A stretch of 62,781 bases of DNA from a virus (lineage: Duplodnaviria; Caudoviricetes), in IMG/VR virus record IMGVR_UViG_3300036840_000070, positions 1 to 62,781 of that record; one strand, written 5' to 3'. The notes under the pieces were generated by a model that was not told where the DNA came from, searched no databases, and saw nothing but the letters and a program-made list of their open reading frames with translations. The translations under genes and the position numbers were made by a program. This document shows, piece by piece, positions 1 to 62,781 of the stretch. Each line of letters begins with the position of its first letter. Position 1 is the stretch's first letter.

Positions 1-348
1 GGGGCTTTCTGGGGGCGGGTGACGAAGGCGCGCATCGCAGCCCAGCTGCCGAAGATCCGGCACTGGCAGCTCATCGAGGGCACGTACGATCAGGCGCCTG
101 ACGTTGAAGCAACGTGGTTCATCGATCCACCGTACGAGGTGGCGGGTAACCACCAGTATGGCCCGCGCTGCCAAGCGAAGGATCTAGACTTCAGCGCGCT
201 GGGCGCGTGGTGCCAACAGCGCCGCGGGCAAGTCATGGTCTGTGAGAACGTGGGCGCGAGCTGGCTGCCGTTCCGCCCGTTCGTGGGGATGACCGGCAGC
301 CACAAAGCGTCCGTTGAAGCCATCTGGACGAACGATGCCGCGGCCTAA
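1..348 (+). CDS. Dam-like (D12-class) DNA adenine methyltransferase, C-terminal half (joins 62425-62781)
   Basis: FIDPPY catalytic motif; frame open from base 1 and continuous with the ORF at the window end. Confidence 0.85.
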   Translation, partial: GAFWGRVTKARIAAQLPKIRHWQLIEGTYDQAPDVEATWFIDPPYEVAGNHQYGPRCQAKDLDFSALGAWCQQRRGQVMVCENVGASWLPFRPFVGMTGSHKASVEAIWTNDAAA

Positions 349-877
349 GACCTTCGAGCGCTGGGAGGGCGCGCTCACGCAGCGCGAAGCCCACATCGAG
401 GAGATCATCACGAAGATGCAAAGCGGCGCGTGGCTCACCGGCGTGAGCGACCGCACGCTGGCCAAAGAGTGGAACCTGGATCCCGCCACGGTGCGGCACT
501 ACGCCGCGGAGGCCAGCCGCGCCATCCGCCGCCGGCTGCGGGATACGCCCGAAGCGAAGGAAGAAGCGCGCGCCCAGGTGCTGCAGCTGTTCGAAGTGAT
601 CCGGGCGAAGGCCATGGCCAACGGCGACAGCTCGAGCCTGCGCGTGGCGCTCGAGGCCACGCGGCTCTACGGGTATTACCTGGGGCTCGAGCCTGCCAAG
701 CGCCTGGACGTGACCGAGCGCGGGGATGACTTCTTTGCCGGATGGACCACCGAGGAGAAGCTGGCCTTCAGCCGCGATGGCGTGCAGCCCACGGGGCGGG
801 CAAAGCGCGCGCTCCGTAGTATCATCACCACGGAGGGCAACGGCGTGGATGACGATCCGACCGAGCCCCGGCACTGA
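335..877 (+). CDS. Putative terminase small subunit (HTH)
   Basis: HTH-like SDRTLAKEWNLDPATVRHY; LGL..KRLDVT C-terminus typical of TerS; follows the MTases. Confidence 0.55.
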   Translation: MPRPKTFERWEGALTQREAHIEEIITKMQSGAWLTGVSDRTLAKEWNLDPATVRHYAAEASRAIRRRLRDTPEAKEEARAQVLQLFEVIRAKAMANGDSSSLRVALEATRLYGYYLGLEPAKRLDVTERGDDFFAGWTTEEKLAFSRDGVQPTGRAKRALRSIITTEGNGVDDDPTEPRH

Positions 878-950
878 TGCACGAACGCACGGCTGCACTG
901 ATGCACGCATGCACGCATGCACGGCTGCACGAACACACGGAGGCACGGAT
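871..950 (+). repeat. GCAC-box array 1: ten 8-bp units
   Basis: gcactgat gcacgaac gcacggct gcactgat gcacgcat gcacgcat gcacggct gcacgaac acacggag gcacggat; ends on ATG 949. Confidence 0.9.
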
Positions 951-1137
951 GTTACGCACGGACTACAGCGATCACCTCGAGGCGCAAGCCCGGCAGTTTG
1001 AGCAGCGGGCGTCCATGATCGAAGCCAGCAATCCGCAGGCGGCTGCCAGCGATCGGCGTGAGGCGGAGCGGCTGCGCCGGCAGGCACGTGCGATGCGCAG
1101 CAGCAAACAGCTGCGCCCGGGTGTGCGGAGCGCCTGA
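949..1137 (+). CDS. Hypothetical protein
   Basis: GGAGG RBS at 939-943; TGATG coupling to the next gene. Confidence 0.6.
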   Translation: MLRTDYSDHLEAQARQFEQRASMIEASNPQAAASDRREAERLRRQARAMRSSKQLRPGVRSA

Positions 1138-1301
1138 TGCCCTGGCCGCGCGTGACCGTGCCGCGCACCAGCGCTCGGCGTGGCAAGCGGATCAAGGTGC
1201 GCTTCGGCTGCCGTCACTGCCGGCGTGACTTCCGCGTGCGCTACCTGGCGATGAAGTATGGCACCACGGGGCGGAAGGTCCGCCGCTGGTATTGCGACTG
1301 A
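1137..1301 (+). CDS. Small basic Cys-containing protein (54 aa, below ORF-track cutoff)
   Basis: MPWPRVTVPR...GCRHC...WYCD; TGATG overlaps at both ends. Confidence 0.55.
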   Translation: MPWPRVTVPRTSARRGKRIKVRFGCRHCRRDFRVRYLAMKYGTTGRKVRRWYCD

Positions 1302-1759
1302 TGCCGCGCCGCTCCGCTTGCGCTGCCTGGCCACCGTGGCCGAAGATGCGTCCCATGGCGGATGACGCGCGCAGCAACCCGGAGGCGCAGAAGCTGAATG
1401 GTGAGCTCACCGAGCTGTGCCAGCAGCTGGTGCAGGCAGCTGAGCGCTACACACGCGAGGGCAGCCGCGAAGCGTTCGATGCGTGGACGGCCGTCAATCA
1501 CCGCTACGTGGAGAAGCACCGCCGGTGGTGGGCGCTCACCATGCCGGACGTGGACTACGATTCGGTCTTCGGGCGGCACCATGCCGGACGTGGACTACGA
1601 TTCGGTCTTCGGGCGGTGAGCAGGGAGGCACGCGATGAGCAAGTCACCGAACGCAAGGGCCGTGTCCACGGACGCGCTGGAAACGCTGGGCAAGATCCAC
1701 GAACGCGAGGAGAAGCGCGACGCGATCCACCTGGCGGTCGAGCCCGTCATCGCGGGTGA
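1301..1759 (+). CDS. Hypothetical protein with C-terminus frameshifted by a 40-bp duplication
   Basis: With one repeat copy it would end MPDVDYDSVFGR-stop; start may be 1355. Confidence 0.5.
   Translation: MPRRSACAAWPPWPKMRPMADDARSNPEAQKLNGELTELCQQLVQAAERYTREGSREAFDAWTAVNHRYVEKHRRWWALTMPDVDYDSVFGRHHAGRGLRFGLRAVSREARDEQVTERKGRVHGRAGNAGQDPRTRGEARRDPPGGRARHRG
1537..1616 (+). repeat. Perfect 40-bp tandem duplication
   Basis: caccatgccggacgtggactacgattcggtcttcgggcgg x2. Confidence 0.95.
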
Positions 1760-1889
1760 GGTGCTGCAGCCCGGGCAGCACATGCGTGACGCCTTCCAGC
1801 CCGATGAATTCTGGCCTCGCTACGAGCGCGTCACCGGCAGAACGGTGGGCCCTGACAAGCAATATTCGTTCTTTAGCTGCAGCTGCTGA
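1635..1889 (+). CDS. Hypothetical phage protein ending FSCSC, possibly internally deleted
   Basis: GGGAGG RBS; RDAIHLAVEPV motif. Confidence 0.6.
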   Translation: MSKSPNARAVSTDALETLGKIHEREEKRDAIHLAVEPVIAGEVLQPGQHMRDAFQPDEFWPRYERVTGRTVGPDKQYSFFSCSC

Positions 1890-2024
1890 GCGCTGAGCCT
1901 GCGCGTCGGTGCCGGCATGCGGCTGGCGGCTTTTATCCATCCCGACGCGCGGGGCTCAGGCTCAGCAGCAGTAGACGCCCCCGCGGGTGAGGGCGCGTTG
2001 CCCCGGCGTGGCTATCTTGCAACG

Positions 2025-2378
2025 ATGACCGACGCACGCACGGACCTGCATGACGCGCAGCTGCGGCTCGCGCACCAGCTGGCGCGTGCTGGCGCCAGCG
2101 CCGCTGACATCGTGGCCGAGCTCACACCCAGCATGGAGGACATCCTGCTCCTACTGGTGAGCGATCCCGCGCTGCCCACCGCCGGCTCGGCGCGGGAGCA
2201 CGCAGCGCAGCTCGAGGTGGCAAACCACCGGCTTGCCCGTGACTACCGCCGCAGCCAGGAGCGCCTGGCGGCTGCCACCAGCGATCAGCTGGCGATGGTG
2301 CTCGACATGGATCGGCTGCGCCTGAAGGTGAGCAGCGCGCCGCCGCCGCGGGGGCTGAGCCATGACGCTGACGGCTGA
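2025..2378 (+). CDS. Hypothetical protein
   Basis: TATCTT 6 nt before ATG; helical composition. Confidence 0.55.
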   Translation: MTDARTDLHDAQLRLAHQLARAGASAADIVAELTPSMEDILLLLVSDPALPTAGSAREHAAQLEVANHRLARDYRRSQERLAAATSDQLAMVLDMDRLRLKVSSAPPPRGLSHDADG

Positions 2379-2892
2379 GCACCAGGCCCTCGCGGGCAGG
2401 ATCGCCAGCAACTGGATGCGCAAGCTGCCGCCGATGGTGAAGGCGGACGCCATCCGACAGGCGGCGCTGCGCGGCGCGTGGGATGCGCTGCGACTGGATC
2501 CGGACGCGTCCACCGCGTACCTGCGCCTGCGGATCAACGGTGAGATCATCCAGGAGCTGCGCGATCACGACTGGCATAACCGCGGCCAGCGCCAGCGCGG
2601 TGAGCACTACGCCTTCGTCTACTACGAGCATCCCGATGACATGGAGGATGCGCTCGAGCACGCGGGCGCCCAGAGCATCCCGTCACCGGAGGATGCGCTC
2701 GAGCGCAAGCGCTGCGTGGAGCGCGCGCTCAGCACGCCGATGACCGCCAAGGACCAGCGCATCCTGCGTGAATACTTCGTCGAGGGCCGCACGATGCGCG
2801 CGATTGGTGAAGGGCTGGGCATCAGCGAAGCGCGCGTGAGCCAGCGCACCACTATCGCGATCGAGCGGATGCGGTGTACAGTCATGGCATGA
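2362..2892 (+). CDS. Sigma-70 family factor (FliA/WhiG-like regions 2 and 4)
   Basis: AYLRLRINGEIIQELRDHDW (region 2); YFVEGRTMRAIGEGLGISEARVSQ (region 4 HTH). Confidence 0.8.
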   Translation: MTLTAEHQALAGRIASNWMRKLPPMVKADAIRQAALRGAWDALRLDPDASTAYLRLRINGEIIQELRDHDWHNRGQRQRGEHYAFVYYEHPDDMEDALEHAGAQSIPSPEDALERKRCVERALSTPMTAKDQRILREYFVEGRTMRAIGEGLGISEARVSQRTTIAIERMRCTVMA

Positions 2893-3395
2893 GCCATGGG
2901 GATCGGGACAACGCCCGCGCGCTCGGGCAAGACCTGCACCTAGCGCGCATCATCGGTCGCGTGCGGGCGCAGTGCTTAGAGCGCCGCTTCGCCACGTACG
3001 TGATGGAGGTCTACGAGCAGGAAGGGCGCGGCAACGGACCCGAAATCGGCGATCCGAACGTCGAGCGCCTCGTCGAAGACCACGTCGGGTTGCCTATTGG
3101 CGAATGCTCGAGGTGCGGTAAACGCGCGCCGCTGCGCGATACGCTCATGAGCCCGAAGGGGCTCGGGCACGACCTGATCTGCGCGTGGGGTTGCGACGGC
3201 GATATTGCTGCCCAGTTCAGCGACGGCGAGGAGCAGCCCCAGCCGCCGCCCGAGGGCACGCGCACGCATGCGTGGATCGGGCCCGGCGGCATCGTGCGCA
3301 ACGGGCAATGGGTGAGCGTGGTTTGCGACGTCCCACCGCCGCCGCCCCAGCCCGAGCGCCCCCGCAATACGCTGCCGTACGGGTCGCTGCGATGA
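2889..3395 (+). CDS. Hypothetical Cys-containing protein
   Basis: ATGA overlap with the sigma gene; CSRC...CAWGC. Confidence 0.55.
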   Translation: MSHGDRDNARALGQDLHLARIIGRVRAQCLERRFATYVMEVYEQEGRGNGPEIGDPNVERLVEDHVGLPIGECSRCGKRAPLRDTLMSPKGLGHDLICAWGCDGDIAAQFSDGEEQPQPPPEGTRTHAWIGPGGIVRNGQWVSVVCDVPPPPPQPERPRNTLPYGSLR

Positions 3396-3453
3396 CCGAG
3401 CGCAGCTACACACCCATCTCGGCAGCGCGGCGCTACGGGTGGGAGGATGACGA

Positions 3454-3726
3454 ATGATCCCCGTGCGCTTCTGTGAGGCGTGCCGCTGCGTGGAATCCGA
3501 GCCCGTGTGCGCGGACTGCGGGGGAGCCGTAGTGCTGCGCTACCTGGCCGATCCCGAACAGAAGACAGTGCTGCAGAGCCTGGCGGACGCGCCGCGCGAC
3601 GAGCTGCGGGCGTACCTGCACCGCAATCCCTTGTCGCTACCACGTCGGGTGCGCGACGCCCTTAGGGCCGAGCTCTATCGGCGTGACGTGGCCGAGGCCC
3701 GCGGTGCAGCCGAGCGCCTGGGCTGA
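3454..3726 (+). CDS. Small zinc-ribbon protein
   Basis: CEAC...CADC; GGAGG RBS. Confidence 0.6.
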   Translation: MIPVRFCEACRCVESEPVCADCGGAVVLRYLADPEQKTVLQSLADAPRDELRAYLHRNPLSLPRRVRDALRAELYRRDVAEARGAAERLG

Positions 3727-4009
3727 CTTCATCGATGCCCGGCTGCGGCTGGTGCATGAGCTGAGCGCCGAAGGCCACAGCCCCGAAGCCATCGCGCTGC
3801 GCATCAGCGTGCCCGACGCGCGTCTGGTGGCGCAGCTACTGGACACGCCCACCGAGCCCGCGATCCCCGGCTGCTCACGGCACCTGGCGTGCATGTGGCG
3901 TGACCGCGCGCAGGCGCTAGAGCGTGAGCTGCTCGGCGTGGACGCCCCCGCGGGCGCGCCCGTGATCACGGACATCCGTGAGCTGCAGCCACGCGAGGAT
4001 GACGAATGA
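3683..4009 (+). CDS. Hypothetical protein
   Basis: Fills the operon; ATGA coupling downstream. Confidence 0.5.
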   Translation: MTWPRPAVQPSAWADFIDARLRLVHELSAEGHSPEAIALRISVPDARLVAQLLDTPTEPAIPGCSRHLACMWRDRAQALERELLGVDAPAGAPVITDIRELQPREDDE

Positions 4010-4347
4010 CCGACGTCTACGTGTGCCCGCAGTGCAATTCCACGTCGCCCCGCCACCGCTGCCCGGTGGTGCCGCGCACGCCACCGATCAACGCGGGCTG
4101 CCCGCACCACGCCGAAGACGCCGTCTGCACCGAGTGCCCGGGGCACACGGCCACCGATGGCTATGGCTTCCCGCACCCGACGGAAGCCAAAGGCCTGCGC
4201 CGGCTGCAGCGGTGCAAACACTGCGGTGAGCTGATCGAGCCCCCGCACTGGGTGAACGACATCCGTGGCGCGTGGTTTGGCTGCGTGCCGTGCTTCAAGC
4301 GCGCGCAGCAGGTAGCCTCCGAGGGCGATGCCACGCCGAAGCCGTGA
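4006..4347 (+). CDS. Cys-rich hypothetical protein
   Basis: Four CxxC pairs; GAGG RBS. Confidence 0.6.
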   Translation: MTDVYVCPQCNSTSPRHRCPVVPRTPPINAGCPHHAEDAVCTECPGHTATDGYGFPHPTEAKGLRRLQRCKHCGELIEPPHWVNDIRGAWFGCVPCFKRAQQVASEGDATPKP

Positions 4348-5839
4348 GCTCACCGAGGAGGAGATTGACCGCCGCGCGCGCGCGCGGCTGAGCGCGCTCG
4401 AGGACCAGGCGGAGCACGACCTGGGCTGTTTCATCGAGCTGCGCACGCCGCAGTACGACGCTCCCGAGCACCTGCGCCCGCTGCTGGACGCGCTGGACCG
4501 CAGCATGCGCGAGCCGGTGTTCGCGCTGGTGGAAGCGGCGCCGCGGCACGGCAAGACGGACACCATCCTGCACGGCTGCGCGCGGCGGCTGCGCTACCGC
4601 CCCGAAGATCATGTGCAGTACTGCACGTATTCGTCACCGCTGGCGTTCCGCAAGTCACGCAAGACCCGTGAGATAGCCGCGCGCGCAGGCGTGTGGATCG
4701 GTGACGAGGAGCGCCGGCGCAACCGCTTCGATGCCGCCAGCGCCGTGAGCTACTGGGAAACCATTCGCGGCGGCAGCTTCACCGCGGGCGGTCTGGCGGG
4801 GCAGTTCGTTGGCAGCGGCTCGAACCTGACGGTCTTCGACGATCCGTTCAAGAATCGCGATCAGGCTGAATCACCGGTGTATCAGGAGAAGGTGATGGAG
4901 ACCTGGAAGGGCTCCCTCGCCAACCGCATCGAGCCGGGTGGCTCAGCGTTCGTGACGCACCAGCCGTGGAACGATCTGGATCCCATCGCGCAGCTGCGCG
5001 CGGAGAAGGCGGGCGGTGATGGGCAGGATTGGGAGGTGATCAGCCTGCCCGCGGTGATCGATGCCGTCTACGACCGCGATGACAACCTGATCGGCGGCAT
5101 GCCGCTATGGCCCGCGCGCTGGACGCTGCGTGAGCTGGCGAAGGTCAAGCGGCGCGTCGGCCCCTACAACTGGTATTCGCAATATACGCTCGACCGCCGG
5201 CCGCGTGGCGACCGGCTCTTCCACGATCCCGCACGCTACGTCACGCCCACCGTGAACGGGGCCGTCGTGGTGATCAGCTGCGATCCCGGCATCGAGAAGG
5301 ACACGAAGCGCGACAGCAGCGGCATCGTGGTGGGCGCGTGCTACCGCAAGCCGAGCCCCTACCACCGCCCCGGCAAGCCGCATTATGAAGTCTGGATTGA
5401 CGTGCTGCTGGCGGTGGAGCAGTGGCGCGACATCCCCGATCTGGTGGACTACCTCGAGACCCTGCAGACGGACCCAGGCCACTACCCGGGGGCGCCCGTC
5501 ATCCTTGAGGAGGTCTCGGCCTTCAAGGCCCTGAGCCAGATCGCCAGCCGCGTCAACAGCCGGGCGCGGTTCTACCCGGTGACGCCGAAGGGAAACAAGT
5601 TCCTGCGCGCCCAGCCGGCGGCGCTGGCCTGGAATCAAGGGCGGATCCGGGTCCCGCTGGACGAGCCCTGGGCGCTGGATTTCATTCGCGAAGCCCAGCG
5701 GTTCACGGGACGTGAGGGCGGGCGGGACAATCGTGTTGACGCGCTGACCCAGCTTTATGACTATTGCGAGCGGCTGCTGGCCGCGTACGCGGAAGCGGTC
5801 TCGGGGGGCGAATCGATGATGGCATCGTCGCCCTTCTAG
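4328..5839 (+). CDS. terL: Terminase large subunit
   Basis: Walker A APRHGKT; Walker B-like VFDDP; nuclease acidic motifs CDPG and DNRVDA. Confidence 0.92.
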   Translation: MPRRSRELTEEEIDRRARARLSALEDQAEHDLGCFIELRTPQYDAPEHLRPLLDALDRSMREPVFALVEAAPRHGKTDTILHGCARRLRYRPEDHVQYCTYSSPLAFRKSRKTREIAARAGVWIGDEERRRNRFDAASAVSYWETIRGGSFTAGGLAGQFVGSGSNLTVFDDPFKNRDQAESPVYQEKVMETWKGSLANRIEPGGSAFVTHQPWNDLDPIAQLRAEKAGGDGQDWEVISLPAVIDAVYDRDDNLIGGMPLWPARWTLRELAKVKRRVGPYNWYSQYTLDRRPRGDRLFHDPARYVTPTVNGAVVVISCDPGIEKDTKRDSSGIVVGACYRKPSPYHRPGKPHYEVWIDVLLAVEQWRDIPDLVDYLETLQTDPGHYPGAPVILEEVSAFKALSQIASRVNSRARFYPVTPKGNKFLRAQPAALAWNQGRIRVPLDEPWALDFIREAQRFTGREGGRDNRVDALTQLYDYCERLLAAYAEAVSGGESMMASSPF

Positions 5840-5856
5840 GAAAGGGATCCACATCG

Positions 5857-6216
5857 ATGAGCTTTGCCCGTAAAACGCGCCGCGGCGCGGGCGCACCGCC
5901 GCGCCCACCCGCAGGTGACACGAAGACCACGCTGGTGGCGGACCTGCAGCAGAAGACGGAGACGCCCGAGCGGAACGTGATCATCGAGCTGGCCACCGCT
6001 GGCCACTATCACGATTTCGACAGCGACCTGCCGGCACCGAAGATGCAGCTCGTGGCCGATCTGATCGAAGCTGGCTATGAGGATCTTGCCGAGAACGTGA
6101 AGCGCGGCGCGTATGACAACGAGGCGCCCACGCTCGCGCAGCGCGAACAGATGCGCGATGAGGTGGGGCCCGAGCTGTACGATGCGCTCTTCCGTGAGCC
6201 CCGGGGGCGGGCATGA
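5857..6216 (+). CDS. Hypothetical protein (GHYHDF motif)
   Basis: AAGGGA RBS; coupled to the next gene. Confidence 0.65.
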   Translation: MSFARKTRRGAGAPPRPPAGDTKTTLVADLQQKTETPERNVIIELATAGHYHDFDSDLPAPKMQLVADLIEAGYEDLAENVKRGAYDNEAPTLAQREQMRDEVGPELYDALFREPRGRA

Positions 6217-6719
6217 GCGACGGGGATGTGGCGTTCGAATACTGCCCGGACTGCGATGGCTACAAGGGCACCGATGAGCTCGGGCACTGCGCCGCGTGCC
6301 ACGGCAACCTGACGGTGCTCTTCGTGCCGTTCGATCGCGTGCGTGAGAAGCTGGCGCGCCGCGGCCTGTTCGGATGGGACGTGGTGGAGCGCAAACAATG
6401 CTCTGCCGCGCCGGATCTGCTCGAGCCGATCTGCGCTGAGGTGAAGCGGATCGAGCGCAAGGGCGCGCTGCAGGATCGCGTGGAGGTCTTCATCGGTCAG
6501 AAGAGCGTGGGCGTGCTGACCGTGCCCTTCGATCTGGGTGACCGCATCGGCCGCGCGCTGTGCACGGGTGACGTGATGCTGGGCACCGCGAAGAAGCTGC
6601 TGGCGGAGGAGCCCGATCCAGACGCGCGCGTCGATGAGCTGGCGAAGCAATACGCGGAGGAGCTGCGCAAGGGCATCGCCCGCGCGCGGTTCGCTGCCGA
6701 GCTGTGGGGCAAGTCATGA
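6213..6719 (+). CDS. Hypothetical protein with N-terminal zinc ribbon
   Basis: CPDC...CAAC; ATGA overlaps. Confidence 0.65.
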   Translation: MSDGDVAFEYCPDCDGYKGTDELGHCAACHGNLTVLFVPFDRVREKLARRGLFGWDVVERKQCSAAPDLLEPICAEVKRIERKGALQDRVEVFIGQKSVGVLTVPFDLGDRIGRALCTGDVMLGTAKKLLAEEPDPDARVDELAKQYAEELRKGIARARFAAELWGKS

Positions 6720-6940
6720 TCACCAGCGTTGAATGCTACCGCCGCGGCGGTCACGATGAGGTGTACGTCTTCGTCGACAGCAAGCTGAGCGGGATCCTTC
6801 GCGTGGACGAAGGCGAAGGCGATCGGCTCGCTGAGACCATCCGGCAAGGCGCAATGCTCGACCCGCTCGCGGGCACGCTGGATCCCGTGGCCGCCCTCGA
6901 TGCGTACGAGCGCACGAAGCGCGCAGGGGAGGGCGACTGA
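6716..6940 (+). CDS. Hypothetical protein
   Basis: Coupled start and stop overlaps. Confidence 0.6.
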   Translation: MITSVECYRRGGHDEVYVFVDSKLSGILRVDEGEGDRLAETIRQGAMLDPLAGTLDPVAALDAYERTKRAGEGD

Positions 6941-7551
6941 TGTCTCAGCCAACCGGCACGCTCAAAATCGAGTGGACGGGCACGGTACTCGAGGGTGAGG
7001 CGCTCATTCAAGGCGTGCCCATATCCCAGTGGCGAGCGCTATTTGCCGCCCACGGTTACGCGCTGAACGCATCGACCACGCCCACCGCCGTCGAGCAGAT
7101 CCGCGCGCGCGTGCTCTCGCGCCTGGGCGACCGCGCCTTCTACGACCTGATGCAGCGCTACCGGCACGCGCCGACGGCAGACCAGCCGCTGGTGACCGCG
7201 GCCTTCGATGCCGTGCAGCAGTACGTGTATGAAAGCGTCGATGGGGAGGGTGGTGGCACCGTGCCCGCGCCCCCCGTTGTCAGCAGCGCCTTCGCCGCGT
7301 TGTACAGCGCTGCAGCGCTGCTGATCTTTCGCGAAGAAGACGAACGCGGCAACACGCCCGATGAGGACTACGAGCTGCTCGAGCGCACGCTCGTGGAGCT
7401 CAAACCGCTGTTTGAGGCGCTGGTGCCTGAGGCGCACGGGCTGGCGGCTGACGTGGAGAAGCTGGGCGCCGTCCTGCGTGAGCCGCCGGACTATGTTTTG
7501 ATGACGGCGCATGAGCTGTGTAAAAACCTGCGCACGCGGGAGGATGGCTGA
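6940..7551 (+). CDS. Hypothetical protein
   Basis: TGATG coupling at both ends. Confidence 0.65.
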   Translation: MSQPTGTLKIEWTGTVLEGEALIQGVPISQWRALFAAHGYALNASTTPTAVEQIRARVLSRLGDRAFYDLMQRYRHAPTADQPLVTAAFDAVQQYVYESVDGEGGGTVPAPPVVSSAFAALYSAAALLIFREEDERGNTPDEDYELLERTLVELKPLFEALVPEAHGLAADVEKLGAVLREPPDYVLMTAHELCKNLRTREDG

Positions 7552-7814
7552 TGCACGGCGAGCGCGACGACGATGAGCCCGTTGCGACGAATTACCAGGT
7601 AATCAAAGTCAAGATGGCGGAGCGCAAGCATCATCGCTATCTCGGTGACGGCGTCTATGCATCCTTCGATGGCCATCACGTCTGGTTGCATGTTGGCTCG
7701 CACGAGAATCCGCCCGTCGTGGCGCTCGAGCCGAAGGTGCTCTTCGCGCTCGTGAAGTATCAGGACGAGATGCTGACCGCGCTAAAGGATGTTGGCTGGA
7801 AGGAGCCCGCCTGA
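7551..7814 (+). CDS. Hypothetical protein (YLGDGVY motif)
   Basis: GGAGG RBS; coupled. Confidence 0.65.
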   Translation: MHGERDDDEPVATNYQVIKVKMAERKHHRYLGDGVYASFDGHHVWLHVGSHENPPVVALEPKVLFALVKYQDEMLTALKDVGWKEPA

Positions 7815-8038
7815 TGCCGCACGGCCCTGGCAAATACGATCCCGAGTGCACCTTTGCCCGTGAGATCTGCGGCGCGAAGGGCCTGGTGCTGCTGGTGCAC
7901 GATGGCCGCAAGGGCCACGGCTTCAGCGTGCAGCTGCCCATCGAGGCCCTCGTCGCGCTGCCCGACACGTTGCGTGAGGTGGCCGATCAGGTGGAGGCGG
8001 ACCTGATCGCGAAGGGCATGCTGGAGAGGAAGCCATGA
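7814..8038 (+). CDS. Hypothetical protein (GPGKYD motif)
   Basis: AAGGAG RBS; coupled. Confidence 0.65.
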   Translation: MPHGPGKYDPECTFAREICGAKGLVLLVHDGRKGHGFSVQLPIEALVALPDTLREVADQVEADLIAKGMLERKP

Positions 8039-8232
8039 GGTGCCGCGATTGGATCAAAGCCCAGACCGCTGCGCTGGCGCGGGCGGGCGGCTGTACGCCG
8101 GCCGAAGCCACCGAAGCCGCTGACTTCATGGACCGCCTGGCAGATCGCGAACTGCGCGGTGAGATCACCAGGGACCAGGCTATGGCTGAGCTCGACGCGT
8201 TCGCGCGGCAGCTCGAACGAAGGACGAACTGA
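8035..8232 (+). CDS. Hypothetical protein
   Basis: Coupled overlaps. Confidence 0.6.
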   Translation: MRCRDWIKAQTAALARAGGCTPAEATEAADFMDRLADRELRGEITRDQAMAELDAFARQLERRTN

Positions 8233-8825
8233 TGGACCTATCAACGAAGGCGGGCGCGCTGCGCTTCGCCGAGCTCAGGCGCGCGGAGATGGTGGGCCGC
8301 TGGGAAACCCTCGGGCGCTGGGAGGTGAACGGCTTCAGCTTCGGCGGGTACGTGTTTGCGACGCATGAAGCGGTGATGCCCACCGAGGTGCCCCGTGATC
8401 TTAGAGAGCTGAAGTGGCCCACGGGGGCGAAGCTGCCGAAGGTCACCGCGCTGCCCCTTCGGTTGCCACGTGCGGCTCTGCTCATGCTGCGACCGGAAGA
8501 TGCAACGGCGTTCTTCGCCTTCTGCGTGCAACGCTACACGGAAGCCACCCGCGCTCTGGGCACGCTGATCATGGCCGAGAGCTGGCTGGTGCAGACGGCC
8601 GAAGGCGAAGATCCTCACGCGCGTGAACGGATGGCAAAGAACCTCGAGGATGAACCTGACCGCCAGGAGATCCTAATGATGTCCCTCGAGCACAGCGCCG
8701 TGGGCCAGCGCGTCTGGCGCGCGCGCATCCACCGCGATCCGGATCGGCTGGATCCGTGGCAGGACGATGGCTCGCCCGTTGAGATGGAGGGCCGCCTCAC
8801 GGGGCTCGCGGCCACGCGGAACTGA
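8232..8825 (+). CDS. Hypothetical protein
   Basis: TGATG coupling; protein-like composition. Confidence 0.65.
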   Translation: MDLSTKAGALRFAELRRAEMVGRWETLGRWEVNGFSFGGYVFATHEAVMPTEVPRDLRELKWPTGAKLPKVTALPLRLPRAALLMLRPEDATAFFAFCVQRYTEATRALGTLIMAESWLVQTAEGEDPHARERMAKNLEDEPDRQEILMMSLEHSAVGQRVWRARIHRDPDRLDPWQDDGSPVEMEGRLTGLAATRN

Positions 8826-8828
8826 CGC

Positions 8829-9281
8829 ATGCCAGCACGATCATCACGACGACGAGCATCAGCGCCCCGGACCACGTTCGTCCTAGACGACGGCCTGCGT
8901 GAGCGGTGCGCAGCGCTGCGCCGCTTCGCCGAGCAGCCCGAGCACTGGTATCGGCCAGGCATCACGCCGGTGCCGGGCACGGATAGGCGCCACGTCGTGC
9001 AGAGCGGTGACGTGCAGGCGTGCTTCTCATGGACGGTCGCGCCCTTCGGATTGCTGCGCCACCTGTCCGTCTCGATCCGCGCGTGGCATGAAGGGCACCG
9101 TACGCTGTACGCGAAGGACGAATATGTCTTCACGCTGGCGCATCTGCTGGGCTTCACCGGCGCTGAGCCTGACGCGCGCGGCATAGTGATGAAGCCCGCG
9201 CCCACGTGGCGGACGGGCATGCAGCCCGAGGAGGGCACGGTCGTGGTGCAGGAGCTGATCGAGCTCGAGGAGCTGAACTGA
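8829..9281 (+). CDS. Hypothetical protein (RHLSVS motif)
   Basis: In operon; coupled downstream. Confidence 0.6.
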   Translation: MPARSSRRRASAPRTTFVLDDGLRERCAALRRFAEQPEHWYRPGITPVPGTDRRHVVQSGDVQACFSWTVAPFGLLRHLSVSIRAWHEGHRTLYAKDEYVFTLAHLLGFTGAEPDARGIVMKPAPTWRTGMQPEEGTVVVQELIELEELN

Positions 9282-9505
9282 TGCCAAACCCGCCAAACAA
9301 GATCCAGCGCTTCATGCACTGCCGGCACTGCGTGCAGCAGAAGCGCAGAGGCCAGATCGAGGTAGGCCTCACCGCCGATGGCCTGCAGGTCTGGTGCAAG
9401 TATCACAACATGCAGGTCGCCAGCTTCACGCCGGATGACCTGCGCACGCTGGTGGCAGCGCCGCCCGCGTGCGATTGCTGTCCGGGCGGGAGGCACCTGA
9501 GCTGA
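9281..9505 (+). CDS. Small Cys/His-rich protein
   Basis: HCRHC, WCKYH, CDCC; GAGGAG RBS. Confidence 0.6.
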   Translation: MPNPPNKIQRFMHCRHCVQQKRRGQIEVGLTADGLQVWCKYHNMQVASFTPDDLRTLVAAPPACDCCPGGRHLS

Positions 9506-9750
9506 TGCGCGCGTCCGGTTGGTTCGGTGAGCACTGGGGCGCGCCCGTCTGCGATGACGACACGCACGTGCCCACGCCCGTGGGCGAGCCGTGCGCGCGC
9601 TGCGGCGAGCCAATCAAGGCTGACGATCAGGGCGTCACAGCGTGGGTTGTCTCCACGCCACCACGGCTGATCGCACATCACCTGGACTGCTACCTAGCTA
9701 CCATCATCTGCCCTGGCTGTCCGCGGTGCCAGCCGGAAAGGTTCCACTGA
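9505..9750 (+). CDS. Small Cys/His-rich protein
   Basis: CARC, HLDC, CPGCPRC; GGAGG RBS. Confidence 0.6.
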   Translation: MRASGWFGEHWGAPVCDDDTHVPTPVGEPCARCGEPIKADDQGVTAWVVSTPPRLIAHHLDCYLATIICPGCPRCQPERFH

Positions 9751-10088
9751 TGCCCATGCGCAGCATCCCCATCCGCGATGCTTCGGGCCGCGTCATCGGC
9801 ATCGGCTGCACGCGCGCGCCCCTGCCCACCTGTGACAGCACCGCGTGCCGCAAGCCCGGTAACCTGCTGTGCGATTTCCCGGTGATGCGCCGCGGGCGCA
9901 AGCTCACGTGCAGCCGCCGCATGTGCCAGGCTCACGCGACGAAGGTGGGCCCGCGCCGCCACTACTGCCCGCCGCACGCGAAGCTGCACGCTGAGCAGCA
10001 GGCGAAGGCGCGCGAGGAGGAGCGCGAGAAAGCCTGGTGGGATGACTTCCTGGCGGGCTTCACGCCGGTGAAGGGCGAGGATCCGTGA
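9750..10088 (+). CDS. Cys-rich protein (LLCDFP...C..HA...YCPPH)
   Basis: Coupled; zinc-binding pattern. Confidence 0.6.
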   Translation: MPMRSIPIRDASGRVIGIGCTRAPLPTCDSTACRKPGNLLCDFPVMRRGRKLTCSRRMCQAHATKVGPRRHYCPPHAKLHAEQQAKAREEEREKAWWDDFLAGFTPVKGEDP

Positions 10089-10486
10089 GAAGCGAGCGAA
10101 ACATCACGCGGCACGAACATGCGTGGCAGGTCCGCGTCACGCGCGGATCCGGGGATAAGAAGCGCGTGCACTCCAAGGTCTTCAGTGATGGCGCGCTGGG
10201 CGGAAAGCGCAAAGCACTGGCGCAGGCCCGAGCGTTCCGAGACTCACTGCTAGCGGAATTGCCGCGACTGGATCGCCGCGCACCCGCTGGCTGGGGCTAC
10301 GTGCGCCGCACCGAGAAACGGCAGCGCGTCAACACGACGGCGGTCTGGGTGGCTTGGATCCGCGGTGCCGATGGCAAGGCACGCTCAACATCCTTCTCCA
10401 TTGCGGTGTGGGGCGAGCGCGGCGCAAAGGCACGGGCGAAGAAGTGGCTCGCCGAACGGCGCAGCGAAATAGCGCGAGGCACGTGA
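10085..10486 (+). CDS. AP2-like DNA-binding protein (two repeats)
   Basis: WQVRV..KVFS..GG..KALAQA..FRD and WVAW..SFSI..WG..GA..RA. Confidence 0.7.
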   Translation: MRSERNITRHEHAWQVRVTRGSGDKKRVHSKVFSDGALGGKRKALAQARAFRDSLLAELPRLDRRAPAGWGYVRRTEKRQRVNTTAVWVAWIRGADGKARSTSFSIAVWGERGAKARAKKWLAERRSEIARGT

Positions 10487-10965
10487 TGCAGGAGAAGCTT
10501 CCCCGCGGCGCTGAGTGGCAGCCGCTGCCCGTGCCCCGCGTGCTGTGGACATCAAACACGCTCTCGGTCAGCCGCTGGCAGCGCGGGGCCGTGCTGGTGG
10601 TGAGCGCGCTCGAGGATGCCGAGCTGCCCGGCGCAGGCGGCGCCAGCGGGCCCACGTGGCACGTGTCCATCTCACGGCTGGGCAAGCGCCCGCGCCCGCG
10701 TGACGTGGCCCACGCGCTGCGTGACTTCGGCATGGTGGGGGCCGAGCAGGATAACCACCACCCGGGCGTGGCCCAGCATTACTTCATGCCCGTGGATCCG
10801 GCCTACCGCAGCGCGTGCGAATGCAAGACCACCGAGGATGTGATCGTGGAAGCGGACGGCTACACGTGGACGAACCCAAAGCTCGACGCGGTAGAAGGCT
10901 GCCGCGGCTGCGAATTCGAACGGCTGCAGGGCAAGCCCTGCCCCATTCACCAGAGCGTGACGTGA
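10486..10965 (+). CDS. Hypothetical protein (WHVSIS motif, Cys-rich C-terminus)
   Basis: Coupled overlaps. Confidence 0.65.
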   Translation: MQEKLPRGAEWQPLPVPRVLWTSNTLSVSRWQRGAVLVVSALEDAELPGAGGASGPTWHVSISRLGKRPRPRDVAHALRDFGMVGAEQDNHHPGVAQHYFMPVDPAYRSACECKTTEDVIVEADGYTWTNPKLDAVEGCRGCEFERLQGKPCPIHQSVT

Positions 10966-11651
10966 CGGAGCAAGACTACGGGATCTTTCTGCCGCGCCCC
11001 GACCCAGCGGACGTGGCGGCGCTGGACGCCGAGTGCTTCCGCGATGGCCTGCTGCGCGTGCCGCCAGCCAGCTTCTACGCGCGCTTTGATCAGAACGCGC
11101 TGTCGGCGTGGTGCGTCGTGCGTGGCCTCTATCTACTGCCCACGCTCGAGCTGGTCAGCCTGCTGCGCACCATGATCGGCGAAGACCGCGCGATCGAGGT
11201 GGCTGCGGGCAACGGTGCGCTCGGGCGCGCGCTGGGCATTCCGGTGACCGATTCGCGACAGCATGAGCAACCCGACGTCGCGCGCTTCTACGCGCAGGTG
11301 GGCCAGGCAGTGACGCCCTATGCCCCGGATGTGGAGCGCCTCACCGCCATCGAAGCGGTGGACAAATACCGACCGCAGGTGGTGCTGGGCTCCTGGATCA
11401 CGCATCGCTTCGATGAGCGCTACCCGCAGCGCGGGGGCAACCCGGATGGCGTGGACTGCGTTGAATTATACGGCCGTGCATTCGTGCAGACGATCATCCT
11501 GATCGGGCACGAGCGCGTGAACCGCTACCAGCCGCTGCTGCAGCAGCCACACACCACGCTGCGCCCGCCAGGGATGCTCTTCGCGCGCCCGCTCGATGCG
11601 GGGCTGAATGTCATCTGGGTATGGGACAAAGCGACGGACGCGAACCGATGA
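10962..11651 (+). CDS. Putative SAM-dependent methyltransferase-fold protein
   Basis: AIEVAAGNGALG motif I-like; GTGA overlap. Confidence 0.5.
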   Translation: MTEQDYGIFLPRPDPADVAALDAECFRDGLLRVPPASFYARFDQNALSAWCVVRGLYLLPTLELVSLLRTMIGEDRAIEVAAGNGALGRALGIPVTDSRQHEQPDVARFYAQVGQAVTPYAPDVERLTAIEAVDKYRPQVVLGSWITHRFDERYPQRGGNPDGVDCVELYGRAFVQTIILIGHERVNRYQPLLQQPHTTLRPPGMLFARPLDAGLNVIWVWDKATDANR

Positions 11652-11983
11652 GCGAGAATCTGCACCCCACCACGGAGGAGCTGATCGCTGAGCAAACCGC
11701 CTTTGAGGCTTGGTTTCACGGCGCAATGCGGATGACCGAGGCGATCTTCTGGCTCCGGATGACCGCGGGCGCAGCGATCGTCGGCTACAACCTAGCAGTG
11801 CTCACCGGGCTGGCATCATTCAACTGGCCAGTGCTGGTCAGCTGCTGGGGCGCCTGGGCGCTCACGGGCATGGTGTGGCATTGGCACCAGCGCCGCACGC
11901 AACGGCGGCTCGACGCGAACCTGCAGCTCTGTGAGCGCCGGCTCGAAGCGCTGAAGATCGAAGCCGCGAAGGAGCAGCAGTGA
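11648..11983 (+). CDS. Membrane protein (2 TM)
   Basis: Two hydrophobic segments; ATGA overlap. Confidence 0.6.
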   Translation: MSENLHPTTEELIAEQTAFEAWFHGAMRMTEAIFWLRMTAGAAIVGYNLAVLTGLASFNWPVLVSCWGAWALTGMVWHWHQRRTQRRLDANLQLCERRLEALKIEAAKEQQ

Positions 11984-12285
11984 CGCGCGATCCCGAGCTC
12001 AGGCGCGCGCGCCGCTACGTGTACGCGGCGCTGCCCCTGTTGCTCGCGGCGCTGCTGGTGCTGCTCACCAGTGACATGACGCCAGGGCGCGGCACCGTGC
12101 AACGCATCATCGGGGCGGCGCTGTTCTTCGCGGCAACGGCGCTCGCGTGGCGTGGCCTCGTCATCCTTCAGCGCGTGGCATCGCACGTCATCCTTCAGCG
12201 CGTGGCATCGCACGATGTGGTAGGCTCGCCGCGTGAGGATCACGCTCGAGAGCACATCGCAGCTGATCGAGCTGAGCGGCAGTGA
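11980..12285 (+). CDS. Membrane protein (2 TM) with duplicated VILQRVASH
   Basis: Hydrophobic helices; GTGA overlap. Confidence 0.55.
   Translation: MTRDPELRRARRYVYAALPLLLAALLVLLTSDMTPGRGTVQRIIGAALFFAATALAWRGLVILQRVASHVILQRVASHDVVGSPREDHAREHIAADRAERQ
12159..12212 (+). repeat. Perfect 27-bp in-frame tandem duplication
   Basis: cgtcatccttcagcgcgtggcatcgca x2. Confidence 0.95.
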
Positions 12286-12460
12286 TCCGCTGAAGGGCAT
12301 GGCGGCCCGCGTGTGGGAAGGCCAGACCGAAAGCGGGATCAAGGTCGTGGCCTTCATCACGATGGTGGCCGTCGATGAGAAAGATCAAGCCGCCTTTGAC
12401 GAAGAGCTGCAGGTGCGCCGCCCTCCGATCGTGATGTGGCCGCAGCGGTTTCTCATATGA
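12233..12460 (+). CDS. Hypothetical protein (ARVWEG.TESG)
   Basis: Protein-like composition; coupled downstream. Confidence 0.6.
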   Translation: MRITLESTSQLIELSGSDPLKGMAARVWEGQTESGIKVVAFITMVAVDEKDQAAFDEELQVRRPPIVMWPQRFLI

Positions 12461-12786
12461 CGGTGCGCGCCGCCGCCGCCGAGCTCATCGAGGTGGGCCG
12501 CGTGCTGGGGCGCCTCGAGCGCTCCGAGCTGCTGGCGCAGCAGCTGCGTGACGCGCTCAGCCGAAGCACCATCGCCCCCGAGCCTCTGGCCGCGCTGCGG
12601 GCCGCCATCGAGGCGCTGGCGCAGCAGCACGAGCAGCGGCGGGCCGTGGAGCAGCGGGGCGCGAAAGCCGCCCAGGCGCGCGCTGACGAGCTGCTGGTGG
12701 CGGTGGAACACCCGGGGGCCCGCCTGGCCTACCGCCTTCTGGCGGCCGCCAGGGCGGCGCGCAGGGCCTGGCAGACGCATCGCTGA
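12457..12786 (+). CDS. Helical hypothetical protein
   Basis: ATGA overlap. Confidence 0.55.
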   Translation: MTVRAAAAELIEVGRVLGRLERSELLAQQLRDALSRSTIAPEPLAALRAAIEALAQQHEQRRAVEQRGAKAAQARADELLVAVEHPGARLAYRLLAAARAARRAWQTHR

Positions 12787-12839
12787 CGCACCGTGCCGCA
12801 CCGCGCGGGCTTGCCGGTGGCGCCGCCGCTCAGGTACCG

Positions 12840-13160
12840 TTACCGCGGATGGGGGCCACCAGCGCGATACGGCTCGATCACCTGCGTGAGCGGATGGCGC
12901 GCGTGCGCAGCGAGATGCAGGGCGTGCCGCCGCGGATGGACCGCCTGCGCCTGCGCGCCCGTGAGCTCACCACGTTGCTGGCGCAGGGCCAGGTCTACCT
13001 CCCCAAAGAAAAACCACCGCACCAGCCAGAGCAGAAAGAGCACGATGATGATCAGGCGGATGATCTTCGTCGCGCGCGCATCTAGCCCGAGCAGCGTGAC
13101 CAGCTCGAGCAGCAGCACGAGCACCACCACGGCAAACAGCAGAACGATCAGGGCGTGCAT
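12840..13160 (-). CDS. Small membrane protein (2 strong TM helices)
   Basis: LIVLLFAVVVLVLLL and IIRLIIIVLFLLWLV. Confidence 0.6.
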   Translation of the reverse strand: MHALIVLLFAVVVLVLLLELVTLLGLDARATKIIRLIIIVLFLLWLVRWFFFGEVDLALRQQRGELTGAQAQAVHPRRHALHLAAHARHPLTQVIEPYRAGGPHPR

Positions 13161-13181
13161 GCTGGCGGTGTAGCACGCCGA

Positions 13182-13916
13182 TCACGCCTCCGCCTTCGGG
13201 GCTCCCGGTGGCCTGCTGCTGAGCCGTGACTGCCGGATCATTGCCCGCATCTCATCGAAGTGTTCGCGATACGACGGGTGCATCCCATCAATCTCCTCCT
13301 CGCTGACCTTGACCTGCAGCAGCGCGTCGTCGAAGCGATTGATGCCGAGGCATTGGAAGCACATCGTGAACGTGCCCGGCGTGGGTACCGCGCCAGCGGG
13401 GCCGCTCGCGTGATCGTTGACGCGCCCGCAGTGGCCGCAGGGTGAGGGCGGCACGACGGTATCGGTGCCCTTCCTGAAGGCGAAATCTTCGAGCGCCTTC
13501 ACCGCTTCGCTCCTGTACGCGGCATCGGGCTCGGGCCCACCCGGCAGCTGCCCGATGAACCGCAGCGCGAAGGTCACCTGCGCCAGCGTGGCCTCGCCCT
13601 TCGTCTGCGCGTCCAGCCATTGCAGCAGCCGGTGCGCGTCGGGGCTGTCCGCCAGGTACCCATGCGTCTCGTGCGCAGCGATGCTGCCGATGAGCAGCGT
13701 GTCCCCGTTATCGATCCAGCGCAGCGCCGGCCGCCCCGGCTCGGTGGCGATCCATTTCTGGATCAGCAGGATGATTTGTTTCGTCAGCTCCACATAGGCG
13801 GGCGGTATCGCCACGTTCGGCTTGCCCATGCGCTTCATCTCGTAGCCGAGGGGCGATGCCCTCCGCTGGTGGCTGCGCTGCTGGCTGCGCTGCGCGCGGC
13901 GCTCACGGCGGTTCAT
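13182..13916 (-). CDS. Hypothetical protein with C-terminal zinc ribbon
   Basis: GGAGG RBS; MNRRERR start; CGHC...CFQC. Confidence 0.7.
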   Translation of the reverse strand: MNRRERRAQRSQQRSHQRRASPLGYEMKRMGKPNVAIPPAYVELTKQIILLIQKWIATEPGRPALRWIDNGDTLLIGSIAAHETHGYLADSPDAHRLLQWLDAQTKGEATLAQVTFALRFIGQLPGGPEPDAAYRSEAVKALEDFAFRKGTDTVVPPSPCGHCGRVNDHASGPAGAVPTPGTFTMCFQCLGINRFDDALLQVKVSEEEIDGMHPSYREHFDEMRAMIRQSRLSSRPPGAPKAEA

Positions 13917-14095
13917 GAATACCTCCGATATTTGGCCATAAACACCCGGTAACAATCCTCACAGAGCTCCACCAGCTCCTCGGATTCATCGACAGCGAAC
14001 CGGCTGCGTACCTCGACCTTCGCTTCTTCCTCGGGCCGCGTCCGCGCGAAGGTTTCGCGGCATGCGACACACGTAAACTCACCATGCTCGCTCAT
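13913..14095 (-). CDS. Small zinc-ribbon protein
   Basis: CVAC...CEDC; ATGA overlaps at both ends. Confidence 0.65.
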   Translation of the reverse strand: MSEHGEFTCVACRETFARTRPEEEAKVEVRSRFAVDESEELVELCEDCYRVFMAKYRRYS

Positions 14096-14367
14096 GGCTG
14101 CTCCGGCTCCTCTTCGGGCAAGCCGATCGGCGGGGCGCCGAAGGGCATCGGCTCCACGAGCGCCTTCTTCCACAGCTCGAGCGTTTCCTCCGGATGCTTC
14201 AGCGCCAGCTCGCCCAGCGCCTTCGCGAAGGGGATCAGCTGCCACAACATCCGCCTGATCTCGGGCCCGGGCTCGCTATCGGGCAGCGCCGTTGTGGCAG
14301 CGCCCATCGCGGTGAAGAGCGCGATGCACTCAGCGTCCACGTTCAGCGGACCACGCTTCGTCTTCAT
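14092..14367 (-). CDS. Hypothetical protein
   Basis: GGAGG RBS; coupled. Confidence 0.6.
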   Translation of the reverse strand: MKTKRGPLNVDAECIALFTAMGAATTALPDSEPGPEIRRMLWQLIPFAKALGELALKHPEETLELWKKALVEPMPFGAPPIGLPEEEPEQP

Positions 14368-14636
14368 GCGGCCTCCACGCGCTCGGTGACGGTCACCACG
14401 CACGCGCCCTCGTGCCCCAGCTTGCGAGCGCAGCGCGTGCCGTCGATCGGGTGACGTTCGATGCAGCGCGGGCCGTCAGATTCGAGATCGCGAGCGAGCA
14501 GCATCGTTGCGTGTGCGAAATGCGCGAGCTGGCGTTTCGCTTGGCTCCACCGCACCCAGAGCGCGAGCGCGGCTGCGATGATCGCAAGCGTCAGCGTGAT
14601 GTCAGCGGCCACGAGCCAGGCAGGCACCTCGATCAT
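14364..14636 (-). CDS. Membrane-anchored hypothetical protein
   Basis: N-terminal TM; C...C..GH.G motif. Confidence 0.55.
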   Translation of the reverse strand: MIEVPAWLVAADITLTLAIIAAALALWVRWSQAKRQLAHFAHATMLLARDLESDGPRCIERHPIDGTRCARKLGHEGACVVTVTERVEAA

Positions 14637-14703
14637 GACGCCACCTGCGACTGGGCGACGGTGACCGCCTCGAGGTCCCGCAGCACCTCGCGCAGCTTGA
14701 CGA

Positions 14704-15216
14704 TCATGGCTTCTCCAGCGCCGCCAGCTGGCGTGCCAGCTCCTCACACTCGCCCTTCACGTACGGCAGGTCGCGATAGCGATCCGTGCTCAGCGGCTCC
14801 GCGGGTGCAGCTTCAGCCTCCTCCCGCAACGCCCTCAGCATCGGATGCCGCGCTTCCAAGCCCGGCATGACGTCGAAGCCGTGCGCGCAGTCGAAGCCGA
14901 ACCACCACACGTCATCGGGCTCCCCGGGCTGCGGCACGTGGCAGATCTTGCCGCTGCAGCTGCCCGCGTAGTTCACGCCACCATGCGCGTCGAGCTCGAG
15001 ATCATCGGGCTCCTTCCCGTGCGCCGGGTGCCCCGGCGGCACCGCCACATAGCCGCAGAGGTTGCCGCTGTAGTCGTTGCGCGTGATCAGCATCGGATAC
15101 TGCGGCAGCTCGGGGAGCCGCCACTCGAGCCGATCGGGCTCGTCATCCCATGGCCCCGGTGCCCAGCCTGTTCTATCGACGCGCGCTTCGCGTGCCTTCG
15201 CTTCATCATCGCTCAT
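14704..15216 (-). CDS. Conserved-looking phage protein (CGYV..P.GHP, HGG, WWFGFDCAH)
   Basis: GGAGGG RBS; motif-rich. Confidence 0.75.
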   Translation of the reverse strand: MSDDEAKAREARVDRTGWAPGPWDDEPDRLEWRLPELPQYPMLITRNDYSGNLCGYVAVPPGHPAHGKEPDDLELDAHGGVNYAGSCSGKICHVPQPGEPDDVWWFGFDCAHGFDVMPGLEARHPMLRALREEAEAAPAEPLSTDRYRDLPYVKGECEELARQLAALEKP

Positions 15217-15334
15217 CGTTGAGATCCCTCCGTGCGCCCCGCGGCGCCGCAGACCGATCCATATACAGGATCGCGCTTGACATCACTAGCGCTCGGCGCT
15301 GCCATCGCGCCGCCGGCCGGGTTACCCTAGGCGG

Positions 15335-17056
15335 GTGAGCCGCAAACAGAAGCGCGCCAGACGCGTCGCAACGCAGGTGGGGCCCGCGCCGCTGCCTAAC
15401 CCCGGCGTGCTGGCGCGCGAATACCTGGGCGACCGGATCCCCGCGAGCGAAGCGTACCGCACGCACTACGGCAAAGCGCTGGACCTGAGCCGCATCGACT
15501 ACGCCATCCGCTCCGCGAACCAGGGGCAGATGCGGGCGCTCACGGATCTGGCGCGCGAAACGGTGAGCCTGGACGGGCACCTCAGCGCGCTGCTGCAAAA
15601 GCGGCTGAACCGGCTAGCAGCGCTCGACTGGGATGTGCAGCCCGCGGCGGGCGACCGCATCGATGCCGACAAGGCTGAGATCTACGCGGGCTTTGTGCGC
15701 GCGCAGCTCGAGGCCCTGCCGCGCTTCAGGGACATCATCGTGGACCTGGACTGGGCGGTGTTCGATGGGCGTGCCGCCAGCGAGATTGAGTGGCGGCACT
15801 GGGGCGGAGAGTGGCGCGTGATGGACCTGCACTGGATCCATCCGCGCCGTCTGAGCTTCGGCCCCGACCGCGATCTGCGCGTCATCGACGGCGTGCACGA
15901 AGGCGGCGGCTTCCAAGACGTGGGCTTCCCGCTCGAGCGGGTGCCGTACAAATTCGTCGTCTACAAACCCCGCCTGTTCGGTGACTACCAGGAGCGCGAA
16001 GGGCTGGCGCCGCGGTCACTCTATTGGAGCTTCTTCCAACGGTTTGGCACGCGCGAACGGATGGCGCTGCTCGAGCTCTTCGGGCGCCCGTGGCGCATCC
16101 TCGAGATCGATCCCGCCGCCACCGCCGTCAACATCGACAGCGTGCGCGCCGCGTATGAATCGGTCAAAAACCTGGGCTATCACAACACGGCCCAGCTACC
16201 GCTCGGCGTGAAGCTCAACGTCGTGCAGCCCTTCACGGGCGCTGGGCAGGTGAGCACGGAGGCGATCGACCACGCCACGAAGGTGCTCAGCAAGCTGTTT
16301 CTCGGCAGCACCGGCACCACGGACGCGGTGAGCACGGGCCTCGGCAGCTCCATCGGTGACGCGCACCTGAGCGAAGAGGACCTCGTCATCTGGTCCGACG
16401 CACGCCGGCTCGGTGAGGCGATCGAAGACCACCTGACGGACGCGATCATCGCGGTGAACTTCGGGCCCGGTGAGCTGGACCACGCGCCGCGCTTCATCTT
16501 CCGCACCGAGCCGCCGATGAACCGTGAGGCGGAAGCCAACCGGCTGAAGGCGGCGCTGGAGATTGGCTTGCCCGTGAGCCTCGAGGAGGCGCGGGAGAAG
16601 CTGGGCATCCAGGAGCTGCGTGAGGGTGAGCCCTATCTGCGGCGCGTGCAGCGCGTGGCTGAGCTCGGGCAGATCGCCCCGCCGCCTGCGAACGAGGTGG
16701 TCTACCCTGTGGGCGAAGCGCCCGATCCCGGTGAGATCATCGACACGCCGCTGGTCGCCAACAACCTGCCCAGCGGTGGCGCGGGCCCGAGCATGCCGCC
16801 CGCGCTGCCGCAGGCACCTGCGCCCGCGCTGCCCACGCCGGCGGAGCTGAGCGCGGACGAAGACGATCCCGATGACGTCGCGGCGCTGGCGGAGAAGATG
16901 ACATCGCTAGGGCTCACGCAGTGTGAGCACGGGCGGAAGAATCGCTGTGACTGGTGCGGCGTGGAGCGCCACCGCGATGTCGAGATGGTGGACGGCACGC
17001 CGCAGTGGGTTGTGGCGTGGAAGCCTATCCGCAAACGCACGGCGCCAGCAGCCTGA
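15335..17056 (+). CDS. Portal protein (DUF935, Mu gp29-like)
   Basis: D.HL.ALLQKR..L, DW.VQP, GL....YW.F, ELFG.P motifs; position. Confidence 0.88.
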   Translation: MSRKQKRARRVATQVGPAPLPNPGVLAREYLGDRIPASEAYRTHYGKALDLSRIDYAIRSANQGQMRALTDLARETVSLDGHLSALLQKRLNRLAALDWDVQPAAGDRIDADKAEIYAGFVRAQLEALPRFRDIIVDLDWAVFDGRAASEIEWRHWGGEWRVMDLHWIHPRRLSFGPDRDLRVIDGVHEGGGFQDVGFPLERVPYKFVVYKPRLFGDYQEREGLAPRSLYWSFFQRFGTRERMALLELFGRPWRILEIDPAATAVNIDSVRAAYESVKNLGYHNTAQLPLGVKLNVVQPFTGAGQVSTEAIDHATKVLSKLFLGSTGTTDAVSTGLGSSIGDAHLSEEDLVIWSDARRLGEAIEDHLTDAIIAVNFGPGELDHAPRFIFRTEPPMNREAEANRLKAALEIGLPVSLEEAREKLGIQELREGEPYLRRVQRVAELGQIAPPPANEVVYPVGEAPDPGEIIDTPLVANNLPSGGAGPSMPPALPQAPAPALPTPAELSADEDDPDDVAALAEKMTSLGLTQCEHGRKNRCDWCGVERHRDVEMVDGTPQWVVAWKPIRKRTAPAA

Positions 17057-17118
17057 GCCTGCGCGATCACATCTGCCTGGCGGCGCAGCCCGAGAGTGTC
17101 TTCGGCTCACCGCAGGTG

Positions 17119-18015
17119 ATGGTGGAGCGCGGCGTGGATGAGACCGCGCAGCAGACCGCCGAGCTCGCCGAGCGCATCGTGGCGGCGGTGAGCGGCAAGA
17201 CGAACCGCAAGGCCATCGAGGCCGCGATCAACGGAGCCGCGAAGCGGTTTGACCGGAGCCGCATCGCCAGACCCGTGCGGCGCGAGCTGCTCCACGGCTG
17301 CATGCTGGGCGCCCTCGATGCTGCCTTCGAAGCGAAGGAGGACACGCCCGTGGCCGTCGAAAGCTTCGCCGCGCTGCACCCGGCGCGGCGCGCGCTGGCG
17401 AAGTTCACGGACACGCGCTTTGCCCAGCGCCCGCTGAAGGAGGCGATCGCAGCCTTCCTCGAGCGCAAAGCGGTGACGCGCGCCGAATTCGACGCGATGG
17501 AGGTCGCGGCGCAGCGGCAGGCGTTCACAGTCGCTAACGCAGCCACCACCGAGATGGTGCGCACGGTGAAGCGGGAGCTGATCCGGCAGGTGGCCGTGGG
17601 CGCGGACCTGGCTGACTTCGGCAAACACGCGGCCGCCCGCTTCGAAGCCGCCGGGTGGATGCCCGCGAACGCGTCGCACGTGGAGACGATCTTCCGCACC
17701 GGCGTGGTCAACGCATACAGTGGCGGGCGCGTCCGCCAGATGACTCAGCCCGAGGTGCTCGAGCTGCGGCCCTTCTGGCAGATCCTCGGCGTGACCGATG
17801 GGCGCCAGCGCCGCACGCACCGCGCCGCCCACGGCGTGGTCCTGCGCGCAAATGATCCCTTCTGGGAGCGGGCAGCGCCGCCCTTCGGCTACAACTGCCG
17901 TTGCCGCATCCGCAGCCTCTCGCTGCACCAGGGCGCGCCGAAGGTGCAGGAGGGGAAGAGCATCAAAGGCCTGCCCGATCCCGGATTTGCTTCGGGGTTG
18001 GATACGCTGCTCTGA
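17119..18015 (+). CDS. Head morphogenesis protein F (Mu gp30 / SPP1 gp7-like)
   Basis: AFTVA, ETIFRT, D.R.R.TH.A.HG, DPFW....PPFGYNCRC; true start may be further upstream (in-frame CTG at 17053). Confidence 0.88.
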   Translation: MVERGVDETAQQTAELAERIVAAVSGKTNRKAIEAAINGAAKRFDRSRIARPVRRELLHGCMLGALDAAFEAKEDTPVAVESFAALHPARRALAKFTDTRFAQRPLKEAIAAFLERKAVTRAEFDAMEVAAQRQAFTVANAATTEMVRTVKRELIRQVAVGADLADFGKHAAARFEAAGWMPANASHVETIFRTGVVNAYSGGRVRQMTQPEVLELRPFWQILGVTDGRQRRTHRAAHGVVLRANDPFWERAAPPFGYNCRCRIRSLSLHQGAPKVQEGKSIKGLPDPGFASGLDTLL

Positions 18016-18199
18016 GCGCGGGATCGTCCAGGCACCGCCCGCACCGCCCGCAGACGTGCTCACCGCCGGGGCGCCCCATCGATCGGCGCAGCGCCAGCAT
18101 CGGGTTTGGTTTGAGCTCGTGCCCGAGCAGGGCGCACACGATGCGCAGCACGAACGGCGGACGCCACCTGACGTCGCGCGCGATACGCGGTCTCTCCAT
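17963..18199 (-). CDS. Small protein with C.LLGH...C.RCG motif (DUF1660-like)
   Basis: Motif; TAGCAT -10 box 6 nt before ATG. Confidence 0.55.
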   Translation of the reverse strand: MERPRIARDVRWRPPFVLRIVCALLGHELKPNPMLALRRSMGRPGGEHVCGRCGRCLDDPALRAAYPTPKQIRDRAGL

Positions 18200-18214
18200 G
18201 CGCTGATGCTAACC

Positions 18215-18226
18215 GATCCATGGATC
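18215..18226. promoter_or_regulatory. GATCCATGGATC palindrome, candidate operator between divergent promoters
   Basis: 19-bp identity (inverted) with 51262-51280. Confidence 0.6.
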
Positions 18227-18293
18227 ACATGCGATGAAGCGCGCACCCTGGCGTGCATTGCGTGATCCATGATCGCGCCCGTATGGTGAGGCG

Positions 18294-19754
18294 ATGGGGT
18301 TTAGAAACACCGCCACGGCGTACGGGCTGGGCGTCACGCTCACGCAGCTCGATGCCGAGCCCGCGAACGACACCACCACGCCGCAGCGGGAGGTGCCCGA
18401 ATACAAGTGGATCCACTGCGCCAACGAGGGCGAATACCTGGGGCACCATCAGGGCCCGTTCGAGCTCACGCGCCAGGTGTTCGAGACCTTCGTGCGGAAT
18501 TTCCGCGAGGATCCGCAGTACCGCGCGGGCAAGCTCGAGCTAGCTGACGGGCAGACGCACACGGGTGGCGTGCAGCCCGTGATTCAATTCGACTACGAGC
18601 ACGCGTCCGAAATGCCACCGTGGGAGGGCTCGATCCCGCGCGAAGGCGCGCCCGCCTGCGCCTGGGCGCTCGAGGTGGCCATCCGCAACGGGGCCGATGG
18701 CAAGGCTCAGCTCTGGGCGTTCGCGCACCTGCTGCGGGGGCTGCGTGCGCAGATCGCGGAGGGCGCGCAGCGCTTCGTGTCGATCGCCTTCACGCTGGAT
18801 GGCGTCCACTGGATCACCGGAAAGCCTATCGGTCCGTGTCTCACATCCATCGCGATCACAAACCACCCGTACATGCGAGACCTCACTCCGCTCGCTGCCG
18901 CTGCGCGTGCTGCTAGCGCTGGGGCTGCAGCCGGGTTAAAACCATCGGGCAGCTCGTCGGAGGCGCCCGGCGGTCGCATTAAAGGCACGGGTGCATCCAT
19001 GAACGCAGAAGAGCAGTTGACCGCGCTACGCGCGCGGCTGTGCAAAGGGCTCAACATCCGCACGCTGGCGACCGACGATGAGATCGCGGGCGCGGTGGAC
19101 GAAGCCGTAAAGAAGGGCTCCGATCTGGAGAGCCTCCTCGAAGCGATGGGCGTAGCGAACGCCGGTGAAGCCCTGAAGACGGTTCCGGTGCTGCGTGAGG
19201 CACGCGACAAGCTCGCGGGCTACGTATCGCAGATCGATGAGCTGCTGCAGGCGCAAGCCGCAGCGGACGCGGAGGTGGCGCCGCAGGAAGTGGGCGCTGC
19301 GATGAGCGCGGCAAAGATGACGGGCGAAGGCGCGAAGAAGGCGCTCAGCGTGATGCGCGATCACTGCATCGCCACCGAGGTGGAAAAGCTCGAGCGATCG
19401 AAGCCCGCGGGGCAGAAGCCCACCGCCACCGAGATCATGGCGGCGCGCAAGACCGGGCGTGAGGTCTTCCTCCGTGAATACGGCGTGACCGATCCCGCGA
19501 AGGTCATGCTCACCCGCACGCTGGCGGCGGGCCCTGGCGACACCCAGGTGGCGCCACCGAAGACGCTGCAGATCGACAGCAGCGGCAGTGATGATGGACC
19601 GCAGATCGATTTGCGCTCCTTCAAGGGCAACACGGTGCAGCGGCTCATGCAGCACCTGTCGAAGACCGAGGGGAAGAAGTTCGATGATCTGCCGCTCGAG
19701 CGGCGCATCGAACGGGCGTCGGTGCTGAAGCACACGGCGCAGCTGATCACCTGA
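18294..19754 (+). CDS. Mu-like prohead protease I / scaffold
   Basis: FDYEH, A..W, FVSIAF, SIAITNHPY; long helical C-terminus. Confidence 0.85.
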   Translation: MGFRNTATAYGLGVTLTQLDAEPANDTTTPQREVPEYKWIHCANEGEYLGHHQGPFELTRQVFETFVRNFREDPQYRAGKLELADGQTHTGGVQPVIQFDYEHASEMPPWEGSIPREGAPACAWALEVAIRNGADGKAQLWAFAHLLRGLRAQIAEGAQRFVSIAFTLDGVHWITGKPIGPCLTSIAITNHPYMRDLTPLAAAARAASAGAAAGLKPSGSSSEAPGGRIKGTGASMNAEEQLTALRARLCKGLNIRTLATDDEIAGAVDEAVKKGSDLESLLEAMGVANAGEALKTVPVLREARDKLAGYVSQIDELLQAQAAADAEVAPQEVGAAMSAAKMTGEGAKKALSVMRDHCIATEVEKLERSKPAGQKPTATEIMAARKTGREVFLREYGVTDPAKVMLTRTLAAGPGDTQVAPPKTLQIDSSGSDDGPQIDLRSFKGNTVQRLMQHLSKTEGKKFDDLPLERRIERASVLKHTAQLIT

Positions 19755-19795
19755 AGCCGCACCTGCGGCACCACGAACAACCATCCACATAACCA

Positions 19796-19841
19796 CGAGG
19801 GAGGCGCACCTCGCGGGCATGCCGGAGCAGCAACGCTCCGG
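19796..19841 (+). promoter_or_regulatory. Two-hairpin leader motif, copy A
   Basis: 20-nt identity with 24962-24981 plus GGAGC/GCTCC stem. Confidence 0.55.
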
Positions 19842-19861
19842 GTGACTCCAAGGAGCAGTCA

Positions 19862-20251
19862 ATGCCTCAGCCTCGTGCAATCGTGCCGGACAACGGTGGC
19901 GTCCGTGCCGGCTACAACGGAACCGGATCGACGATCGCGAAGTATCGCATCGTCAAACGCGCCACTACCGCCGTCGATGGCGTCACGCCAGGAACCGACG
20001 GCTCTGACGTCCTGCACGGCGTGACGATGCAAGCCATCAGCGATGGCTACGCGGGCGACGTGCAGGTGGCGGGGCGCGCGCTGGTGGAGGCCGGCGTGGC
20101 CATCACCATCGGCGCGAAGATCACCGCCGGCGCGGGAGGCAAAGCCGCCATCGCCTCGAGCGGCAACCAGATCATCGGCGTAGCCAACAGCACTGCAGCC
20201 GTGGATGGCGACGTCATCGAGGTCGACATCACGCGCGGCACCGCGCCCTGA
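19862..20251 (+). CDS. Capsid decoration/cement protein (DUF2190-like)
   Basis: VEAG.AI.IG.KI...A.GKA pattern; lies between protease and capsid. Confidence 0.75.
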   Translation: MPQPRAIVPDNGGVRAGYNGTGSTIAKYRIVKRATTAVDGVTPGTDGSDVLHGVTMQAISDGYAGDVQVAGRALVEAGVAITIGAKITAGAGGKAAIASSGNQIIGVANSTAAVDGDVIEVDITRGTAP

Positions 20252-20278
20252 AAACCCTTCTCTCACGCAGGACCAGTC

Positions 20279-21364
20279 ATGACTTCATCAGCACTCAAAA
20301 TCCCTGCTGGGCTCGGTGGCATGCAGCAGATCACCCTCCGCCTGGCGGAGGACAACGAATACGGCAAAGCCGGATCCGTCGTGCGCCTCGCGCTGTACCC
20401 GGGCGACGTCACCATCAGCGAGGAGATGGACACCTTCCTGGTGGCCTTCTCACCGCCGGAATTCCGCGCCGATGACGTGTGCCCGATCCAGCTCGTGGAT
20501 AAGGATACGGGCAAGTATCGCATCTTTGGTCTCAACAACGCTTTCCGCGCGGTCAACGTGCTGAGCTCGATCCAGGCAGACATTCCTGAGGTCGACGTCG
20601 ACACCACGCTGGCGGACTACGCGGTGCAGGAGCGCGCGCTTGGCGGCTTCGTGCCCACGGTCACGGAGATCAACGCGGCAGCAGGCTCTAGCTCATGGGA
20701 TCCGCGCACCGCGCTCGCGCGCCGCATCGGCTGGGCGCTGGCGCTGGACCGCGAGATTCGCGTGTGGACGATGCTGAAGACGGCGGCTTCGTGGAACGCG
20801 AACAACCGCGCCACCATCAGCGCGGGAGCTGAGTGGAACGACATCGAGAATGGCGATCCGATGCTGGACATCATGGACCGCATCCAGGCGTCAGCGCAGC
20901 CGGTGACGGACATCTGGGTGAACCCACCCGTCGCGCACGCGATGCTGCGCAGCAAGGCAGTGCGCGAACACATGCGCACGCTGGCGGGCGATTCACAGCT
21001 GCCCGCGCAAATCGCTCAGGCCACCGCCACGCAGCGCCAGATGGATTTCCAGATCCCGGGCTTGCCCCCCATCCACGTGGTGGGCAGCAAGGTGCTGAAC
21101 GAGACCACGGGCGTGCCCGACTGGATCTTGGATGACACCGTCATCCTGACGTCCCGCGGCGGCGGCGGCGCGGTGGGCGATGAGATCATGACGTGCAAGA
21201 CGTTCCGCCGGCGGGGGCCCTCGGGAACGGGCTTCACCACGCGCGAATTCCCGCTCGATCGGCGCGGCCTGCACGGCGGCACGTTCATGGCCTCGGGCCA
21301 CGCCGAGCAGGTCGTCATGGTGGCGGGCACCGTGGGCGGCGCCATCTACGACGTGCTGCAGTGA
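20279..21364 (+). CDS. Major capsid protein
   Basis: 361 aa, position, W.....DP..DI and P...W.N motifs. Confidence 0.8.
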   Translation: MTSSALKIPAGLGGMQQITLRLAEDNEYGKAGSVVRLALYPGDVTISEEMDTFLVAFSPPEFRADDVCPIQLVDKDTGKYRIFGLNNAFRAVNVLSSIQADIPEVDVDTTLADYAVQERALGGFVPTVTEINAAAGSSSWDPRTALARRIGWALALDREIRVWTMLKTAASWNANNRATISAGAEWNDIENGDPMLDIMDRIQASAQPVTDIWVNPPVAHAMLRSKAVREHMRTLAGDSQLPAQIAQATATQRQMDFQIPGLPPIHVVGSKVLNETTGVPDWILDDTVILTSRGGGGAVGDEIMTCKTFRRRGPSGTGFTTREFPLDRRGLHGGTFMASGHAEQVVMVAGTVGGAIYDVLQ

Positions 21365-21570
21365 CCACTCCGACCGTGAGCTACGCAGCTGCGGGGGGCG
21401 GGAAGCCGCCTGAGCTCGACCGCAGGACGCTGGTGCGCATGATCATCGCGGCGGTGCTGGGCGCCGCCAGCGTGCTGGGCATCAGCGAAGCAGTGGAGGA
21501 TTCGCCCGTGCAGGTCGTCTGCCCACCACCCGCACGGGTGGGCGTGACCGTGGACGCTGGCACGCGCTAA
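21361..21570 (+). CDS. Small single-TM protein
   Basis: GTGA overlap; MIIAAVLGAASVLGI. Confidence 0.5.
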   Translation: MTTPTVSYAAAGGGKPPELDRRTLVRMIIAAVLGAASVLGISEAVEDSPVQVVCPPPARVGVTVDAGTR

Positions 21571-21641
21571 CCGCATCTGTCACACCGAAGGCGAGGGGCC
21601 TGCGAACCATGGGGGGCGCGGGCCCTTCACCTTTTGTGGCT

Positions 21642-21956
21642 ATGGCGTTGACGGAACTGGCGAAGCTGGTGGGCAAAGAAGCGGGCGCGTTCATCTGGCG
21701 CCAGGCGCTGAAGCTGATCCGCCGCGAGACGCGCGATGGCAGATCGCTCGATTTCGGCGCGGGTGAGCAGGGCCCGCCGCAGCCCATCTCACACGCGATG
21801 GCTGACGATCAGCTGCGGCAAGCGCGCGCTGCTGCGCAGCCGTGGCCATGCGCAGAGTGTGGTGGCGCCACCACGCATCGCCCGACGTGCCCGCGCGCGT
21901 ACGTGCCGCATCCCGCTCTGCGCAAGGCACCACCACCGCACAAGCCCCGGAAGTGA
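21642..21956 (+). CDS. Hypothetical protein (CAEC...H...C)
   Basis: ORF fills the gap. Confidence 0.5.
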   Translation: MALTELAKLVGKEAGAFIWRQALKLIRRETRDGRSLDFGAGEQGPPQPISHAMADDQLRQARAAAQPWPCAECGGATTHRPTCPRAYVPHPALRKAPPPHKPRK

Positions 21957-21962
21957 TACGCT
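21953..21962 (+). promoter_or_regulatory. GTGATAnnnT extended -10-like element
   Basis: GTGATACGCT; flanks nearly identical to 33822. Confidence 0.55.
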
Positions 21963-21983
21963 GCGCGTGAAGGGAGGCTGTCC

Positions 21984-22301
21984 ATGGCAGCAGCAACGAA
22001 AGAGCAGGCACCGCCGCCGAGCGACGTTGGCGCGGATCTGGTGGGTAAGGTCGAATACCGGCCCACGCCCGGCGTGCACATCGCGGAGGCGGGCAAGGTA
22101 GCGCTGGGCAATTGGGTGGGCCGGATCGGCAACCGCAACGTGCGGGTCTACTACGGGGCGCCCGCCACGAAGATCCCGGCAGCCGTGCAGGCAGCGATGG
22201 CGAAGTCAGGCGTGGAGGTGGGCGTGGTGACGTACGAGGAGCTGGGGCTCGTGAAGGCACCGCGGCGGCGCGGCGCGATCGTGCTGCCTCCGGAGGCGTG
22301 A
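21984..22301 (+). CDS. Hypothetical virion-module protein
   Basis: GGGAGG RBS. Confidence 0.65.
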   Translation: MAAATKEQAPPPSDVGADLVGKVEYRPTPGVHIAEAGKVALGNWVGRIGNRNVRVYYGAPATKIPAAVQAAMAKSGVEVGVVTYEELGLVKAPRRRGAIVLPPEA

Positions 22302-22304
22302 TCC

Positions 22305-22802
22305 ATGGCGGTGACCTTCGGCACCCGCGCAGACCTCGAGGCACGCATCGGCGCGGCGCGCGTGGTGCAGCTGTTCGATGACGATGGCGACGGATTGGTG
22401 GAGGGAGCCGACCTGGCCACGCTGCAGCAGACGCTCGGTGACGCGGACGACGTGGTCACCGGGCTGCTGCTCAATAAAGGCTTCACGCTCGAGCAGCTCG
22501 AAATCCTGAAGGGCGATCGCCAGGTGCTGCGCGCGTGGGCGGGCATCGCGGCGCAGCTGGCGGGTGAGCGCAGGCCCGAGTGGCTGGATGACGAGGGCCT
22601 CGGGCCCTTCGATGCGCTGGGGATCCGCGCGCGCGCCGAGCTCAAAGCGCTGGCGGCCGGCGAGATTCGCAGCGTGAAGGAGGCTGAGACGGGCGGCACC
22701 GGGATGAATCCGATCCTGCAGAGCGACACCACCGACCGCCCCTTCATCTTCAACCCCGATCCACGCGATGGCACCGACCGCTTCGGGCCCGGAGGCTTCT
22801 GA
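22305..22802 (+). CDS. Head-tail adaptor (Mu gp36 / DUF1320-like)
   Basis: T.ADL..R.G...V.QL.DD; L..LA.GEI; position. Confidence 0.75.
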   Translation: MAVTFGTRADLEARIGAARVVQLFDDDGDGLVEGADLATLQQTLGDADDVVTGLLLNKGFTLEQLEILKGDRQVLRAWAGIAAQLAGERRPEWLDDEGLGPFDALGIRARAELKALAAGEIRSVKEAETGGTGMNPILQSDTTDRPFIFNPDPRDGTDRFGPGGF

Positions 22803-23338
22803 TGGGCATCTACGATCCAAAGCTCGAGTGGTGGGAACTGCAGGGAGCCCTCGGCGTGTACGAGCGCCGGGGCAACCAGATCTCAGCGCTGGCCCCCGCC
22901 GTTGCCGACAGCCTCGTGGCTGAGGTGCTGAACGTGTTTGAAACCGAGGGCTATGGGCAGTGGCCCCGCTTCTGGTGGGAGCGCCGCGGGCTGCCGAAGC
23001 CCGGTGAGGCCTTCTCCGGTCCGATCCAGCGCGGGCAAACCAAGCGCCAGAAGCGGCTCTTGCGGCGGAAGAAGGTCTCGAAGCGCAATCGCCGATGGCA
23101 GGGCACGCCGAAGCTGCTGCAGGACACGGGTAACCTGGTGGGCTCCATCACGCCCGATCACCACGGCATCACCGCCGAGGCCTACACGAATGTGCCTTAC
23201 GCGAAGTATCACGCGAGCCGCCGGCCACGTTCGAAGATCCCGCTGCGTGACTTCTTCGCGATCGATCAGGCAGCGTTCACGCGCGATGTGACGGACATGG
23301 TGCTGCGCTTCATGGCCACGCCGATTGCAGCCGAGTGA
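22802..23338 (+). CDS. Virion morphogenesis protein (Mu gpG-like)
   Basis: F.TEG...W, LQDTG.L..SI, TNVPYA.YH, IP.R.F. Confidence 0.8.
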   Translation: MGIYDPKLEWWELQGALGVYERRGNQISALAPAVADSLVAEVLNVFETEGYGQWPRFWWERRGLPKPGEAFSGPIQRGQTKRQKRLLRRKKVSKRNRRWQGTPKLLQDTGNLVGSITPDHHGITAEAYTNVPYAKYHASRRPRSKIPLRDFFAIDQAAFTRDVTDMVLRFMATPIAAE

Positions 23339-23384
23339 CCGTTTGCACGGGTGCACGGCTGCACGAATGCACGGAGGGACGCAT
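23337..23384 (+). repeat. GCAC-box array 2
   Basis: gaccgttt gcacgggt gcacggct gcacgaat gcacggag ggacgcat; ends on ATG 23383. Confidence 0.85.
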
Positions 23385-23736
23385 GGGTAACACGGCAAAG
23401 GCCAGGCACCGGCGCAGGCGCCGCGCGCGCCGCCGGCAGGAGCAGATCAACCGGACGGCGGCGCAGCTGGCGCGGCAGGTGCTCGGGCGCGATCCCGCGT
23501 GGCATGAGGTGACCGTCGAATACGACCGCGGCTACTACGTGGTGCGCGTGGACGGCGTGATCGTGCGGGAGGGCAACACGCTGCGCGCGCAGGCGCGGGT
23601 GCCCTTCAGCCTGCACGCGGAGGGGCCCCTGCTGAACTTCTTCGCGTGGCCGATGCCTGGGCGCACCGAGGGCATCCTCACCACCACCAGCGAGCCCCCG
23701 GGGAAGGCGCCCCTGCAGCGCTTCGAGCATGGCTGA
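23383..23736 (+). CDS. Moron-like hypothetical protein inside the neck module
   Basis: GGAGGG RBS inside the array; Arg-rich N-terminus. Confidence 0.55.
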   Translation: MGNTAKARHRRRRRARRRQEQINRTAAQLARQVLGRDPAWHEVTVEYDRGYYVVRVDGVIVREGNTLRAQARVPFSLHAEGPLLNFFAWPMPGRTEGILTTTSEPPGKAPLQRFEHG

Positions 23737-24685
23737 CGACATCACGGTTAACCACATCGAGCGGCTGGCTCGCGCCATCCTGGCGCAGCTGGCCCCGCTC
23801 ACGGGGGCGCGCGCCACCGGCGTGGTGAGTGTCACGGCCAACAGCGTGCCAGGCGATCACCGCCTGCCCGCGAACAGCTATCTGCTGCCGGTGGTGGGCG
23901 GGCAGCTGCGGCACGATCTGGCCTTCAAGGTGCAGCCAAATCCCGCCACCACCGATGGCGCGTGGGAATGCGACACGTCCGAAACCACGAACGTGCCCGT
24001 GACCAGCAACGTCGGTGGCAAGAGGCACAACGTGCCAGCGGACGCCCAATTTCGCTTCGATCCGCCGGTGGCGGGATTCCAACCCACAGCAACGCTCGAA
24101 GGCGCGATGACGGGCGGAAGCAACACGGGCGCGCTGGCGAAGAGCGTGGCGTTCTTCGAAGACCTGGACGTGAGCGATCCATCGCAAGACCTTTTCGCTG
24201 CGATGGTGGAGCTGCCGGGGCTCCTGCTGATCTGGACCGGCAGCGAGCCTGCCGAGGGCACCACCGCCGGGCTGCGCCAGGGCTCCACCCGTCAGCAGCG
24301 CGGCGCGCGCATCATCCGCGAGTCCTTCCAGCTGTATGTAGTATCCGGGCGCCTCGGCAGCGACAGCAACCGGCGGCAGGAGGGCCTGGTGCTCATGCAG
24401 GCAGCCACGCGCCTGCTCACCGATCACATGCAGAATCGCGACGGCGAGCAGCTGTCGACCGCCGGCGCAGGGCTCGAGGTGAACGAGCGGCGGCGCGTGG
24501 ATCGCGGGCAGCAGGCTTACCTGTACATGATCGGGCTGCGCACGAACCAGACGCTGCTCAGCTTTGACGAGCGCACGTTCAACGTGTGGGAGCGTACGCG
24601 CTTCGAGCTCGCACTGCCGGCGCGTGAGGATCCCGAGCCCACCGCGCCCTTCGGCGTAGTGGACGCGACCGAGCCTATGCCGTAG
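23729..24685 (+). CDS. Putative tail terminator/neck protein (Mu gp37 position) with J-like insert
   Basis: Synteny; internal similarity to the baseplate J protein of this genome. Confidence 0.55.
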   Translation: MADDITVNHIERLARAILAQLAPLTGARATGVVSVTANSVPGDHRLPANSYLLPVVGGQLRHDLAFKVQPNPATTDGAWECDTSETTNVPVTSNVGGKRHNVPADAQFRFDPPVAGFQPTATLEGAMTGGSNTGALAKSVAFFEDLDVSDPSQDLFAAMVELPGLLLIWTGSEPAEGTTAGLRQGSTRQQRGARIIRESFQLYVVSGRLGSDSNRRQEGLVLMQAATRLLTDHMQNRDGEQLSTAGAGLEVNERRRVDRGQQAYLYMIGLRTNQTLLSFDERTFNVWERTRFELALPAREDPEPTAPFGVVDATEPMP

Positions 24686-24695
24686 CCTTCCCGGC

Positions 24696-25058
24696 ATGAG
24701 CGACGTCGAGGGGTTTGGGTTGTTCGTCAGCAGCGTCGAAGGTCAGCCGGTGCATCGCTTCGGCTCGCCAACGATCCTCATCGGCGCGGACCGCAACCCC
24801 GACGAGCCGCGGAAGATCATCTACCGCACCCAGGAGGTGGTGGGGATCCCGCGCGCAGAGGCTCAGCGGTACGCGCGCGAATACGCGCGGGCCATCGCGG
24901 ATGGCGCGCTCACCGAGCGCACCGCGGAGGAGTATCGTAGGCAGCAGCAGTCATCCACCACCGAGGGAGGCGCACCTCGCGAAACGCAGGAGCTGACGGC
25001 TCCGGCAGAACAGCGAGCGCAGAGTGGCCCTTCCGAAAGCGGTAGCCAGCTCGGTTAA
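24696..25058 (+). CDS. Pre-sheath protein (Mu gp38-like)
   Basis: Y.RAI.DG.L motif; position. Confidence 0.6.
   Translation: MSDVEGFGLFVSSVEGQPVHRFGSPTILIGADRNPDEPRKIIYRTQEVVGIPRAEAQRYAREYARAIADGALTERTAEEYRRQQQSSTTEGGAPRETQELTAPAEQRAQSGPSESGSQLG
24962..25005 (+). promoter_or_regulatory. Two-hairpin leader motif, copy B
   Basis: See 19796; 62 nt before the sheath start. Confidence 0.55.
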
Positions 25059-26532
25059 AGCACCGGGCTTCTATCTACTGATCAACCTGCTGGCGTCGCC
25101 CGCCAACCCGGGCACCGCAGCGAACCGGGCGCTGATCATGGCGCCCAAATCCAGCGCTGGAAACATCACCGCGAACACCGAGGTGCGCACATGCTTTGGG
25201 CCCACCGACGTGGCCACTGCGCTCGGGCCCGGCACGCCGGGGCACCTGGCAGCCAAGCGCCTGTTTCAGCGCTTCGGCACGGCATCCGTGGACGTCATCG
25301 CGCCCACGGCTAGCGGCGGCGCGGCAGCGAGCGGCACGCAAACCTTCAGCGGCACCGCGACAGAGAACAGCACCATCCGTCTAAGGGTACACGGGCGCAC
25401 GATCGATGTGCCGTGGCTCAGCGGCGAAGCGGCTGCTGCGTTTGCGACGCGAGCCTCGAGCTACGTCAATCAGCTGGGCGATGACCTATTCGTGACCACG
25501 TCACCCAGCACCGCGAGCGTGGTGTACACCGCGAAGATCGCGGGGCCCTGGGGCAACGACGTCACCCTCAACGCCAGCATCGTGGCGGGCGGCGGCGGCA
25601 TCACCATCAGCGCCAACCCGACGAACCTGACGGGCGGCACCACCGAGCCTAGCTTCGCGACGGCGCTGGCCACCATCGCAACGCGCGAATACCGCCGGAT
25701 CATCCCGTGCCTGAGCAACGCGGACGCGGCGGACACCAGCTCGAGCAGCAACGCCGAGCGCCTCGCGAACCACATCAATCAATACGAGCTCGGCGCGGGC
25801 GCGCTGCTGCAGGTGGGCGTCGTGGGCATGACGGGAACCACCACGAACGCGAAGGCGGGCGCCATCGACCGCAACAACGAGGCGATGGAGTATGTGCTCG
25901 GGCGCGGCTGGGATGACCTGCCCGCTGAGCTCGCCGGCGCGGAAGCGGGGGATGCGCTGCGGTGGATCGCGATCCGACCGAATTACAACCGCATCGGCAA
26001 CACGCACACGCTCTACGGTCCGCGTGACGTGGTGACAAACAAGCTCACCGATGCGGAGAAGGAGGATCTGCTCGCCAACGGCGTCACGCCGCTGGACGTG
26101 GATTCGATCACCGGCACGCCTTTCCTGGTGCGCCCGATCACCACTCACTCGGTGAGCGGCAGCACGCCGGATTATCGCGCGTTCGATCTGTCCGATGTGG
26201 ATGCGGTGTACAGCATCTTTCAAGACCTCCGCACCGCCACGCCGCAGCAGTTCGCGAACGCGAGCGTGACGGCAGACCAGCCCGCGGGCAGTGACCCGCT
26301 GCCGCCTGGCGTCGTGGAGGTGAAGGACATCCGCGCCTTCGTGATCAGCCGCCTGCGCTTCTGGGCGCGGCAGGGCGTGCTCAATAAGAGCGCGCTGGAC
26401 ACGGCCATCGATAACAACGAGCTGGCCGTTGAAATCGACGCGAGCGACGGAAGCCAGGTCAACATCTTCGTGCCGATGACGGTGATCAAGCCGCTGGCGA
26501 AGTTCAGCGCGGTGGGCAGCAAGGCCGCGTGA
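25024..26532 (+). CDS. Tail sheath protein (Mu gpL-like)
   Basis: 502 aa; PG.Y, TAK..G..GND, LL.NGVTPL, R.ITT motifs. Confidence 0.9.
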   Translation: MALPKAVASSVKAPGFYLLINLLASPANPGTAANRALIMAPKSSAGNITANTEVRTCFGPTDVATALGPGTPGHLAAKRLFQRFGTASVDVIAPTASGGAAASGTQTFSGTATENSTIRLRVHGRTIDVPWLSGEAAAAFATRASSYVNQLGDDLFVTTSPSTASVVYTAKIAGPWGNDVTLNASIVAGGGGITISANPTNLTGGTTEPSFATALATIATREYRRIIPCLSNADAADTSSSSNAERLANHINQYELGAGALLQVGVVGMTGTTTNAKAGAIDRNNEAMEYVLGRGWDDLPAELAGAEAGDALRWIAIRPNYNRIGNTHTLYGPRDVVTNKLTDAEKEDLLANGVTPLDVDSITGTPFLVRPITTHSVSGSTPDYRAFDLSDVDAVYSIFQDLRTATPQQFANASVTADQPAGSDPLPPGVVEVKDIRAFVISRLRFWARQGVLNKSALDTAIDNNELAVEIDASDGSQVNIFVPMTVIKPLAKFSAVGSKAA

Positions 26533-26546
26533 GGTGAGGAGGGACC

Positions 26547-26930
26547 ATGGCTGAACCGACGCTAATCTTCCCGAAGGCCTTCATCGCGCAAGGCAACGGC
26601 GACCTGATCCAGGTCCAGAATTTCAAGATCACCCTCACGAACGGCGGCAAACAGATCCACACGCTGCGGCGCAAGGGCGCGGGCGTGACCCTGGGCAACC
26701 AGGAGAGCACCGCCACGTTTGACTCCGCGATCGATGAGAACGGGAGCGAGCGCAACTATTGGAAGGACTGTATGCGCGGGATCATCCGGCAGCTGCGCGC
26801 GAAGGCACCCGGGCGCACGGTGCTGATCCTCAACGGCATCTACACGGGCGTGGATTTCGACGGCCCGATCGATGACGCGGCGAAGGTCAGCTGCACGTTC
26901 GTCGGGCACATGGAGGAGCCGGAAATCTGA
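26547..26930 (+). CDS. Tail tube protein
   Basis: Follows the sheath; beta-rich 127 aa. Confidence 0.75.
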   Translation: MAEPTLIFPKAFIAQGNGDLIQVQNFKITLTNGGKQIHTLRRKGAGVTLGNQESTATFDSAIDENGSERNYWKDCMRGIIRQLRAKAPGRTVLILNGIYTGVDFDGPIDDAAKVSCTFVGHMEEPEI

Positions 26931-26942
26931 TAAGCTCCGGGC

Positions 26943-27138
26943 TCGTCATCGATTCGGCCATCGCCCGCCCCGGATTGCCGCCGGGGCGGGCAGCTCCTAG
27001 CGGTGACGGCAGGCTTTATGGGGGCGGTTCGCAGCGCCGCGATTGGAGCCCCCCAATGATAGGGTCGCCATCTTCTTTGCAGGGTTTGAAGGTGGAAGTG
27101 GAAGCCGCATCGGGCGCTCGATGCGGCTTCTGCGTTTT
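26943..27138 (+). ncRNA. Candidate structured RNA or attenuator
   Basis: TGATAAGCT upstream; several stems; ends in a 12-bp hairpin plus T-rich tail. Confidence 0.4.
27101..27138 (+). terminator. Intrinsic terminator-like hairpin
   Basis: gaagccgcatcg-ggcgct-cgatgcggcttc-tgcgtttt. Confidence 0.65.
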
Positions 27139-27152
27139 GAGGAGGCGCTCTC

Positions 27153-27758
27153 ATGGACGAAGACAAAGCCGTTGCCCTGGTGCTCGAGAATTGGAACGCG
27201 CTCGGCGTGCAGGCGCATGGCGACATCCTGCACCTGCCCGCCGCGATCAAGCGGCGTGACGTGAAGGGCGCGCTCACCGAGGTGCGCGTGATGCTGCGCA
27301 ACGTGAGCAACGATCAGCTCATCAAAGCCCGCGTGCAGTCACGCCAGCTGGCGCTGGGCATGAAGCTGGACCTGGACCGCGACAAGGACCTGGTGGAGCA
27401 GCTCGAGAACTACGCCATCCTGGCGTTCGCGATCCGCGACGCACGGGCGCCCTTCGATCAGCACGTGCCGGACGCCGAGGAGCTGCTGCGGCGCTATGAC
27501 AACCAGTCGCTGAGTGAGCTCTGGGCCCGTTATAACGTGTGGGTCGACATGCTCGATCCGCGCTTCGGCGCGATGGATCACGAGCAGCTCTGGCGCGTCA
27601 TCGTGCGCATCGCTGCGGAGGGCAGCCCCAGCCCTTTAGTCGCTATGCCGTCCATCGAGCAGATCACCTGTATCACGCTCATGGCCAGGGAAGCCTTACA
27701 CTCACCGAATCGGCCCTCGTGGGCGCCGCCGCCCGCGACCTTGCGTGCGGCCTCCTGA
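27153..27758 (+). CDS. Tail assembly chaperone (possible -1 frameshift product ending 27796)
   Basis: Between tube and tape measure; C CCT TTA at 27632-27638. Confidence 0.7.
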   Translation: MDEDKAVALVLENWNALGVQAHGDILHLPAAIKRRDVKGALTEVRVMLRNVSNDQLIKARVQSRQLALGMKLDLDRDKDLVEQLENYAILAFAIRDARAPFDQHVPDAEELLRRYDNQSLSELWARYNVWVDMLDPRFGAMDHEQLWRVIVRIAAEGSPSPLVAMPSIEQITCITLMAREALHSPNRPSWAPPPATLRAAS

Positions 27759-27805
27759 CAGTGCAGCAGCTGCGTGCGATCATGGGCATGAAGTAGGGAG
27801 GCTCG

Positions 27806-29872
27806 ATGGCGGCAACAGCCCGCGAGGCGTCGGTCAAGCTCACGCTCAACAACAGCCAGTTCCTCGTGACGATCAAGGACACGGGCAACGAGGTGGAGAA
27901 GCTGGGTAAGAAGGGCAAGCGTGCGATGAGCCTGATCGGCGAAGGCCTGGGCGGCGCGAAGCGCGCGCTCGGTGACCTGGCGGGCGGGCTCAAAACCACG
28001 CTCGGGATGGCGGCCACGTTCGGCGGTGCCTTCAGCGCGGGCGCTGCGGTCAAAAACGCGCTGAGCCTGCGCGCCCGCTACAACGAGCTGGCCTTCCAAA
28101 TCCAGACGGCAACGGGTGAGACCACGACCTTCGCCGACGTGCAGCGCGTTGCGGAGCGCGCGGCAGCGAACACCGGGCGCAGCACGGAGGAGATGACCAC
28201 GGCATTTGCCGAGCTGGTGCAAGCGACGGGGGATGTGAACTTCGCGCGCGCCGCGCTGCAGGCGGTGGGCACCACCGCGATGGCCACGGGCAAGAGCCTC
28301 GCGAGCATCGGCACCGTTGCCGATCAGATTCACACGAAGTTTGGCGTGAGCGCGGAGGGCATGCAGGACGCGCTGGCGCAGGTGTTCGAAGCCTCCACGA
28401 AGGGCGGGCCCGCGTTCGATGAATTCGCGGACGTCATGGGTGGCGTGGGCGCCGAGCTCATCGCGGCGGGGCTCGAGGGGCAGCGCGGTTTAGACTTCAT
28501 GCTGGGCGCGCTGGTGCAGACCGACGATCGCCTAAAGAGTCTGCCGGCGCAGGTCAAGGGCTTGAAGGCAGTCCTGCGCGGGCTCGGTGACGCGGGCGAT
28601 CTGACGAAGCTGGCGCAGCGCATCGGGCTCGATCCGAAGAAGCTGATCAACGAGAAGGATGCCATCGCACGATTGCGCCGAGTGCTCAGCACCGGGAAGA
28701 AGGGCGTCGATGCCCTCATGCGCAGCATGAACGAAGGCGAGGAGAAGGAGGTGATGAAGATCCTCTTTACCGACCCATTCGAGCAGGCGCTGCGCGACGC
28801 GAACGCCAGCGGCGCGAAGGGAAGGGCAGCGATTGATAAAGCCCTCGCCACCTTCGATGCGCAGATCGGCAGCTTCGGCAAAGCCACGCTGAGCGGCGCG
28901 GCGCTGGTGGAGCGCGCGAACCGCAACCGCGAAAGCCCCGAGGCACGTCTCAACGAAGCGCTCGATCGGCTGCAGCAACGCTTCAGCGATCCGAAGATCA
29001 TCGGCGCGATCGGCAAGCTGGCTGAGCACCTGCCGCGGCTCGCGGAGCTGTTCGGCAACCTGGTCTCGTTCGCTGCGGAAAGCCCGGTCCTTGCCACCAG
29101 CCTGGTGCTCGCGGGCAAGGCAGCCACGGGCTTCGCGCAGGATCTGGCGGGCGCTGCCATCAAACAGCTGGTGACGGGAGCCGCGGGAGCCGCGGGAGCG
29201 GGCGCTGCGGGAGCCGCAGGGGCGGCTGGCGCGGGCGCTGCAGGGGCGGCGGGTGCCGGTGCCGGCGGCGCGCTCGCTGCGCTGGCAGCGCCGGCAGCGA
29301 TCCTCGCGGCTGCAGCGGCCACCTTCGCCATCGGGGCCGAACAGATCGACAACGCCTATGACAAGGAGGCTGACGTCGTCAAAGAGCTGATCGAAGCCAC
29401 CACCGCCGCCGGCAACCGTGGCTCGCTGCAGCAGATGCGCCAGCAGCTGCAGCGGCTCGAGGCCGCGCGCGCCAGCGCCACGAAGGCGGACGTGGGCGGT
29501 GGCGTGGTCGACTGGATCGGTGATGTGGTCACCGGCCGCGATTCGAAGCTCGAGAACAACGAGCGGATGGCGGAGGCGGAATTCGCAGGCAACCGACTGC
29601 GGCGCATGATCCAAGAGCGCGAAGCATTGGAAGCGCGCCGCGCGGCGGCGCCCGTGGCGGAAGCCACGCCTTCGAAGCCCGCGCCCGTGAAGCTCGATGA
29701 CAACGCGGGCAAGATGATCGGTGACGCGGTGGGCACGTCGCTCGGCGGTAAGATCCTGACGGTGCGCATCGCAAACGCCGGTGAGGTGGGCCTCGGGCGC
29801 GCCAGCGCAGGTCCGGGTGGCAGCCGTGGCCCGATGGTGGTGCCGCGGCCCACGCAGGGTGGAGGCTATTGA
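27806..29872 (+). CDS. Tape measure protein
   Basis: 688 aa Ala/Gly-rich helical; position. Confidence 0.88.
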   Translation: MAATAREASVKLTLNNSQFLVTIKDTGNEVEKLGKKGKRAMSLIGEGLGGAKRALGDLAGGLKTTLGMAATFGGAFSAGAAVKNALSLRARYNELAFQIQTATGETTTFADVQRVAERAAANTGRSTEEMTTAFAELVQATGDVNFARAALQAVGTTAMATGKSLASIGTVADQIHTKFGVSAEGMQDALAQVFEASTKGGPAFDEFADVMGGVGAELIAAGLEGQRGLDFMLGALVQTDDRLKSLPAQVKGLKAVLRGLGDAGDLTKLAQRIGLDPKKLINEKDAIARLRRVLSTGKKGVDALMRSMNEGEEKEVMKILFTDPFEQALRDANASGAKGRAAIDKALATFDAQIGSFGKATLSGAALVERANRNRESPEARLNEALDRLQQRFSDPKIIGAIGKLAEHLPRLAELFGNLVSFAAESPVLATSLVLAGKAATGFAQDLAGAAIKQLVTGAAGAAGAGAAGAAGAAGAGAAGAAGAGAGGALAALAAPAAILAAAAATFAIGAEQIDNAYDKEADVVKELIEATTAAGNRGSLQQMRQQLQRLEAARASATKADVGGGVVDWIGDVVTGRDSKLENNERMAEAEFAGNRLRRMIQEREALEARRAAAPVAEATPSKPAPVKLDDNAGKMIGDAVGTSLGGKILTVRIANAGEVGLGRASAGPGGSRGPMVVPRPTQGGGY

Positions 29873-30816
29873 TGGGTGAGATCTTCTCCAGGTATCCGAT
29901 CGCCACGTGGAAGGTCGGCACGCAGCCGCCGATCAGCTTCCCCGTGCTGGCCATCACCGAGACGGGGGGCAACCGCATCGTGCAACACGAGCGCCCCTTC
30001 CGCGATGGCGCGAAGCTCGACGACACGGGCGCGAAGGCGCGCACGTGGTCGTTCACGATCGTATTCAACAACAGCCTAGAGGAGGGCGTGCAGGATGGCG
30101 TGCCGCTCTACCCGCAGGTGCTGCGGCGCCTGCTGCGGAGCTTCGATCAGCATGAGACGGGCACGCTGACGCTGCCCACCGTGGGCGATGTGCGGGCGCG
30201 CGCGCAGGACTACACGCGCCGTGAAACGCCCGACGAAGATGACCAGGCCACGCTGGACGTGGTGTTCGTGGAAGACAACGAAGATGCGCTCGATCGCGCG
30301 CAGCTCAATCCGCCCGCCGTGGTCAGCACCGTGCGCAAGCTGGCTGAGCAGACCGTCTTCAGCGCGAAGAAGAGCGGCGTGTGGAGTGACGACCTGGCCA
30401 CGCTGCCCGAGGTGGCCAGCGAAATCGAAGGGCTGATCCGCGCCCCGGGGCGATCGGCGGCTGACCTGGGCGCGATGGTTCGCTCGCACCGCCGCGCCCT
30501 CGAGCGCCTCGCGAACGCGGCAGCCGAAGAAGCCGCCACGTCGGGAGGGCTGTTTGCCGATCCGCGCGGCAGCGAAACGCCGCGGCAGATCAACACGATG
30601 ATCGATCGCGAAGCGCAGGCCGAGGATGAACGCCTCGCGAGCCGCCCGCGCACGAAGGCGTTCGTGATCGATGTGGAGCGCACGTCCATCTTCGAGATCG
30701 CAGCGCGGCTCAATCAGGACGCGGAGGATCTGCTCGAGCTCAACAGCGCGCGCATCGATGACCCATTCCTCCTCGACCGTGGCATGGTGATCCGCGTGTT
30801 TGAGACCGCCGCATGA
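29869..30816 (+). CDS. DNA circularisation protein N-like tail protein
   Basis: GG.R.V.HE.P.RDG...DD.G...R, G.L..PT.G; LysM-like C-terminus. Confidence 0.8.
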   Translation: MMGEIFSRYPIATWKVGTQPPISFPVLAITETGGNRIVQHERPFRDGAKLDDTGAKARTWSFTIVFNNSLEEGVQDGVPLYPQVLRRLLRSFDQHETGTLTLPTVGDVRARAQDYTRRETPDEDDQATLDVVFVEDNEDALDRAQLNPPAVVSTVRKLAEQTVFSAKKSGVWSDDLATLPEVASEIEGLIRAPGRSAADLGAMVRSHRRALERLANAAAEEAATSGGLFADPRGSETPRQINTMIDREAQAEDERLASRPRTKAFVIDVERTSIFEIAARLNQDAEDLLELNSARIDDPFLLDRGMVIRVFETAA

Positions 30817-31961
30817 GCCGCAGCCCGCTGGACATCGTGAAGGTGAACGCGCTCGGCGTGCCCGAAGACGCGACCAATTTCGACTTCAATTTCCAAGACT
30901 GGACCAGCTTCCAGATCAAAAGCTCGATCGTGGCGCCCGCGGAGGCCAGCTTCGAGCTGGGTGACGATACGGGCTGGGATCGCGTGAGCCAGCTCTGCCA
31001 GCTGGGCGCGCAGTTCGTGGTGATGGTGGATGACCGCGCCCGCATGGTGGGGCGCGTCGAAGCGCTGAGCTCCGCCAGCGACGCGCGGCAAAGCACGGTG
31101 CAGTCCTTCGTGATCCGCACGAAGCTGTCGGACGCGCTGTATTCGTCAGCGCCGCAGGGCATCCGCCTGAAGCGCGCGTCCATCAAAGACTTCGTGCTCG
31201 CGTGCTACGAGGGCATCGGGCTGCGCGAGGCTGACTTCATCTTCGATGCTGACGTGAGCCGGGATCTGATGACCGGGCGCACGAGCAGCGGCAGCAAGAC
31301 CGCGCCTGAGCTCGAGCCGCTGACGGAGGAGCAGGCGAAGGTCAACCCGCCCGAGACGATCTACGCCGCGGTCGATCGGCACCTGCGCCGGCACGGGCTC
31401 TTGCACTGGGATGGCCCCGACGGACGCGTGGTGGTGAGCGCACCCGATGACCAGCAGGACGCGATCAGCAGGCTGCGCTCGCTCCGCCCGCCGCATGGGC
31501 AATTCAACAACGTGGTGAGCGTCGATCGGCAGCAGGACGTATCGCAGTCGCCCACCGTGCTGGGCGTGTTCGGCGTGGGCGGCGCGCGTGACTTCAGCAA
31601 GACGAAGGTGGCCACGACCCTCTTCAACGCTGACCTGATCACGCGGGGCTTTCGCCGCACGGTGGTGATCCTCGATGAAGCGCTGAAGACGAAGCGCGTA
31701 GCGGGCGCGCGCGCCAACCGTGAGTTTGCCCTGCGCAACCGCGGGCTCGATCGGCTGACGGTCGTCGTGGATGGGCTGTCGTATCGCGAGGGCGCGGAGC
31801 TGCTGCCGTGGTCACCGGACACCACGGTGGACGTGCTCATCGAACAGCTCGGCGGCGCGCTGGGCAGCTACTACGTGGAGGAGGTGGACATGCAGCGCAA
31901 CGCTTCCGCCAGCGACACCACGCGGCTGACGCTGGTGCGTCAGGGCGTCTGGGTGCTGTGA
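30813..31961 (+). CDS. Baseplate hub (Mu gpP-like)
   Basis: W.SF.I.S.....A..F.L, V.PPET, W.PD..V; synteny. Confidence 0.8.
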   Translation: MSRSPLDIVKVNALGVPEDATNFDFNFQDWTSFQIKSSIVAPAEASFELGDDTGWDRVSQLCQLGAQFVVMVDDRARMVGRVEALSSASDARQSTVQSFVIRTKLSDALYSSAPQGIRLKRASIKDFVLACYEGIGLREADFIFDADVSRDLMTGRTSSGSKTAPELEPLTEEQAKVNPPETIYAAVDRHLRRHGLLHWDGPDGRVVVSAPDDQQDAISRLRSLRPPHGQFNNVVSVDRQQDVSQSPTVLGVFGVGGARDFSKTKVATTLFNADLITRGFRRTVVILDEALKTKRVAGARANREFALRNRGLDRLTVVVDGLSYREGAELLPWSPDTTVDVLIEQLGGALGSYYVEEVDMQRNASASDTTRLTLVRQGVWVL

Positions 31962-32130
31962 GCCCCCAAAAGCCGAAGGCCCACCCGCAATGGGTGGGCC
32001 CTCGATGGATCCGTGCGTTCGCTTCGCGTCAATGGAGCCGGGCGGAATCTCGGTTGACCGCCGCGGAGGTTCCCGCCGAGCCAGGCCCCCCGCTATTACC
32101 GCAAATCGGGGCGGTATGGCCATGGCGAAT

Positions 32131-32451
32131 TCATCGAGGCGGCCGTCCGCGCGGAGGCGCCTGGCTGCCCGCAGGAGCGCCCTTCTGACCGGGGGCACCG
32201 ACGTGACGCCCGGCGGCTGGCGGCGCGCCAGGCGGGCGCTGGTGCAGGCCCTCACGCGGTGGCAGCTTCGGGGGGCGGTCGGCAGCTTCCTCGGCGGTCA
32301 GCGCGCTGCCGTCCCATAGCGCCCCGCAGTCGCGGCAGCGCTGGTGCTGGCTGCCCTGGGCATCGGGATCTCGGGAGCGCGGATCGTTCACCACCTCGAG
32401 CGCTTCGGAGCGGCAGTTGCCGCAGCACGGCCGCCACTCACCCGTTGCCAT
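32131..32451 (-). CDS. Possible zinc-ribbon protein beside the origin
   Basis: CGNC...CRDCG; low-complexity tail. Confidence 0.4.
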   Translation of the reverse strand: MATGEWRPCCGNCRSEALEVVNDPRSRDPDAQGSQHQRCRDCGALWDGSALTAEEAADRPPKLPPREGLHQRPPGAPPAAGRHVGAPGQKGAPAGSQAPPRGRPPR

Positions 32452-32660
32452 GGCTGGCAGTGTGCAGCGCCGATCGCGACCTGACAACGCGTCCCGAGCC
32501 CCCGCGCGCGTGCCCGCTTCCATCCTGTCACGCGTCCAGATTTTAAAGCTCGGGTCCGGATCCGGATCAAGAGGGCGCTGACGTAGTGCCAAGACTTCGC
32601 GCGCGCGCCCGCGGAAATGAGGTGTTTTGGGCTGCGCCGTGCTCGGCGGGGCGCAGCTCT

Positions 32661-32848
32661 GGTGGCTCAGAAGCCCAGCCCCGGTGGCTCAGAAGCCCAC
32701 CGAAAATGGGCCTGCGGTGGCTCAGAAGCCCAGCCCCGGTGGCTCAGAAGCCCAGGCTCGAAAATACCAGCCCCCGATCCCTCAAATGCCCAGCAGCAAG
32801 ATCCCTCAAATGCCCAAGGCGGCTCCGTGCCGGTGGCTCAGAAGCCCA
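32661..32848 (+). repeat. Iteron cluster (plasmid oriV)
   Basis: GGTGGCTCAGAAGCCCA at 32661, 32683, 32716, 32738, 32832; variant GATCCCTCAAATGCCCA at 32776 and 32800; 22/33-bp phasing. Confidence 0.88.
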
Positions 32849-32931
32849 GCCAAAAATGCCTGAAATGGTGTGAAATATACCCGCGGGCCAGCGGCCCTGG
32901 TAGATCGCAGGCCCACGCAATGGAGGCGCCC

Positions 32932-33825
32932 ATGGCTAGGATTCCACCCGATCCCGTTATCGAAAGGCTGGCGAGCGAAGCCCAGGCTCAGCAGGAAGCG
33001 ATGCGCGCTGCGCTCGAGGAAGCCCGGGAACGGGCGCGCGTGTATCAGCTTGCCTTCTGGCCCGATCACGAGCGGGCCATGCCTGGTGACTTCATCGCGT
33101 GCGCCCTATTCACCGCGAGCCGAGCGACTGCCTTCGTCACGCGGTCACAGCTGGCCAGCATCAATGGCCTGAGCGTACTCTTCACCGGCAAGCGGCTGAC
33201 TCAGGTCCATGCTGACGTCTGGATGGGCATCATGCATCTAGCCCGCCAGCGGCGCGAAGGTGACGTGGTCTGGTTCCGCGATCGGCAACTGCTCGAGCTC
33301 ATCGGACGGCACACGCACCAGGGTCAACGTGAGCAGCTGAAGGACTGGCTATCGCAGCTCACGGCAACCGAGGTGCTCGTGCAGGATGACGTCCGAGGGC
33401 GCCGTTTCGGCGGATCGCTGCTGCCGTGGCGGGTCGAAGCGGACGCTGACGGGAACACGATCTATGCGGTCGACATCAGCCGCGAACTGGCAAAGCTGCT
33501 GTCCGAGCGCCAACCGATGATCGATTGGGAGCTGCGCAAACGGCTGCAAAACAAGCCGCTGGCGCTTTGGTTGCAGACTTACTTCGCGCGATTCAGCAAA
33601 CCGGTCTCGGTGGCGCAGCTGCACGCGCTGTCCGGATCCACTGCGCAGCTCAAAGAATTTCGGCGCAAGCTCACGCGCGCGTTGAAGGATCTGCAGGTAG
33701 CTGGCGGACCCAGCGCTGGCATCGAGCGCGGCGCCGACACCGTGGTGATCTTCCGCCCCGTGACGCGTCCGCGGCGCGTCCGCCATGAAGGCCAGGCGGT
33801 GCTGCCCTTCGCGAAGCCCCGGTGA
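32932..33825 (+). CDS. trfA: TrfA-family plasmid replication initiator
   Basis: QL.FWPD..RAMP.DF...ALFT, FTG.RL.Q...DVW, IDW..R..L..KPLA.WL, L..LSGS....KEFR; GGAGG RBS; iterons upstream. Confidence 0.85.
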   Translation: MARIPPDPVIERLASEAQAQQEAMRAALEEARERARVYQLAFWPDHERAMPGDFIACALFTASRATAFVTRSQLASINGLSVLFTGKRLTQVHADVWMGIMHLARQRREGDVVWFRDRQLLELIGRHTHQGQREQLKDWLSQLTATEVLVQDDVRGRRFGGSLLPWRVEADADGNTIYAVDISRELAKLLSERQPMIDWELRKRLQNKPLALWLQTYFARFSKPVSVAQLHALSGSTAQLKEFRRKLTRALKDLQVAGGPSAGIERGADTVVIFRPVTRPRRVRHEGQAVLPFAKPR

Positions 33826-33831
33826 TACTCT
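33822..33831 (+). promoter_or_regulatory. GTGATAnnnT element
   Basis: GTGATACTCT before the spike gene. Confidence 0.55.
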
Positions 33832-33840
33832 GCGCGTGAG

Positions 33841-34620
33841 GTGAGCGCGCTCAATCAGTTCGTCGAATTCTGCAAGGTGGTGAGCTCGGCCGTGATCGGC
33901 TCGAACGCAGCCGTCGTGCAGAACGTGACCGGCGCGGGGGGCTTCGCCATGGACGAAGATGGCAATGTGACGGGCGAAGACGAATCGGACGACGGCGGGG
34001 AGCAGGGGCACGAGCAGGAAACCTTCGGCGCGCTGGGCATCGTGGCGCGCCCGCTGCCACCCGAAGGTGACCTATTCGCGGAGGCCCTGGCGCTGCGCAC
34101 CGATGACGGGCTGATCCCCTACGCCTATCGCGACCTGCGCCTGCATCGAGCGCTGAACCCTGGCGGGGATCCGGTGACGCCCGCCGAGGGGCAGATCATG
34201 CTGGTGGGCTACGGAGGCGCCTTCCTCTCGCACGCGATGACCGCGGGCAACGTGGGCTCGAGGCGCGGCAACGTGACCACGCTTTACGTGCCGTACGATT
34301 TCGACGGCTCGGGTGTGCCTCAGAAGGCGCACGCGATCAGCATCGATCCCACCACGGGCAACAGCTCGATCACCTTCGTGCACGGTGATGGCGTGTTCCT
34401 GAGCCTCACCGATGACGCGGGCGCGGGCGGGCCCGGCATCGTGTGGGCGATCGACGGCTCCACCTTCGGGCGCATCAGCGCCGGTGAATTCGTGGTGAAT
34501 GCGGCGAAGATCGCGCTCAAAGGCAACGTCTACCTGGGCGCGCAGGCAGAGGCTGGCGTGCCGCTGCTGCCCGGCGTGGCCTCACCGCCAGGCCCCAGCG
34601 TCTTCATCTCACCGGCGTGA
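33841..34620 (+). CDS. Baseplate spike/assembly protein (Mu gp45-like)
   Basis: G..ARP.P, D.R, GQ..L motifs; beta-rich C-terminus. Confidence 0.7.
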   Translation: MSALNQFVEFCKVVSSAVIGSNAAVVQNVTGAGGFAMDEDGNVTGEDESDDGGEQGHEQETFGALGIVARPLPPEGDLFAEALALRTDDGLIPYAYRDLRLHRALNPGGDPVTPAEGQIMLVGYGGAFLSHAMTAGNVGSRRGNVTTLYVPYDFDGSGVPQKAHAISIDPTTGNSSITFVHGDGVFLSLTDDAGAGGPGIVWAIDGSTFGRISAGEFVVNAAKIALKGNVYLGAQAEAGVPLLPGVASPPGPSVFISPA

Positions 34621-34626
34621 TAGACT
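34617..34626 (+). promoter_or_regulatory. GTGATAnnnT element, leaderless spacing to ATG 34633
   Basis: GTGATAGACT-gcccgc-ATG. Confidence 0.55.
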
Positions 34627-34632
34627 GCCCGC

Positions 34633-34956
34633 ATGGCGTTGCTTGCGGGAAGCGTCAGCATCAATAGCGGCACGGGTGCAGCCACGGGCACGGGGCTGGC
34701 TAAGGAGCTGTACGATGCGCTCGCGGCGGCGCTGCAGGTCACGCCCGCCCAGGTGCCGCAGAACGTGCCGAAGGCGCAGCAGCAGGTGGCGCTCATCGCA
34801 GGCACCATCGCCAGCGTGGTGGTGGCGCACATCAAAGCGAACGCCGTGGTGACCAGCACCGTCGCTGCCGGGATCGCGGTGAGCACCACCGGCACCGCCG
34901 CCGCGCAGACGGGCACCACCACCGCCACCGGCAGCGCCACAGGGACGATCGCGTGA
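34633..34956 (+). CDS. Spike-associated small protein
   Basis: Thr/Gly/Ala-rich C-terminus; follows the spike. Confidence 0.65.
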   Translation: MALLAGSVSINSGTGAATGTGLAKELYDALAAALQVTPAQVPQNVPKAQQQVALIAGTIASVVVAHIKANAVVTSTVAAGIAVSTTGTAAAQTGTTTATGSATGTIA

Positions 34957-35135
34957 TGGGTGCCGGGACGGTCTTCGTGCTGATGGCGATCGTCGCGCTG
35001 GCGCTGGCGTGGCCGTGGATCAAGCGCCGTCACGCCTATGGCGAGTGTGACCACTGCGGCGCGCCCATCCCCCGCGTCGGGCCCTGGTTCGCCAAACGCC
35101 GCGTGCAGGCCATCTGCGATGACTGCCTGCGCTGA
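34953..35135 (+). CDS. Small TM plus zinc-ribbon protein
   Basis: Hydrophobic N-terminus; CDHC...CDDC. Confidence 0.55.
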   Translation: MMGAGTVFVLMAIVALALAWPWIKRRHAYGECDHCGAPIPRVGPWFAKRRVQAICDDCLR

Positions 35136-35136
35136 C

Positions 35137-35174
35137 GCACGTCCGTGCATCCGTGCATCCGTGCATAGGTGCAA
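35137..35174 (-). repeat. GCAC-box array 3 (mostly inverted)
   Basis: gcacgt ccgtgcat ccgtgcat ccgtgcat aggtgcaa. Confidence 0.8.
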
Positions 35175-35513
35175 CCGGTGAGCTGTGCATTCCCCGCGCT
35201 GCCCAGTCTGGCCTTTGCGCTGCCCAGCGTGGCGCTGCCCTCCCTGCCGGCGCTGCCCGGGTTGCCCAGCGTGGGCGTGCCCGGGATGACGCTGCCGGGG
35301 TTGCCGGCGCTGCCGAGCCTGGGCTTCGCGATCCCATCGGTCGCGCTGCCGGCGTTGCCCTCGCTGCCCTCGCTGCCCAGCATCTCCATCCCCGGCGTGA
35401 GCCTGCCGGGCATGCCTTCGCTGCCGACGCTGGGCTTCACGCTGCCGAGCGTTGCGTTGCCGGCGCTGCCTTCGCTGCCGGGCATCCCCACGCCGTTCTG
35501 CCCGCTGTCGTAG
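35169..35513 (+). CDS. Uncharged Pro/Leu-rich repeat protein
   Basis: About 2.6 copies of a 37-aa repeat with synonymous variation; one Cys near each end. Confidence 0.7.
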   Translation: MQPVSCAFPALPSLAFALPSVALPSLPALPGLPSVGVPGMTLPGLPALPSLGFAIPSVALPALPSLPSLPSISIPGVSLPGMPSLPTLGFTLPSVALPALPSLPGIPTPFCPLS

Positions 35514-35713
35514 CAAACGAGCGAAAATAAATTTCCGCGATCCGATCATGGATCGCGCGCGCGCAAGATTCATCGAGCGGTAGGGAAGAGCGCACATGGA
35601 TCGGATGTGATCTCACCGCGCCGCGCGCGGGCTTAAGCCGTGCAAATGAAGCGCTGCTGCCCTGCCGTTCTGAACGGCAGCACCTCCAAACCGAAAGGGC
35701 GTCGAGGTTTCAT

Positions 35714-36301
35714 ATGGCACGCAGCGTTTCATCCCTCATCGACAAGCGGAAGCTCTCGGGTCGCGCGCACTACCGCATGACCGCGGTTAGCGGTCTCATC
35801 ACCGGCGTGGTCGCGGGCACCGCCACCGCCGGGCATCTATTCGTCTTTCGCAACCCGAGCTCATCGGTGCTGCTCTACGTCACCCGAGCGCGCTTCGGCT
35901 GGTACACCACGACGGGCTTCACCGCGGCGCAGGAGATGGCGCTCGAGCTATTCCGCGCCAGCAGCTACAGCGCGGCGCACACGGGCGGCACCGCGGTGAC
36001 GGCGCAGAAGCGCAAGACGTCCTATGCAGCGTCGGCCGCGACCGCGCGCATCGCCACGACGGGTGAGCTCACCGCCGGCACGCACACGCTCGGATCCCAG
36101 CCGCTGCTCCGGCGCGGCGTGGTGGAGCTGGCGGACGGCGCGGCGGTGGTCAAGCGGACCTTCGATCTGGACTGGATCCCGCGTGATGATCATCCGGAGG
36201 CGCTGGCGCAGAACGAAGGCCTGATCCTGCGCAACGCGGTGGCCATGGGAGCCGCCGGCGTGGGCCGCTTGGTTGCCGAGATCGATTACTTCGAGCGCTG
36301 A
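35714..36301 (+). CDS. Putative virion appendage protein, paralog 1
   Basis: Beta-rich; aligns with the next gene over its full length. Confidence 0.7.
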   Translation: MARSVSSLIDKRKLSGRAHYRMTAVSGLITGVVAGTATAGHLFVFRNPSSSVLLYVTRARFGWYTTTGFTAAQEMALELFRASSYSAAHTGGTAVTAQKRKTSYAASAATARIATTGELTAGTHTLGSQPLLRRGVVELADGAAVVKRTFDLDWIPRDDHPEALAQNEGLILRNAVAMGAAGVGRLVAEIDYFER

Positions 36302-36312
36302 GCGGAGGCACC

Positions 36313-36921
36313 GTGGCGGCGCCTAAGTTCTATCTGCTCGATCGCGATCGGTTGACGAACGCGAGCTTTTACATTCTGACGGCTTCGAGCGGCACGCTGA
36401 GCGGCATCGCTGCCGGCACCACCACCGCGGGGCATCTGTTCGCTGCGCGCTACAACCCGAGCGGCGCAGGTGCCAGCAAGCTGTTTCACGTCACCTGGCT
36501 GCGCTTCGTGTGGCAGACGATCGCGGGCTTCACGTCAGCGCAGGAGGTGGCTCTCGCGGCGTACAAGCTGACGAGCTACAGCGCGGCGCACACCGGGGGC
36601 AACGCGGCCACGCCGCTCGCGCTGGCCCCCGGCTACGGCGCAGCGCAGCTCACCGCGCGCATGGCATCGAGCGCCGAGCTCACGGTGGGCACGCAGACGA
36701 TCGGCAGCCTGCTGGCGCGCGGGAACTTCGCCGAGCTGGCGGCAGCGGCCACGGTGGTTAAGGGCTTCGTGGACGAACAGCTGCCGCTGATCGATGACCC
36801 GCATCCCGTCATCGTGCTGGCCGCCAACGAAGGCATCCTCGTGCGCAACGAGGTGGCGATGGGCGCGGGTGGCACCGGCAGGCTGATGGTGCAAATCGGC
36901 GGTTACGAGCGTGCCGCCTAG
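36313..36921 (+). CDS. Putative virion appendage protein, paralog 2
   Basis: Shared TAGHLF, SYSAAHTGG, LA.NEG..RN.VAMGA.G.GRL, (F/Y)ER end. Confidence 0.7.
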   Translation: MAAPKFYLLDRDRLTNASFYILTASSGTLSGIAAGTTTAGHLFAARYNPSGAGASKLFHVTWLRFVWQTIAGFTSAQEVALAAYKLTSYSAAHTGGNAATPLALAPGYGAAQLTARMASSAELTVGTQTIGSLLARGNFAELAAAATVVKGFVDEQLPLIDDPHPVIVLAANEGILVRNEVAMGAGGTGRLMVQIGGYERAA

Positions 36922-37723
36922 CATCTTCCGAAGGCGCTTAGAACAGCGGCGCCTGCGGCGCGTGATCCTGCCATCCGGTGGCGTTGACATCGTCAGCGCT
37001 GCCGGCGGCGCGCTCACCGCGTGGCTGCGTAACTCTAGCACGGGAACGATCACGTCGGTGCCCGACGTGCTCAACACGAATCCCGCGACGGCCAACGGCG
37101 GCACCATCACGGGCAACGCCGATTTCTCGATGAGCTCGAGCACGGGTGAGCTGCTCTGGGCGCTCGTCACCGGGCAGAACAACGGCAACGTCGCGAAAAA
37201 CCAATTCGCGATCTACCTGTGGCTGAAGCGGCTCGGCGCTGCTGCTGCGCAGTTTCCGTGGGCGATCGACATCGGGACGGGCGGCGCCAGCGCGCGAACG
37301 CTGTTCGCGCAGAAGAGCGGCACCAGCCAGATCTTCCGCGTCTACAACGCTACGGCCACCGCCGCGCGCAACGGCACGCTGACGAACGTCTTTACCACCA
37401 CAGGCACGTGGAACCTGTATGGCTGGGAATTCGATCTAGGCAGCGGCGGCACCGAGGCGCAGCGCGCGGTCTTCACGATCAACGGCGTGGTGCAGACCGT
37501 AACGTTCAGCGATGCGCTGGGCACGCCCGGCTCGGTGCCGACGCAATTCCCATCCGTGACCGGCAACATGGCGCTGAGCAGCCAGGGCGGGACGAACTTC
37601 TGGGATGGCATCATCGGGCGCAACATCTACGTCTTCTGCGCTGGCATGACCGGACGCACCGAGGGGCTGCTCACGCAGGCCATGCGCAACACGCTGGTGC
37701 TGCATGAGGTGCCGACCGCCTAG
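36911..37723 (+). CDS. Beta-sandwich (LamG/ConA-like) virion protein
   Basis: LTAW, I..W.K, W..Y, INGV.Q, FW.G.IG pattern. Confidence 0.55.
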   Translation: MPPSIFRRRLEQRRLRRVILPSGGVDIVSAAGGALTAWLRNSSTGTITSVPDVLNTNPATANGGTITGNADFSMSSSTGELLWALVTGQNNGNVAKNQFAIYLWLKRLGAAAAQFPWAIDIGTGGASARTLFAQKSGTSQIFRVYNATATAARNGTLTNVFTTTGTWNLYGWEFDLGSGGTEAQRAVFTINGVVQTVTFSDALGTPGSVPTQFPSVTGNMALSSQGGTNFWDGIIGRNIYVFCAGMTGRTEGLLTQAMRNTLVLHEVPTA

Positions 37724-37754
37724 CGCGCCACGCGCGCGCGCGGTAGCCTCGGGC

Positions 37755-38066
37755 ATGTGGGCATCCTTCGCAGACTGGCTGTTTTCGCAGGCGCCCACGA
37801 TCACCGTGCTGGGGATCTGGGTGATCAGCTTGCACGTGATCTTGAGAGAACGCTCGAAGCGTATCCAGCAATTGGAGACGCGGAGCGACGCGCTATCCGC
37901 CTCATTGGCGGAGCTCGTGCAATCGAACTCGCGCGAGCGTGCGGAGCGAGTCACGCTGCAGATCACGAATCTAGAATCGCTGATGCGGAGCGCGTTCGAA
38001 ACGCTGCTGAGAGCATTGGAGCGCAGGCCACCCGCGTTGCTGAAGCGCTCGAGCGGGGGCCCGTGA
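37755..38066 (+). CDS. Holin-like protein (1 TM plus coiled coil)
   Basis: APTITVLGIWVISL TM then heptads; near the endolysin. Confidence 0.5.
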   Translation: MWASFADWLFSQAPTITVLGIWVISLHVILRERSKRIQQLETRSDALSASLAELVQSNSRERAERVTLQITNLESLMRSAFETLLRALERRPPALLKRSSGGP

Positions 38067-38557
38067 GCGAAGGCAAGCCGCTGGTGCTGGTGGTGGAGGA
38101 TGACCGCCAGGTGCAGCGGATCGTGCATCGCTTCCTCGAGCGGGCCAGCTACGACGTGGTGCTGTGCATGGACCTCGACGAGGTGGTGGCGCAGCTGGAC
38201 GCGGGCGTGGCGCCCGCGCTGGTGCTGTGCGACTGGACGCTGCCGGGCATGACGGGGCGGGCGGTGGCGCTCACCGTGCGGCGCCGCCTGCCGGGCACGC
38301 CGGTCCTGTACATGAGCGGCTTTGAGGAGATCGAGGGCATCGATCCGAGCGAACCGCTGTTGCGCAAGCCCTTTCGTGGCGATGAGCTGGTGGCCGTGGT
38401 GCGGCGCGTGCTCGAAGCAGGCACCATCGACGTGCTGCTGGGCGACGAAGCGCGCCACGCGCCGCGGGCTGACGTGAGCGGACAGCACCGCATCGTGACC
38501 GTGAGCGCTGACGAGCTCACGCGCGCCCGCGAGCAGACGCGCCGCCGCCCGCGCTAG
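38063..38557 (+). CDS. Single-domain response regulator (CheY-like receiver)
   Basis: VLVVEDD, LVLCDWTLPGMTG, PVLYMSG, LRKPF; GTGA overlap. Confidence 0.92.
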   Translation: MSEGKPLVLVVEDDRQVQRIVHRFLERASYDVVLCMDLDEVVAQLDAGVAPALVLCDWTLPGMTGRAVALTVRRRLPGTPVLYMSGFEEIEGIDPSEPLLRKPFRGDELVAVVRRVLEAGTIDVLLGDEARHAPRADVSGQHRIVTVSADELTRAREQTRRRPR

Positions 38558-39195
38558 CGCGTGCCGTATGCCAGCGCTCCCGTGATCAGCGGGATGTCAG
38601 GATGCACGATCACGCCGGGGCAGCGCCCCGTCACGTCAGCCACCGTGCGCGCGAAGCGCAGCCCCACCATCGGCCGGCGCGTGCAGCGGACGCGGTTGTT
38701 GCTGTTGGCTTCGATGCCCATCACCTCGGCTGGCGTCACGCCGATGGGCGTGATCCCCGTCACCACCCAGACGTGCCCGTGCACGCTGTCCGTCGGGTAC
38801 CACGCCAGGTCACCCGCCATCGGGTTGTTCGTGGAGGGAAACATCTTCCCGAGCGCCTGCGCGCTGGCGCAGCGGACGGGCGTGCCCAGCCCGAAGGTGA
38901 GGCAGTGGCTCGCGTACGCTGCGCACCATGGATCGCCACCGCGCGCGCCGCAGATCTGCAGCATCCCCTGGATGATCCCGAGCGGCTCCGTGTTGCTGCC
39001 GATCGGATCCTCTACGAGCCCCAGGTGCTTCTGCGCCGCGCGGATGATCGCACGCCGATGCGGGTGCAGCGTCTCGTAGTCCATCGCCCAGCGCGTCTGA
39101 GGACCGAGATCGCCATCGACCTTCAGCGGTTTGCCGAGGTGGTTTTTGTGCCGCGCTTGGAACGCGCGCACCTCATCGCTGCTCAGGTCAGCCAT
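38554..39195 (-). CDS. Endolysin (PG-binding plus CHAP-like)
   Basis: V.AFQ...L.VDG..GP.T; PWCAAY, P.AGD, GHV, IEAN. Confidence 0.82.
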   Translation of the reverse strand: MADLSSDEVRAFQARHKNHLGKPLKVDGDLGPQTRWAMDYETLHPHRRAIIRAAQKHLGLVEDPIGSNTEPLGIIQGMLQICGARGGDPWCAAYASHCLTFGLGTPVRCASAQALGKMFPSTNNPMAGDLAWYPTDSVHGHVWVVTGITPIGVTPAEVMGIEANSNNRVRCTRRPMVGLRFARTVADVTGRCPGVIVHPDIPLITGALAYGTR

Positions 39196-39282
39196 GGAGC
39201 GAGACTGCCGGATGCACGCGAGGAGCCCCTCTTACCCAGACCAGGCGCGGCCTGGTGCCCCCCGCGCGCATCCGGCGCTGAG

Positions 39283-39292
39283 ACCATATCAC
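39283..39292 (-). promoter_or_regulatory. GTGATAnnnT element upstream of the endolysin
   Basis: GTGATATGGT on the minus strand. Confidence 0.5.
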
Positions 39293-40512
39293 GCATCGAG
39301 GAATGTATCATCGTCCATTGCACCGCTGAGCTGCACGGACTCGAACGTGAAGCGACCAATGTAGTGGGAGCGCGATGCAGTCGTGAGCGTCTGCACCATG
39401 ATGCCCAGGTTCATCTCGGTCGTTGGCGCAGGCAGCCCAGCGCTGAGCGTGCCGAGCAGCGTGGCGCCCACGTAGAATTGGAAGGTGCCGCCGGGCGATG
39501 GTGGTTGGTAGATCGTCAGCAAGTGATCAGCGGTAGCGGCAACCGCTACGCCCGAATCGACGGCGCTGCCTACGCCACCCGCGCGCGTGAGCAGCAACCA
39601 GTTGCCACCGACCGAGGAGTCGTAGAACAGGCCGAGGCAATTCGTCGCTGAGCTCGGCACCTGGCTGAAGTCACCGTGCAGACCGAAGAAGAAGCGTTTG
39701 CTCGTCGTGCTGTTGTTGAAGGTGTGGGCGAGCTGCATCAGCCGCACGTCAAACGCGGTGAGGATGCCGCGGCTCTCGGTATTGCCGGCGCACAGCGTGG
39801 TGCGGTCGTTGCTGGCGGTGGACGTGACGAGCGCTACGCGCCCCGCGTTGCTCAGGCCAAACGAGCCGTTGTTGGCCGAGCTGCGCGAAAACGCCGGCGT
39901 GCCCGAGCCCAGCAGGTTCCAACCCAGCTTGCCGATCGTGCCGCTCGTCGTGCCGCCGAACATGAACGTTTCATCGGTGCGCACCACGCGCGCGCGGCGG
40001 CGCGCGAAGGCGCCCTCCGAAACGACGTCCGCGAGGGCGTCTGCCCAGCCCCCATCACCGAACTGCCGCACCTCGGTGCACACGACCTTGCGCGTCTGCT
40101 CACCCGTTGGAATGTAGATGCCCCGTTCATGGATCAGCGACGGGTCCGCCACCGTGGTGCCGTTCGGCAGCGTGCGCTGGCCGAGGTTCACGATGCAGCG
40201 CACGATCCAGGAGTGGGCGCCCGAGCTCGGCATCGTGATGGTGACCGAACCGTCCACGGTGCTGGGCGAGACCAGCTGTCCGCTGGTGGCTCCGACGATG
40301 GTGAGCACCGGCGCGTTTTTGCTGGCGCGCGGTGGGTTGGCTGCGATGCCGCGCGTCGCATCGAACGCGCCCGCGTCGAAGACTTGAAAGGCTACCGTGG
40401 TCACGCCGATGGGGGGCTGCTGGCGCAGGCGCAGTGTCAGCACCTCGGCGTTGCTGGCCTCGTAGCCCTGGTCCTGCCCGTCCGAATTGATGTCGAATAA
40501 AGCTGACGCCAT
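39289..40512 (-). CDS. Tail fibre / receptor-binding candidate
   Basis: Beta-rich two-domain 407 aa; end of the baseplate operon. Confidence 0.6.
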   Translation of the reverse strand: MASALFDINSDGQDQGYEASNAEVLTLRLRQQPPIGVTTVAFQVFDAGAFDATRGIAANPPRASKNAPVLTIVGATSGQLVSPSTVDGSVTITMPSSGAHSWIVRCIVNLGQRTLPNGTTVADPSLIHERGIYIPTGEQTRKVVCTEVRQFGDGGWADALADVVSEGAFARRRARVVRTDETFMFGGTTSGTIGKLGWNLLGSGTPAFSRSSANNGSFGLSNAGRVALVTSTASNDRTTLCAGNTESRGILTAFDVRLMQLAHTFNNSTTSKRFFFGLHGDFSQVPSSATNCLGLFYDSSVGGNWLLLTRAGGVGSAVDSGVAVAATADHLLTIYQPPSPGGTFQFYVGATLLGTLSAGLPAPTTEMNLGIMVQTLTTASRSHYIGRFTFESVQLSGAMDDDTFLDA

Positions 40513-40546
40513 CGCCTCTCTCTCGAGGGCGGCCGCGCCTGCCTGC

Positions 40547-40556
40547 AGACTATCAC
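40547..40556 (-). promoter_or_regulatory. GTGATAnnnT element
   Basis: GTGATAGTCT on the minus strand, intergenic. Confidence 0.5.
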
Positions 40557-40557
40557 G

Positions 40558-40902
40558 TCACGCGATCAAGCGATCGCCGGTGATCTCCACCACCAGCGCT
40601 CCAAACCACTGGTTGTGGAACTGCTCTGCCAGGCGCACCAGGTGCGAGCCGCCTTCGCGCGGCGTGAAGGCGAGCGACGCGGGTTGGAAGCGGCGAAAGA
40701 TCGTGCTCACCACGCGCACGTTGCGGGCCGTGGTCACGGTGAATTCGAGCGGCAGCACCACGCCCTCGGGCAGCGTGCGCGAATAGTCCACGCTGATCAG
40801 CACGGGCGTGAAGACCTGCAGGAGCTGCGCAGGATCGGTGAGCGTGAGCCGCAGTCGATCTTCACCGTAGTAGCTGGGGCTGATGTCATCGAGCAGGGCC
40901 AT
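40558..40902 (-). CDS. Baseplate/tail-associated protein
   Basis: TGATG coupling; FTP...G.H motif shared with the neighbour. Confidence 0.65.
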   Translation of the reverse strand: MALLDDISPSYYGEDRLRLTLTDPAQLLQVFTPVLISVDYSRTLPEGVVLPLEFTVTTARNVRVVSTIFRRFQPASLAFTPREGGSHLVRLAEQFHNQWFGALVVEITGDRLIA

Positions 40903-41279
40903 CACTCCACGTCCACGTGCATGAAGATCCCCCCGCCGTTCGCCCGTCGCATCACGATGCAGTAGTGCCCGGCGGCTGCGGGCGTGAAGCGCTGCACGCT
41001 GCTTTGCCCCACGGGTGAGCTCACCGCGGGCAGCGGCGCGGACGTCGGGTAATCCGCCCACATCGTATAGAACAGATCCCCGCCGAGCGCGGCATCGAGC
41101 GGGGCGCCTGCGCCATCCACCACTGCGGTGATCTGCACCTCGGTGCCCACGGTGCCGAGCTGCCGCTGGTGCGGGCGCGTCGACTTCGCGTTGAGACGGC
41201 TCGGGCGGTCCGCATCCGCCGGATCCGTCCATGCCGTGAGGACGACTCCGGACGTGAAGCTGGCTCTAAAGTTTGCCAT
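40902..41279 (-). CDS. Baseplate/tail-associated protein
   Basis: Coupled; FTPAAAGHY. Confidence 0.65.
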   Translation of the reverse strand: MANFRASFTSGVVLTAWTDPADADRPSRLNAKSTRPHQRQLGTVGTEVQITAVVDGAGAPLDAALGGDLFYTMWADYPTSAPLPAVSSPVGQSSVQRFTPAAAGHYCIVMRRANGGGIFMHVDVE

Positions 41280-42091
41280 CAGCAGAGCGTGAGCACGATC
41301 ACTGCACCGACTGCACCGGCGCCACCTGCGCCCGGTGACGTGCCGCCGCCGCCGCCGCCGCCGCCGGCACCGTAGCCCTTGCCCCCGCGGCCGCCGTGCC
41401 CGGTATTGCCGCTCACTCCGTTGGCACCGTTGACCGCCACCGAGAGCGAAGGAAAGCCGCCGCCGCCGCCGCCGCCGCGTTTGACGCCAACCCCGTCAGG
41501 GCCTGCAGCGCCACCCATTGCGCCACCTTGCCCGATGAGCGTGGGCACGCGGGCATTGACGTCCTGCATACCCGCGCCGCCGAGGCCCGCTGAGGTGCCG
41601 TTGCCAGCTCTACCGGACAACCCCGAAGCGCCACCGACGCCCGCCAGCGAGGAAAACGGGTCGTTGCAACCGCCGCCCCCACCACCACGTCCAGAGCCAC
41701 CGGTTGCGCTCGAGCCGTTGTTACCCGCCACGCCCTGCACCTGCATGGTGCCCGTCGTGAAGATCGGCTCGGGGCCGAAGATCACCAGCCCGCTCCCCTC
41801 GAGGAAATCGGCAGGCCCCTCCCAGAAGCCCCACTGCCCGGAGCCCCCGCCGCCGCCGCCCGTGGTGGCGTTGCCTGAGGCACCGTTGCCGCCCTGCGCG
41901 ATCGCGTAGACGCGCACCCAATTGGCGTGCGCAGGCTTCGTCCAGGTCTTGTCGCCCACGCCCGTGTCGACGAACAGCTGCAGGTCCGTGCGCGCCGCAG
42001 TGCCCAGAGCGTTCTGCAGCTGGTTGATCTGCGTACTAGTCAGGGCTTCGTTTGTGCCCCAGCCCCCGACCTTCACCGGATCGATCGTCAT
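41279..42091 (-). CDS. Glycine-rich tail fibre protein
   Basis: TWTKP...V.V....GG.G.SG....GGGGGSG ... G.G..G.VIV. Confidence 0.8.
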   Translation of the reverse strand: MTIDPVKVGGWGTNEALTSTQINQLQNALGTAARTDLQLFVDTGVGDKTWTKPAHANWVRVYAIAQGGNGASGNATTGGGGGGSGQWGFWEGPADFLEGSGLVIFGPEPIFTTGTMQVQGVAGNNGSSATGGSGRGGGGGGCNDPFSSLAGVGGASGLSGRAGNGTSAGLGGAGMQDVNARVPTLIGQGGAMGGAAGPDGVGVKRGGGGGGGFPSLSVAVNGANGVSGNTGHGGRGGKGYGAGGGGGGGGTSPGAGGAGAVGAVIVLTLC

Positions 42092-42103
42092 GGCAGCTCC
42101 ATC

Positions 42104-42811
42104 CTACTCGAGCGCGGTCAGATCCAGATAGTCCACATCGAGCGTGAAGCCATGATGAGTGACGATCTGAAAGCTGTTGAATGCGGGCAGCACCTCGCTG
42201 AGCAGCTGCGCTGCCGCCGCCATCGAGCGCTGCTCGGCTATCGTGGGCAGCACGCCACCGCCCAGGTCCAGCATCACGAACAACACGAAGTCACTCGAAT
42301 AGTTCGGGAAGCGCGTGCTCTTGCGGCCGCCCCCGAAGGGCTCGGTGCCCGCGTAGTCTTCGAAGGCGCGCCCAAAGAGTGTCGTGTCGCTCACGTCACT
42401 AGACGGGCTCACCACTTCGAAGCGCGGATCGATGAGCCGCAGCGCCACCGCCACGTCCGGGATGGTGCTGGCGATCTGCTGCACGTAGCGCACGGCCGCC
42501 GCCGAGCGGCGCTCCTCCTCGCTCTGCGCTGGGTTGTTCGTCAGCAGGAAGAGCGACTCGTAGTACGGCAGCAGATCGGTTGCGCGATCGGGGAAGGCCT
42601 GCAGGGTGGCGCGCTCGCCCGCGGTGGCTACCGACGCGATGCCGCGCGCGCGCGCCTGGCGCCACAGCCCATCGATGGTGGTCTCATCGGCATCGGCTGC
42701 GCCGCCCTTGCCCACGGCGCTGCGCAGCGCTGCATAGATGCGCTCGACGGGCGTCTCGCCCCCGCCGAATTCGAAGGGCCACGGGTTGTGCCAGCCGAGC
42801 CCAGCCATCAA
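42104..42811 (-). CDS. Baseplate wedge protein (Mu gp48-like)
   Basis: P.RATDLL..YE..F, EERR, LPA; follows J. Confidence 0.75.
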   Translation of the reverse strand: MMAGLGWHNPWPFEFGGGETPVERIYAALRSAVGKGGAADADETTIDGLWRQARARGIASVATAGERATLQAFPDRATDLLPYYESLFLLTNNPAQSEEERRSAAAVRYVQQIASTIPDVAVALRLIDPRFEVVSPSSDVSDTTLFGRAFEDYAGTEPFGGGRKSTRFPNYSSDFVLFVMLDLGGGVLPTIAEQRSMAAAAQLLSEVLPAFNSFQIVTHHGFTLDVDYLDLTALE

Positions 42812-43315
42812 TCAGCCGATGAGGATGCCCACGTTGTTGCCATCCTCGAGCGCGCCCGCTGCGTTGTAGACGGCGACGTGCACGCCGTTGGCGCTGCCGC
42901 TCAGCGGCGTGACCACGACGGTCTTCAGCACGGTGAGGCTCGGTGTCAGCAGGAAGCCTGTGCCGTACGCGAAGGACAGGGCCACGCTGGCGCCCGCTTC
43001 ATCGGTGACGGGTGACGCATAAACGACGCTGTAGCGCCCCGTCGCAAGCTTCGTGAGCACCGGGTTAGTGAAGGGCGCGCTCGTGAGCCCGCGGGGATTC
43101 CACGCTTCCGCCCGCCCGAGGAGCGTCGGATTCGTGTTCGCGGTGAAGCGCACGTGAGCGCGCCAAGCGAGCAGCCCCATGCCCGCGACCTGATATTTGA
43201 GCAGGTTCCAATAATCGGCGCTGAGCTCACGCGATGGATCGCGCACCGCGCGCGTGTTGACCGCGTCAGAGCCGAAGGTCGCAAGGTCCGGTCGGTTCGG
43301 AAAGCCCGGCATCAC
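42812..43315 (-). CDS. Tail-associated protein
   Basis: K.ATG.Y.V motif; operon position. Confidence 0.6.
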   Translation of the reverse strand: MMPGFPNRPDLATFGSDAVNTRAVRDPSRELSADYWNLLKYQVAGMGLLAWRAHVRFTANTNPTLLGRAEAWNPRGLTSAPFTNPVLTKLATGRYSVVYASPVTDEAGASVALSFAYGTGFLLTPSLTVLKTVVVTPLSGSANGVHVAVYNAAGALEDGNNVGILIG

Positions 43316-44895
43316 TCGAGATGATAGACCGCGAACTTGCCCGCGACGATCAGATTCGGGCCGTCGATGGGATCGTCTGGCATCGATGGATTCGAAAGGC
43401 TGATGCTGGCCAGCGTGGCATCGCTCAGCGGTGAGCCCAGCGCGTCCGCGAGGTACGTGAGCGCGCTCTGCCCAGCACGTGACGGGTACTCCTCGCTCGT
43501 CACCGGGTTGCGGTACGCGCGCACCGAGCGCTCGTCGTTCTCGAGGTCGATCACCTCACCGGGCCCCAGGCTGTCGAAGTAAGCGACGAGCCCCGCTGCC
43601 AGCACATCGCGTCGCGCCATGTCCGGTGAGAACCAATCGCCCACGGCCAGCGTCTTCGCGGGCGCCTGCGCCAGCACCACCTCATAGGCGCCAGCGCCGA
43701 TGTCTTCAACGGTCAGCACGTTGAGTGCTTCGAAGGTGCTGGTCTCTGGATCCCACACCATCAGATGCACGTCACCGATGGGACCGGTGACGCCACCCGG
43801 CAGCTGTCCGGTGATACCCGTATTGATCAGAAAGTTTGTCTGGCTGTTGAGAAACACGAGCGTGCACGCGCTGGCTCCGTTCGCTGGCGGGAAGGGCTCG
43901 AGGTCCGCCCAGCCCGCGTCCGAGCCCAGCGGCTGCGCCAGGTGCACTACCAGATCGCTGGCTTCGGTCTGCACGGGCAGCACCACCACGTGAGCTCGCC
44001 CCGGGATGACGGGGCTACCCGGGGGCACCAGCAGCCCGGTGACGGCGGACAGCACGCCCGACGAGGGCACGCGCGCCAGCGGTCCCTGCGTGCTGCCGCG
44101 CTTCTGCGTGATGGCCACCAGCACACTGCCCGCGTAGAAGGCGCACGGATACACGAACGCATCCTCCACGCTGACGCTGGCCTGCCGCGCGAAGGCGCGG
44201 AAGTGAGCCCAGTTGCCGCTGGCGGGTTTGTGCCGCACGCGCGCAGCCAGGCGCGCCGCGAAGTCAGCGTCGGTCTCGGCATCCAGCCCGCCGCGGAAAT
44301 CGTTGTCCGTGACCGTGGCCTCCGGATCGGATCCGGGCGGTGGATTCACCCATTTGATCTTGGTTCCGATCGCAATGTTCGTGGCTACGCCACCATCGAT
44401 GGCGATCAGCGTCAGCGTGGCGTCGCCATCCGCATCCGCCGTGGCGCTCGCCAGGACCTGGTAGCGGTTGCCCGCGGGATCGGTGCCCGTCACCGCGAAC
44501 GCGTCTGGCACCGTGGTGGAGCCCTGCCACGTGGTGCCGGCGGTGCCGTGCGCGCTGACCGTGCCCGAGCCACCGAAGGCAGGCAGGAAGGCTTCGCCCC
44601 ACAGCTCGGCGTGATAGCTGCGCAGGAAGGCTGAGCCAGCGCGGTCGATCCGGATCTGCTGCGCTAGGAATTCGTCGCGCTTCTGGACGCCCAGCAGCAC
44701 CAGATCGATGGCGTCCGCTTCGCGGTAGAAACGGCTCCCGTGCGCGGTGGCGCGCCTGAGCGTGTCCTCCGTGAAGGGCAGCCCCGTCGCTGGATCGGTG
44801 AGCAGCCGCAGGCCAGCGCGGAAATCCTGAAGGATGGCCTCGCGCACCTGGCCACGGCGGAAGACCGCATATTCGCGCTCTGCAGGAGTTGGCAT
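43312..44895 (-). CDS. Baseplate J-like protein (Mu gp47)
   Basis: A...FL..H...WG, GG.DAETD.....RL, P.SGN, V..AFVYP...GSV.V. Confidence 0.88.
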   Translation of the reverse strand: MPTPAEREYAVFRRGQVREAILQDFRAGLRLLTDPATGLPFTEDTLRRATAHGSRFYREADAIDLVLLGVQKRDEFLAQQIRIDRAGSAFLRSYHAELWGEAFLPAFGGSGTVSAHGTAGTTWQGSTTVPDAFAVTGTDPAGNRYQVLASATADADGDATLTLIAIDGGVATNIAIGTKIKWVNPPPGSDPEATVTDNDFRGGLDAETDADFAARLAARVRHKPASGNWAHFRAFARQASVSVEDAFVYPCAFYAGSVLVAITQKRGSTQGPLARVPSSGVLSAVTGLLVPPGSPVIPGRAHVVVLPVQTEASDLVVHLAQPLGSDAGWADLEPFPPANGASACTLVFLNSQTNFLINTGITGQLPGGVTGPIGDVHLMVWDPETSTFEALNVLTVEDIGAGAYEVVLAQAPAKTLAVGDWFSPDMARRDVLAAGLVAYFDSLGPGEVIDLENDERSVRAYRNPVTSEEYPSRAGQSALTYLADALGSPLSDATLASISLSNPSMPDDPIDGPNLIVAGKFAVYHLE

Positions 44896-44959
44896 CGTGA
44901 AGGCACCCGTGCGTCATGCAACGCCGGGCGCCTCCGACGAGCCTTCTCGTTGTAACCGA

Positions 44960-45403
44960 TCAGAGCGGGAAGACCAATCGGCGCTTTGCCGTGTCCGCTG
45001 GCGCCAGCAGGTCGCGGTATTCGATCAGCGCATTGAGCTGTGACGGATCGCTTTCGTCAGGTTCGGCGCTCACGGTCTCGAGCTGCAGCACGCCCGCCTC
45101 CTCACCTGGCGCGAACGCTTCGCGCGTCATGCTTTCCAGCTTCTCCGCGCTGTCGTCATCCACGTGCGTGAGCTCACGGAAGCGGTTGCCCACCTCACGC
45201 GCGGCAGCGCCCGTGGCGCGCTGGATGCGCAGGGCCTCGATCGCGAACGCGTCCGCCAGCCCGCGCCCTTCGAGCAGTGACTCGTATTCGCCGCTCAGCG
45301 GATCGATCTTGTCAGCCAGGATCGCAGGCGGCGGCTCCTGCACGGCGTGGCCGATGACTTCGAACGCGGATGCGGGTGTGGTGCCTGCCGGCGGAACGCT
45401 CAT
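44960..45403 (-). CDS. Baseplate protein (Mu gp46 / GPW-gp25-like position)
   Basis: Upstream of J; G.R....  and I.Y.DL motifs. Confidence 0.65.
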   Translation of the reverse strand: MSVPPAGTTPASAFEVIGHAVQEPPPAILADKIDPLSGEYESLLEGRGLADAFAIEALRIQRATGAAAREVGNRFRELTHVDDDSAEKLESMTREAFAPGEEAGVLQLETVSAEPDESDPSQLNALIEYRDLLAPADTAKRRLVFPL

Positions 45404-45496
45404 CGCGAAGCCCTCACCCGCCCGCCAGCGGCTGTCGAAACGAGGGATCAGAACGTTCGGAGCAACGCGCTGACGGGCGGGCTTTCGGAGGCGCTG

Positions 45497-45506
45497 ACGG
45501 TATCAC
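45497..45506 (-). promoter_or_regulatory. GTGATAnnnT element heading the baseplate operon
   Basis: GTGATACCGT on the minus strand, intergenic. Confidence 0.55.
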
Positions 45507-45524
45507 GCCCGCGCGCGGGGCGCC

Positions 45525-46052
45525 TCACTGTTCGGGTACGAACGCGGTGCACTCACGCACCGAGCACAGGGCCTCGAGGTCCTCAGCGGTGATGGCGGGC
45601 ACGAAGCGGTCTGTTTCCGCCAGGATGCCTCGCTGCGGCGCGGGCAGGTGCCACATAACGCCCAGCATGTGCAGCAGCTCGTGCGTCAGGACGTGCTCCT
45701 GCGGCGCGGTGCAGTCATTGCTGACGATGATATATGTGGGCGTCAGCAGCCCATTGGCGCCGTCGTAGCCGCACATCCCGTCAGACGCGAACACCGGGTA
45801 AGCGCCCTCCATCCGTTCGTTCACGTGGATGACCAGCCCGGAGGCCTTCAGGATGCGCTGTGCGGCGCGGTGGGCGAGGGGCAGCAGCCCGGCATCGTGC
45901 ACGAAGATGTGCACGTCTTCGATGACTTCGGCCTCCGGGGCTGGCTCGGTGAGCGCGGCGGGCTGCGTGACTTCGCCGATCGGCTCCTGCGGCGCGGTGG
46001 CGCAGGCGGTCAGCAGCAGGGCGGCCAGGGCCTGGGGCAGTTGGCGGTTCAT
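45525..46052 (-). CDS. Lipoprotein zinc metalloprotease
   Basis: Signal with LTAC lipobox; HELLHMLGVMWH zincin motif. Confidence 0.75.
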   Translation of the reverse strand: MNRQLPQALAALLLTACATAPQEPIGEVTQPAALTEPAPEAEVIEDVHIFVHDAGLLPLAHRAAQRILKASGLVIHVNERMEGAYPVFASDGMCGYDGANGLLTPTYIIVSNDCTAPQEHVLTHELLHMLGVMWHLPAPQRGILAETDRFVPAITAEDLEALCSVRECTAFVPEQ

Positions 46053-46138
46053 GCCCCGGTGATCGGCCGTGTCCGTGGCTCCTAGAGGCGAGACCGGCCC
46101 TGCGCCTGTTAGGCACGATTTGTTGCCCCGTTCCGGAT

Positions 46139-46195
46139 GCACGGTGCTACACGGTGCACGGTTGCACGTATGGCCGTTTGCACGTATGCACGGCA
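46139..46195 (+). repeat. GCAC-box array 4 (parA promoter / parS candidate)
   Basis: gcacggtt gcacgtat ggccgttt gcacgtat gcacggca plus upstream units; 16 nt before the parA ATG. Confidence 0.85.
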
Positions 46196-46211
46196 CAACA
46201 AAGGGATCACC

Positions 46212-46946
46212 ATGTTTAGCGTTGCGGTGCTGCACCAGAAGGGCGGCAGCGGGAAGACCACGCTCGCGATCTGCCTGGCGGCGGCGGCTCACCTCGAGGG
46301 CCACCGGACCACGCTCATCGATCTAGATTCGCAGGCCAGCGCGCTGGCGTGGAGCGCTGAGCGCCCAGAAGGCTCACGCCTGGCGGGCATCAGCGTGGCC
46401 CTGGCGGTAGCGCCCAGCCACCGCAAGGTGCCGCTCTCGAGCCTGCGCGATCTGACCGCGGCCTATGACGTGGCCATCCTCGATGGTCCCGCGCGTGAGC
46501 CGGGCATCACGCGCAGCGCCGCAGCCTTCGCTGACGTGGCGCTGGTGCCCATCGCCCCGGGCCCGACCGATCTGTGGTCCGTGCGCGATACGGTCGAATC
46601 GCTGGACGCGGCCGATGAGGTGCGCGCAGATCTGGGGCTGCCCCCCGTGCGCCGCGCCTTCGTGGTGAACGCCGCGCGCAAGGGCAGCGTGCTGCAGCGC
46701 GAGGCGCAGGCGGAGATTGAAGCCAGCCTCGGCGACTGCCTGGGCACCGTCCATCACCGCGTTTCGCTGCCGGCTGCGCTCAGCCGTGGCGAGACCGTGC
46801 TCACCCTGCCCGTGGCCACGGAGGCCGCGGTCGAAATCACGCGCCTGTGGCGCGCACTGAAAGGAGCCTATGCCGCTCAGCTCAAAGCCGAAGCACCGCG
46901 CCGCCCGCGAGGCGGAGGTCGAAGAAACGTCGCGCTTCGCCGCTGA
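46212..46946 (+). CDS. parA: ParA/ParF partition ATPase (type Ib)
   Basis: QKGGSGKTT, IDLDSQAS, ILDGP, AD..LVP..P...DLW; no N-terminal HTH. Confidence 0.93.
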   Translation: MFSVAVLHQKGGSGKTTLAICLAAAAHLEGHRTTLIDLDSQASALAWSAERPEGSRLAGISVALAVAPSHRKVPLSSLRDLTAAYDVAILDGPAREPGITRSAAAFADVALVPIAPGPTDLWSVRDTVESLDAADEVRADLGLPPVRRAFVVNAARKGSVLQREAQAEIEASLGDCLGTVHHRVSLPAALSRGETVLTLPVATEAAVEITRLWRALKGAYAAQLKAEAPRRPRGGGRRNVALRR

Positions 46947-47055
46947 CATTCCGAAGCGCATCCACAAAGCGATCCGCATGAAGTGTATCGAGCTCGACGT
47001 GGACCAGCGGCAGCTGGTGCTGATGGCCCTGCGTGAGCAGTACGGGATCAAATGA
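46870..47055 (+). CDS. ParG-like ribbon-helix-helix centromere-binding protein
   Basis: 61 aa after parA; RF..DIP..IHKAI...C......RQLV..AL; AAGGAG RBS. Confidence 0.75.
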   Translation: MPLSSKPKHRAAREAEVEETSRFAADIPKRIHKAIRMKCIELDVDQRQLVLMALREQYGIK

Positions 47056-47333
47056 GCACCAGCACCACCACCATGACCGAAGACGAGCGCGCGATCTGGC
47101 GGGCTGCCTACGCGGCCGCGTTCGTGAGCGATCTGCATTCCACCGTAGGCTTTTACCTCGAGCAGAGAGCGCCGAGCGCGTTCGATCGCGCGATGCAGAG
47201 TATTGCCGCCGAGAACGCCATCGGCATCGCTGACGCGGCGGTGCGCCGGCTGCGGCAATGGCGCGAACGGGAGCAGCCGCTGGCGGGCGCTGAGCTCGGC
47301 AGCTGGCCGAAGGACTGGGAACCGGACGAATGA
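47052..47333 (+). CDS. Hypothetical protein
   Basis: ATGA overlap. Confidence 0.6.
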   Translation: MSTSTTTMTEDERAIWRAAYAAAFVSDLHSTVGFYLEQRAPSAFDRAMQSIAAENAIGIADAAVRRLRQWREREQPLAGAELGSWPKDWEPDE

Positions 47334-47376
47334 ACGAATGCACGGACGGCCGTATGCACGTCCGTGCATCCGTGCT
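47324..47376 (+). repeat. GCAC-box array 5 (direct then inverted units)
   Basis: ggacgaat gaacgaat gcacggac ggccgtat gcacgt ccgtgcat ccgtgc. Confidence 0.8.
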
Positions 47377-47381
47377 GACGG

Positions 47382-47906
47382 TCATGAGGGCGGGCGTGCA
47401 GCCACGAGCTTGCGCCACTCATCGATCGGGATGAAGGCTTCGCGGTCGAGCTGGTCATCCCAGTGGATCCAGCCACCGGTGGCTTCGGAGAGCGCCAGCA
47501 GCAGGCCCACCTGGGTGAGCGTGACGTCCGTTTGGCCATAGCGGACGGGGCGCCGCCCAGTGATGATGTCCCATAAGTCGAATTCGAGCCCCATCATCCA
47601 CTGCGCGCAGAAGCCATCCTCGCTGATCTCAGCCATCGTGTGAGCCAGCGTTGCACGCAGTGTCTGCTGGTAGGGCTCCGTTGGCGGCCCTGCAGGCCAG
47701 TCGCGTGTGCGCATTGCTGGCTCCGGCGCTGGCTGGTCATCGGGATCGGACCGGTAGTTCGCGAACCAATGCGTGACGAACGCGACGAGGTCTTCGCCGT
47801 TGATCATTGCTGGCTCGCCGAAGCTGGACGCGACACGCACGTCGCCACTCATGTCCGAATTGAAGTGAAAGAGCGTGCCCTTCGGTCCGTGATAGTGGTG
47901 CATCAC
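47382..47906 (-). CDS. Hypothetical protein
   Basis: Coupled to recT; ISE...CA.W..GLE..LW motif. Confidence 0.65.
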   Translation of the reverse strand: MMHHYHGPKGTLFHFNSDMSGDVRVASSFGEPAMINGEDLVAFVTHWFANYRSDPDDQPAPEPAMRTRDWPAGPPTEPYQQTLRATLAHTMAEISEDGFCAQWMMGLEFDLWDIITGRRPVRYGQTDVTLTQVGLLLALSEATGGWIHWDDQLDREAFIPIDEWRKLVAARPPS

Positions 47907-49060
47907 CCATCCTCCCCAGGCTGCCGCTCCGCCACCGTGAACGGCGGGCGCTCGGGGATATCCTCGTCGGCTTCGGCGTGCACGAAGGCCTGCGCCCAGT
48001 CATGCGCCAGGCGCATCTGCGCCGGTGACCAGTTGTTGACCACACCCAGGCGGTCATCCCCGCGCCACGCTTCGTCGGCCGCGGCCAGCGCCTCGAGCAC
48101 CACCTCCGGCGTGAGCTCAGGCTCGCTGCCACCGTCATCGTCATCGCTGCCGCGCGTGGCCTTCGCCGCGTTCACCATCGCGTCCAGCACCGCGCCGCGC
48201 CCGCGCTGTGGTGTGGGCATGACCTGCGCCAGCGCCTCACGCACGGGGCCGCTAGCGCGGTCCGGGTGCTCCTCGAGCTCGATCGCGCGCCGCAGGCTCA
48301 GGTCAGCTCCCTTCGGCCAATACTTCTGCGCCCGCTTGATCGCGGTGCGCTTGTACATTTCGGGCTGCCAGTTCGTCCATGCCGGGGAATTCGGAGCCTG
48401 GCTGGTGGCGCGCGCGCGCTCGAGCTCCTCTAAGTTCATCAGCTCGCTGCTGACGGTGCCATCATCCAGCTGCGCGCAGGCGTAGGCACCGATGATCTCA
48501 CCGCGATCCGCGAAGGGCAGATCCCACCGCGGCTCGTGGATGATCTGTTTGCCGCCGCTGCCGCTGGTCACCTTGTAGAAGTCATTTGCGAAGATGCAAT
48601 CGGCCCACACGTTTTTGATGCGCGGGTTTCGGCGGGCCAGCTCCACGTAGCCCCACACGCCGATCATGAACTGCGCCTCGTACCCGCCGCGCCCATCGTT
48701 CGCTTTGCGGTTCCAATAGGGCAGGATATAGCAATGCCCGTACGCGCCGCCAGGCTCGAGCCCCACCTCGGCAGCGTGCAGGATGGCGCGGATCAGCGAG
48801 CCGTCTGAGCACTGCAGCAGCTTGCCCGTCTCATCGCTCTCGATGCAGTTGATCGTCACGCGCGCGAAGCGTTCGGCGGTGATACCCAGCCGCTCAGGCA
48901 GCAGCTGCCCGATATACGGCGTCACCCGTTCGATGCGCTCACGCACGATCTGGTGACGCGGCTTCGCTTTCTCGATGCTGGTGTTCGCTGCGGCGGCGGG
49001 CGCCTGGCGCGCTGCTGGGCGCTGTTGCTGCGCCGGTGGCGCTGCTCTTCGTTGTGCCAT
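47903..49060 (-). CDS. recT: RecT-family single-strand annealing protein
   Basis: L..CS..SL......AAEVGL.P, CY..PY, AQF.IG..GY..LA, PAW......M..RT. Confidence 0.92.
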   Translation of the reverse strand: MAQRRAAPPAQQQRPAARQAPAAAANTSIEKAKPRHQIVRERIERVTPYIGQLLPERLGITAERFARVTINCIESDETGKLLQCSDGSLIRAILHAAEVGLEPGGAYGHCYILPYWNRKANDGRGGYEAQFMIGVWGYVELARRNPRIKNVWADCIFANDFYKVTSGSGGKQIIHEPRWDLPFADRGEIIGAYACAQLDDGTVSSELMNLEELERARATSQAPNSPAWTNWQPEMYKRTAIKRAQKYWPKGADLSLRRAIELEEHPDRASGPVREALAQVMPTPQRGRGAVLDAMVNAAKATRGSDDDDGGSEPELTPEVVLEALAAADEAWRGDDRLGVVNNWSPAQMRLAHDWAQAFVHAEADEDIPERPPFTVAERQPGEDG

Positions 49061-49197
49061 GGGGTTGCTCCTTCATGCTGCGCAGGCTGCGCCCACGCAG
49101 GTGGTCCTGATCCACCGTATCTATAACATCGGGCGCTCACACCAGCTGCGCGGGGCCCGCGGATTTGTCCGCAGGATCGGCACAGTCTGGGGATAAC

Positions 49198-49719
49198 TCA
49201 GGCGGCTTTGATCGCGCGCGTGCGTGACTTCGGGGGCTGCCAATCCCACACGTCGAAGCCCGCCACGCCGAAGCCGAAACAGCTCAGCATGCAGTCCTTC
49301 GGGTACGGATCGGTCTCGCCCACGAACGTGAGCCGCCCCTGCAGCCCGAGCACCATCGCGCGGCGGTGCACGTGCTTCACGAACCACGTAGCCCCGACGC
49401 TGGCGGGCGTCAGCATGAGCAGCCGCAGCCACGGCAGCTGCGTGGTCCATCGTGCAACCAGCGGCGCCCAGGCGTGACCGATGCTGCTGAATTCGGGATT
49501 GAGCCACAGCAGGTCCGTGCGCTTGAAGCGCGCTGCCCAGTCATCGGCGAAGGCGTTGATCCCGTCCTTCGAATAGAAGCCGTCCACCACCGCATTGTGC
49601 GCGCTGGCAGCCACATCCCACGTGATGGATCCGAAGCGCTCCTCCACCGCATCGAGGAAGTCTTCGGGTGTCCCGTAGTCCTGCCGGCTGCGGTGCGGCT
49701 TCTGCGCGGGCATCACCAT
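49198..49719 (-). CDS. Phage-type DNA N6-adenine methyltransferase (Dam-like, NPEF variant)
   Basis: Y.TP, DVAAS..NA, W.NPEFS, L.PAS....WF, GRL.F. Confidence 0.75.
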   Translation of the reverse strand: MVMPAQKPHRSRQDYGTPEDFLDAVEERFGSITWDVAASAHNAVVDGFYSKDGINAFADDWAARFKRTDLLWLNPEFSSIGHAWAPLVARWTTQLPWLRLLMLTPASVGATWFVKHVHRRAMVLGLQGRLTFVGETDPYPKDCMLSCFGFGVAGFDVWDWQPPKSRTRAIKAA

Positions 49720-49724
49720 TCGCG

Positions 49725-50063
49725 TCACCCGAGCAACGTGCCGCAGGCGCGCTGCCGCGCGAATGCGCACCAGTATTGAACCTGATCGGGCGTGCCCCAG
49801 CACACGCCCGCCACGTGCGCATGCAGCCAATCCACGATGGCCAGGAGCCCCGGCAGGTCGCTGCGGAAGGTGCGCACGGATTCGAGCCTGCCCTCGAGCA
49901 CGGCACGCAGCGCGGGCGGGGGCAGGATGCCCTTCGCCAGATACTCGCGCAGCGGCGTGAGGTAGCGCTCCGGCACGCCGTCAAAGCTGACGCTGGATCC
50001 ATAGTCCGCGTTCGCGAAGACCGCAGCGATGTCGTAACGGACGGGCCGGAGCGTGTGGCTCAC
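49725..50063 (-). CDS. Hypothetical protein (PP...L.AVL, CWG)
   Basis: GTGA overlap with the exonuclease. Confidence 0.65.
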   Translation of the reverse strand: MSHTLRPVRYDIAAVFANADYGSSVSFDGVPERYLTPLREYLAKGILPPPALRAVLEGRLESVRTFRSDLPGLLAIVDWLHAHVAGVCWGTPDQVQYWCAFARQRACGTLLG

Positions 50064-51157
50064 GCGGAGGCCTCCGCGTCATCGTTCACGGGCGGCAGCG
50101 CCGGCACCAGGCTTTGGGCGAGCGGCTTCGTCAGGTCGGCTTCGAGCGCCGCGGGCAGCCGGCGCTCCTGCACCGGCATGGGCAGCGGCTTCTTCCTGGG
50201 CTCACGCAGCGTATACGTGCGGTAGGCCTCCGAACGCGACAGCACCTCGCTGCAGTGCGGGCAGCGCGTCTCACGGGCCTTGTAAAAGGCGGTGCCCCAG
50301 TACCTGCCATCGGGCAGCACCGCATACTTCGCGTCGCGAATGGTGGCCGCGAGCGTGTTCTTAATGAGCTGCTGGCGCTCCTGCAGCATCTCGATCGCGG
50401 CCTTGTTACGCTCGTATTCGTCAGCGATCGCCATCCCGTTGATCAGGCGGATCACCTCATCGGTCTGCTCCGGGTACAGCGCGCGCAGCGCCAGCCGGCT
50501 CGATTCGCTGCCGTCCGGATCGGGCGGGTCACGCCGCTGCACCCGCTGCCAGAAGGCGTCCACGCGCTCAATCAGAAGCGCCTGGAATTCGGGATGGGGC
50601 TCCACATCGATCCACTGCATGCGGCGCTCGGGGAAGGGCAGCCAGATGACGGTGGCCCACGTGGCGCCCGTCACGACCATCTCCCACTGCACCTGCACCT
50701 GCACCTCCACGGGCAGATCTTCGGCGTAGCGGCTGCCGTACCCGGTGGTCTTCACCTCGGCCACGCCGGGCCCGCGCGCCCAGGGTGGGGCCTTGCTGAG
50801 CTGCACGCCGTCCAGCGTCACCAGGTGGTGCGCGGCGGCGCGGCTGCGCAGCAGCTTGCCCGCGCGCACCACGCGGCGCGCGCTGCGCCGCGCGTATTCG
50901 CGGAGGATCTGCGGCTCGAAGATGCGCCCCCATTCCGCCGCTTCGCTCGAGGCTTCATCAGGCGGGCCCGCCGCGACCTTCTCCGCGTACAGCGCGAGCG
51001 GTGACTTGAAGTCATTCACGCCCAGCACGGCGCTGACATCGCTGCCGCCGATGCCCTGCCGCCGCGCTAGTAGCCACGCATCGCGGTCATCCGCGCTCGC
51101 GCCCGTCCATTCGCAGTGCGCTTCGAACGCCGTTGCACCGCTCCGTTTGCCAGCCAT
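50060..51157 (-). CDS. YqaJ-family exonuclease
   Basis: WL..R..GIGGSD, WG...E, LDG, EVKT, QVQW.M.VTG. Confidence 0.92.
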   Translation of the reverse strand: MAGKRSGATAFEAHCEWTGASADDRDAWLLARRQGIGGSDVSAVLGVNDFKSPLALYAEKVAAGPPDEASSEAAEWGRIFEPQILREYARRSARRVVRAGKLLRSRAAAHHLVTLDGVQLSKAPPWARGPGVAEVKTTGYGSRYAEDLPVEVQVQVQWEMVVTGATWATVIWLPFPERRMQWIDVEPHPEFQALLIERVDAFWQRVQRRDPPDPDGSESSRLALRALYPEQTDEVIRLINGMAIADEYERNKAAIEMLQERQQLIKNTLAATIRDAKYAVLPDGRYWGTAFYKARETRCPHCSEVLSRSEAYRTYTLREPRKKPLPMPVQERRLPAALEADLTKPLAQSLVPALPPVNDDAEASA

Positions 51158-51264
51158 CTCCGTTGCTCCATGACGCTGGCTGATCCCACCACCCATGGTC
51201 AGCGTAGTTACCTGATCGGCACGCAGCGGTGGAAGCCCCGTAGGCAGTGCACGGATCGTTTTGT

Positions 51265-51276
51265 GATCCATGGATC
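51265..51276. promoter_or_regulatory. GATCCATGGATC palindrome in the divergent control region
   Basis: Intergenic; shared with 18215 and 54467. Confidence 0.6.
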
Positions 51277-51646
51277 GGTTTAGCCGCGACCTGATCAGCT
51301 GGACCAGTGCGAGCGCTGCACACATCGGAACCGAGCCCCGACGCGTCTCGCAACGCACGTGAGGATCCAGCATGAATTCAGCCGCGCCGTGCTTCCGCCG
51401 GCTGCGAACGGTCGCAGCGTTACTCCGGTCTGCGGCGCGCGCCAGTCGACATCTGCGGGCCGCACGCGGATCCCCTTCCACGACCTGGATCGAATCAGTA
51501 TTGTGTGCCGATACAGCGCTCTTCTGATCTCCGTCGGCACGATGCAACAGCACGCGCCCCGTGAGCTCGGCAGGTCAGCGCCGTTACTGCGGGCAGGCGC
51601 GCGCGCGGGTGGGCAGCAAAACCAAGCAAACAAGGGGCAGGGCTAC

Positions 51647-51844
51647 GTGGCTAAGAAGGTTCTTCCGGTGCATCTCGAGGATCGCGAGCGTGGTATTTTG
51701 CGGCTGCTGAGTGAGCGCCAGCAGGTGAGCATGGCTGAGGTGGTGCGGCGCATGATCCGCAGCGCAGCACTGGATGTGATGGATCCGAAGGCGCTCGATC
51801 GCTCGAGCGTTGCGCCGGTGGCAGCAGGGGATGGCGCGCACTGA
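51647..51844 (+). CDS. CopG/Arc-like ribbon-helix-helix regulator
   Basis: V.L...E...L..L.....VSMAEVVR..I. Confidence 0.75.
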   Translation: MAKKVLPVHLEDRERGILRLLSERQQVSMAEVVRRMIRSAALDVMDPKALDRSSVAPVAAGDGAH

Positions 51845-51859
51845 TCAGGAGGGCATCAC

Positions 51860-52828
51860 GTGAAGACTTGGATGCGCTTCGCCGATGACTTTCTCGATCA
51901 CCCTAAATTCGTGCGCGCCGATCGCTTGGCACCTTCGCGCGCGGTGCACCTGTACGTGGGCTTAGTCAGCTACTCCAAACAGCAGCGCAGCGATGGCGTG
52001 GTGCCCATCGACATGCTGCCGCAGGTGCGTGGTCCAGCGGCGCGGTGGAAGATGAAGACGCTGGACGTGCTGGTGCAGGTGGGCCTCGTCGACCGCATCG
52101 ATGAGCGCACCCTGCGCGTGCATGACTTCCTCGATTGGAATCCATCGCGGGCGTACATGGAGGCACGAGCGGCTGCTCGGAAGGCGTCGGCCAACGGGAA
52201 AAAAAACAAGCTCGAGTCGGGCGCTCGAGAACGACCCGATCGCGAGGTGATCGAAACCCGATCGCAAGGTGACAACGATCCGATCGCAAAGCGATCGCAA
52301 AGCGATGGACATGTAGTCCCGAGCGAAGTCATTGACTTAGCTTCGCGACGGGCAACAGCTGCTCACGGGCGCGCGCGTGGTCTAGATATAGATGGAGATG
52401 GAGATAGATCCCCCCAGAGCCCCCCCCAGCTGGCGCTGGCGGCTGAGCCCGAAAAAAAATCTGGACAGCGACGGTCCGCTGGCGGCAGGCTGGGTGCCAC
52501 CGAATGCCCCGCTGACTTCGCCCCGAATGACTCGACGCTGGCCAAAGCCACGTCGCTCGGATTCAGCGAAGAACGCGAGCTAGCCGTCAGGGAATACTTC
52601 ATCGACTGGTGGCGATCGAAGGGGATCCGCCGCAAGGACTGGCACGCCACCTATCGCTGTTGGCTGCGCACGGAAGCGAAGAAGCTGGGTCTCAAACCGC
52701 TGCGCCGCGATGAGCAGTGGAAGCGCCACCAGGCTGAGATGCGCCGTGCAACACGCCCGCTTGCTGCGCACGAGATAGCGCCCGTTCCCGCTGATTTCGA
52801 GTCGAAGCTGGGGTCGCTCTTTGGCTGA
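51860..52828 (+). CDS. Phage replisome organiser / replication initiator
   Basis: W....DDF.DHPK, HDF.DWNPS, F.DWW...KDW.A; precedes DnaB. Confidence 0.75.
   Translation: MKTWMRFADDFLDHPKFVRADRLAPSRAVHLYVGLVSYSKQQRSDGVVPIDMLPQVRGPAARWKMKTLDVLVQVGLVDRIDERTLRVHDFLDWNPSRAYMEARAAARKASANGKKNKLESGARERPDREVIETRSQGDNDPIAKRSQSDGHVVPSEVIDLASRRATAAHGRARGLDIDGDGDRSPQSPPQLALAAEPEKKSGQRRSAGGRLGATECPADFAPNDSTLAKATSLGFSEERELAVREYFIDWWRSKGIRRKDWHATYRCWLRTEAKKLGLKPLRRDEQWKRHQAEMRRATRPLAAHEIAPVPADFESKLGSLFG
52234..52306 (+). repeat. Intragenic origin-like repeats
   Basis: CGATCGC at 52237, 52259, 52281, 52292 (22/22/11-bp spacing). Confidence 0.7.
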
Positions 52829-54320
52829 GAGCAGAGCGGCGCGCGCGTCACAGAACACGCGCGCCGCAGCACCACCACCACGCGCGCTGCCCGCAGCCAC
52901 CACCGAGCGCTCGGGCATCAGCGGTCCACCGCACGATGCCGATGCGGAGGCCGCGGTGCTGTCCGCTGTCCTGCTGTCGCCCGCGCTGCTCGATGATGTG
53001 CGCGAGCACCTCGAGCCAGCCGACTTCTACGCCATGCAACATCGTTGCGTCTTCGAAGCGATGATCGCGATCGAAGCCGCAGGCGTGGCGCTGGACGTGC
53101 TCACCCTCGCCAACGAGCTGAAGGCGAAGAACCGTCTGCAGCAGGTGGGCGGGACGCCCTTCCTCGCGCAGCTGAGCGACGCCACGCCCAGCGTTGCGAA
53201 CGTGATCGAACACGCGCGCATGGTGCGTCGCTTCGCGGCGCTGCGCCGTGCGGGGCAGGCGCTGCGCGCGCTGGCGGCGGAGTCATCGCTGCCCGAGACG
53301 CGCGGTGACGTGGAGGGCTTCCTGCAGCGCTGTGAGGCGGAGGTGTTTGCCTTCAACGGCAAGGCCACGGCACGCGACACGGCCAGCACGATGCATGAGC
53401 TCATCGCCACGGCAGCCACCGAGCTCGATCCCAGCAAGCCACGCGAAGCGCGCGGCATCTCCACGGGGCTGGTGGATCTGGACGAGCTGTCGCTGGGCTT
53501 CATCCCGGGTGAGGTCTGGTATCTGGCGGCGCGCCCCGGCATGGGCAAGACCGCGCTGGCGCTAGGCATGGCTGCCAGCGTGGCGAAGAGCGGGCGGCAC
53601 GCGGTGTTTTTCTCGCTCGAGATGACGCGGCGTGAGCTGCGCGATCGCATCATCTCGGCGGATGCGGAGGTGCCCTACCGTGCGCTGCACAAGCGCGAGC
53701 TTTCCCATTCGCAGTGGGGGCAGGTGGTGGCGTCGTTCCACCAGCTCGCGCAGCTGCCGCTCATGCTCGATGACGACGGGCTGCTCACGCCCTCGCGCCT
53801 GCGCTCACGCACGCGCCGGCATGCGACGAAGCTGCGCGTGAGCCACCCGGGCAAGCTCGGCCTGGTGGTGGTGGACTACGTGCAGCTGATGGAGGATGAT
53901 CCGCGGGGCGGACGCGGCTCGAACCGTAACGATGAGCTCGAGCACATCAGCCGCTCGCTGAAGCTGCTGGCGCGCGAAATGGGCGTGACGGTGCTGGCGC
54001 TGGCGCAGCTGAACCGCGAACAGAAGAACCGCGCTGACAAGCGCCCCCTGCTCACGGACCTGCGGGGCTCGGGCGCGTTCGAGCAGGACGCTGACAAGGT
54101 GCTCTTCATCCACCGCGATGAGGTGGAGGGCGAGGAGCGCGGCGAGGCCGAGCTGATACTGGCGAAGGGGCGCAACGCCGGCACCGGCAAGACCATCGTG
54201 CGGTGGCAGCCGTGGTGCATGCGCTTCCGCGATTCGGAGCGCCGGCAGCAGGCGGGCTTCGATTGGCAGGGCCTGATGGATGACGAGGGCGAGCCGCCGC
54301 CGATGAGCGACTACGAGTAG
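52821..54320 (+). CDS. dnaB: Replicative DNA helicase
   Basis: AARPGMGKT, FSLEM, VDYVQLM, QLNR, DLRGSG..EQDAD. Confidence 0.96.
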   Translation: MAESRAARASQNTRAAAPPPRALPAATTERSGISGPPHDADAEAAVLSAVLLSPALLDDVREHLEPADFYAMQHRCVFEAMIAIEAAGVALDVLTLANELKAKNRLQQVGGTPFLAQLSDATPSVANVIEHARMVRRFAALRRAGQALRALAAESSLPETRGDVEGFLQRCEAEVFAFNGKATARDTASTMHELIATAATELDPSKPREARGISTGLVDLDELSLGFIPGEVWYLAARPGMGKTALALGMAASVAKSGRHAVFFSLEMTRRELRDRIISADAEVPYRALHKRELSHSQWGQVVASFHQLAQLPLMLDDDGLLTPSRLRSRTRRHATKLRVSHPGKLGLVVVDYVQLMEDDPRGGRGSNRNDELEHISRSLKLLAREMGVTVLALAQLNREQKNRADKRPLLTDLRGSGAFEQDADKVLFIHRDEVEGEERGEAELILAKGRNAGTGKTIVRWQPWCMRFRDSERRQQAGFDWQGLMDDEGEPPPMSDYE

Positions 54321-54466
54321 CCCGCGCCCCAGGCGCCCCGCTGGGGGGCCGCTCGCCGCGTGGTGCGGGTGCTGATGGCTGCGCGCGGCAACGGCCCTCA
54401 CAGCGCCCGCTGCGTGGCAGCAAACCCTGTACAGGTCCGATCCATGTTCTGCCGTGGATGAAAGCC

Positions 54467-54478
54467 GATCCATGGATC
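54467..54478. promoter_or_regulatory. GATCCATGGATC palindrome
   Basis: Intergenic after dnaB; extra half-site at 54439. Confidence 0.55.
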
Positions 54479-54563
54479 ATGGAGCGCACGCGCGTGCAGC
54501 AGCGTCATTGCGTGCAGCGCTGCGTTTCCGTTACGCTCGGGCCTTCACCAGCGGAGGCGCACG

Positions 54564-54935
54564 ATGGGAATGGATCAGGCCGAAGATCGATCGGGGATGG
54601 TGCAGGTTGATCTCACTCAGGAGGAGTGGGAGCAGCGATCTGACAAGCTGGCCGCGGAGGAGATCGAACGCGAGCAGGTGCGCGCGGACAAGCGCTCGCA
54701 CAACAGCGCGTGCAACGATCGGATCCGTGAGCTCAACAAATCCATCCGTCAGCTGTCGGAGGAAGTGTCCACGCGCAAAGCCTGGGTGCCCGCGCAGACG
54801 GACATGTTCGGTGGCGATGACGAGCCCGCGGTCAATGACGATGGCGAGGAAGCGGAGGCGGAGCCCCAGGAGCCCACGCCGCGCCGCCGCCGCAGGCGCA
54901 GCGCCGCTACCACGAACGGGCTCGACGCTGCGTGA
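54564..54935 (+). CDS. Coiled-coil hypothetical protein
   Basis: GGAGG RBS. Confidence 0.7.
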   Translation: MGMDQAEDRSGMVQVDLTQEEWEQRSDKLAAEEIEREQVRADKRSHNSACNDRIRELNKSIRQLSEEVSTRKAWVPAQTDMFGGDDEPAVNDDGEEAEAEPQEPTPRRRRRRSAATTNGLDAA

Positions 54936-55237
54936 AGCGCGCGCGTCGGTACGCTGAAGGTACCGACGTCCCTGTAGCGAAGCCCCGCCGCATCCCGTTG
55001 CTGGCGCGCAGTGACGCGCGTCGCAAACCCGATCAGGTGGAGCGCGAGCAGTGGCGCGCGCTCCTGCTGATCTTGAAGGCAAAGCTGGAATTCATCGCCA
55101 GCGGCCACACCACACCCGAGCGCGAATTTCTCGCCTTCACGGTGCTGCCGAGCGGCGCCATCGTGGGCGATGAGCTCGAGCCCCGCCTCGCCGAAGCGTA
55201 CGCAACCGGTGAGGTGCGCGCGCTACTACCGCCATGA
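54932..55237 (+). CDS. Hypothetical phage protein (KAKLE..REFL), possibly internally deleted
   Basis: Coupled; YAEGT.VP N-terminus directly abuts the C-terminal motifs. Confidence 0.6.
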   Translation: MKRARRYAEGTDVPVAKPRRIPLLARSDARRKPDQVEREQWRALLLILKAKLEFIASGHTTPEREFLAFTVLPSGAIVGDELEPRLAEAYATGEVRALLPP

Positions 55238-55614
55238 TTTCACCTGCCGATATGCGCCAGCTGATCGAGAACATGTACGCGGCTCACGCGGTCCTCTGGA
55301 CGCTGGGCTTCACGCCGGACGAGCTCTTCGTCAGCGCGCCGAAGATCGTCAATGCACCGGAGCCTGGTAACCATGCGACGCTGTACGTGCGGCGTGGCGG
55401 GTTGCAGTTTACCTATTGGATGGAACCCCGGCTCGAGCGCGAAGAGGCGGAGCAGTTCCTGCGGGGCTGGGCAGCCTTCGCCGAGCGCGCCGATCGCATT
55501 CCCATCGAGGATCGCAATGCGATGGTGAGGCGCTCGCTGGTGTGGCGCACGAAGCATGAGCTGCTGAGGGCGCTCCTCGCCAAAGGCTTCACGTTCACCG
55601 CGATCCAAAACTGA
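55234..55614 (+). CDS. Hypothetical protein
   Basis: ATGA overlap. Confidence 0.65.
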   Translation: MISPADMRQLIENMYAAHAVLWTLGFTPDELFVSAPKIVNAPEPGNHATLYVRRGGLQFTYWMEPRLEREEAEQFLRGWAAFAERADRIPIEDRNAMVRRSLVWRTKHELLRALLAKGFTFTAIQN

Positions 55615-55624
55615 GCGCCCGCGC

Positions 55625-56179
55625 GTGCTGGTCTTCGGGATCGATCCGGGTTACGCGCAGGTGGGCGTGGCGCTGGTGGACTACGGGCGCAGCTCCACGC
55701 GCGTGGTGTACAGCGAGACGCTGCGCACCACCACGAAGCTGACGGCCGATGACCGGATCGATTTCTTCGTGGACCGCTTCTGTGAGCTCGTCGAACGGTA
55801 CGAGCCCGCGGTCATCGGCTATGAGAATCAGGCGGGCGTGGTGACGGGCATCGCGCGCCGCGCGCGGGAGGAGGGTGAGCACACGGGCATGAGCGCAGCG
55901 GCGCGCCGCGTGCTCGAGGTCTGCGGCGCCATCCGCGCCACCGCGCGCTTCTACGCGCTGCCGTGCTACGTGCTGGCGCCGTCCACGATCAAGGTGGCGC
56001 TGCTGGGCAAGGGCGCAGGCCACGCGCCGAAGGAGCGGATGCGCGAAGGCGCGCGCCGCATCTTCCACGTGGAGGGCAGCGAACACGTCGCTGACGCGGT
56101 GGCGGTGACGATCGCCACCGTACGCCGGCACCGCATGGAGCTGGCATCGGTGCGGCGCGCGGGCGCGCTGATCCGTTGA
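55625..56179 (+). CDS. ruvC: RuvC-like Holliday junction resolvase
   Basis: GIDPG, E, P..IK....GKG...KE, H.ADAVAV. Confidence 0.9.
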   Translation: MLVFGIDPGYAQVGVALVDYGRSSTRVVYSETLRTTTKLTADDRIDFFVDRFCELVERYEPAVIGYENQAGVVTGIARRAREEGEHTGMSAAARRVLEVCGAIRATARFYALPCYVLAPSTIKVALLGKGAGHAPKERMREGARRIFHVEGSEHVADAVAVTIATVRRHRMELASVRRAGALIR

Positions 56180-56211
56180 CGGCCCTGCGCTGAGCCGTCA
56201 CGCTCGGCGGC

Positions 56212-56457
56212 ATGAGCCAATCCAACCAACCCGAGTTAGACCAAACCAAGATCGACACCCTCGTGGAGGCGCTCGATGCGCTGCCGCAGGTGCCCGGCTG
56301 GGAGGGCGTGAGGCAGAACGCATCCGTCGGCTACTACCAGACGGTGCCCGCCAACAACCTGGCGCTGGACATCCGCGGGCTGACCTTCGAAGAGCAGCAG
56401 CACACGGATGCCGCCGAGGCCCTCGCGGTGCGCGCCGCGAATGGCGAATTCAGCTGA
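56212..56457 (+). CDS. Hypothetical protein, paralog of the next gene
   Basis: LP.VPG..G.R.NA..YY.T.P...RGL.F...R...GEF. Confidence 0.7.
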   Translation: MSQSNQPELDQTKIDTLVEALDALPQVPGWEGVRQNASVGYYQTVPANNLALDIRGLTFEEQQHTDAAEALAVRAANGEFS

Positions 56458-56474
56458 CCGTGGCATCATCGGGC

Positions 56475-56825
56475 ATGGCAAATCATCCACCCGATCAACC
56501 GAACACCGAGGGCACGCCCGCTGATAAGCCCGCGCCCGATCACGTCACCGGCACCGCGCCCGAGGAGATCGCGAAGACATCGCACCTGCAGCCGTCAGCG
56601 AACAGCGCGGCGGGCGCTGCGCTGCAGGCAGCGATCAGCGGGCTGCCCGCGGTGCCCGGCACCGATGGCCTGCGCGCAAACGCGAACTACTACGCCACCG
56701 CGCCGCGCGAGGAGCTGCTCAGCGTGCTGCGCGGGCTGAAGTTCCCGGGCAACGAAGCCGCCGAGAAAACACGCGATGACCTGGTGCGCCGCGTGGAAGG
56801 TGGCGAATTCGGCAGCACCAAATAG
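56475..56825 (+). CDS. Hypothetical protein, paralog of the previous gene
   Basis: Same motif plus a disordered N-terminus. Confidence 0.7.
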   Translation: MANHPPDQPNTEGTPADKPAPDHVTGTAPEEIAKTSHLQPSANSAAGAALQAAISGLPAVPGTDGLRANANYYATAPREELLSVLRGLKFPGNEAAEKTRDDLVRRVEGGEFGSTK

Positions 56826-56907
56826 GTGACGGCCCGGGTGAACCGCCAAGCACACCCGGGCCATCGTGGCCGCCACAGTCGCGAAGCACCGTAACGGAGG
56901 CGGCCGT
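56820..56907 (-). ncRNA. Candidate trans-acting antisense sRNA
   Basis: TAGAAC at 56918-56913; three hairpins; carries GGUGCUUC and loop UUGGCGGUU complementary to the repeated leaders; ends approximate. Confidence 0.55.
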
Positions 56908-56928
56908 TGTTTGTTCTAGCGGGTGGGC

Positions 56929-57129
56929 TCAGCCTTCGCCATCGCCCTCAGCGTTCGTGCAGTCACCATCGCGGTGGGGCTCGGCGTAACGCTGGGCGTG
57001 GCACCAGCACCGGCACCACGGGCTGGGTGATGGGCAGCACGCGGGCTCACAGCGATTGCTGCAGTGCTGGGCGCAGGTGCAGATGCCGAGGTTCAGCGGC
57101 TGCCCGTCAGGCGTGAGCACGTCAGCCAC
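56929..57129 (-). CDS. Very Cys-rich small protein
   Basis: 11 Cys in 66 aa; last gene of the leftward array. Confidence 0.5.
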   Translation of the reverse strand: MADVLTPDGQPLNLGICTCAQHCSNRCEPACCPSPSPWCRCWCHAQRYAEPHRDGDCTNAEGDGEG

Positions 57130-57340
57130 GCGCCACCGCCTCGCGTAGCGCCTCAGGCGCGTGCTCCGGGCAGCGCGCGTGTAGGGCCTGCCAGTCGATC
57201 ACGGGCAGCAGCACCACCCAGCCCGGGGGCAGCGCGAGCCAGACTGCCGAGGGCGCGCCGCCGAAGTCAGCCGTGTGCACGTGCGCCGGCGCGGTGGCGC
57301 GGCAGAGCGCGCAGCGCAGGGTCAGCCTTTCGGTGCTCAT
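57122..57340 (-). CDS. Small Cys/His protein
   Basis: CALC...P.GW...CPEH; ATGA overlap. Confidence 0.6.
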   Translation of the reverse strand: MSTERLTLRCALCRATAPAHVHTADFGGAPSAVWLALPPGWVVLLPVIDWQALHARCPEHAPEALREAVARG

Positions 57341-58257
57341 CGACACGCCTCGTTGACCAGCGGCCACAGCCGGTCGCGATCGGGCCAGTCCATGGCCCAT
57401 GCGATGAGCTCCCGCGCGAAGGGGCGGCACTGGGGCTGCAGTGCGGGGAGCAGGGCGTGCACCGCGGCGAGGGCACCGTCGCGCCCATCGTCATCGCCCG
57501 CCGCGTACAGCTGCCAGCACGCAGCGATCGCTTCGAGAGCCAGCTTATCCTGCCCCGTGAGCGCGGCCAGCTTCGGCATCGGGCCGAAGCGCGGCGCGGG
57601 CCAGCCATCAGCCTGAAGGCCACGCAGCCAGGTGAGTGGCTTCATCGCCGGGCCTTCTTCTTCGCGCGGTTCGCACGGTGCAGTTTGTTGCGTGCAACAT
57701 ACTCGGCCGCGTGCGTGGGGCAAACCGTGAGCACGCGGCCTCGCCTCACGGCGGCGGGGCGCGCGCAGACCACGCAGCGCTTCCGCTTCTTTAGCGCGGG
57801 GCTCGATGCGCTGCCAGTCGCGCGTGATGTCGCGATCGTGATCGCCCGGGTGCGCAGCGTACTGCCCGACTGCGCCGGTGCCCGTCTCATCGCAACCCCA
57901 GAAGGATCCATCGGGGGCCACGTAGCATCCCAGGTCATCCGTCTGCCGCCGCCATGTGTGATAGTAGCCACCGCTCGTGGGTACGTCTTCGGTGGCGTGG
58001 CGCTGCACGATCGCCAGCCGCGGGGCAGCGTGCCCGTAGTGCAGCTCCGCCTTCGGCGGGTATGAGTTGTCGTAGTGCCCCGCTTCATCGGTGATGCTGG
58101 TGGCGCGGCGCTTGAACACCTCGGGCTGCCGCACCGCCAGGATGCGGGCCATCGCGCGGCACAGGCGCAGCAGGCGCTCGCATTCGGCAGCGTTATCGTT
58201 CTCGGCCTGCGCGGCCAGGGCCTCGAGCTGTTCGATCGTGATGGTGGTGGTGGTCAC
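57337..58257 (-). CDS. Apparent fusion ORF; internal gene starts at 57645
   Basis: AAGGGA RBS at 58257; ATGA overlap at 57642-57645 with a different-frame remnant. Confidence 0.5.
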   Translation of the reverse strand: MTTTTITIEQLEALAAQAENDNAAECERLLRLCRAMARILAVRQPEVFKRRATSITDEAGHYDNSYPPKAELHYGHAAPRLAIVQRHATEDVPTSGGYYHTWRRQTDDLGCYVAPDGSFWGCDETGTGAVGQYAAHPGDHDRDITRDWQRIEPRAKEAEALRGLRAPRRREARPRAHGLPHARGRVCCTQQTAPCEPREEEGPAMKPLTWLRGLQADGWPAPRFGPMPKLAALTGQDKLALEAIAACWQLYAAGDDDGRDGALAAVHALLPALQPQCRPFARELIAWAMDWPDRDRLWPLVNEACR

Positions 58258-58285
58258 TTTGTTTGATCCCTTTCGTGGTCTTCGT

Positions 58286-58702
58286 TCAGCCGGCGCACGC
58301 CGGGCACAGGTCAATCACGCGCAGCGCACGCACGCCGCGCATCTGCCAGTCGCGGCGCCCCGCGATGTCATCGGTGGACCGCGCGCCGCAGTGATCGCAC
58401 GTGCGCACCTCCTCCATGCCCGCGGGCAGCAGCGCGCCCAGCGCAGGCGCGGGCTTGCTCACGGGCGTGACGCGGTCGAGCTCAGCGAAGATGACGGCCA
58501 GCAGCGCGTCACCTTCGCGCGTATCCCACCAGCTGTCGGCCTCACTGGCGAAGGCCTCCTTCGGCATGCGGGCCACGATCGGCTGCACGCGCGCGAACGC
58601 GTCGGGGCTGTGGAACTTCAGCGCCGCCAGCAGGCGGGGCACCACGCTGGACGGATGCGGGTTACCGGTGCGCAGGATCAGGGCGTAGTCAGAACAGGTC
58701 AC
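58286..58702 (-). CDS. Hypothetical protein with C-terminal zinc ribbon
   Basis: CDHC...CPAC; motif leader. Confidence 0.65.
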   Translation of the reverse strand: MTCSDYALILRTGNPHPSSVVPRLLAALKFHSPDAFARVQPIVARMPKEAFASEADSWWDTREGDALLAVIFAELDRVTPVSKPAPALGALLPAGMEEVRTCDHCGARSTDDIAGRRDWQMRGVRALRVIDLCPACAG

Positions 58703-58706
58703 GGCT

Positions 58707-58756
58707 GGTGCTTCTTCCTGCGCGCGGCCCGGGGTTTGGCGGTTCGGGCAGCGCGC
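58707..58756 (-). promoter_or_regulatory. AACCGCCAA-loop hairpin plus GAAGCACC leader
   Basis: Stem gcgcgc-t-gcccg / cgggc-c-gcgcgc. Confidence 0.8.
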
Positions 58757-58796
58757 GGCTGTGGGTTGTCATGGTGGACGGACCGCGCGGGCGCGG

Positions 58797-59009
58797 CTAG
58801 AGGGGATCTTCGCGAAGGTCATCCAGGTGATCGATCCCGTACGCGCCGGGGGCCTGGCATTCGCCGTCACCGGGGCAGCCGGCTTCACGGCACGCCCAGC
58901 AGAACGCGCCGGGCAGGCCGATGGCGATTTCGAAACAGTCGCGGCAGCCGCACGGGCGGTAGCCTGAGACGGGCGCAGGGCGGGCTTTGCCGCGGGCAGG
59001 GCGGGACAT
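58797..59009 (-). CDS. Cys-rich small protein
   Basis: CGCRDC, CWAC, C..C; motif leader. Confidence 0.65.
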   Translation of the reverse strand: MSRPARGKARPAPVSGYRPCGCRDCFEIAIGLPGAFCWACREAGCPGDGECQAPGAYGIDHLDDLREDPL

Positions 59010-59011
59010 GG

Positions 59012-59051
59012 GGTGCTTCTCCGAAAGCGCGCCTGGTTGGCGGTTGGCGCG
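59012..59051 (-). promoter_or_regulatory. AACCGCCAA-loop hairpin plus GAAGCACC leader
   Basis: Stem cgcgcc / ggcgcg. Confidence 0.8.
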
Positions 59052-59122
59052 GTTGGCGGGGCCGTTCGCTGGCCACCCTGCGGCGCCCGACCCGTTGCTG
59101 GGTGAGGCGCCGCCAGGGCAGG

Positions 59123-59635
59123 TCAGCGCGCCGCGCGCCAGGCGGCGCGGAGGGCTTCGGCCTGCGCCGCCGTGCAGCGGTCCGCCACCAGGCGCTTCGC
59201 GTGAACCGCGCCGCCCGCGCCGCACAGCACCCGCAGGGCGTGCAGGGCGCGCACCAGGGAGCCCCCGGCGGTGTAGTCCATGAGCGCATACTCCACGGCT
59301 TCGCGGGCAGCGTTCACGTCCACGCGTCCGGTGAGCACGGGGCGGCCATCGCGGCGCACCACCTCAGCCACGCGGTAGTCCGCCACGCCGGCAGCGGCCT
59401 GCAGCTCGGTGAGGGCCGCCTGGTACGCGGGGCCCCGCAGCGCGTCCAGGCGCGTCCGTGCCGCCTGGCACGTGGGGCAGGCGTATTCGATGCCCGCGTG
59501 CCCGAGCCCACCGATGCCGCCGTGCGCGGCGGTGCGGCGCCAGGCTTTGCCGCTGCCGGTGCAGCCTACGATGGCTGCCCAGACATCCGGGAACGTGTTG
59601 CAAGCGCGGGGCTTCGTGGCGGTCTTCCAAGTCAT
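59123..59635 (-). CDS. Hypothetical protein
   Basis: AGGAG RBS; motif leader; own -10 box. Confidence 0.65.
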   Translation of the reverse strand: MTWKTATKPRACNTFPDVWAAIVGCTGSGKAWRRTAAHGGIGGLGHAGIEYACPTCQAARTRLDALRGPAYQAALTELQAAAGVADYRVAEVVRRDGRPVLTGRVDVNAAREAVEYALMDYTAGGSLVRALHALRVLCGAGGAVHAKRLVADRCTAAQAEALRAAWRAAR

Positions 59636-59691
59636 GGTGCTTCTCCTGCGCGCTGCGGAGTTTGGCGGTTCGCTGCGCGCCCTAGATCATA
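59636..59691 (-). promoter_or_regulatory. TATGAT -10 box, AACCGCCAA-loop hairpin and GAAGCACC leader
   Basis: Stem gcgcgc-a-gcg / cgc-a-gcgcgc. Confidence 0.8.
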
Positions 59692-59775
59692 GCTCCGAAC
59701 GGCAGGCGCGCGCCCGTCAGGTGAGCGGTTTTGCTCGCCTTTCTGGCACGCGCCGAAAGATGACGGGGGGCCCCC

Positions 59776-60366
59776 TTACCGCACCAGCTGGTCCAGCGCT
59801 TCGGCCAGCGCGTTCGCTGCGGCCTGGTGCTGCCCGGTCTCGGCAGCGTAGCGGCACGCGCGGGCCATCACCACGAAGGGCGTCAGCGGCCCATCCGTGC
59901 CGTGCCAGATCGCGCTGCGTGCCACGGCTATGGCATCGTCGGACGCGTCGTCACCGGCTGCCGCCAGGCTCACCGCCACGCGGTACTGCTCACCGCCCAG
60001 CGTCAGCACGAAGCCCGCGCCGCGCGTCAGGGTGAGCACCCGGGCCTCCTCGAGGCTCATCGCGTGGAAGTCACCGGCATCGCTGACGGCATCGATCGCA
60101 GCGTAGCGTTCGTCGTCCGTGTTGCCGGGATCCAGTAGCGTCAGCATCAGCTCCGCCATCTGCGCGGGCTTCGTGGCGGTGCGATCCGCCTGCACGGATG
60201 CGCGCAGCTTCGCGAACGCGGCATCGTCCATGGCTGCGCAGCGCGCGGCATCGAGGGCGCACAGCACCACGCCGAAGCCGGTCGCGTTGCTACGCTCATC
60301 GCTGTAGTAGTTCGGGCCTGCGCTCGTGCCGCAGATCTCACACGGGAATTCGGGGCGGGTAGTCAT
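59776..60366 (-). CDS. Hypothetical protein
   Basis: CEIC N-terminus; motif leader. Confidence 0.65.
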   Translation of the reverse strand: MTTRPEFPCEICGTSAGPNYYSDERSNATGFGVVLCALDAARCAAMDDAAFAKLRASVQADRTATKPAQMAELMLTLLDPGNTDDERYAAIDAVSDAGDFHAMSLEEARVLTLTRGAGFVLTLGGEQYRVAVSLAAAGDDASDDAIAVARSAIWHGTDGPLTPFVVMARACRYAAETGQHQAAANALAEALDQLVR

Positions 60367-60370
60367 CGGT

Positions 60371-60393
60371 GGTGCTTCCTAGGTTTGGCGGTT
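60371..60393 (-). promoter_or_regulatory. AACCGCCAAAC plus GAAGCACC leader (no strong stem)
   Basis: Both boxes 4 nt apart. Confidence 0.7.
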
Positions 60394-60461
60394 TGATGGT
60401 GGCCTGAGCGGCAACCCGACCGCCCCCGGGCATCAGCGCAGGGGCAGGCAGGCGGCGGCGC

Positions 60462-60782
60462 TCAGTCAGGGCACACGCAGCCGGCGTTCGCGGCGGCTTC
60501 GATGGCCACCTCCTCAGCGATCGCTTCGGAACCGTCACACATGCTCTCGTCATCGTGGGCGTAGCTCACCACGATCACGCCATCGCTAGGCACCACCAGG
60601 TGCAGCTCGTAGCCCAGCTCCTCGGCGGTGATGATGCGTGACAGCTCATCGGCCACGCGCTGCGTGGTGGCTTCGAGCTCGGCCTGCGTGGCTGCCGTGC
60701 AGGCTGCCGTGTGGCGCACGCGGATGGTGACGATCCCGAGGCCCGTGTTGACGTCGGCGGTGATCTTGGCGGCGGTCTTCAT
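60462..60782 (-). CDS. Acidic hypothetical protein, first gene of the leftward array
   Basis: Motif leader; own -10 box. Confidence 0.65.
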   Translation of the reverse strand: MKTAAKITADVNTGLGIVTIRVRHTAACTAATQAELEATTQRVADELSRIITAEELGYELHLVVPSDGVIVVSYAHDDESMCDGSEAIAEEVAIEAAANAGCVCPD

Positions 60783-60785
60783 GGC

Positions 60786-60849
60786 GGTGCTTCTTTCCGT
60801 GGGCCCCGCCAGGTTTGGCGGTTAGGCGGGGCTCACGAAGGACATCCTA
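60786..60849 (-). promoter_or_regulatory. TAGGAT -10 box, AACCGCCAA-loop hairpin and GAAGCACC leader
   Basis: Stem cgtg-a-gccccgcc / ggcggggc-c-cacg. Confidence 0.8.
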
Positions 60850-61075
60850 GCTCCGGGATCGGGCTGCGCCGTGCAGTGAGACCGAATCTCGGTCGCTTTC
60901 GATCCCGGTTTGAGGCGTGCCGAAAGATGGCTCCTGATCCGAGATCTGGTAGCGGGTGGCTAAAGCGGGAAGCAACGGCGCAAGGCTGGGAATGTTGAGG
61001 GCATCGGCGCAGACCACTCACACGCGCACGCGCGCGCGAATTCCCTTGCAACGCTGAGCGTGCGATAACGCTGTT

Positions 61076-62428
61076 GTGGGGCAAGCGAAGAGCAGCAAGG
61101 GCGGCGCTGCACGTGCAGCGCGTGGCAAGGGCAAGGCTGAGGGCGCGGGCAAGGGCAGCGCGCCGCCGCCATCGCTAGGGCTGGTGGAGGGCCTGGTGCC
61201 CAGCAGCGATCCCACCGCCCCTGACTTCGCCTGGTGGCCCATCGATCGCGTGAGGCCCTGGGTGCAGAACCCTCGCAAGAACGCGCGCGCGGTGCCGAAG
61301 GTAGCCGACAGCATTCGCACCTTCGGCTGGGGCAGGCCGCTCGTGGTCAACATGTGGCCCGGGTGTGAGGGTGAGCTGATCATCGGGCACACGGCGTGGC
61401 TGGCCGCGCAGGAGCTGAGCCTCGAGCGGGTGCCGGTGCGCATCCGCAAGATGGACCCTGCAGCCGCGCACGCGCTGGCGATCGCGGATAACAAGCTGGG
61501 TGAGATCAGCGACTGGGATCCCGATGAGCTCGGGCGCATCGTGGGCTCGGGTGAGATCAGCGCAGCGCACCTCGAGGTGGCGGGCTTCAGCGCGGCGGAG
61601 CTGCGCGCGCTGGACGGTCATCCGCAGATGGACGATGACGACGTGCCCGCACCGCCCGCGGTGCCCATCACGCAGCCTGGTGATCTGTGGCTGCTGGGTG
61701 AGCACCGCCTGCTCTGCGGTGACAGCACGCGCGCTGACCACGTGCAGCTGGTGCTCGCTGGCGGGCAGCCCGAGCTCATGGTGACGGATCCGCCCTATGG
61801 CGTCAGCCTGGACAGCACGTGGCGCGACGAATTCTCACCGGTGAAACAGAAGCACACGGGCAAGATCAGCAACGATACCCGGAACGATTGGACGGAGGCG
61901 TGGGCCCTCTTCAAAGGAAGCGTCGCGTACGTGTGGCACGCGGGCGTCTACGGTGCCGAGGTGGCCGCGCATCTGGCGCGCACGAAGCTGTTCGTGAGGC
62001 AGCAGATCATCTGGGCGAAGGCGGCGCTGGTCATGAGCCGCGGGAACTACCACTGGCAGCACGAGCCGTGTTGGTATGTGGTGCGCAAGGGCAGCACCGC
62101 GAATTGGATCGGTGGGCGTAAGCAGACCACGCTCTGGCAGATCCAATCGAAGGTGGGCTTCACGCAGAAGGGCAACGAGGACATGGACACCACGCACGGC
62201 TCGCAGAAGCCGCTGGAATGCATGGCCCGCCCGATCCGCAACCACCGCGGTGACGTGTACGATCCCTTCATGGGCAGCGGCACCACGCTGATCGCAGCGC
62301 AGAAGCTCGGGCGGCGGTGCTACGGGCTCGAGCTCGAGCCGGCGTATTGCGACGTGATCGTGGCGCGGTGGAAGGCGCTAACGGGCGGTGAGCCCCGGCG
62401 CATCGTGGCGGGTGAGGCTGCGGCGTGA
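61076..62428 (+). CDS. ParB-N domain fused to N4/N6 DNA methyltransferase
   Basis: NPRKN..SI..FG..P, IGH, ADNK; HRLLCGDST, TDPPY, H..QKP, DPFMGSGTT. Confidence 0.93.
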   Translation: MGQAKSSKGGAARAARGKGKAEGAGKGSAPPPSLGLVEGLVPSSDPTAPDFAWWPIDRVRPWVQNPRKNARAVPKVADSIRTFGWGRPLVVNMWPGCEGELIIGHTAWLAAQELSLERVPVRIRKMDPAAAHALAIADNKLGEISDWDPDELGRIVGSGEISAAHLEVAGFSAAELRALDGHPQMDDDDVPAPPAVPITQPGDLWLLGEHRLLCGDSTRADHVQLVLAGGQPELMVTDPPYGVSLDSTWRDEFSPVKQKHTGKISNDTRNDWTEAWALFKGSVAYVWHAGVYGAEVAAHLARTKLFVRQQIIWAKAALVMSRGNYHWQHEPCWYVVRKGSTANWIGGRKQTTLWQIQSKVGFTQKGNEDMDTTHGSQKPLECMARPIRNHRGDVYDPFMGSGTTLIAAQKLGRRCYGLELEPAYCDVIVARWKALTGGEPRRIVAGEAAA

Positions 62429-62781
62429 GTCTGAGCCAGTTTTTCTCCTACTACGGAGCGAAGCACCGGCTGTCGCGGCGCTACCCACGGCCACGCTTCG
62501 GCACCATCATCGAGCCCTTCGCGGGCAGCGCTGGGTATGCAACGCGCTATCACACGCACCGGGTGATCCTCATCGAGAAGAACCCCACCATCGCAGGGAT
62601 CTGGCGCTACTTGCTGAGCGCCAGCACGGCGGAGATCATGCGGCTGCCAGACCTCGAGCCTGGGCAGAAGGTCACGGACCTGCCCATCGCTCAGGTGGAG
62701 CGGGACCTGATCGGCATGTGGCTGCAGATGGGCACGGGTCAGCCACGGCTGCAGCGCTCGAGCTGGGCTGAGCAGCACGAA
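62425..62781 (+). CDS. Dam-like DNA adenine methyltransferase, N-terminal half (continues at base 1)
   Basis: GTGA overlap; FSYYGAK and IEPFAGSAG; 119 codons with no stop to the window end. Confidence 0.85.
   Translation, partial: MSLSQFFSYYGAKHRLSRRYPRPRFGTIIEPFAGSAGYATRYHTHRVILIEKNPTIAGIWRYLLSASTAEIMRLPDLEPGQKVTDLPIAQVERDLIGMWLQMGTGQPRLQRSSWAEQHE

Follow-up and report, generated by a model that had tools for sequence, protein, structure and literature searches.

C4 of the P1/P7 immI operon is a small structured RNA that precedes its target within one operon and is cut from a precursor. From the work of Citron and Schuster in 1990 and 1992, it is said to recognise its target through two boxes, with the differences between the P1 and P7 boxes setting the specificity. 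The Rfam family of this P1/P7 antisense RNA is presumably the one named C4. P4 CI RNA acts by transcription termination, and 3'-UTR-derived sRNAs of the CpxQ/SroC type act on unlinked targets with the help of Hfq. Elsewhere, c4 RNA has been described as repressing the synthesis of Ant (PMC8546580, PMC8198154), and sar of P22 as inhibiting the antirepressor (PMC5415839).

Cluster K mycobacteriophages contain a start-associated sequence (SAS), an asymmetric conserved motif that spans the Shine-Dalgarno region and is found a few bases ahead of the start codon in many non-structural genes (PMC3203893). The SAS is often accompanied by an upstream inverted repeat (ESAS), and a single inverted copy that is not associated with a gene start occurs in the K1 phages (PMC3203893). 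The ESAS inverted repeats were judged unlikely to be RNA hairpins, and promoters were later placed there (PMC3203893, PMC11373665). The function of the SAS was called unknown in 2011, in 2024 and in 2025 (PMC3203893, PMC11373665, PMC12699233).

Here, a locus combining features of these systems is described from a window of 62,781 nucleotides, the complete 62.8-kb genome of a myovirus-like phage from a soil metagenome; the sole sequencing run containing its sequence is a DNA soil metagenome. Judged from its sequence, this locus rather likely encodes an operon-borne antisense anti-leader RNA, C4-like but multi-target, that would shut off translation of a small-gene array by covering ribosome-binding regions.

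Boxed leaders and the putative anti-leader element of the window

The gap at 56826-56928 sits between convergent operons. The plus-strand gene at 56460-56825 is the last of a replication module (initiator, DnaB, RuvC-like resolvase). By eye only, an ORF at about 51.65-51.84 kb reads as ribbon-helix-helix-like. On the minus strand, five leftward target genes, g1-g5 (60462-60782, 59776-60366, 59123-59635, 58797-59009 and 58286-58702), have leaders with AACCGCCAA (box 1) and GAAGCACC (box 2), as transcribed in the first-pass annotation. All five are without a PHROG or Pfam family match, and homologues of g3, g4 and g5 are present in relatives. The same annotation had placed the gap after the last gene of the array, which needs amending in that g6-g9 (56929-58257, minus strand), leftward ORFs with no boxed leader and no match in PHROG and Pfam family searches, intervene between g5 and the element. 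Its label of phage-plasmid was not supported, the only ParB-like match being a DNA methyltransferase with a fused ParB-N domain, and the direct terminal repeats in two relatives were noted against it. Its statement that the phage has no recognisable CI is consistent with a scan of 40 ORFs only, among which integrase and repressor were absent.

Both boxes are strongly over-represented. Seven copies of box 1 were found in the window against 0.22 expected, and 11 copies of box 2 against 2.26 expected, numbers that were reached by 0 of 100 shuffles in each case. Five box 1 copies lie in the minus-strand leaders (58736, 59037, 59662, 60385 and 60815), one on the plus strand in the gap (56841-56849) and one within a coding region (46041). 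Box 2 likewise occurs in the five leaders and once in the gap, at 56883-56890 on the plus strand; its remaining five copies lie within coding sequence with no box 1 nearby. Apart from the five leaders and the element, no place in the window has both boxes. The motif around box 2 in the window is RRGAAGCACC, and the distance from box 2 to the start codon is 3, 4, 0, 2 and 4 nt in leaders 1 to 5.

Leader 1 (60783-60840, minus strand, as are all five) contains a hairpin, CCCCGCC/GGCGGGG, with box 1 (60815-60823) in its loop at a predicted unpaired probability of 1.0, followed by box 2 (60786-60793) and ATG at 60782. A clear stem around box 1 (60385-60393) was not found in leader 2 (60367-60400; box 2 at 60371-60378, ATG at 60366), which corrects the earlier description. 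Leader 3 (59636-59690) has an interrupted hairpin around box 1 (59662-59670), with box 2 at 59636-59643 and ATG at 59635. The hairpins of leader 4 (59010-59060; CGCGCC/GGCGCG, box 1 at 59037-59045, box 2 at 59012-59019, ATG at 59009) and leader 5 (58703-58760; GCCCG/CGGGC, box 1 at 58736-58744, box 2 at 58707-58714, GTG at 58702) complete the set. Counting all 24 leaders, box 1 lies in a loop with a flanking stem of at least 5 bp in 17, compared with 19% of control positions.

On the array strand, the gap carries exact complements of both boxes, as had been claimed, in two adjacent hairpins. A putative anti-leader RNA element of about 100 nt (56817-56916, minus strand) comprises these hairpins, termed A and B, and a conserved tail, and covariance model R1 scores the window element at 90.9 bits (E 7.5e-21). 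Hairpin A (56868-56905), seen in the fold, has the stem GGCCGCC/GGCGGCC around anti-box 2, GGUGCUUC (56883-56890), the complement of GAAGCACC, whose central UGCU is predicted to be unpaired with a probability of 0.9-1.0. Hairpin B (56828-56865), seen in the fold and in compensatory changes, consists of a 13-bp stem and a 12-nt loop that holds anti-box 1, UUGGCGGUU (56841-56849), the complement of AACCGCCAA, with a predicted unpaired probability of about 1.0 for the loop core. The alignment adds the conserved 3' tail ACCUAUUUGG (56818-56827), possibly a weak terminator tail. Both anti-boxes thus lie in apical parts of hairpins and neither is simply single-stranded, unlike the original description of one single-stranded box and one in a loop. 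In the prediction, roughly half the bases of either anti-box pair within its own hairpin, which counts against the anti-leader reading, since target pairing would require strand invasion. The earlier strand argument from a U-G pair versus a C-A mismatch holds; the predicted folding energy is -57.5 kcal/mol (z -3.1) for the minus strand, compared with -51.1 kcal/mol (z -1.7) for the plus strand.

The element lies 12 nt past the stop codon of g9, a position that fits a 3'-UTR-derived sRNA. A sigma-70 scan for a promoter of its own gave 0 sites, and upstream of the element there is only a TA-containing hexamer, which overlaps stop codons in some relatives. This failure to find a convincing promoter for the element also counts against the anti-leader reading; the element may therefore be a segment of the operon's transcript, at its 3' end or between genes.

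Conservation and co-variation in relatives

The same element of about 100 nt was found at eight further loci, giving nine in total and eight that are non-redundant, in relatives whose DnaB and major capsid protein show 53-64% identity. Hairpin B is conserved with 13 pairs, nine of which have compensatory changes; it is 97.4% paired, with 0 of 500 shuffles as good, and 100% paired in the model-fitted alignment. An equivalent of hairpin A was observed in 9/9 elements folded individually, its helices being 80% paired in the model-fitted alignment. The TGGCG of anti-box 1 is invariant and the tail CAC[C/U]UA is common to all nine elements, the bases after the tail being UUU in four elements, CCCC in G002 and different A/U-containing stretches in some. 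Putative targets number 3-5 per genome, and the element lies downstream of all of them in the window, G001, G002, G004, L195 and L198. In at least four relatives (G002, G004, L197 and L201), same-strand genes follow the element, which points to the array strand as the RNA strand. That strand also folds better than the opposite strand in 8/9 elements. Searching the whole window against Rfam 15 gave zero matches at gathering scores; the proposed check for a known family, a permissive search of 56750-57000, likewise returned only five matches at chance level, none of them C4.

Box 2 and its complement co-vary between genomes. At least five box 2 variants were found (GAAGCACC, GGAGAAAGCC, GGAGAAGCTC, GGAGAAGCC and GGAGAAAACC), and every element bears the complement of its own genome's box 2. 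The contiguous match of anti-box 2 spans 7-12 nt in 23/24 leaders, 0-5 nt from the start codon, and that of anti-box 1 spans 7-10 nt in 24/24. When elements and leaders of seven genomes were reassigned, the cognate assignment was equalled by only 2 of 5040 permutations. Box 1 is nearly identical across genomes, and the specificity signal is therefore absent from it. Some pairs fit less well: the G001 leader at 24310 is the exception, its box 2 matching its own element over no more than 5 nt; for the one leader known in L199, the match is limited to 7 nt per box; and the G004 leaders match the G001 element better than their own. Overall, the compensatory stem changes found over related phages and the tracking of each genome's own box by anti-box 2 strongly support the core of the earlier reading, a minus-strand RNA with two boxes that would pair with several leaders or starts.

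Reverse complements of the leaders match the element model weakly (15-24 bits), and the element probably arose as an inverted copy of a leader. Given such an origin, the shared boxes could partly reflect homogenisation among repeats and not selection for pairing.

Proposed mechanism and alternative explanations

According to the proposed mechanism, the array strand (minus in the window) would be transcribed through the element at the distal end of the small-gene block, and the resulting RNA would form the two hairpins. The hairpin B loop, UUGGCGGUU, would make a loop-loop contact with AACCGCCAA in the loops of the small leader hairpins, and the apex of hairpin A, GGUGCUUC, would pair with the interval that separates the start codon from the Shine-Dalgarno sequence. 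The bound RNA would then cover the ribosome-binding region of several genes, whose translation would most likely be shut off. This amounts to a delayed negative feedback by RNA from the same transcription unit as its targets, which could act in trans on other mRNA copies or in cis by folding back. We infer the existence of the RNA, its pairing and repression as the outcome.

The same pairing, in cis between the 5' and 3' ends of the mRNA or in trans, might instead give mRNA stabilisation, directed processing or activation. The element shares a transcription unit with its targets, and the leaders on their own show no obvious sequestration of their Shine-Dalgarno regions, so stabilisation or processing is conceivable. 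Box 2 in the window leaders has a predicted unpaired probability of 0.5-0.75, and activation by unmasking is therefore not required. Covering a Shine-Dalgarno site typically blocks 30S binding in antisense control, and the anti-box covers the Shine-Dalgarno GGAG itself in G001, G002, L195, L198 and L197, which argues against this alternative and leaves it unlikely.

Considerably less probable is that the element is an inverted, gene-less leader copy kept by repeat recombination, or a decoy on the opposite strand for some factor, with the complementarity as a by-product. The weak matches of the leader reverse complements would fit this explanation, as would the opposite strand, which reads as a hairpin with a AACCGCCAA loop followed by GAAGCACC and which, in the window and G001, carries the 3' end of the replication operon that converges on the array. 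However, box 2 on that strand lacks a following start codon in the window, G001 and G004, and the strand runs antisense to coding genes in four or more relatives. The element also differs from the leaders in having a stem of 13 bp (5-11 bp in leaders), a box spacing of about 33 nt (6-25 nt in leaders) and a conserved CACCUA tail with no leader counterpart, and wobble pairs, five cells of which occur in hairpin B, favour the array strand. On that strand the element is complementary, not identical, to the leaders, so a leader-recognising protein would not recognise it.

Short motifs that recur ahead of phage genes frequently prove to be operators, and the boxes might accordingly be DNA sites bound in either orientation by a phage or host protein, as with the stoperators of cluster A mycobacteriophages, which are repeated operator motifs (PMC3203893). 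This was considered very improbable. Box 1 lies in the loops of hairpins whose stems vary from leader to leader with compensation, which indicates recognition as single-stranded nucleic acid; box 2 is held 0-5 nt from start codons; and most leaders are operon-internal, with no promoter-like sequence found nearby.

Least credible of all is an element serving only as a terminator pair between convergent operons with functionless leader matches. In its favour, the gap separates convergent genes, T-containing tails follow both hairpins, and the terminator scan called terminator-like sites on both strands, with a shorter hairpin plus CCTATTTGGT at the element. Against it, the region's terminator-like sites number three where 1.5 are expected by chance, the G002 tail reads ACCUACCCCC, and a separate plain hairpin occupies the true convergent gap of G002 further on. 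A terminator places no demand on the sequence of its loop, yet here TGGCG never varies and the changes in anti-box 2 follow those in the leaders.

Comparison with start-associated sequences and known antisense RNAs

The anti-leader reading of the window invites comparison with the SAS. Like SAS sites, the window sites have an asymmetric motif that takes in the Shine-Dalgarno sequence, all lie on one strand (5/5), 0-4 nt before starts, and are joined by a single inverted, start-less copy. They differ in motif sequence, in copy number (3-5 per genome here versus 11-19) and in their upstream repeat, here forming a hairpin whose loop is conserved. The SAS consensus GGGATAGGAGCCC, taken from the text of PMC3203893, was found 3-9 bp before starts with at most two mismatches only in mycobacteriophage records and not in the window. 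Anaya has 17 sites of this consensus, and on the coding strand its single inverted SAS occupies a 10-nt hairpin loop within a non-coding gap; the surrounding region has a fold z of -4.0 and is conserved in 135 records. The relative G003 has a different motif, GGAAACCAAGACCA, at at least eight gene starts, and one inverted 16-nt copy of it that caps a long hairpin situated between convergent genes. The co-variation in seven genomes, G003 and the cluster K mycobacteriophages provide three independent hints of a general, still doubtful reading: phage start-associated motifs may be addresses for phage-encoded anti-leader RNAs, each small structured RNA switching the translation of a full gene set, with the box as a programmable code that would drift with its targets and give translational immunity or incompatibility between related phages, as in P1/P7.

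If real, the element would represent a structured phage RNA family absent from Rfam, in which one RNA with two loops would act on several ribosome-binding sites. Such an anti-leader RNA was not described in the article texts searched. The five box variants, each with a matching anti-box, are natural compensatory mutants, so cognate and non-cognate pairs can be compared directly in reporters. The reading also offers a concrete hypothesis for the function of the SAS, open since 2011 in mycobacteriophages, and possibly a short, orthogonal multi-target translational controller for G+C-rich hosts in synthetic biology.

What distinguishes this element from described antisense RNAs? As with P4 CI and P22 sar, a phage antisense RNA would act on adjacent genes by means of short stretches of complementarity. 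P22 sar is transcribed from the opposite strand and so is cis-antisense in the strict sense, whereas here regulator and targets are on the same strand and would pair through separate short boxes. Similar to CpxQ/SroC, the element would lie at the distal end of an mRNA, has a terminal hairpin, is possibly processed and shows no convincing promoter; it differs in that the targets are leaders of the same gene block and that recognition would occur by two hairpin loops. The closest likeness is to C4: two boxes complementary to two target boxes, one of them at the ribosome-binding site, an origin within the operon of the targets, and box differences between related phages. Unlike C4, the element has no Rfam match, even in permissive mode, lies downstream and not upstream of its targets, and has 3-5 putative targets per genome versus one for C4.

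Paired boxes in the leaders and in the gap

Box 1 (AACCGCCAA) was found to occur seven times in the window against an expectation of 0.22, and box 2 (GAAGCACC) eleven times against 2.26. The two occur together only in the leaders of five leftward genes (g1 to g5) and, as one inverted pair, in the gap at 56826-56928. Paired boxes of the leaders and complementary copies in this gap had been described in the first-pass annotation; its transcription of the minus strand agrees with the window sequence, and the complementarity is confirmed as an observation. In the five leaders, box 2 is preceded by a GGA/GGAG Shine-Dalgarno sequence and separated from the start codon by 3, 4, 0, 2 and 4 nt. Four of these leaders present box 1 in a small hairpin loop, with a stem sequence that varies among leaders; in leader 2, the stem around box 1 is not clear.

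The minus strand of the gap, which carries the putative anti-leader RNA (the element, 56817-56916), folds as two hairpins with an energy of -57.5 kcal/mol (z -3.1), and the plus strand gives -51.1 kcal/mol (z -1.7). Hairpin A carries the complement of box 2, GGUGCUUC, in its apical part, and hairpin B, with a stem of 13 bp, carries the complement of box 1, UUGGCGGUU, in its loop. The small stem AACGG/CCGTT originally drawn for hairpin A was replaced by the longer GGCCGCC/GGCGGCC, which has counterparts in relatives (GGGCG...UGCCC).

Conservation and co-variation in relatives

Relatives were recovered by alignment-based searches only. No match was obtained when 56400-61100 was compared with phage and plasmid collections by blastn or the capsid protein with the phage collection by tblastn, and no locus by single-protein searches of viral contigs with g2, g6 (a leftward ORF without a boxed leader) and the capsid protein, or of genome contigs with DnaB; g2 itself was its only homologue among 5.8 billion proteins. 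Capsid protein homologues were found on contigs of about 55-67 kb, the closest (80% identical) on a Logan contig of 64 kb. An alignment of these homologues led to IMG/VR relatives, from which four near-complete genomes (G001 to G004) were taken; their DnaB is 53-58% identical to that of the window and their capsid protein 59-64%. In G001, G002 and G004, homologues of g3, g4 and g5 are present, oriented towards the same replication module as in the window. An alignment of g4-like proteins added the short metagenome contigs L195, L197, L198, L199 and L201, of which L198 nearly duplicates L195; L164 and L196 both represent the G004 contig. Against genome contigs, this alignment gave two distant matches only, in a Myxococcales MAG and a Streptomyces genome. 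A scan of viral contigs for the two-box pattern returned 117 loci, which were rejected as chance, each being a single match lacking protein kinship, and the GGTTTGGCGATT-subtype pattern was found in viral contigs in G001 only.

The complementary copy is kept in eight further elements of about 100 nt in the relatives, one per genome, on the array strand and downstream of a g5-like gene. Applied to 97 related sources (923 kb), a covariance model built from nine element copies recovered just those nine, at E < 1e-13, and no further element. Its other matches were weak (15-24 bits), several of them reverse complements of leaders; the element probably originated as an inverted duplicate of a leader. 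Compensatory changes were seen in the stem of hairpin B, where 9 of the 13 pairs have changed on both sides. This hairpin is paired in 97.4% of cells, a value equalled by none of 500 shuffles and falling to 34-50% when the partner is slid by 1-3 columns; in the model-fitted alignment, pairing is 100%. Its loop core TGGCG is invariant and the 3' tail reads CAC[C/U]UA in all nine elements. Hairpin A forms in every copy folded individually, and its support, at 80% of cells paired in the alignment, is only moderate.

The leader layout is the same in the relatives: a hairpin loop contains box 1, and box 2 links the Shine-Dalgarno sequence to the start codon. The sequence of box 2 differs from genome to genome: all five leaders of the window carry GAAGCACC, four leaders of G001 carry GGAGAAAGCC (a fifth being deviant), and the variants elsewhere are GGAGAAGCTC in three leaders of G002, G(GA)GAAAGCC in three of G004, GGAGAAGCC in three each of L195 and L198, GGAGAAAACCCC in one of L197 and GAGAAAAGCC in one of L199. 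Here too the changes are compensatory, as the first-pass annotation had proposed to look for in related phages, the element being complementary to the box 2 variant of its own genome. For 23 of the 24 leaders, the longest contiguous match between the last 22 nt and their own hairpin-A region measured 7-12 nt; for the first leader of G001 it was 5 nt. In a test of cognate assignment over seven genomes, which left out L198 as a near-duplicate and L201 as having no leader on the contig, the cognate arrangement scored 63.9, reached by only 2 of 5040 permutations; the leaders of G004 match the element of G001 better than their own. Box 1 matches the element over 7-10 nt in all 24 leaders and confers no specificity, since it is nearly identical across genomes. 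Under a strict rule, a contiguous stem of at least 5 bp surrounds box 1 in 17 of 24 leaders, compared with 19% of 2000 control positions. The antisense reading is thus well supported, at the level of sequence, by the co-variation of element and leaders.

In three relatives (L148:7077-7640, L153:5792-6310 and L161:3602-4117), a single gene of about 172-188 aa spans g4 and the first part of g5. The two are split in the window by a stop codon and the complete boxed leader 5 (58703-58800), and boxed leaders therefore appear to have been gained or moved as cassettes.

Strand, proposed mechanism and genomic setting

Which strand is the RNA? Genes on the array strand continue after the element in G002, G004, L197 and L201, so that an RNA from the opposite strand would run antisense to coding genes there. 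Hairpin B contains five G-U or U-G cells when read on the array strand, which would be A-C mismatches on the other, and in six copies the outer stem of hairpin A contains, by eye, a G-U pair. The array strand folds better in eight of the nine copies, by 1.5 to 19 kcal/mol, with G004 as the exception (-51.1 versus -51.6). A protein-binding site shared by element and leaders cannot explain their relation: read on the array strand, the two are complementary, not identical, a relation for which base pairing can account.

In the proposed mechanism, an RNA from the distal end of the small-gene block would control that block, its two loops making contact, in several genes, with the loop of the leader hairpin and with the ribosome-binding region. 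Such an RNA could be a processed 3' fragment or a transcript from its own promoter, and could act in cis or in trans. The predicted accessible nuclei are 4 nt per loop (UGCU and UGGC), and the box duplexes are predicted at about -12 to -21 kcal/mol. Repressed translation is the most likely outcome of such pairing, because the anti-box covers GGAG itself in most genomes.

The window, a full viral record consisting of a single 62,781-bp contig, carries genes for a large terminase, portal, capsid protein and tail sheath, as well as for a RecE/RecT pair, a replication initiator, DnaB-type helicase and RuvC-like resolvase, and a fusion of ParB-N with a DNA methyltransferase. The earlier label of phage-plasmid is unsupported, because no integrase, repressor or partition system was found among the 40 window ORFs scanned. 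None of the nine ORFs of the leftward block (60782 to 56929) has a match in PHROG or Pfam, and the element gap forms the junction between this block and the rightward replication module. The sole sequencing run matching window DNA was a soil metagenome (DNA), which may be the source sample; no RNA run was among the matches. A sigma-70 promoter scan of 56300-61300 gave no site, and the TAGAAC hexamer before the element was not taken as a promoter, the aligned TA-containing hexamers in G001 and G004 overlapping stop codons.

Further features of the region were observed. On the minus strand, GGGGGCCCCCC and then GUCAUCUUUCGG (59750-59776) directly follow the g2 stop; next come GAGCTATGAT, comparable to GAGCTAGGAT before leader 1, and leader 3, an arrangement which suggests one transcription unit for g1-g2 and a separate one from g3 on. 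The ORF from GTG 58257 (57642-58257, minus strand) shows an apparent frame change near 57790, and its plausible zinc-finger-like C-terminal end (CxxC...CPTH, to 57642) lies in a different frame from the start; possible causes are a programmed frameshift, the presence of two genes or an error of assembly. A small ORF heading the rightward replication operon (51650-51844, plus strand), ribbon-helix-helix-like by eye (VAKKVLPVHLEDRERGILRLLSE...), encodes a candidate transcriptional regulator. The palindrome GATCCATGGATC, a candidate operator or methylation site, is repeated between genes at 18215, 51265 and 54467 and in G003 (five copies) and G004 (three copies), and its half-site GATCCATG occurs in the promoter-like regions that precede array leaders in G002, G004 and L198.

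Start-associated motifs and known antisense systems

The relative G003 lacks the g3-g5 array and has a different start motif, GGAAACCAAGACCA, just before the ATG of at least eight genes. One inverted 16-nt copy forms the tip of a long hairpin between convergent genes (L155:7135-7391). A similar motif, (G)ACCGAGACCAA or AGCCAGAGACCAA, precedes the ATG of a gene downstream of the element in four relatives (L153:5358, minus strand; L161:4478, L197:1394 and L201:1531, plus strand), and in three of them this is the next gene after the element.

The window-type leaders resemble the start-associated sequence (SAS) of cluster K mycobacteriophages, the function of which is still described as unknown in papers from 2024 and 2025 (PMC11373665, PMC12699233). 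A single inverted SAS in Anaya (cluster K1) was reported in 2011 (PMC3203893). It is found on the coding strand, in the 385 non-coding nt that separate gp96 from gp97, within the 10-nt loop (CCUCCUAUCC) of a hairpin at L248:34845-34905 (59844-59904 of the Anaya record). The 161-nt region folds with z -4.0 and is conserved in 135 mycobacteriophage records, mostly unannotated; the cluster K hairpin is conserved with some compensation. Amohnition has the standard SAS at 17 sites and a hairpin loop, CCCTCCTTCCCC, that is a weaker complement, and the SirPhilip hairpin loop carries no anti-SAS. With this cross-check mixed, the cluster K anti-SAS hairpin is a lead, not a result. The inverted motif copies of G003 and Anaya are side observations that widen the picture beyond window-type elements.

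The C4 RNA of phages P1 and P7 has two boxes, one of them on the ribosome-binding site, comes from the same operon as its target, and owes its specificity to the boxes. The element is predicted to share these four features. It is not a member of the C4 family, since an Rfam search returned no match, and, unlike C4, it is encoded downstream of the genes that it would target, of which there are several. It represents a putative new RNA family, its logic of a known kind and its arrangement new.
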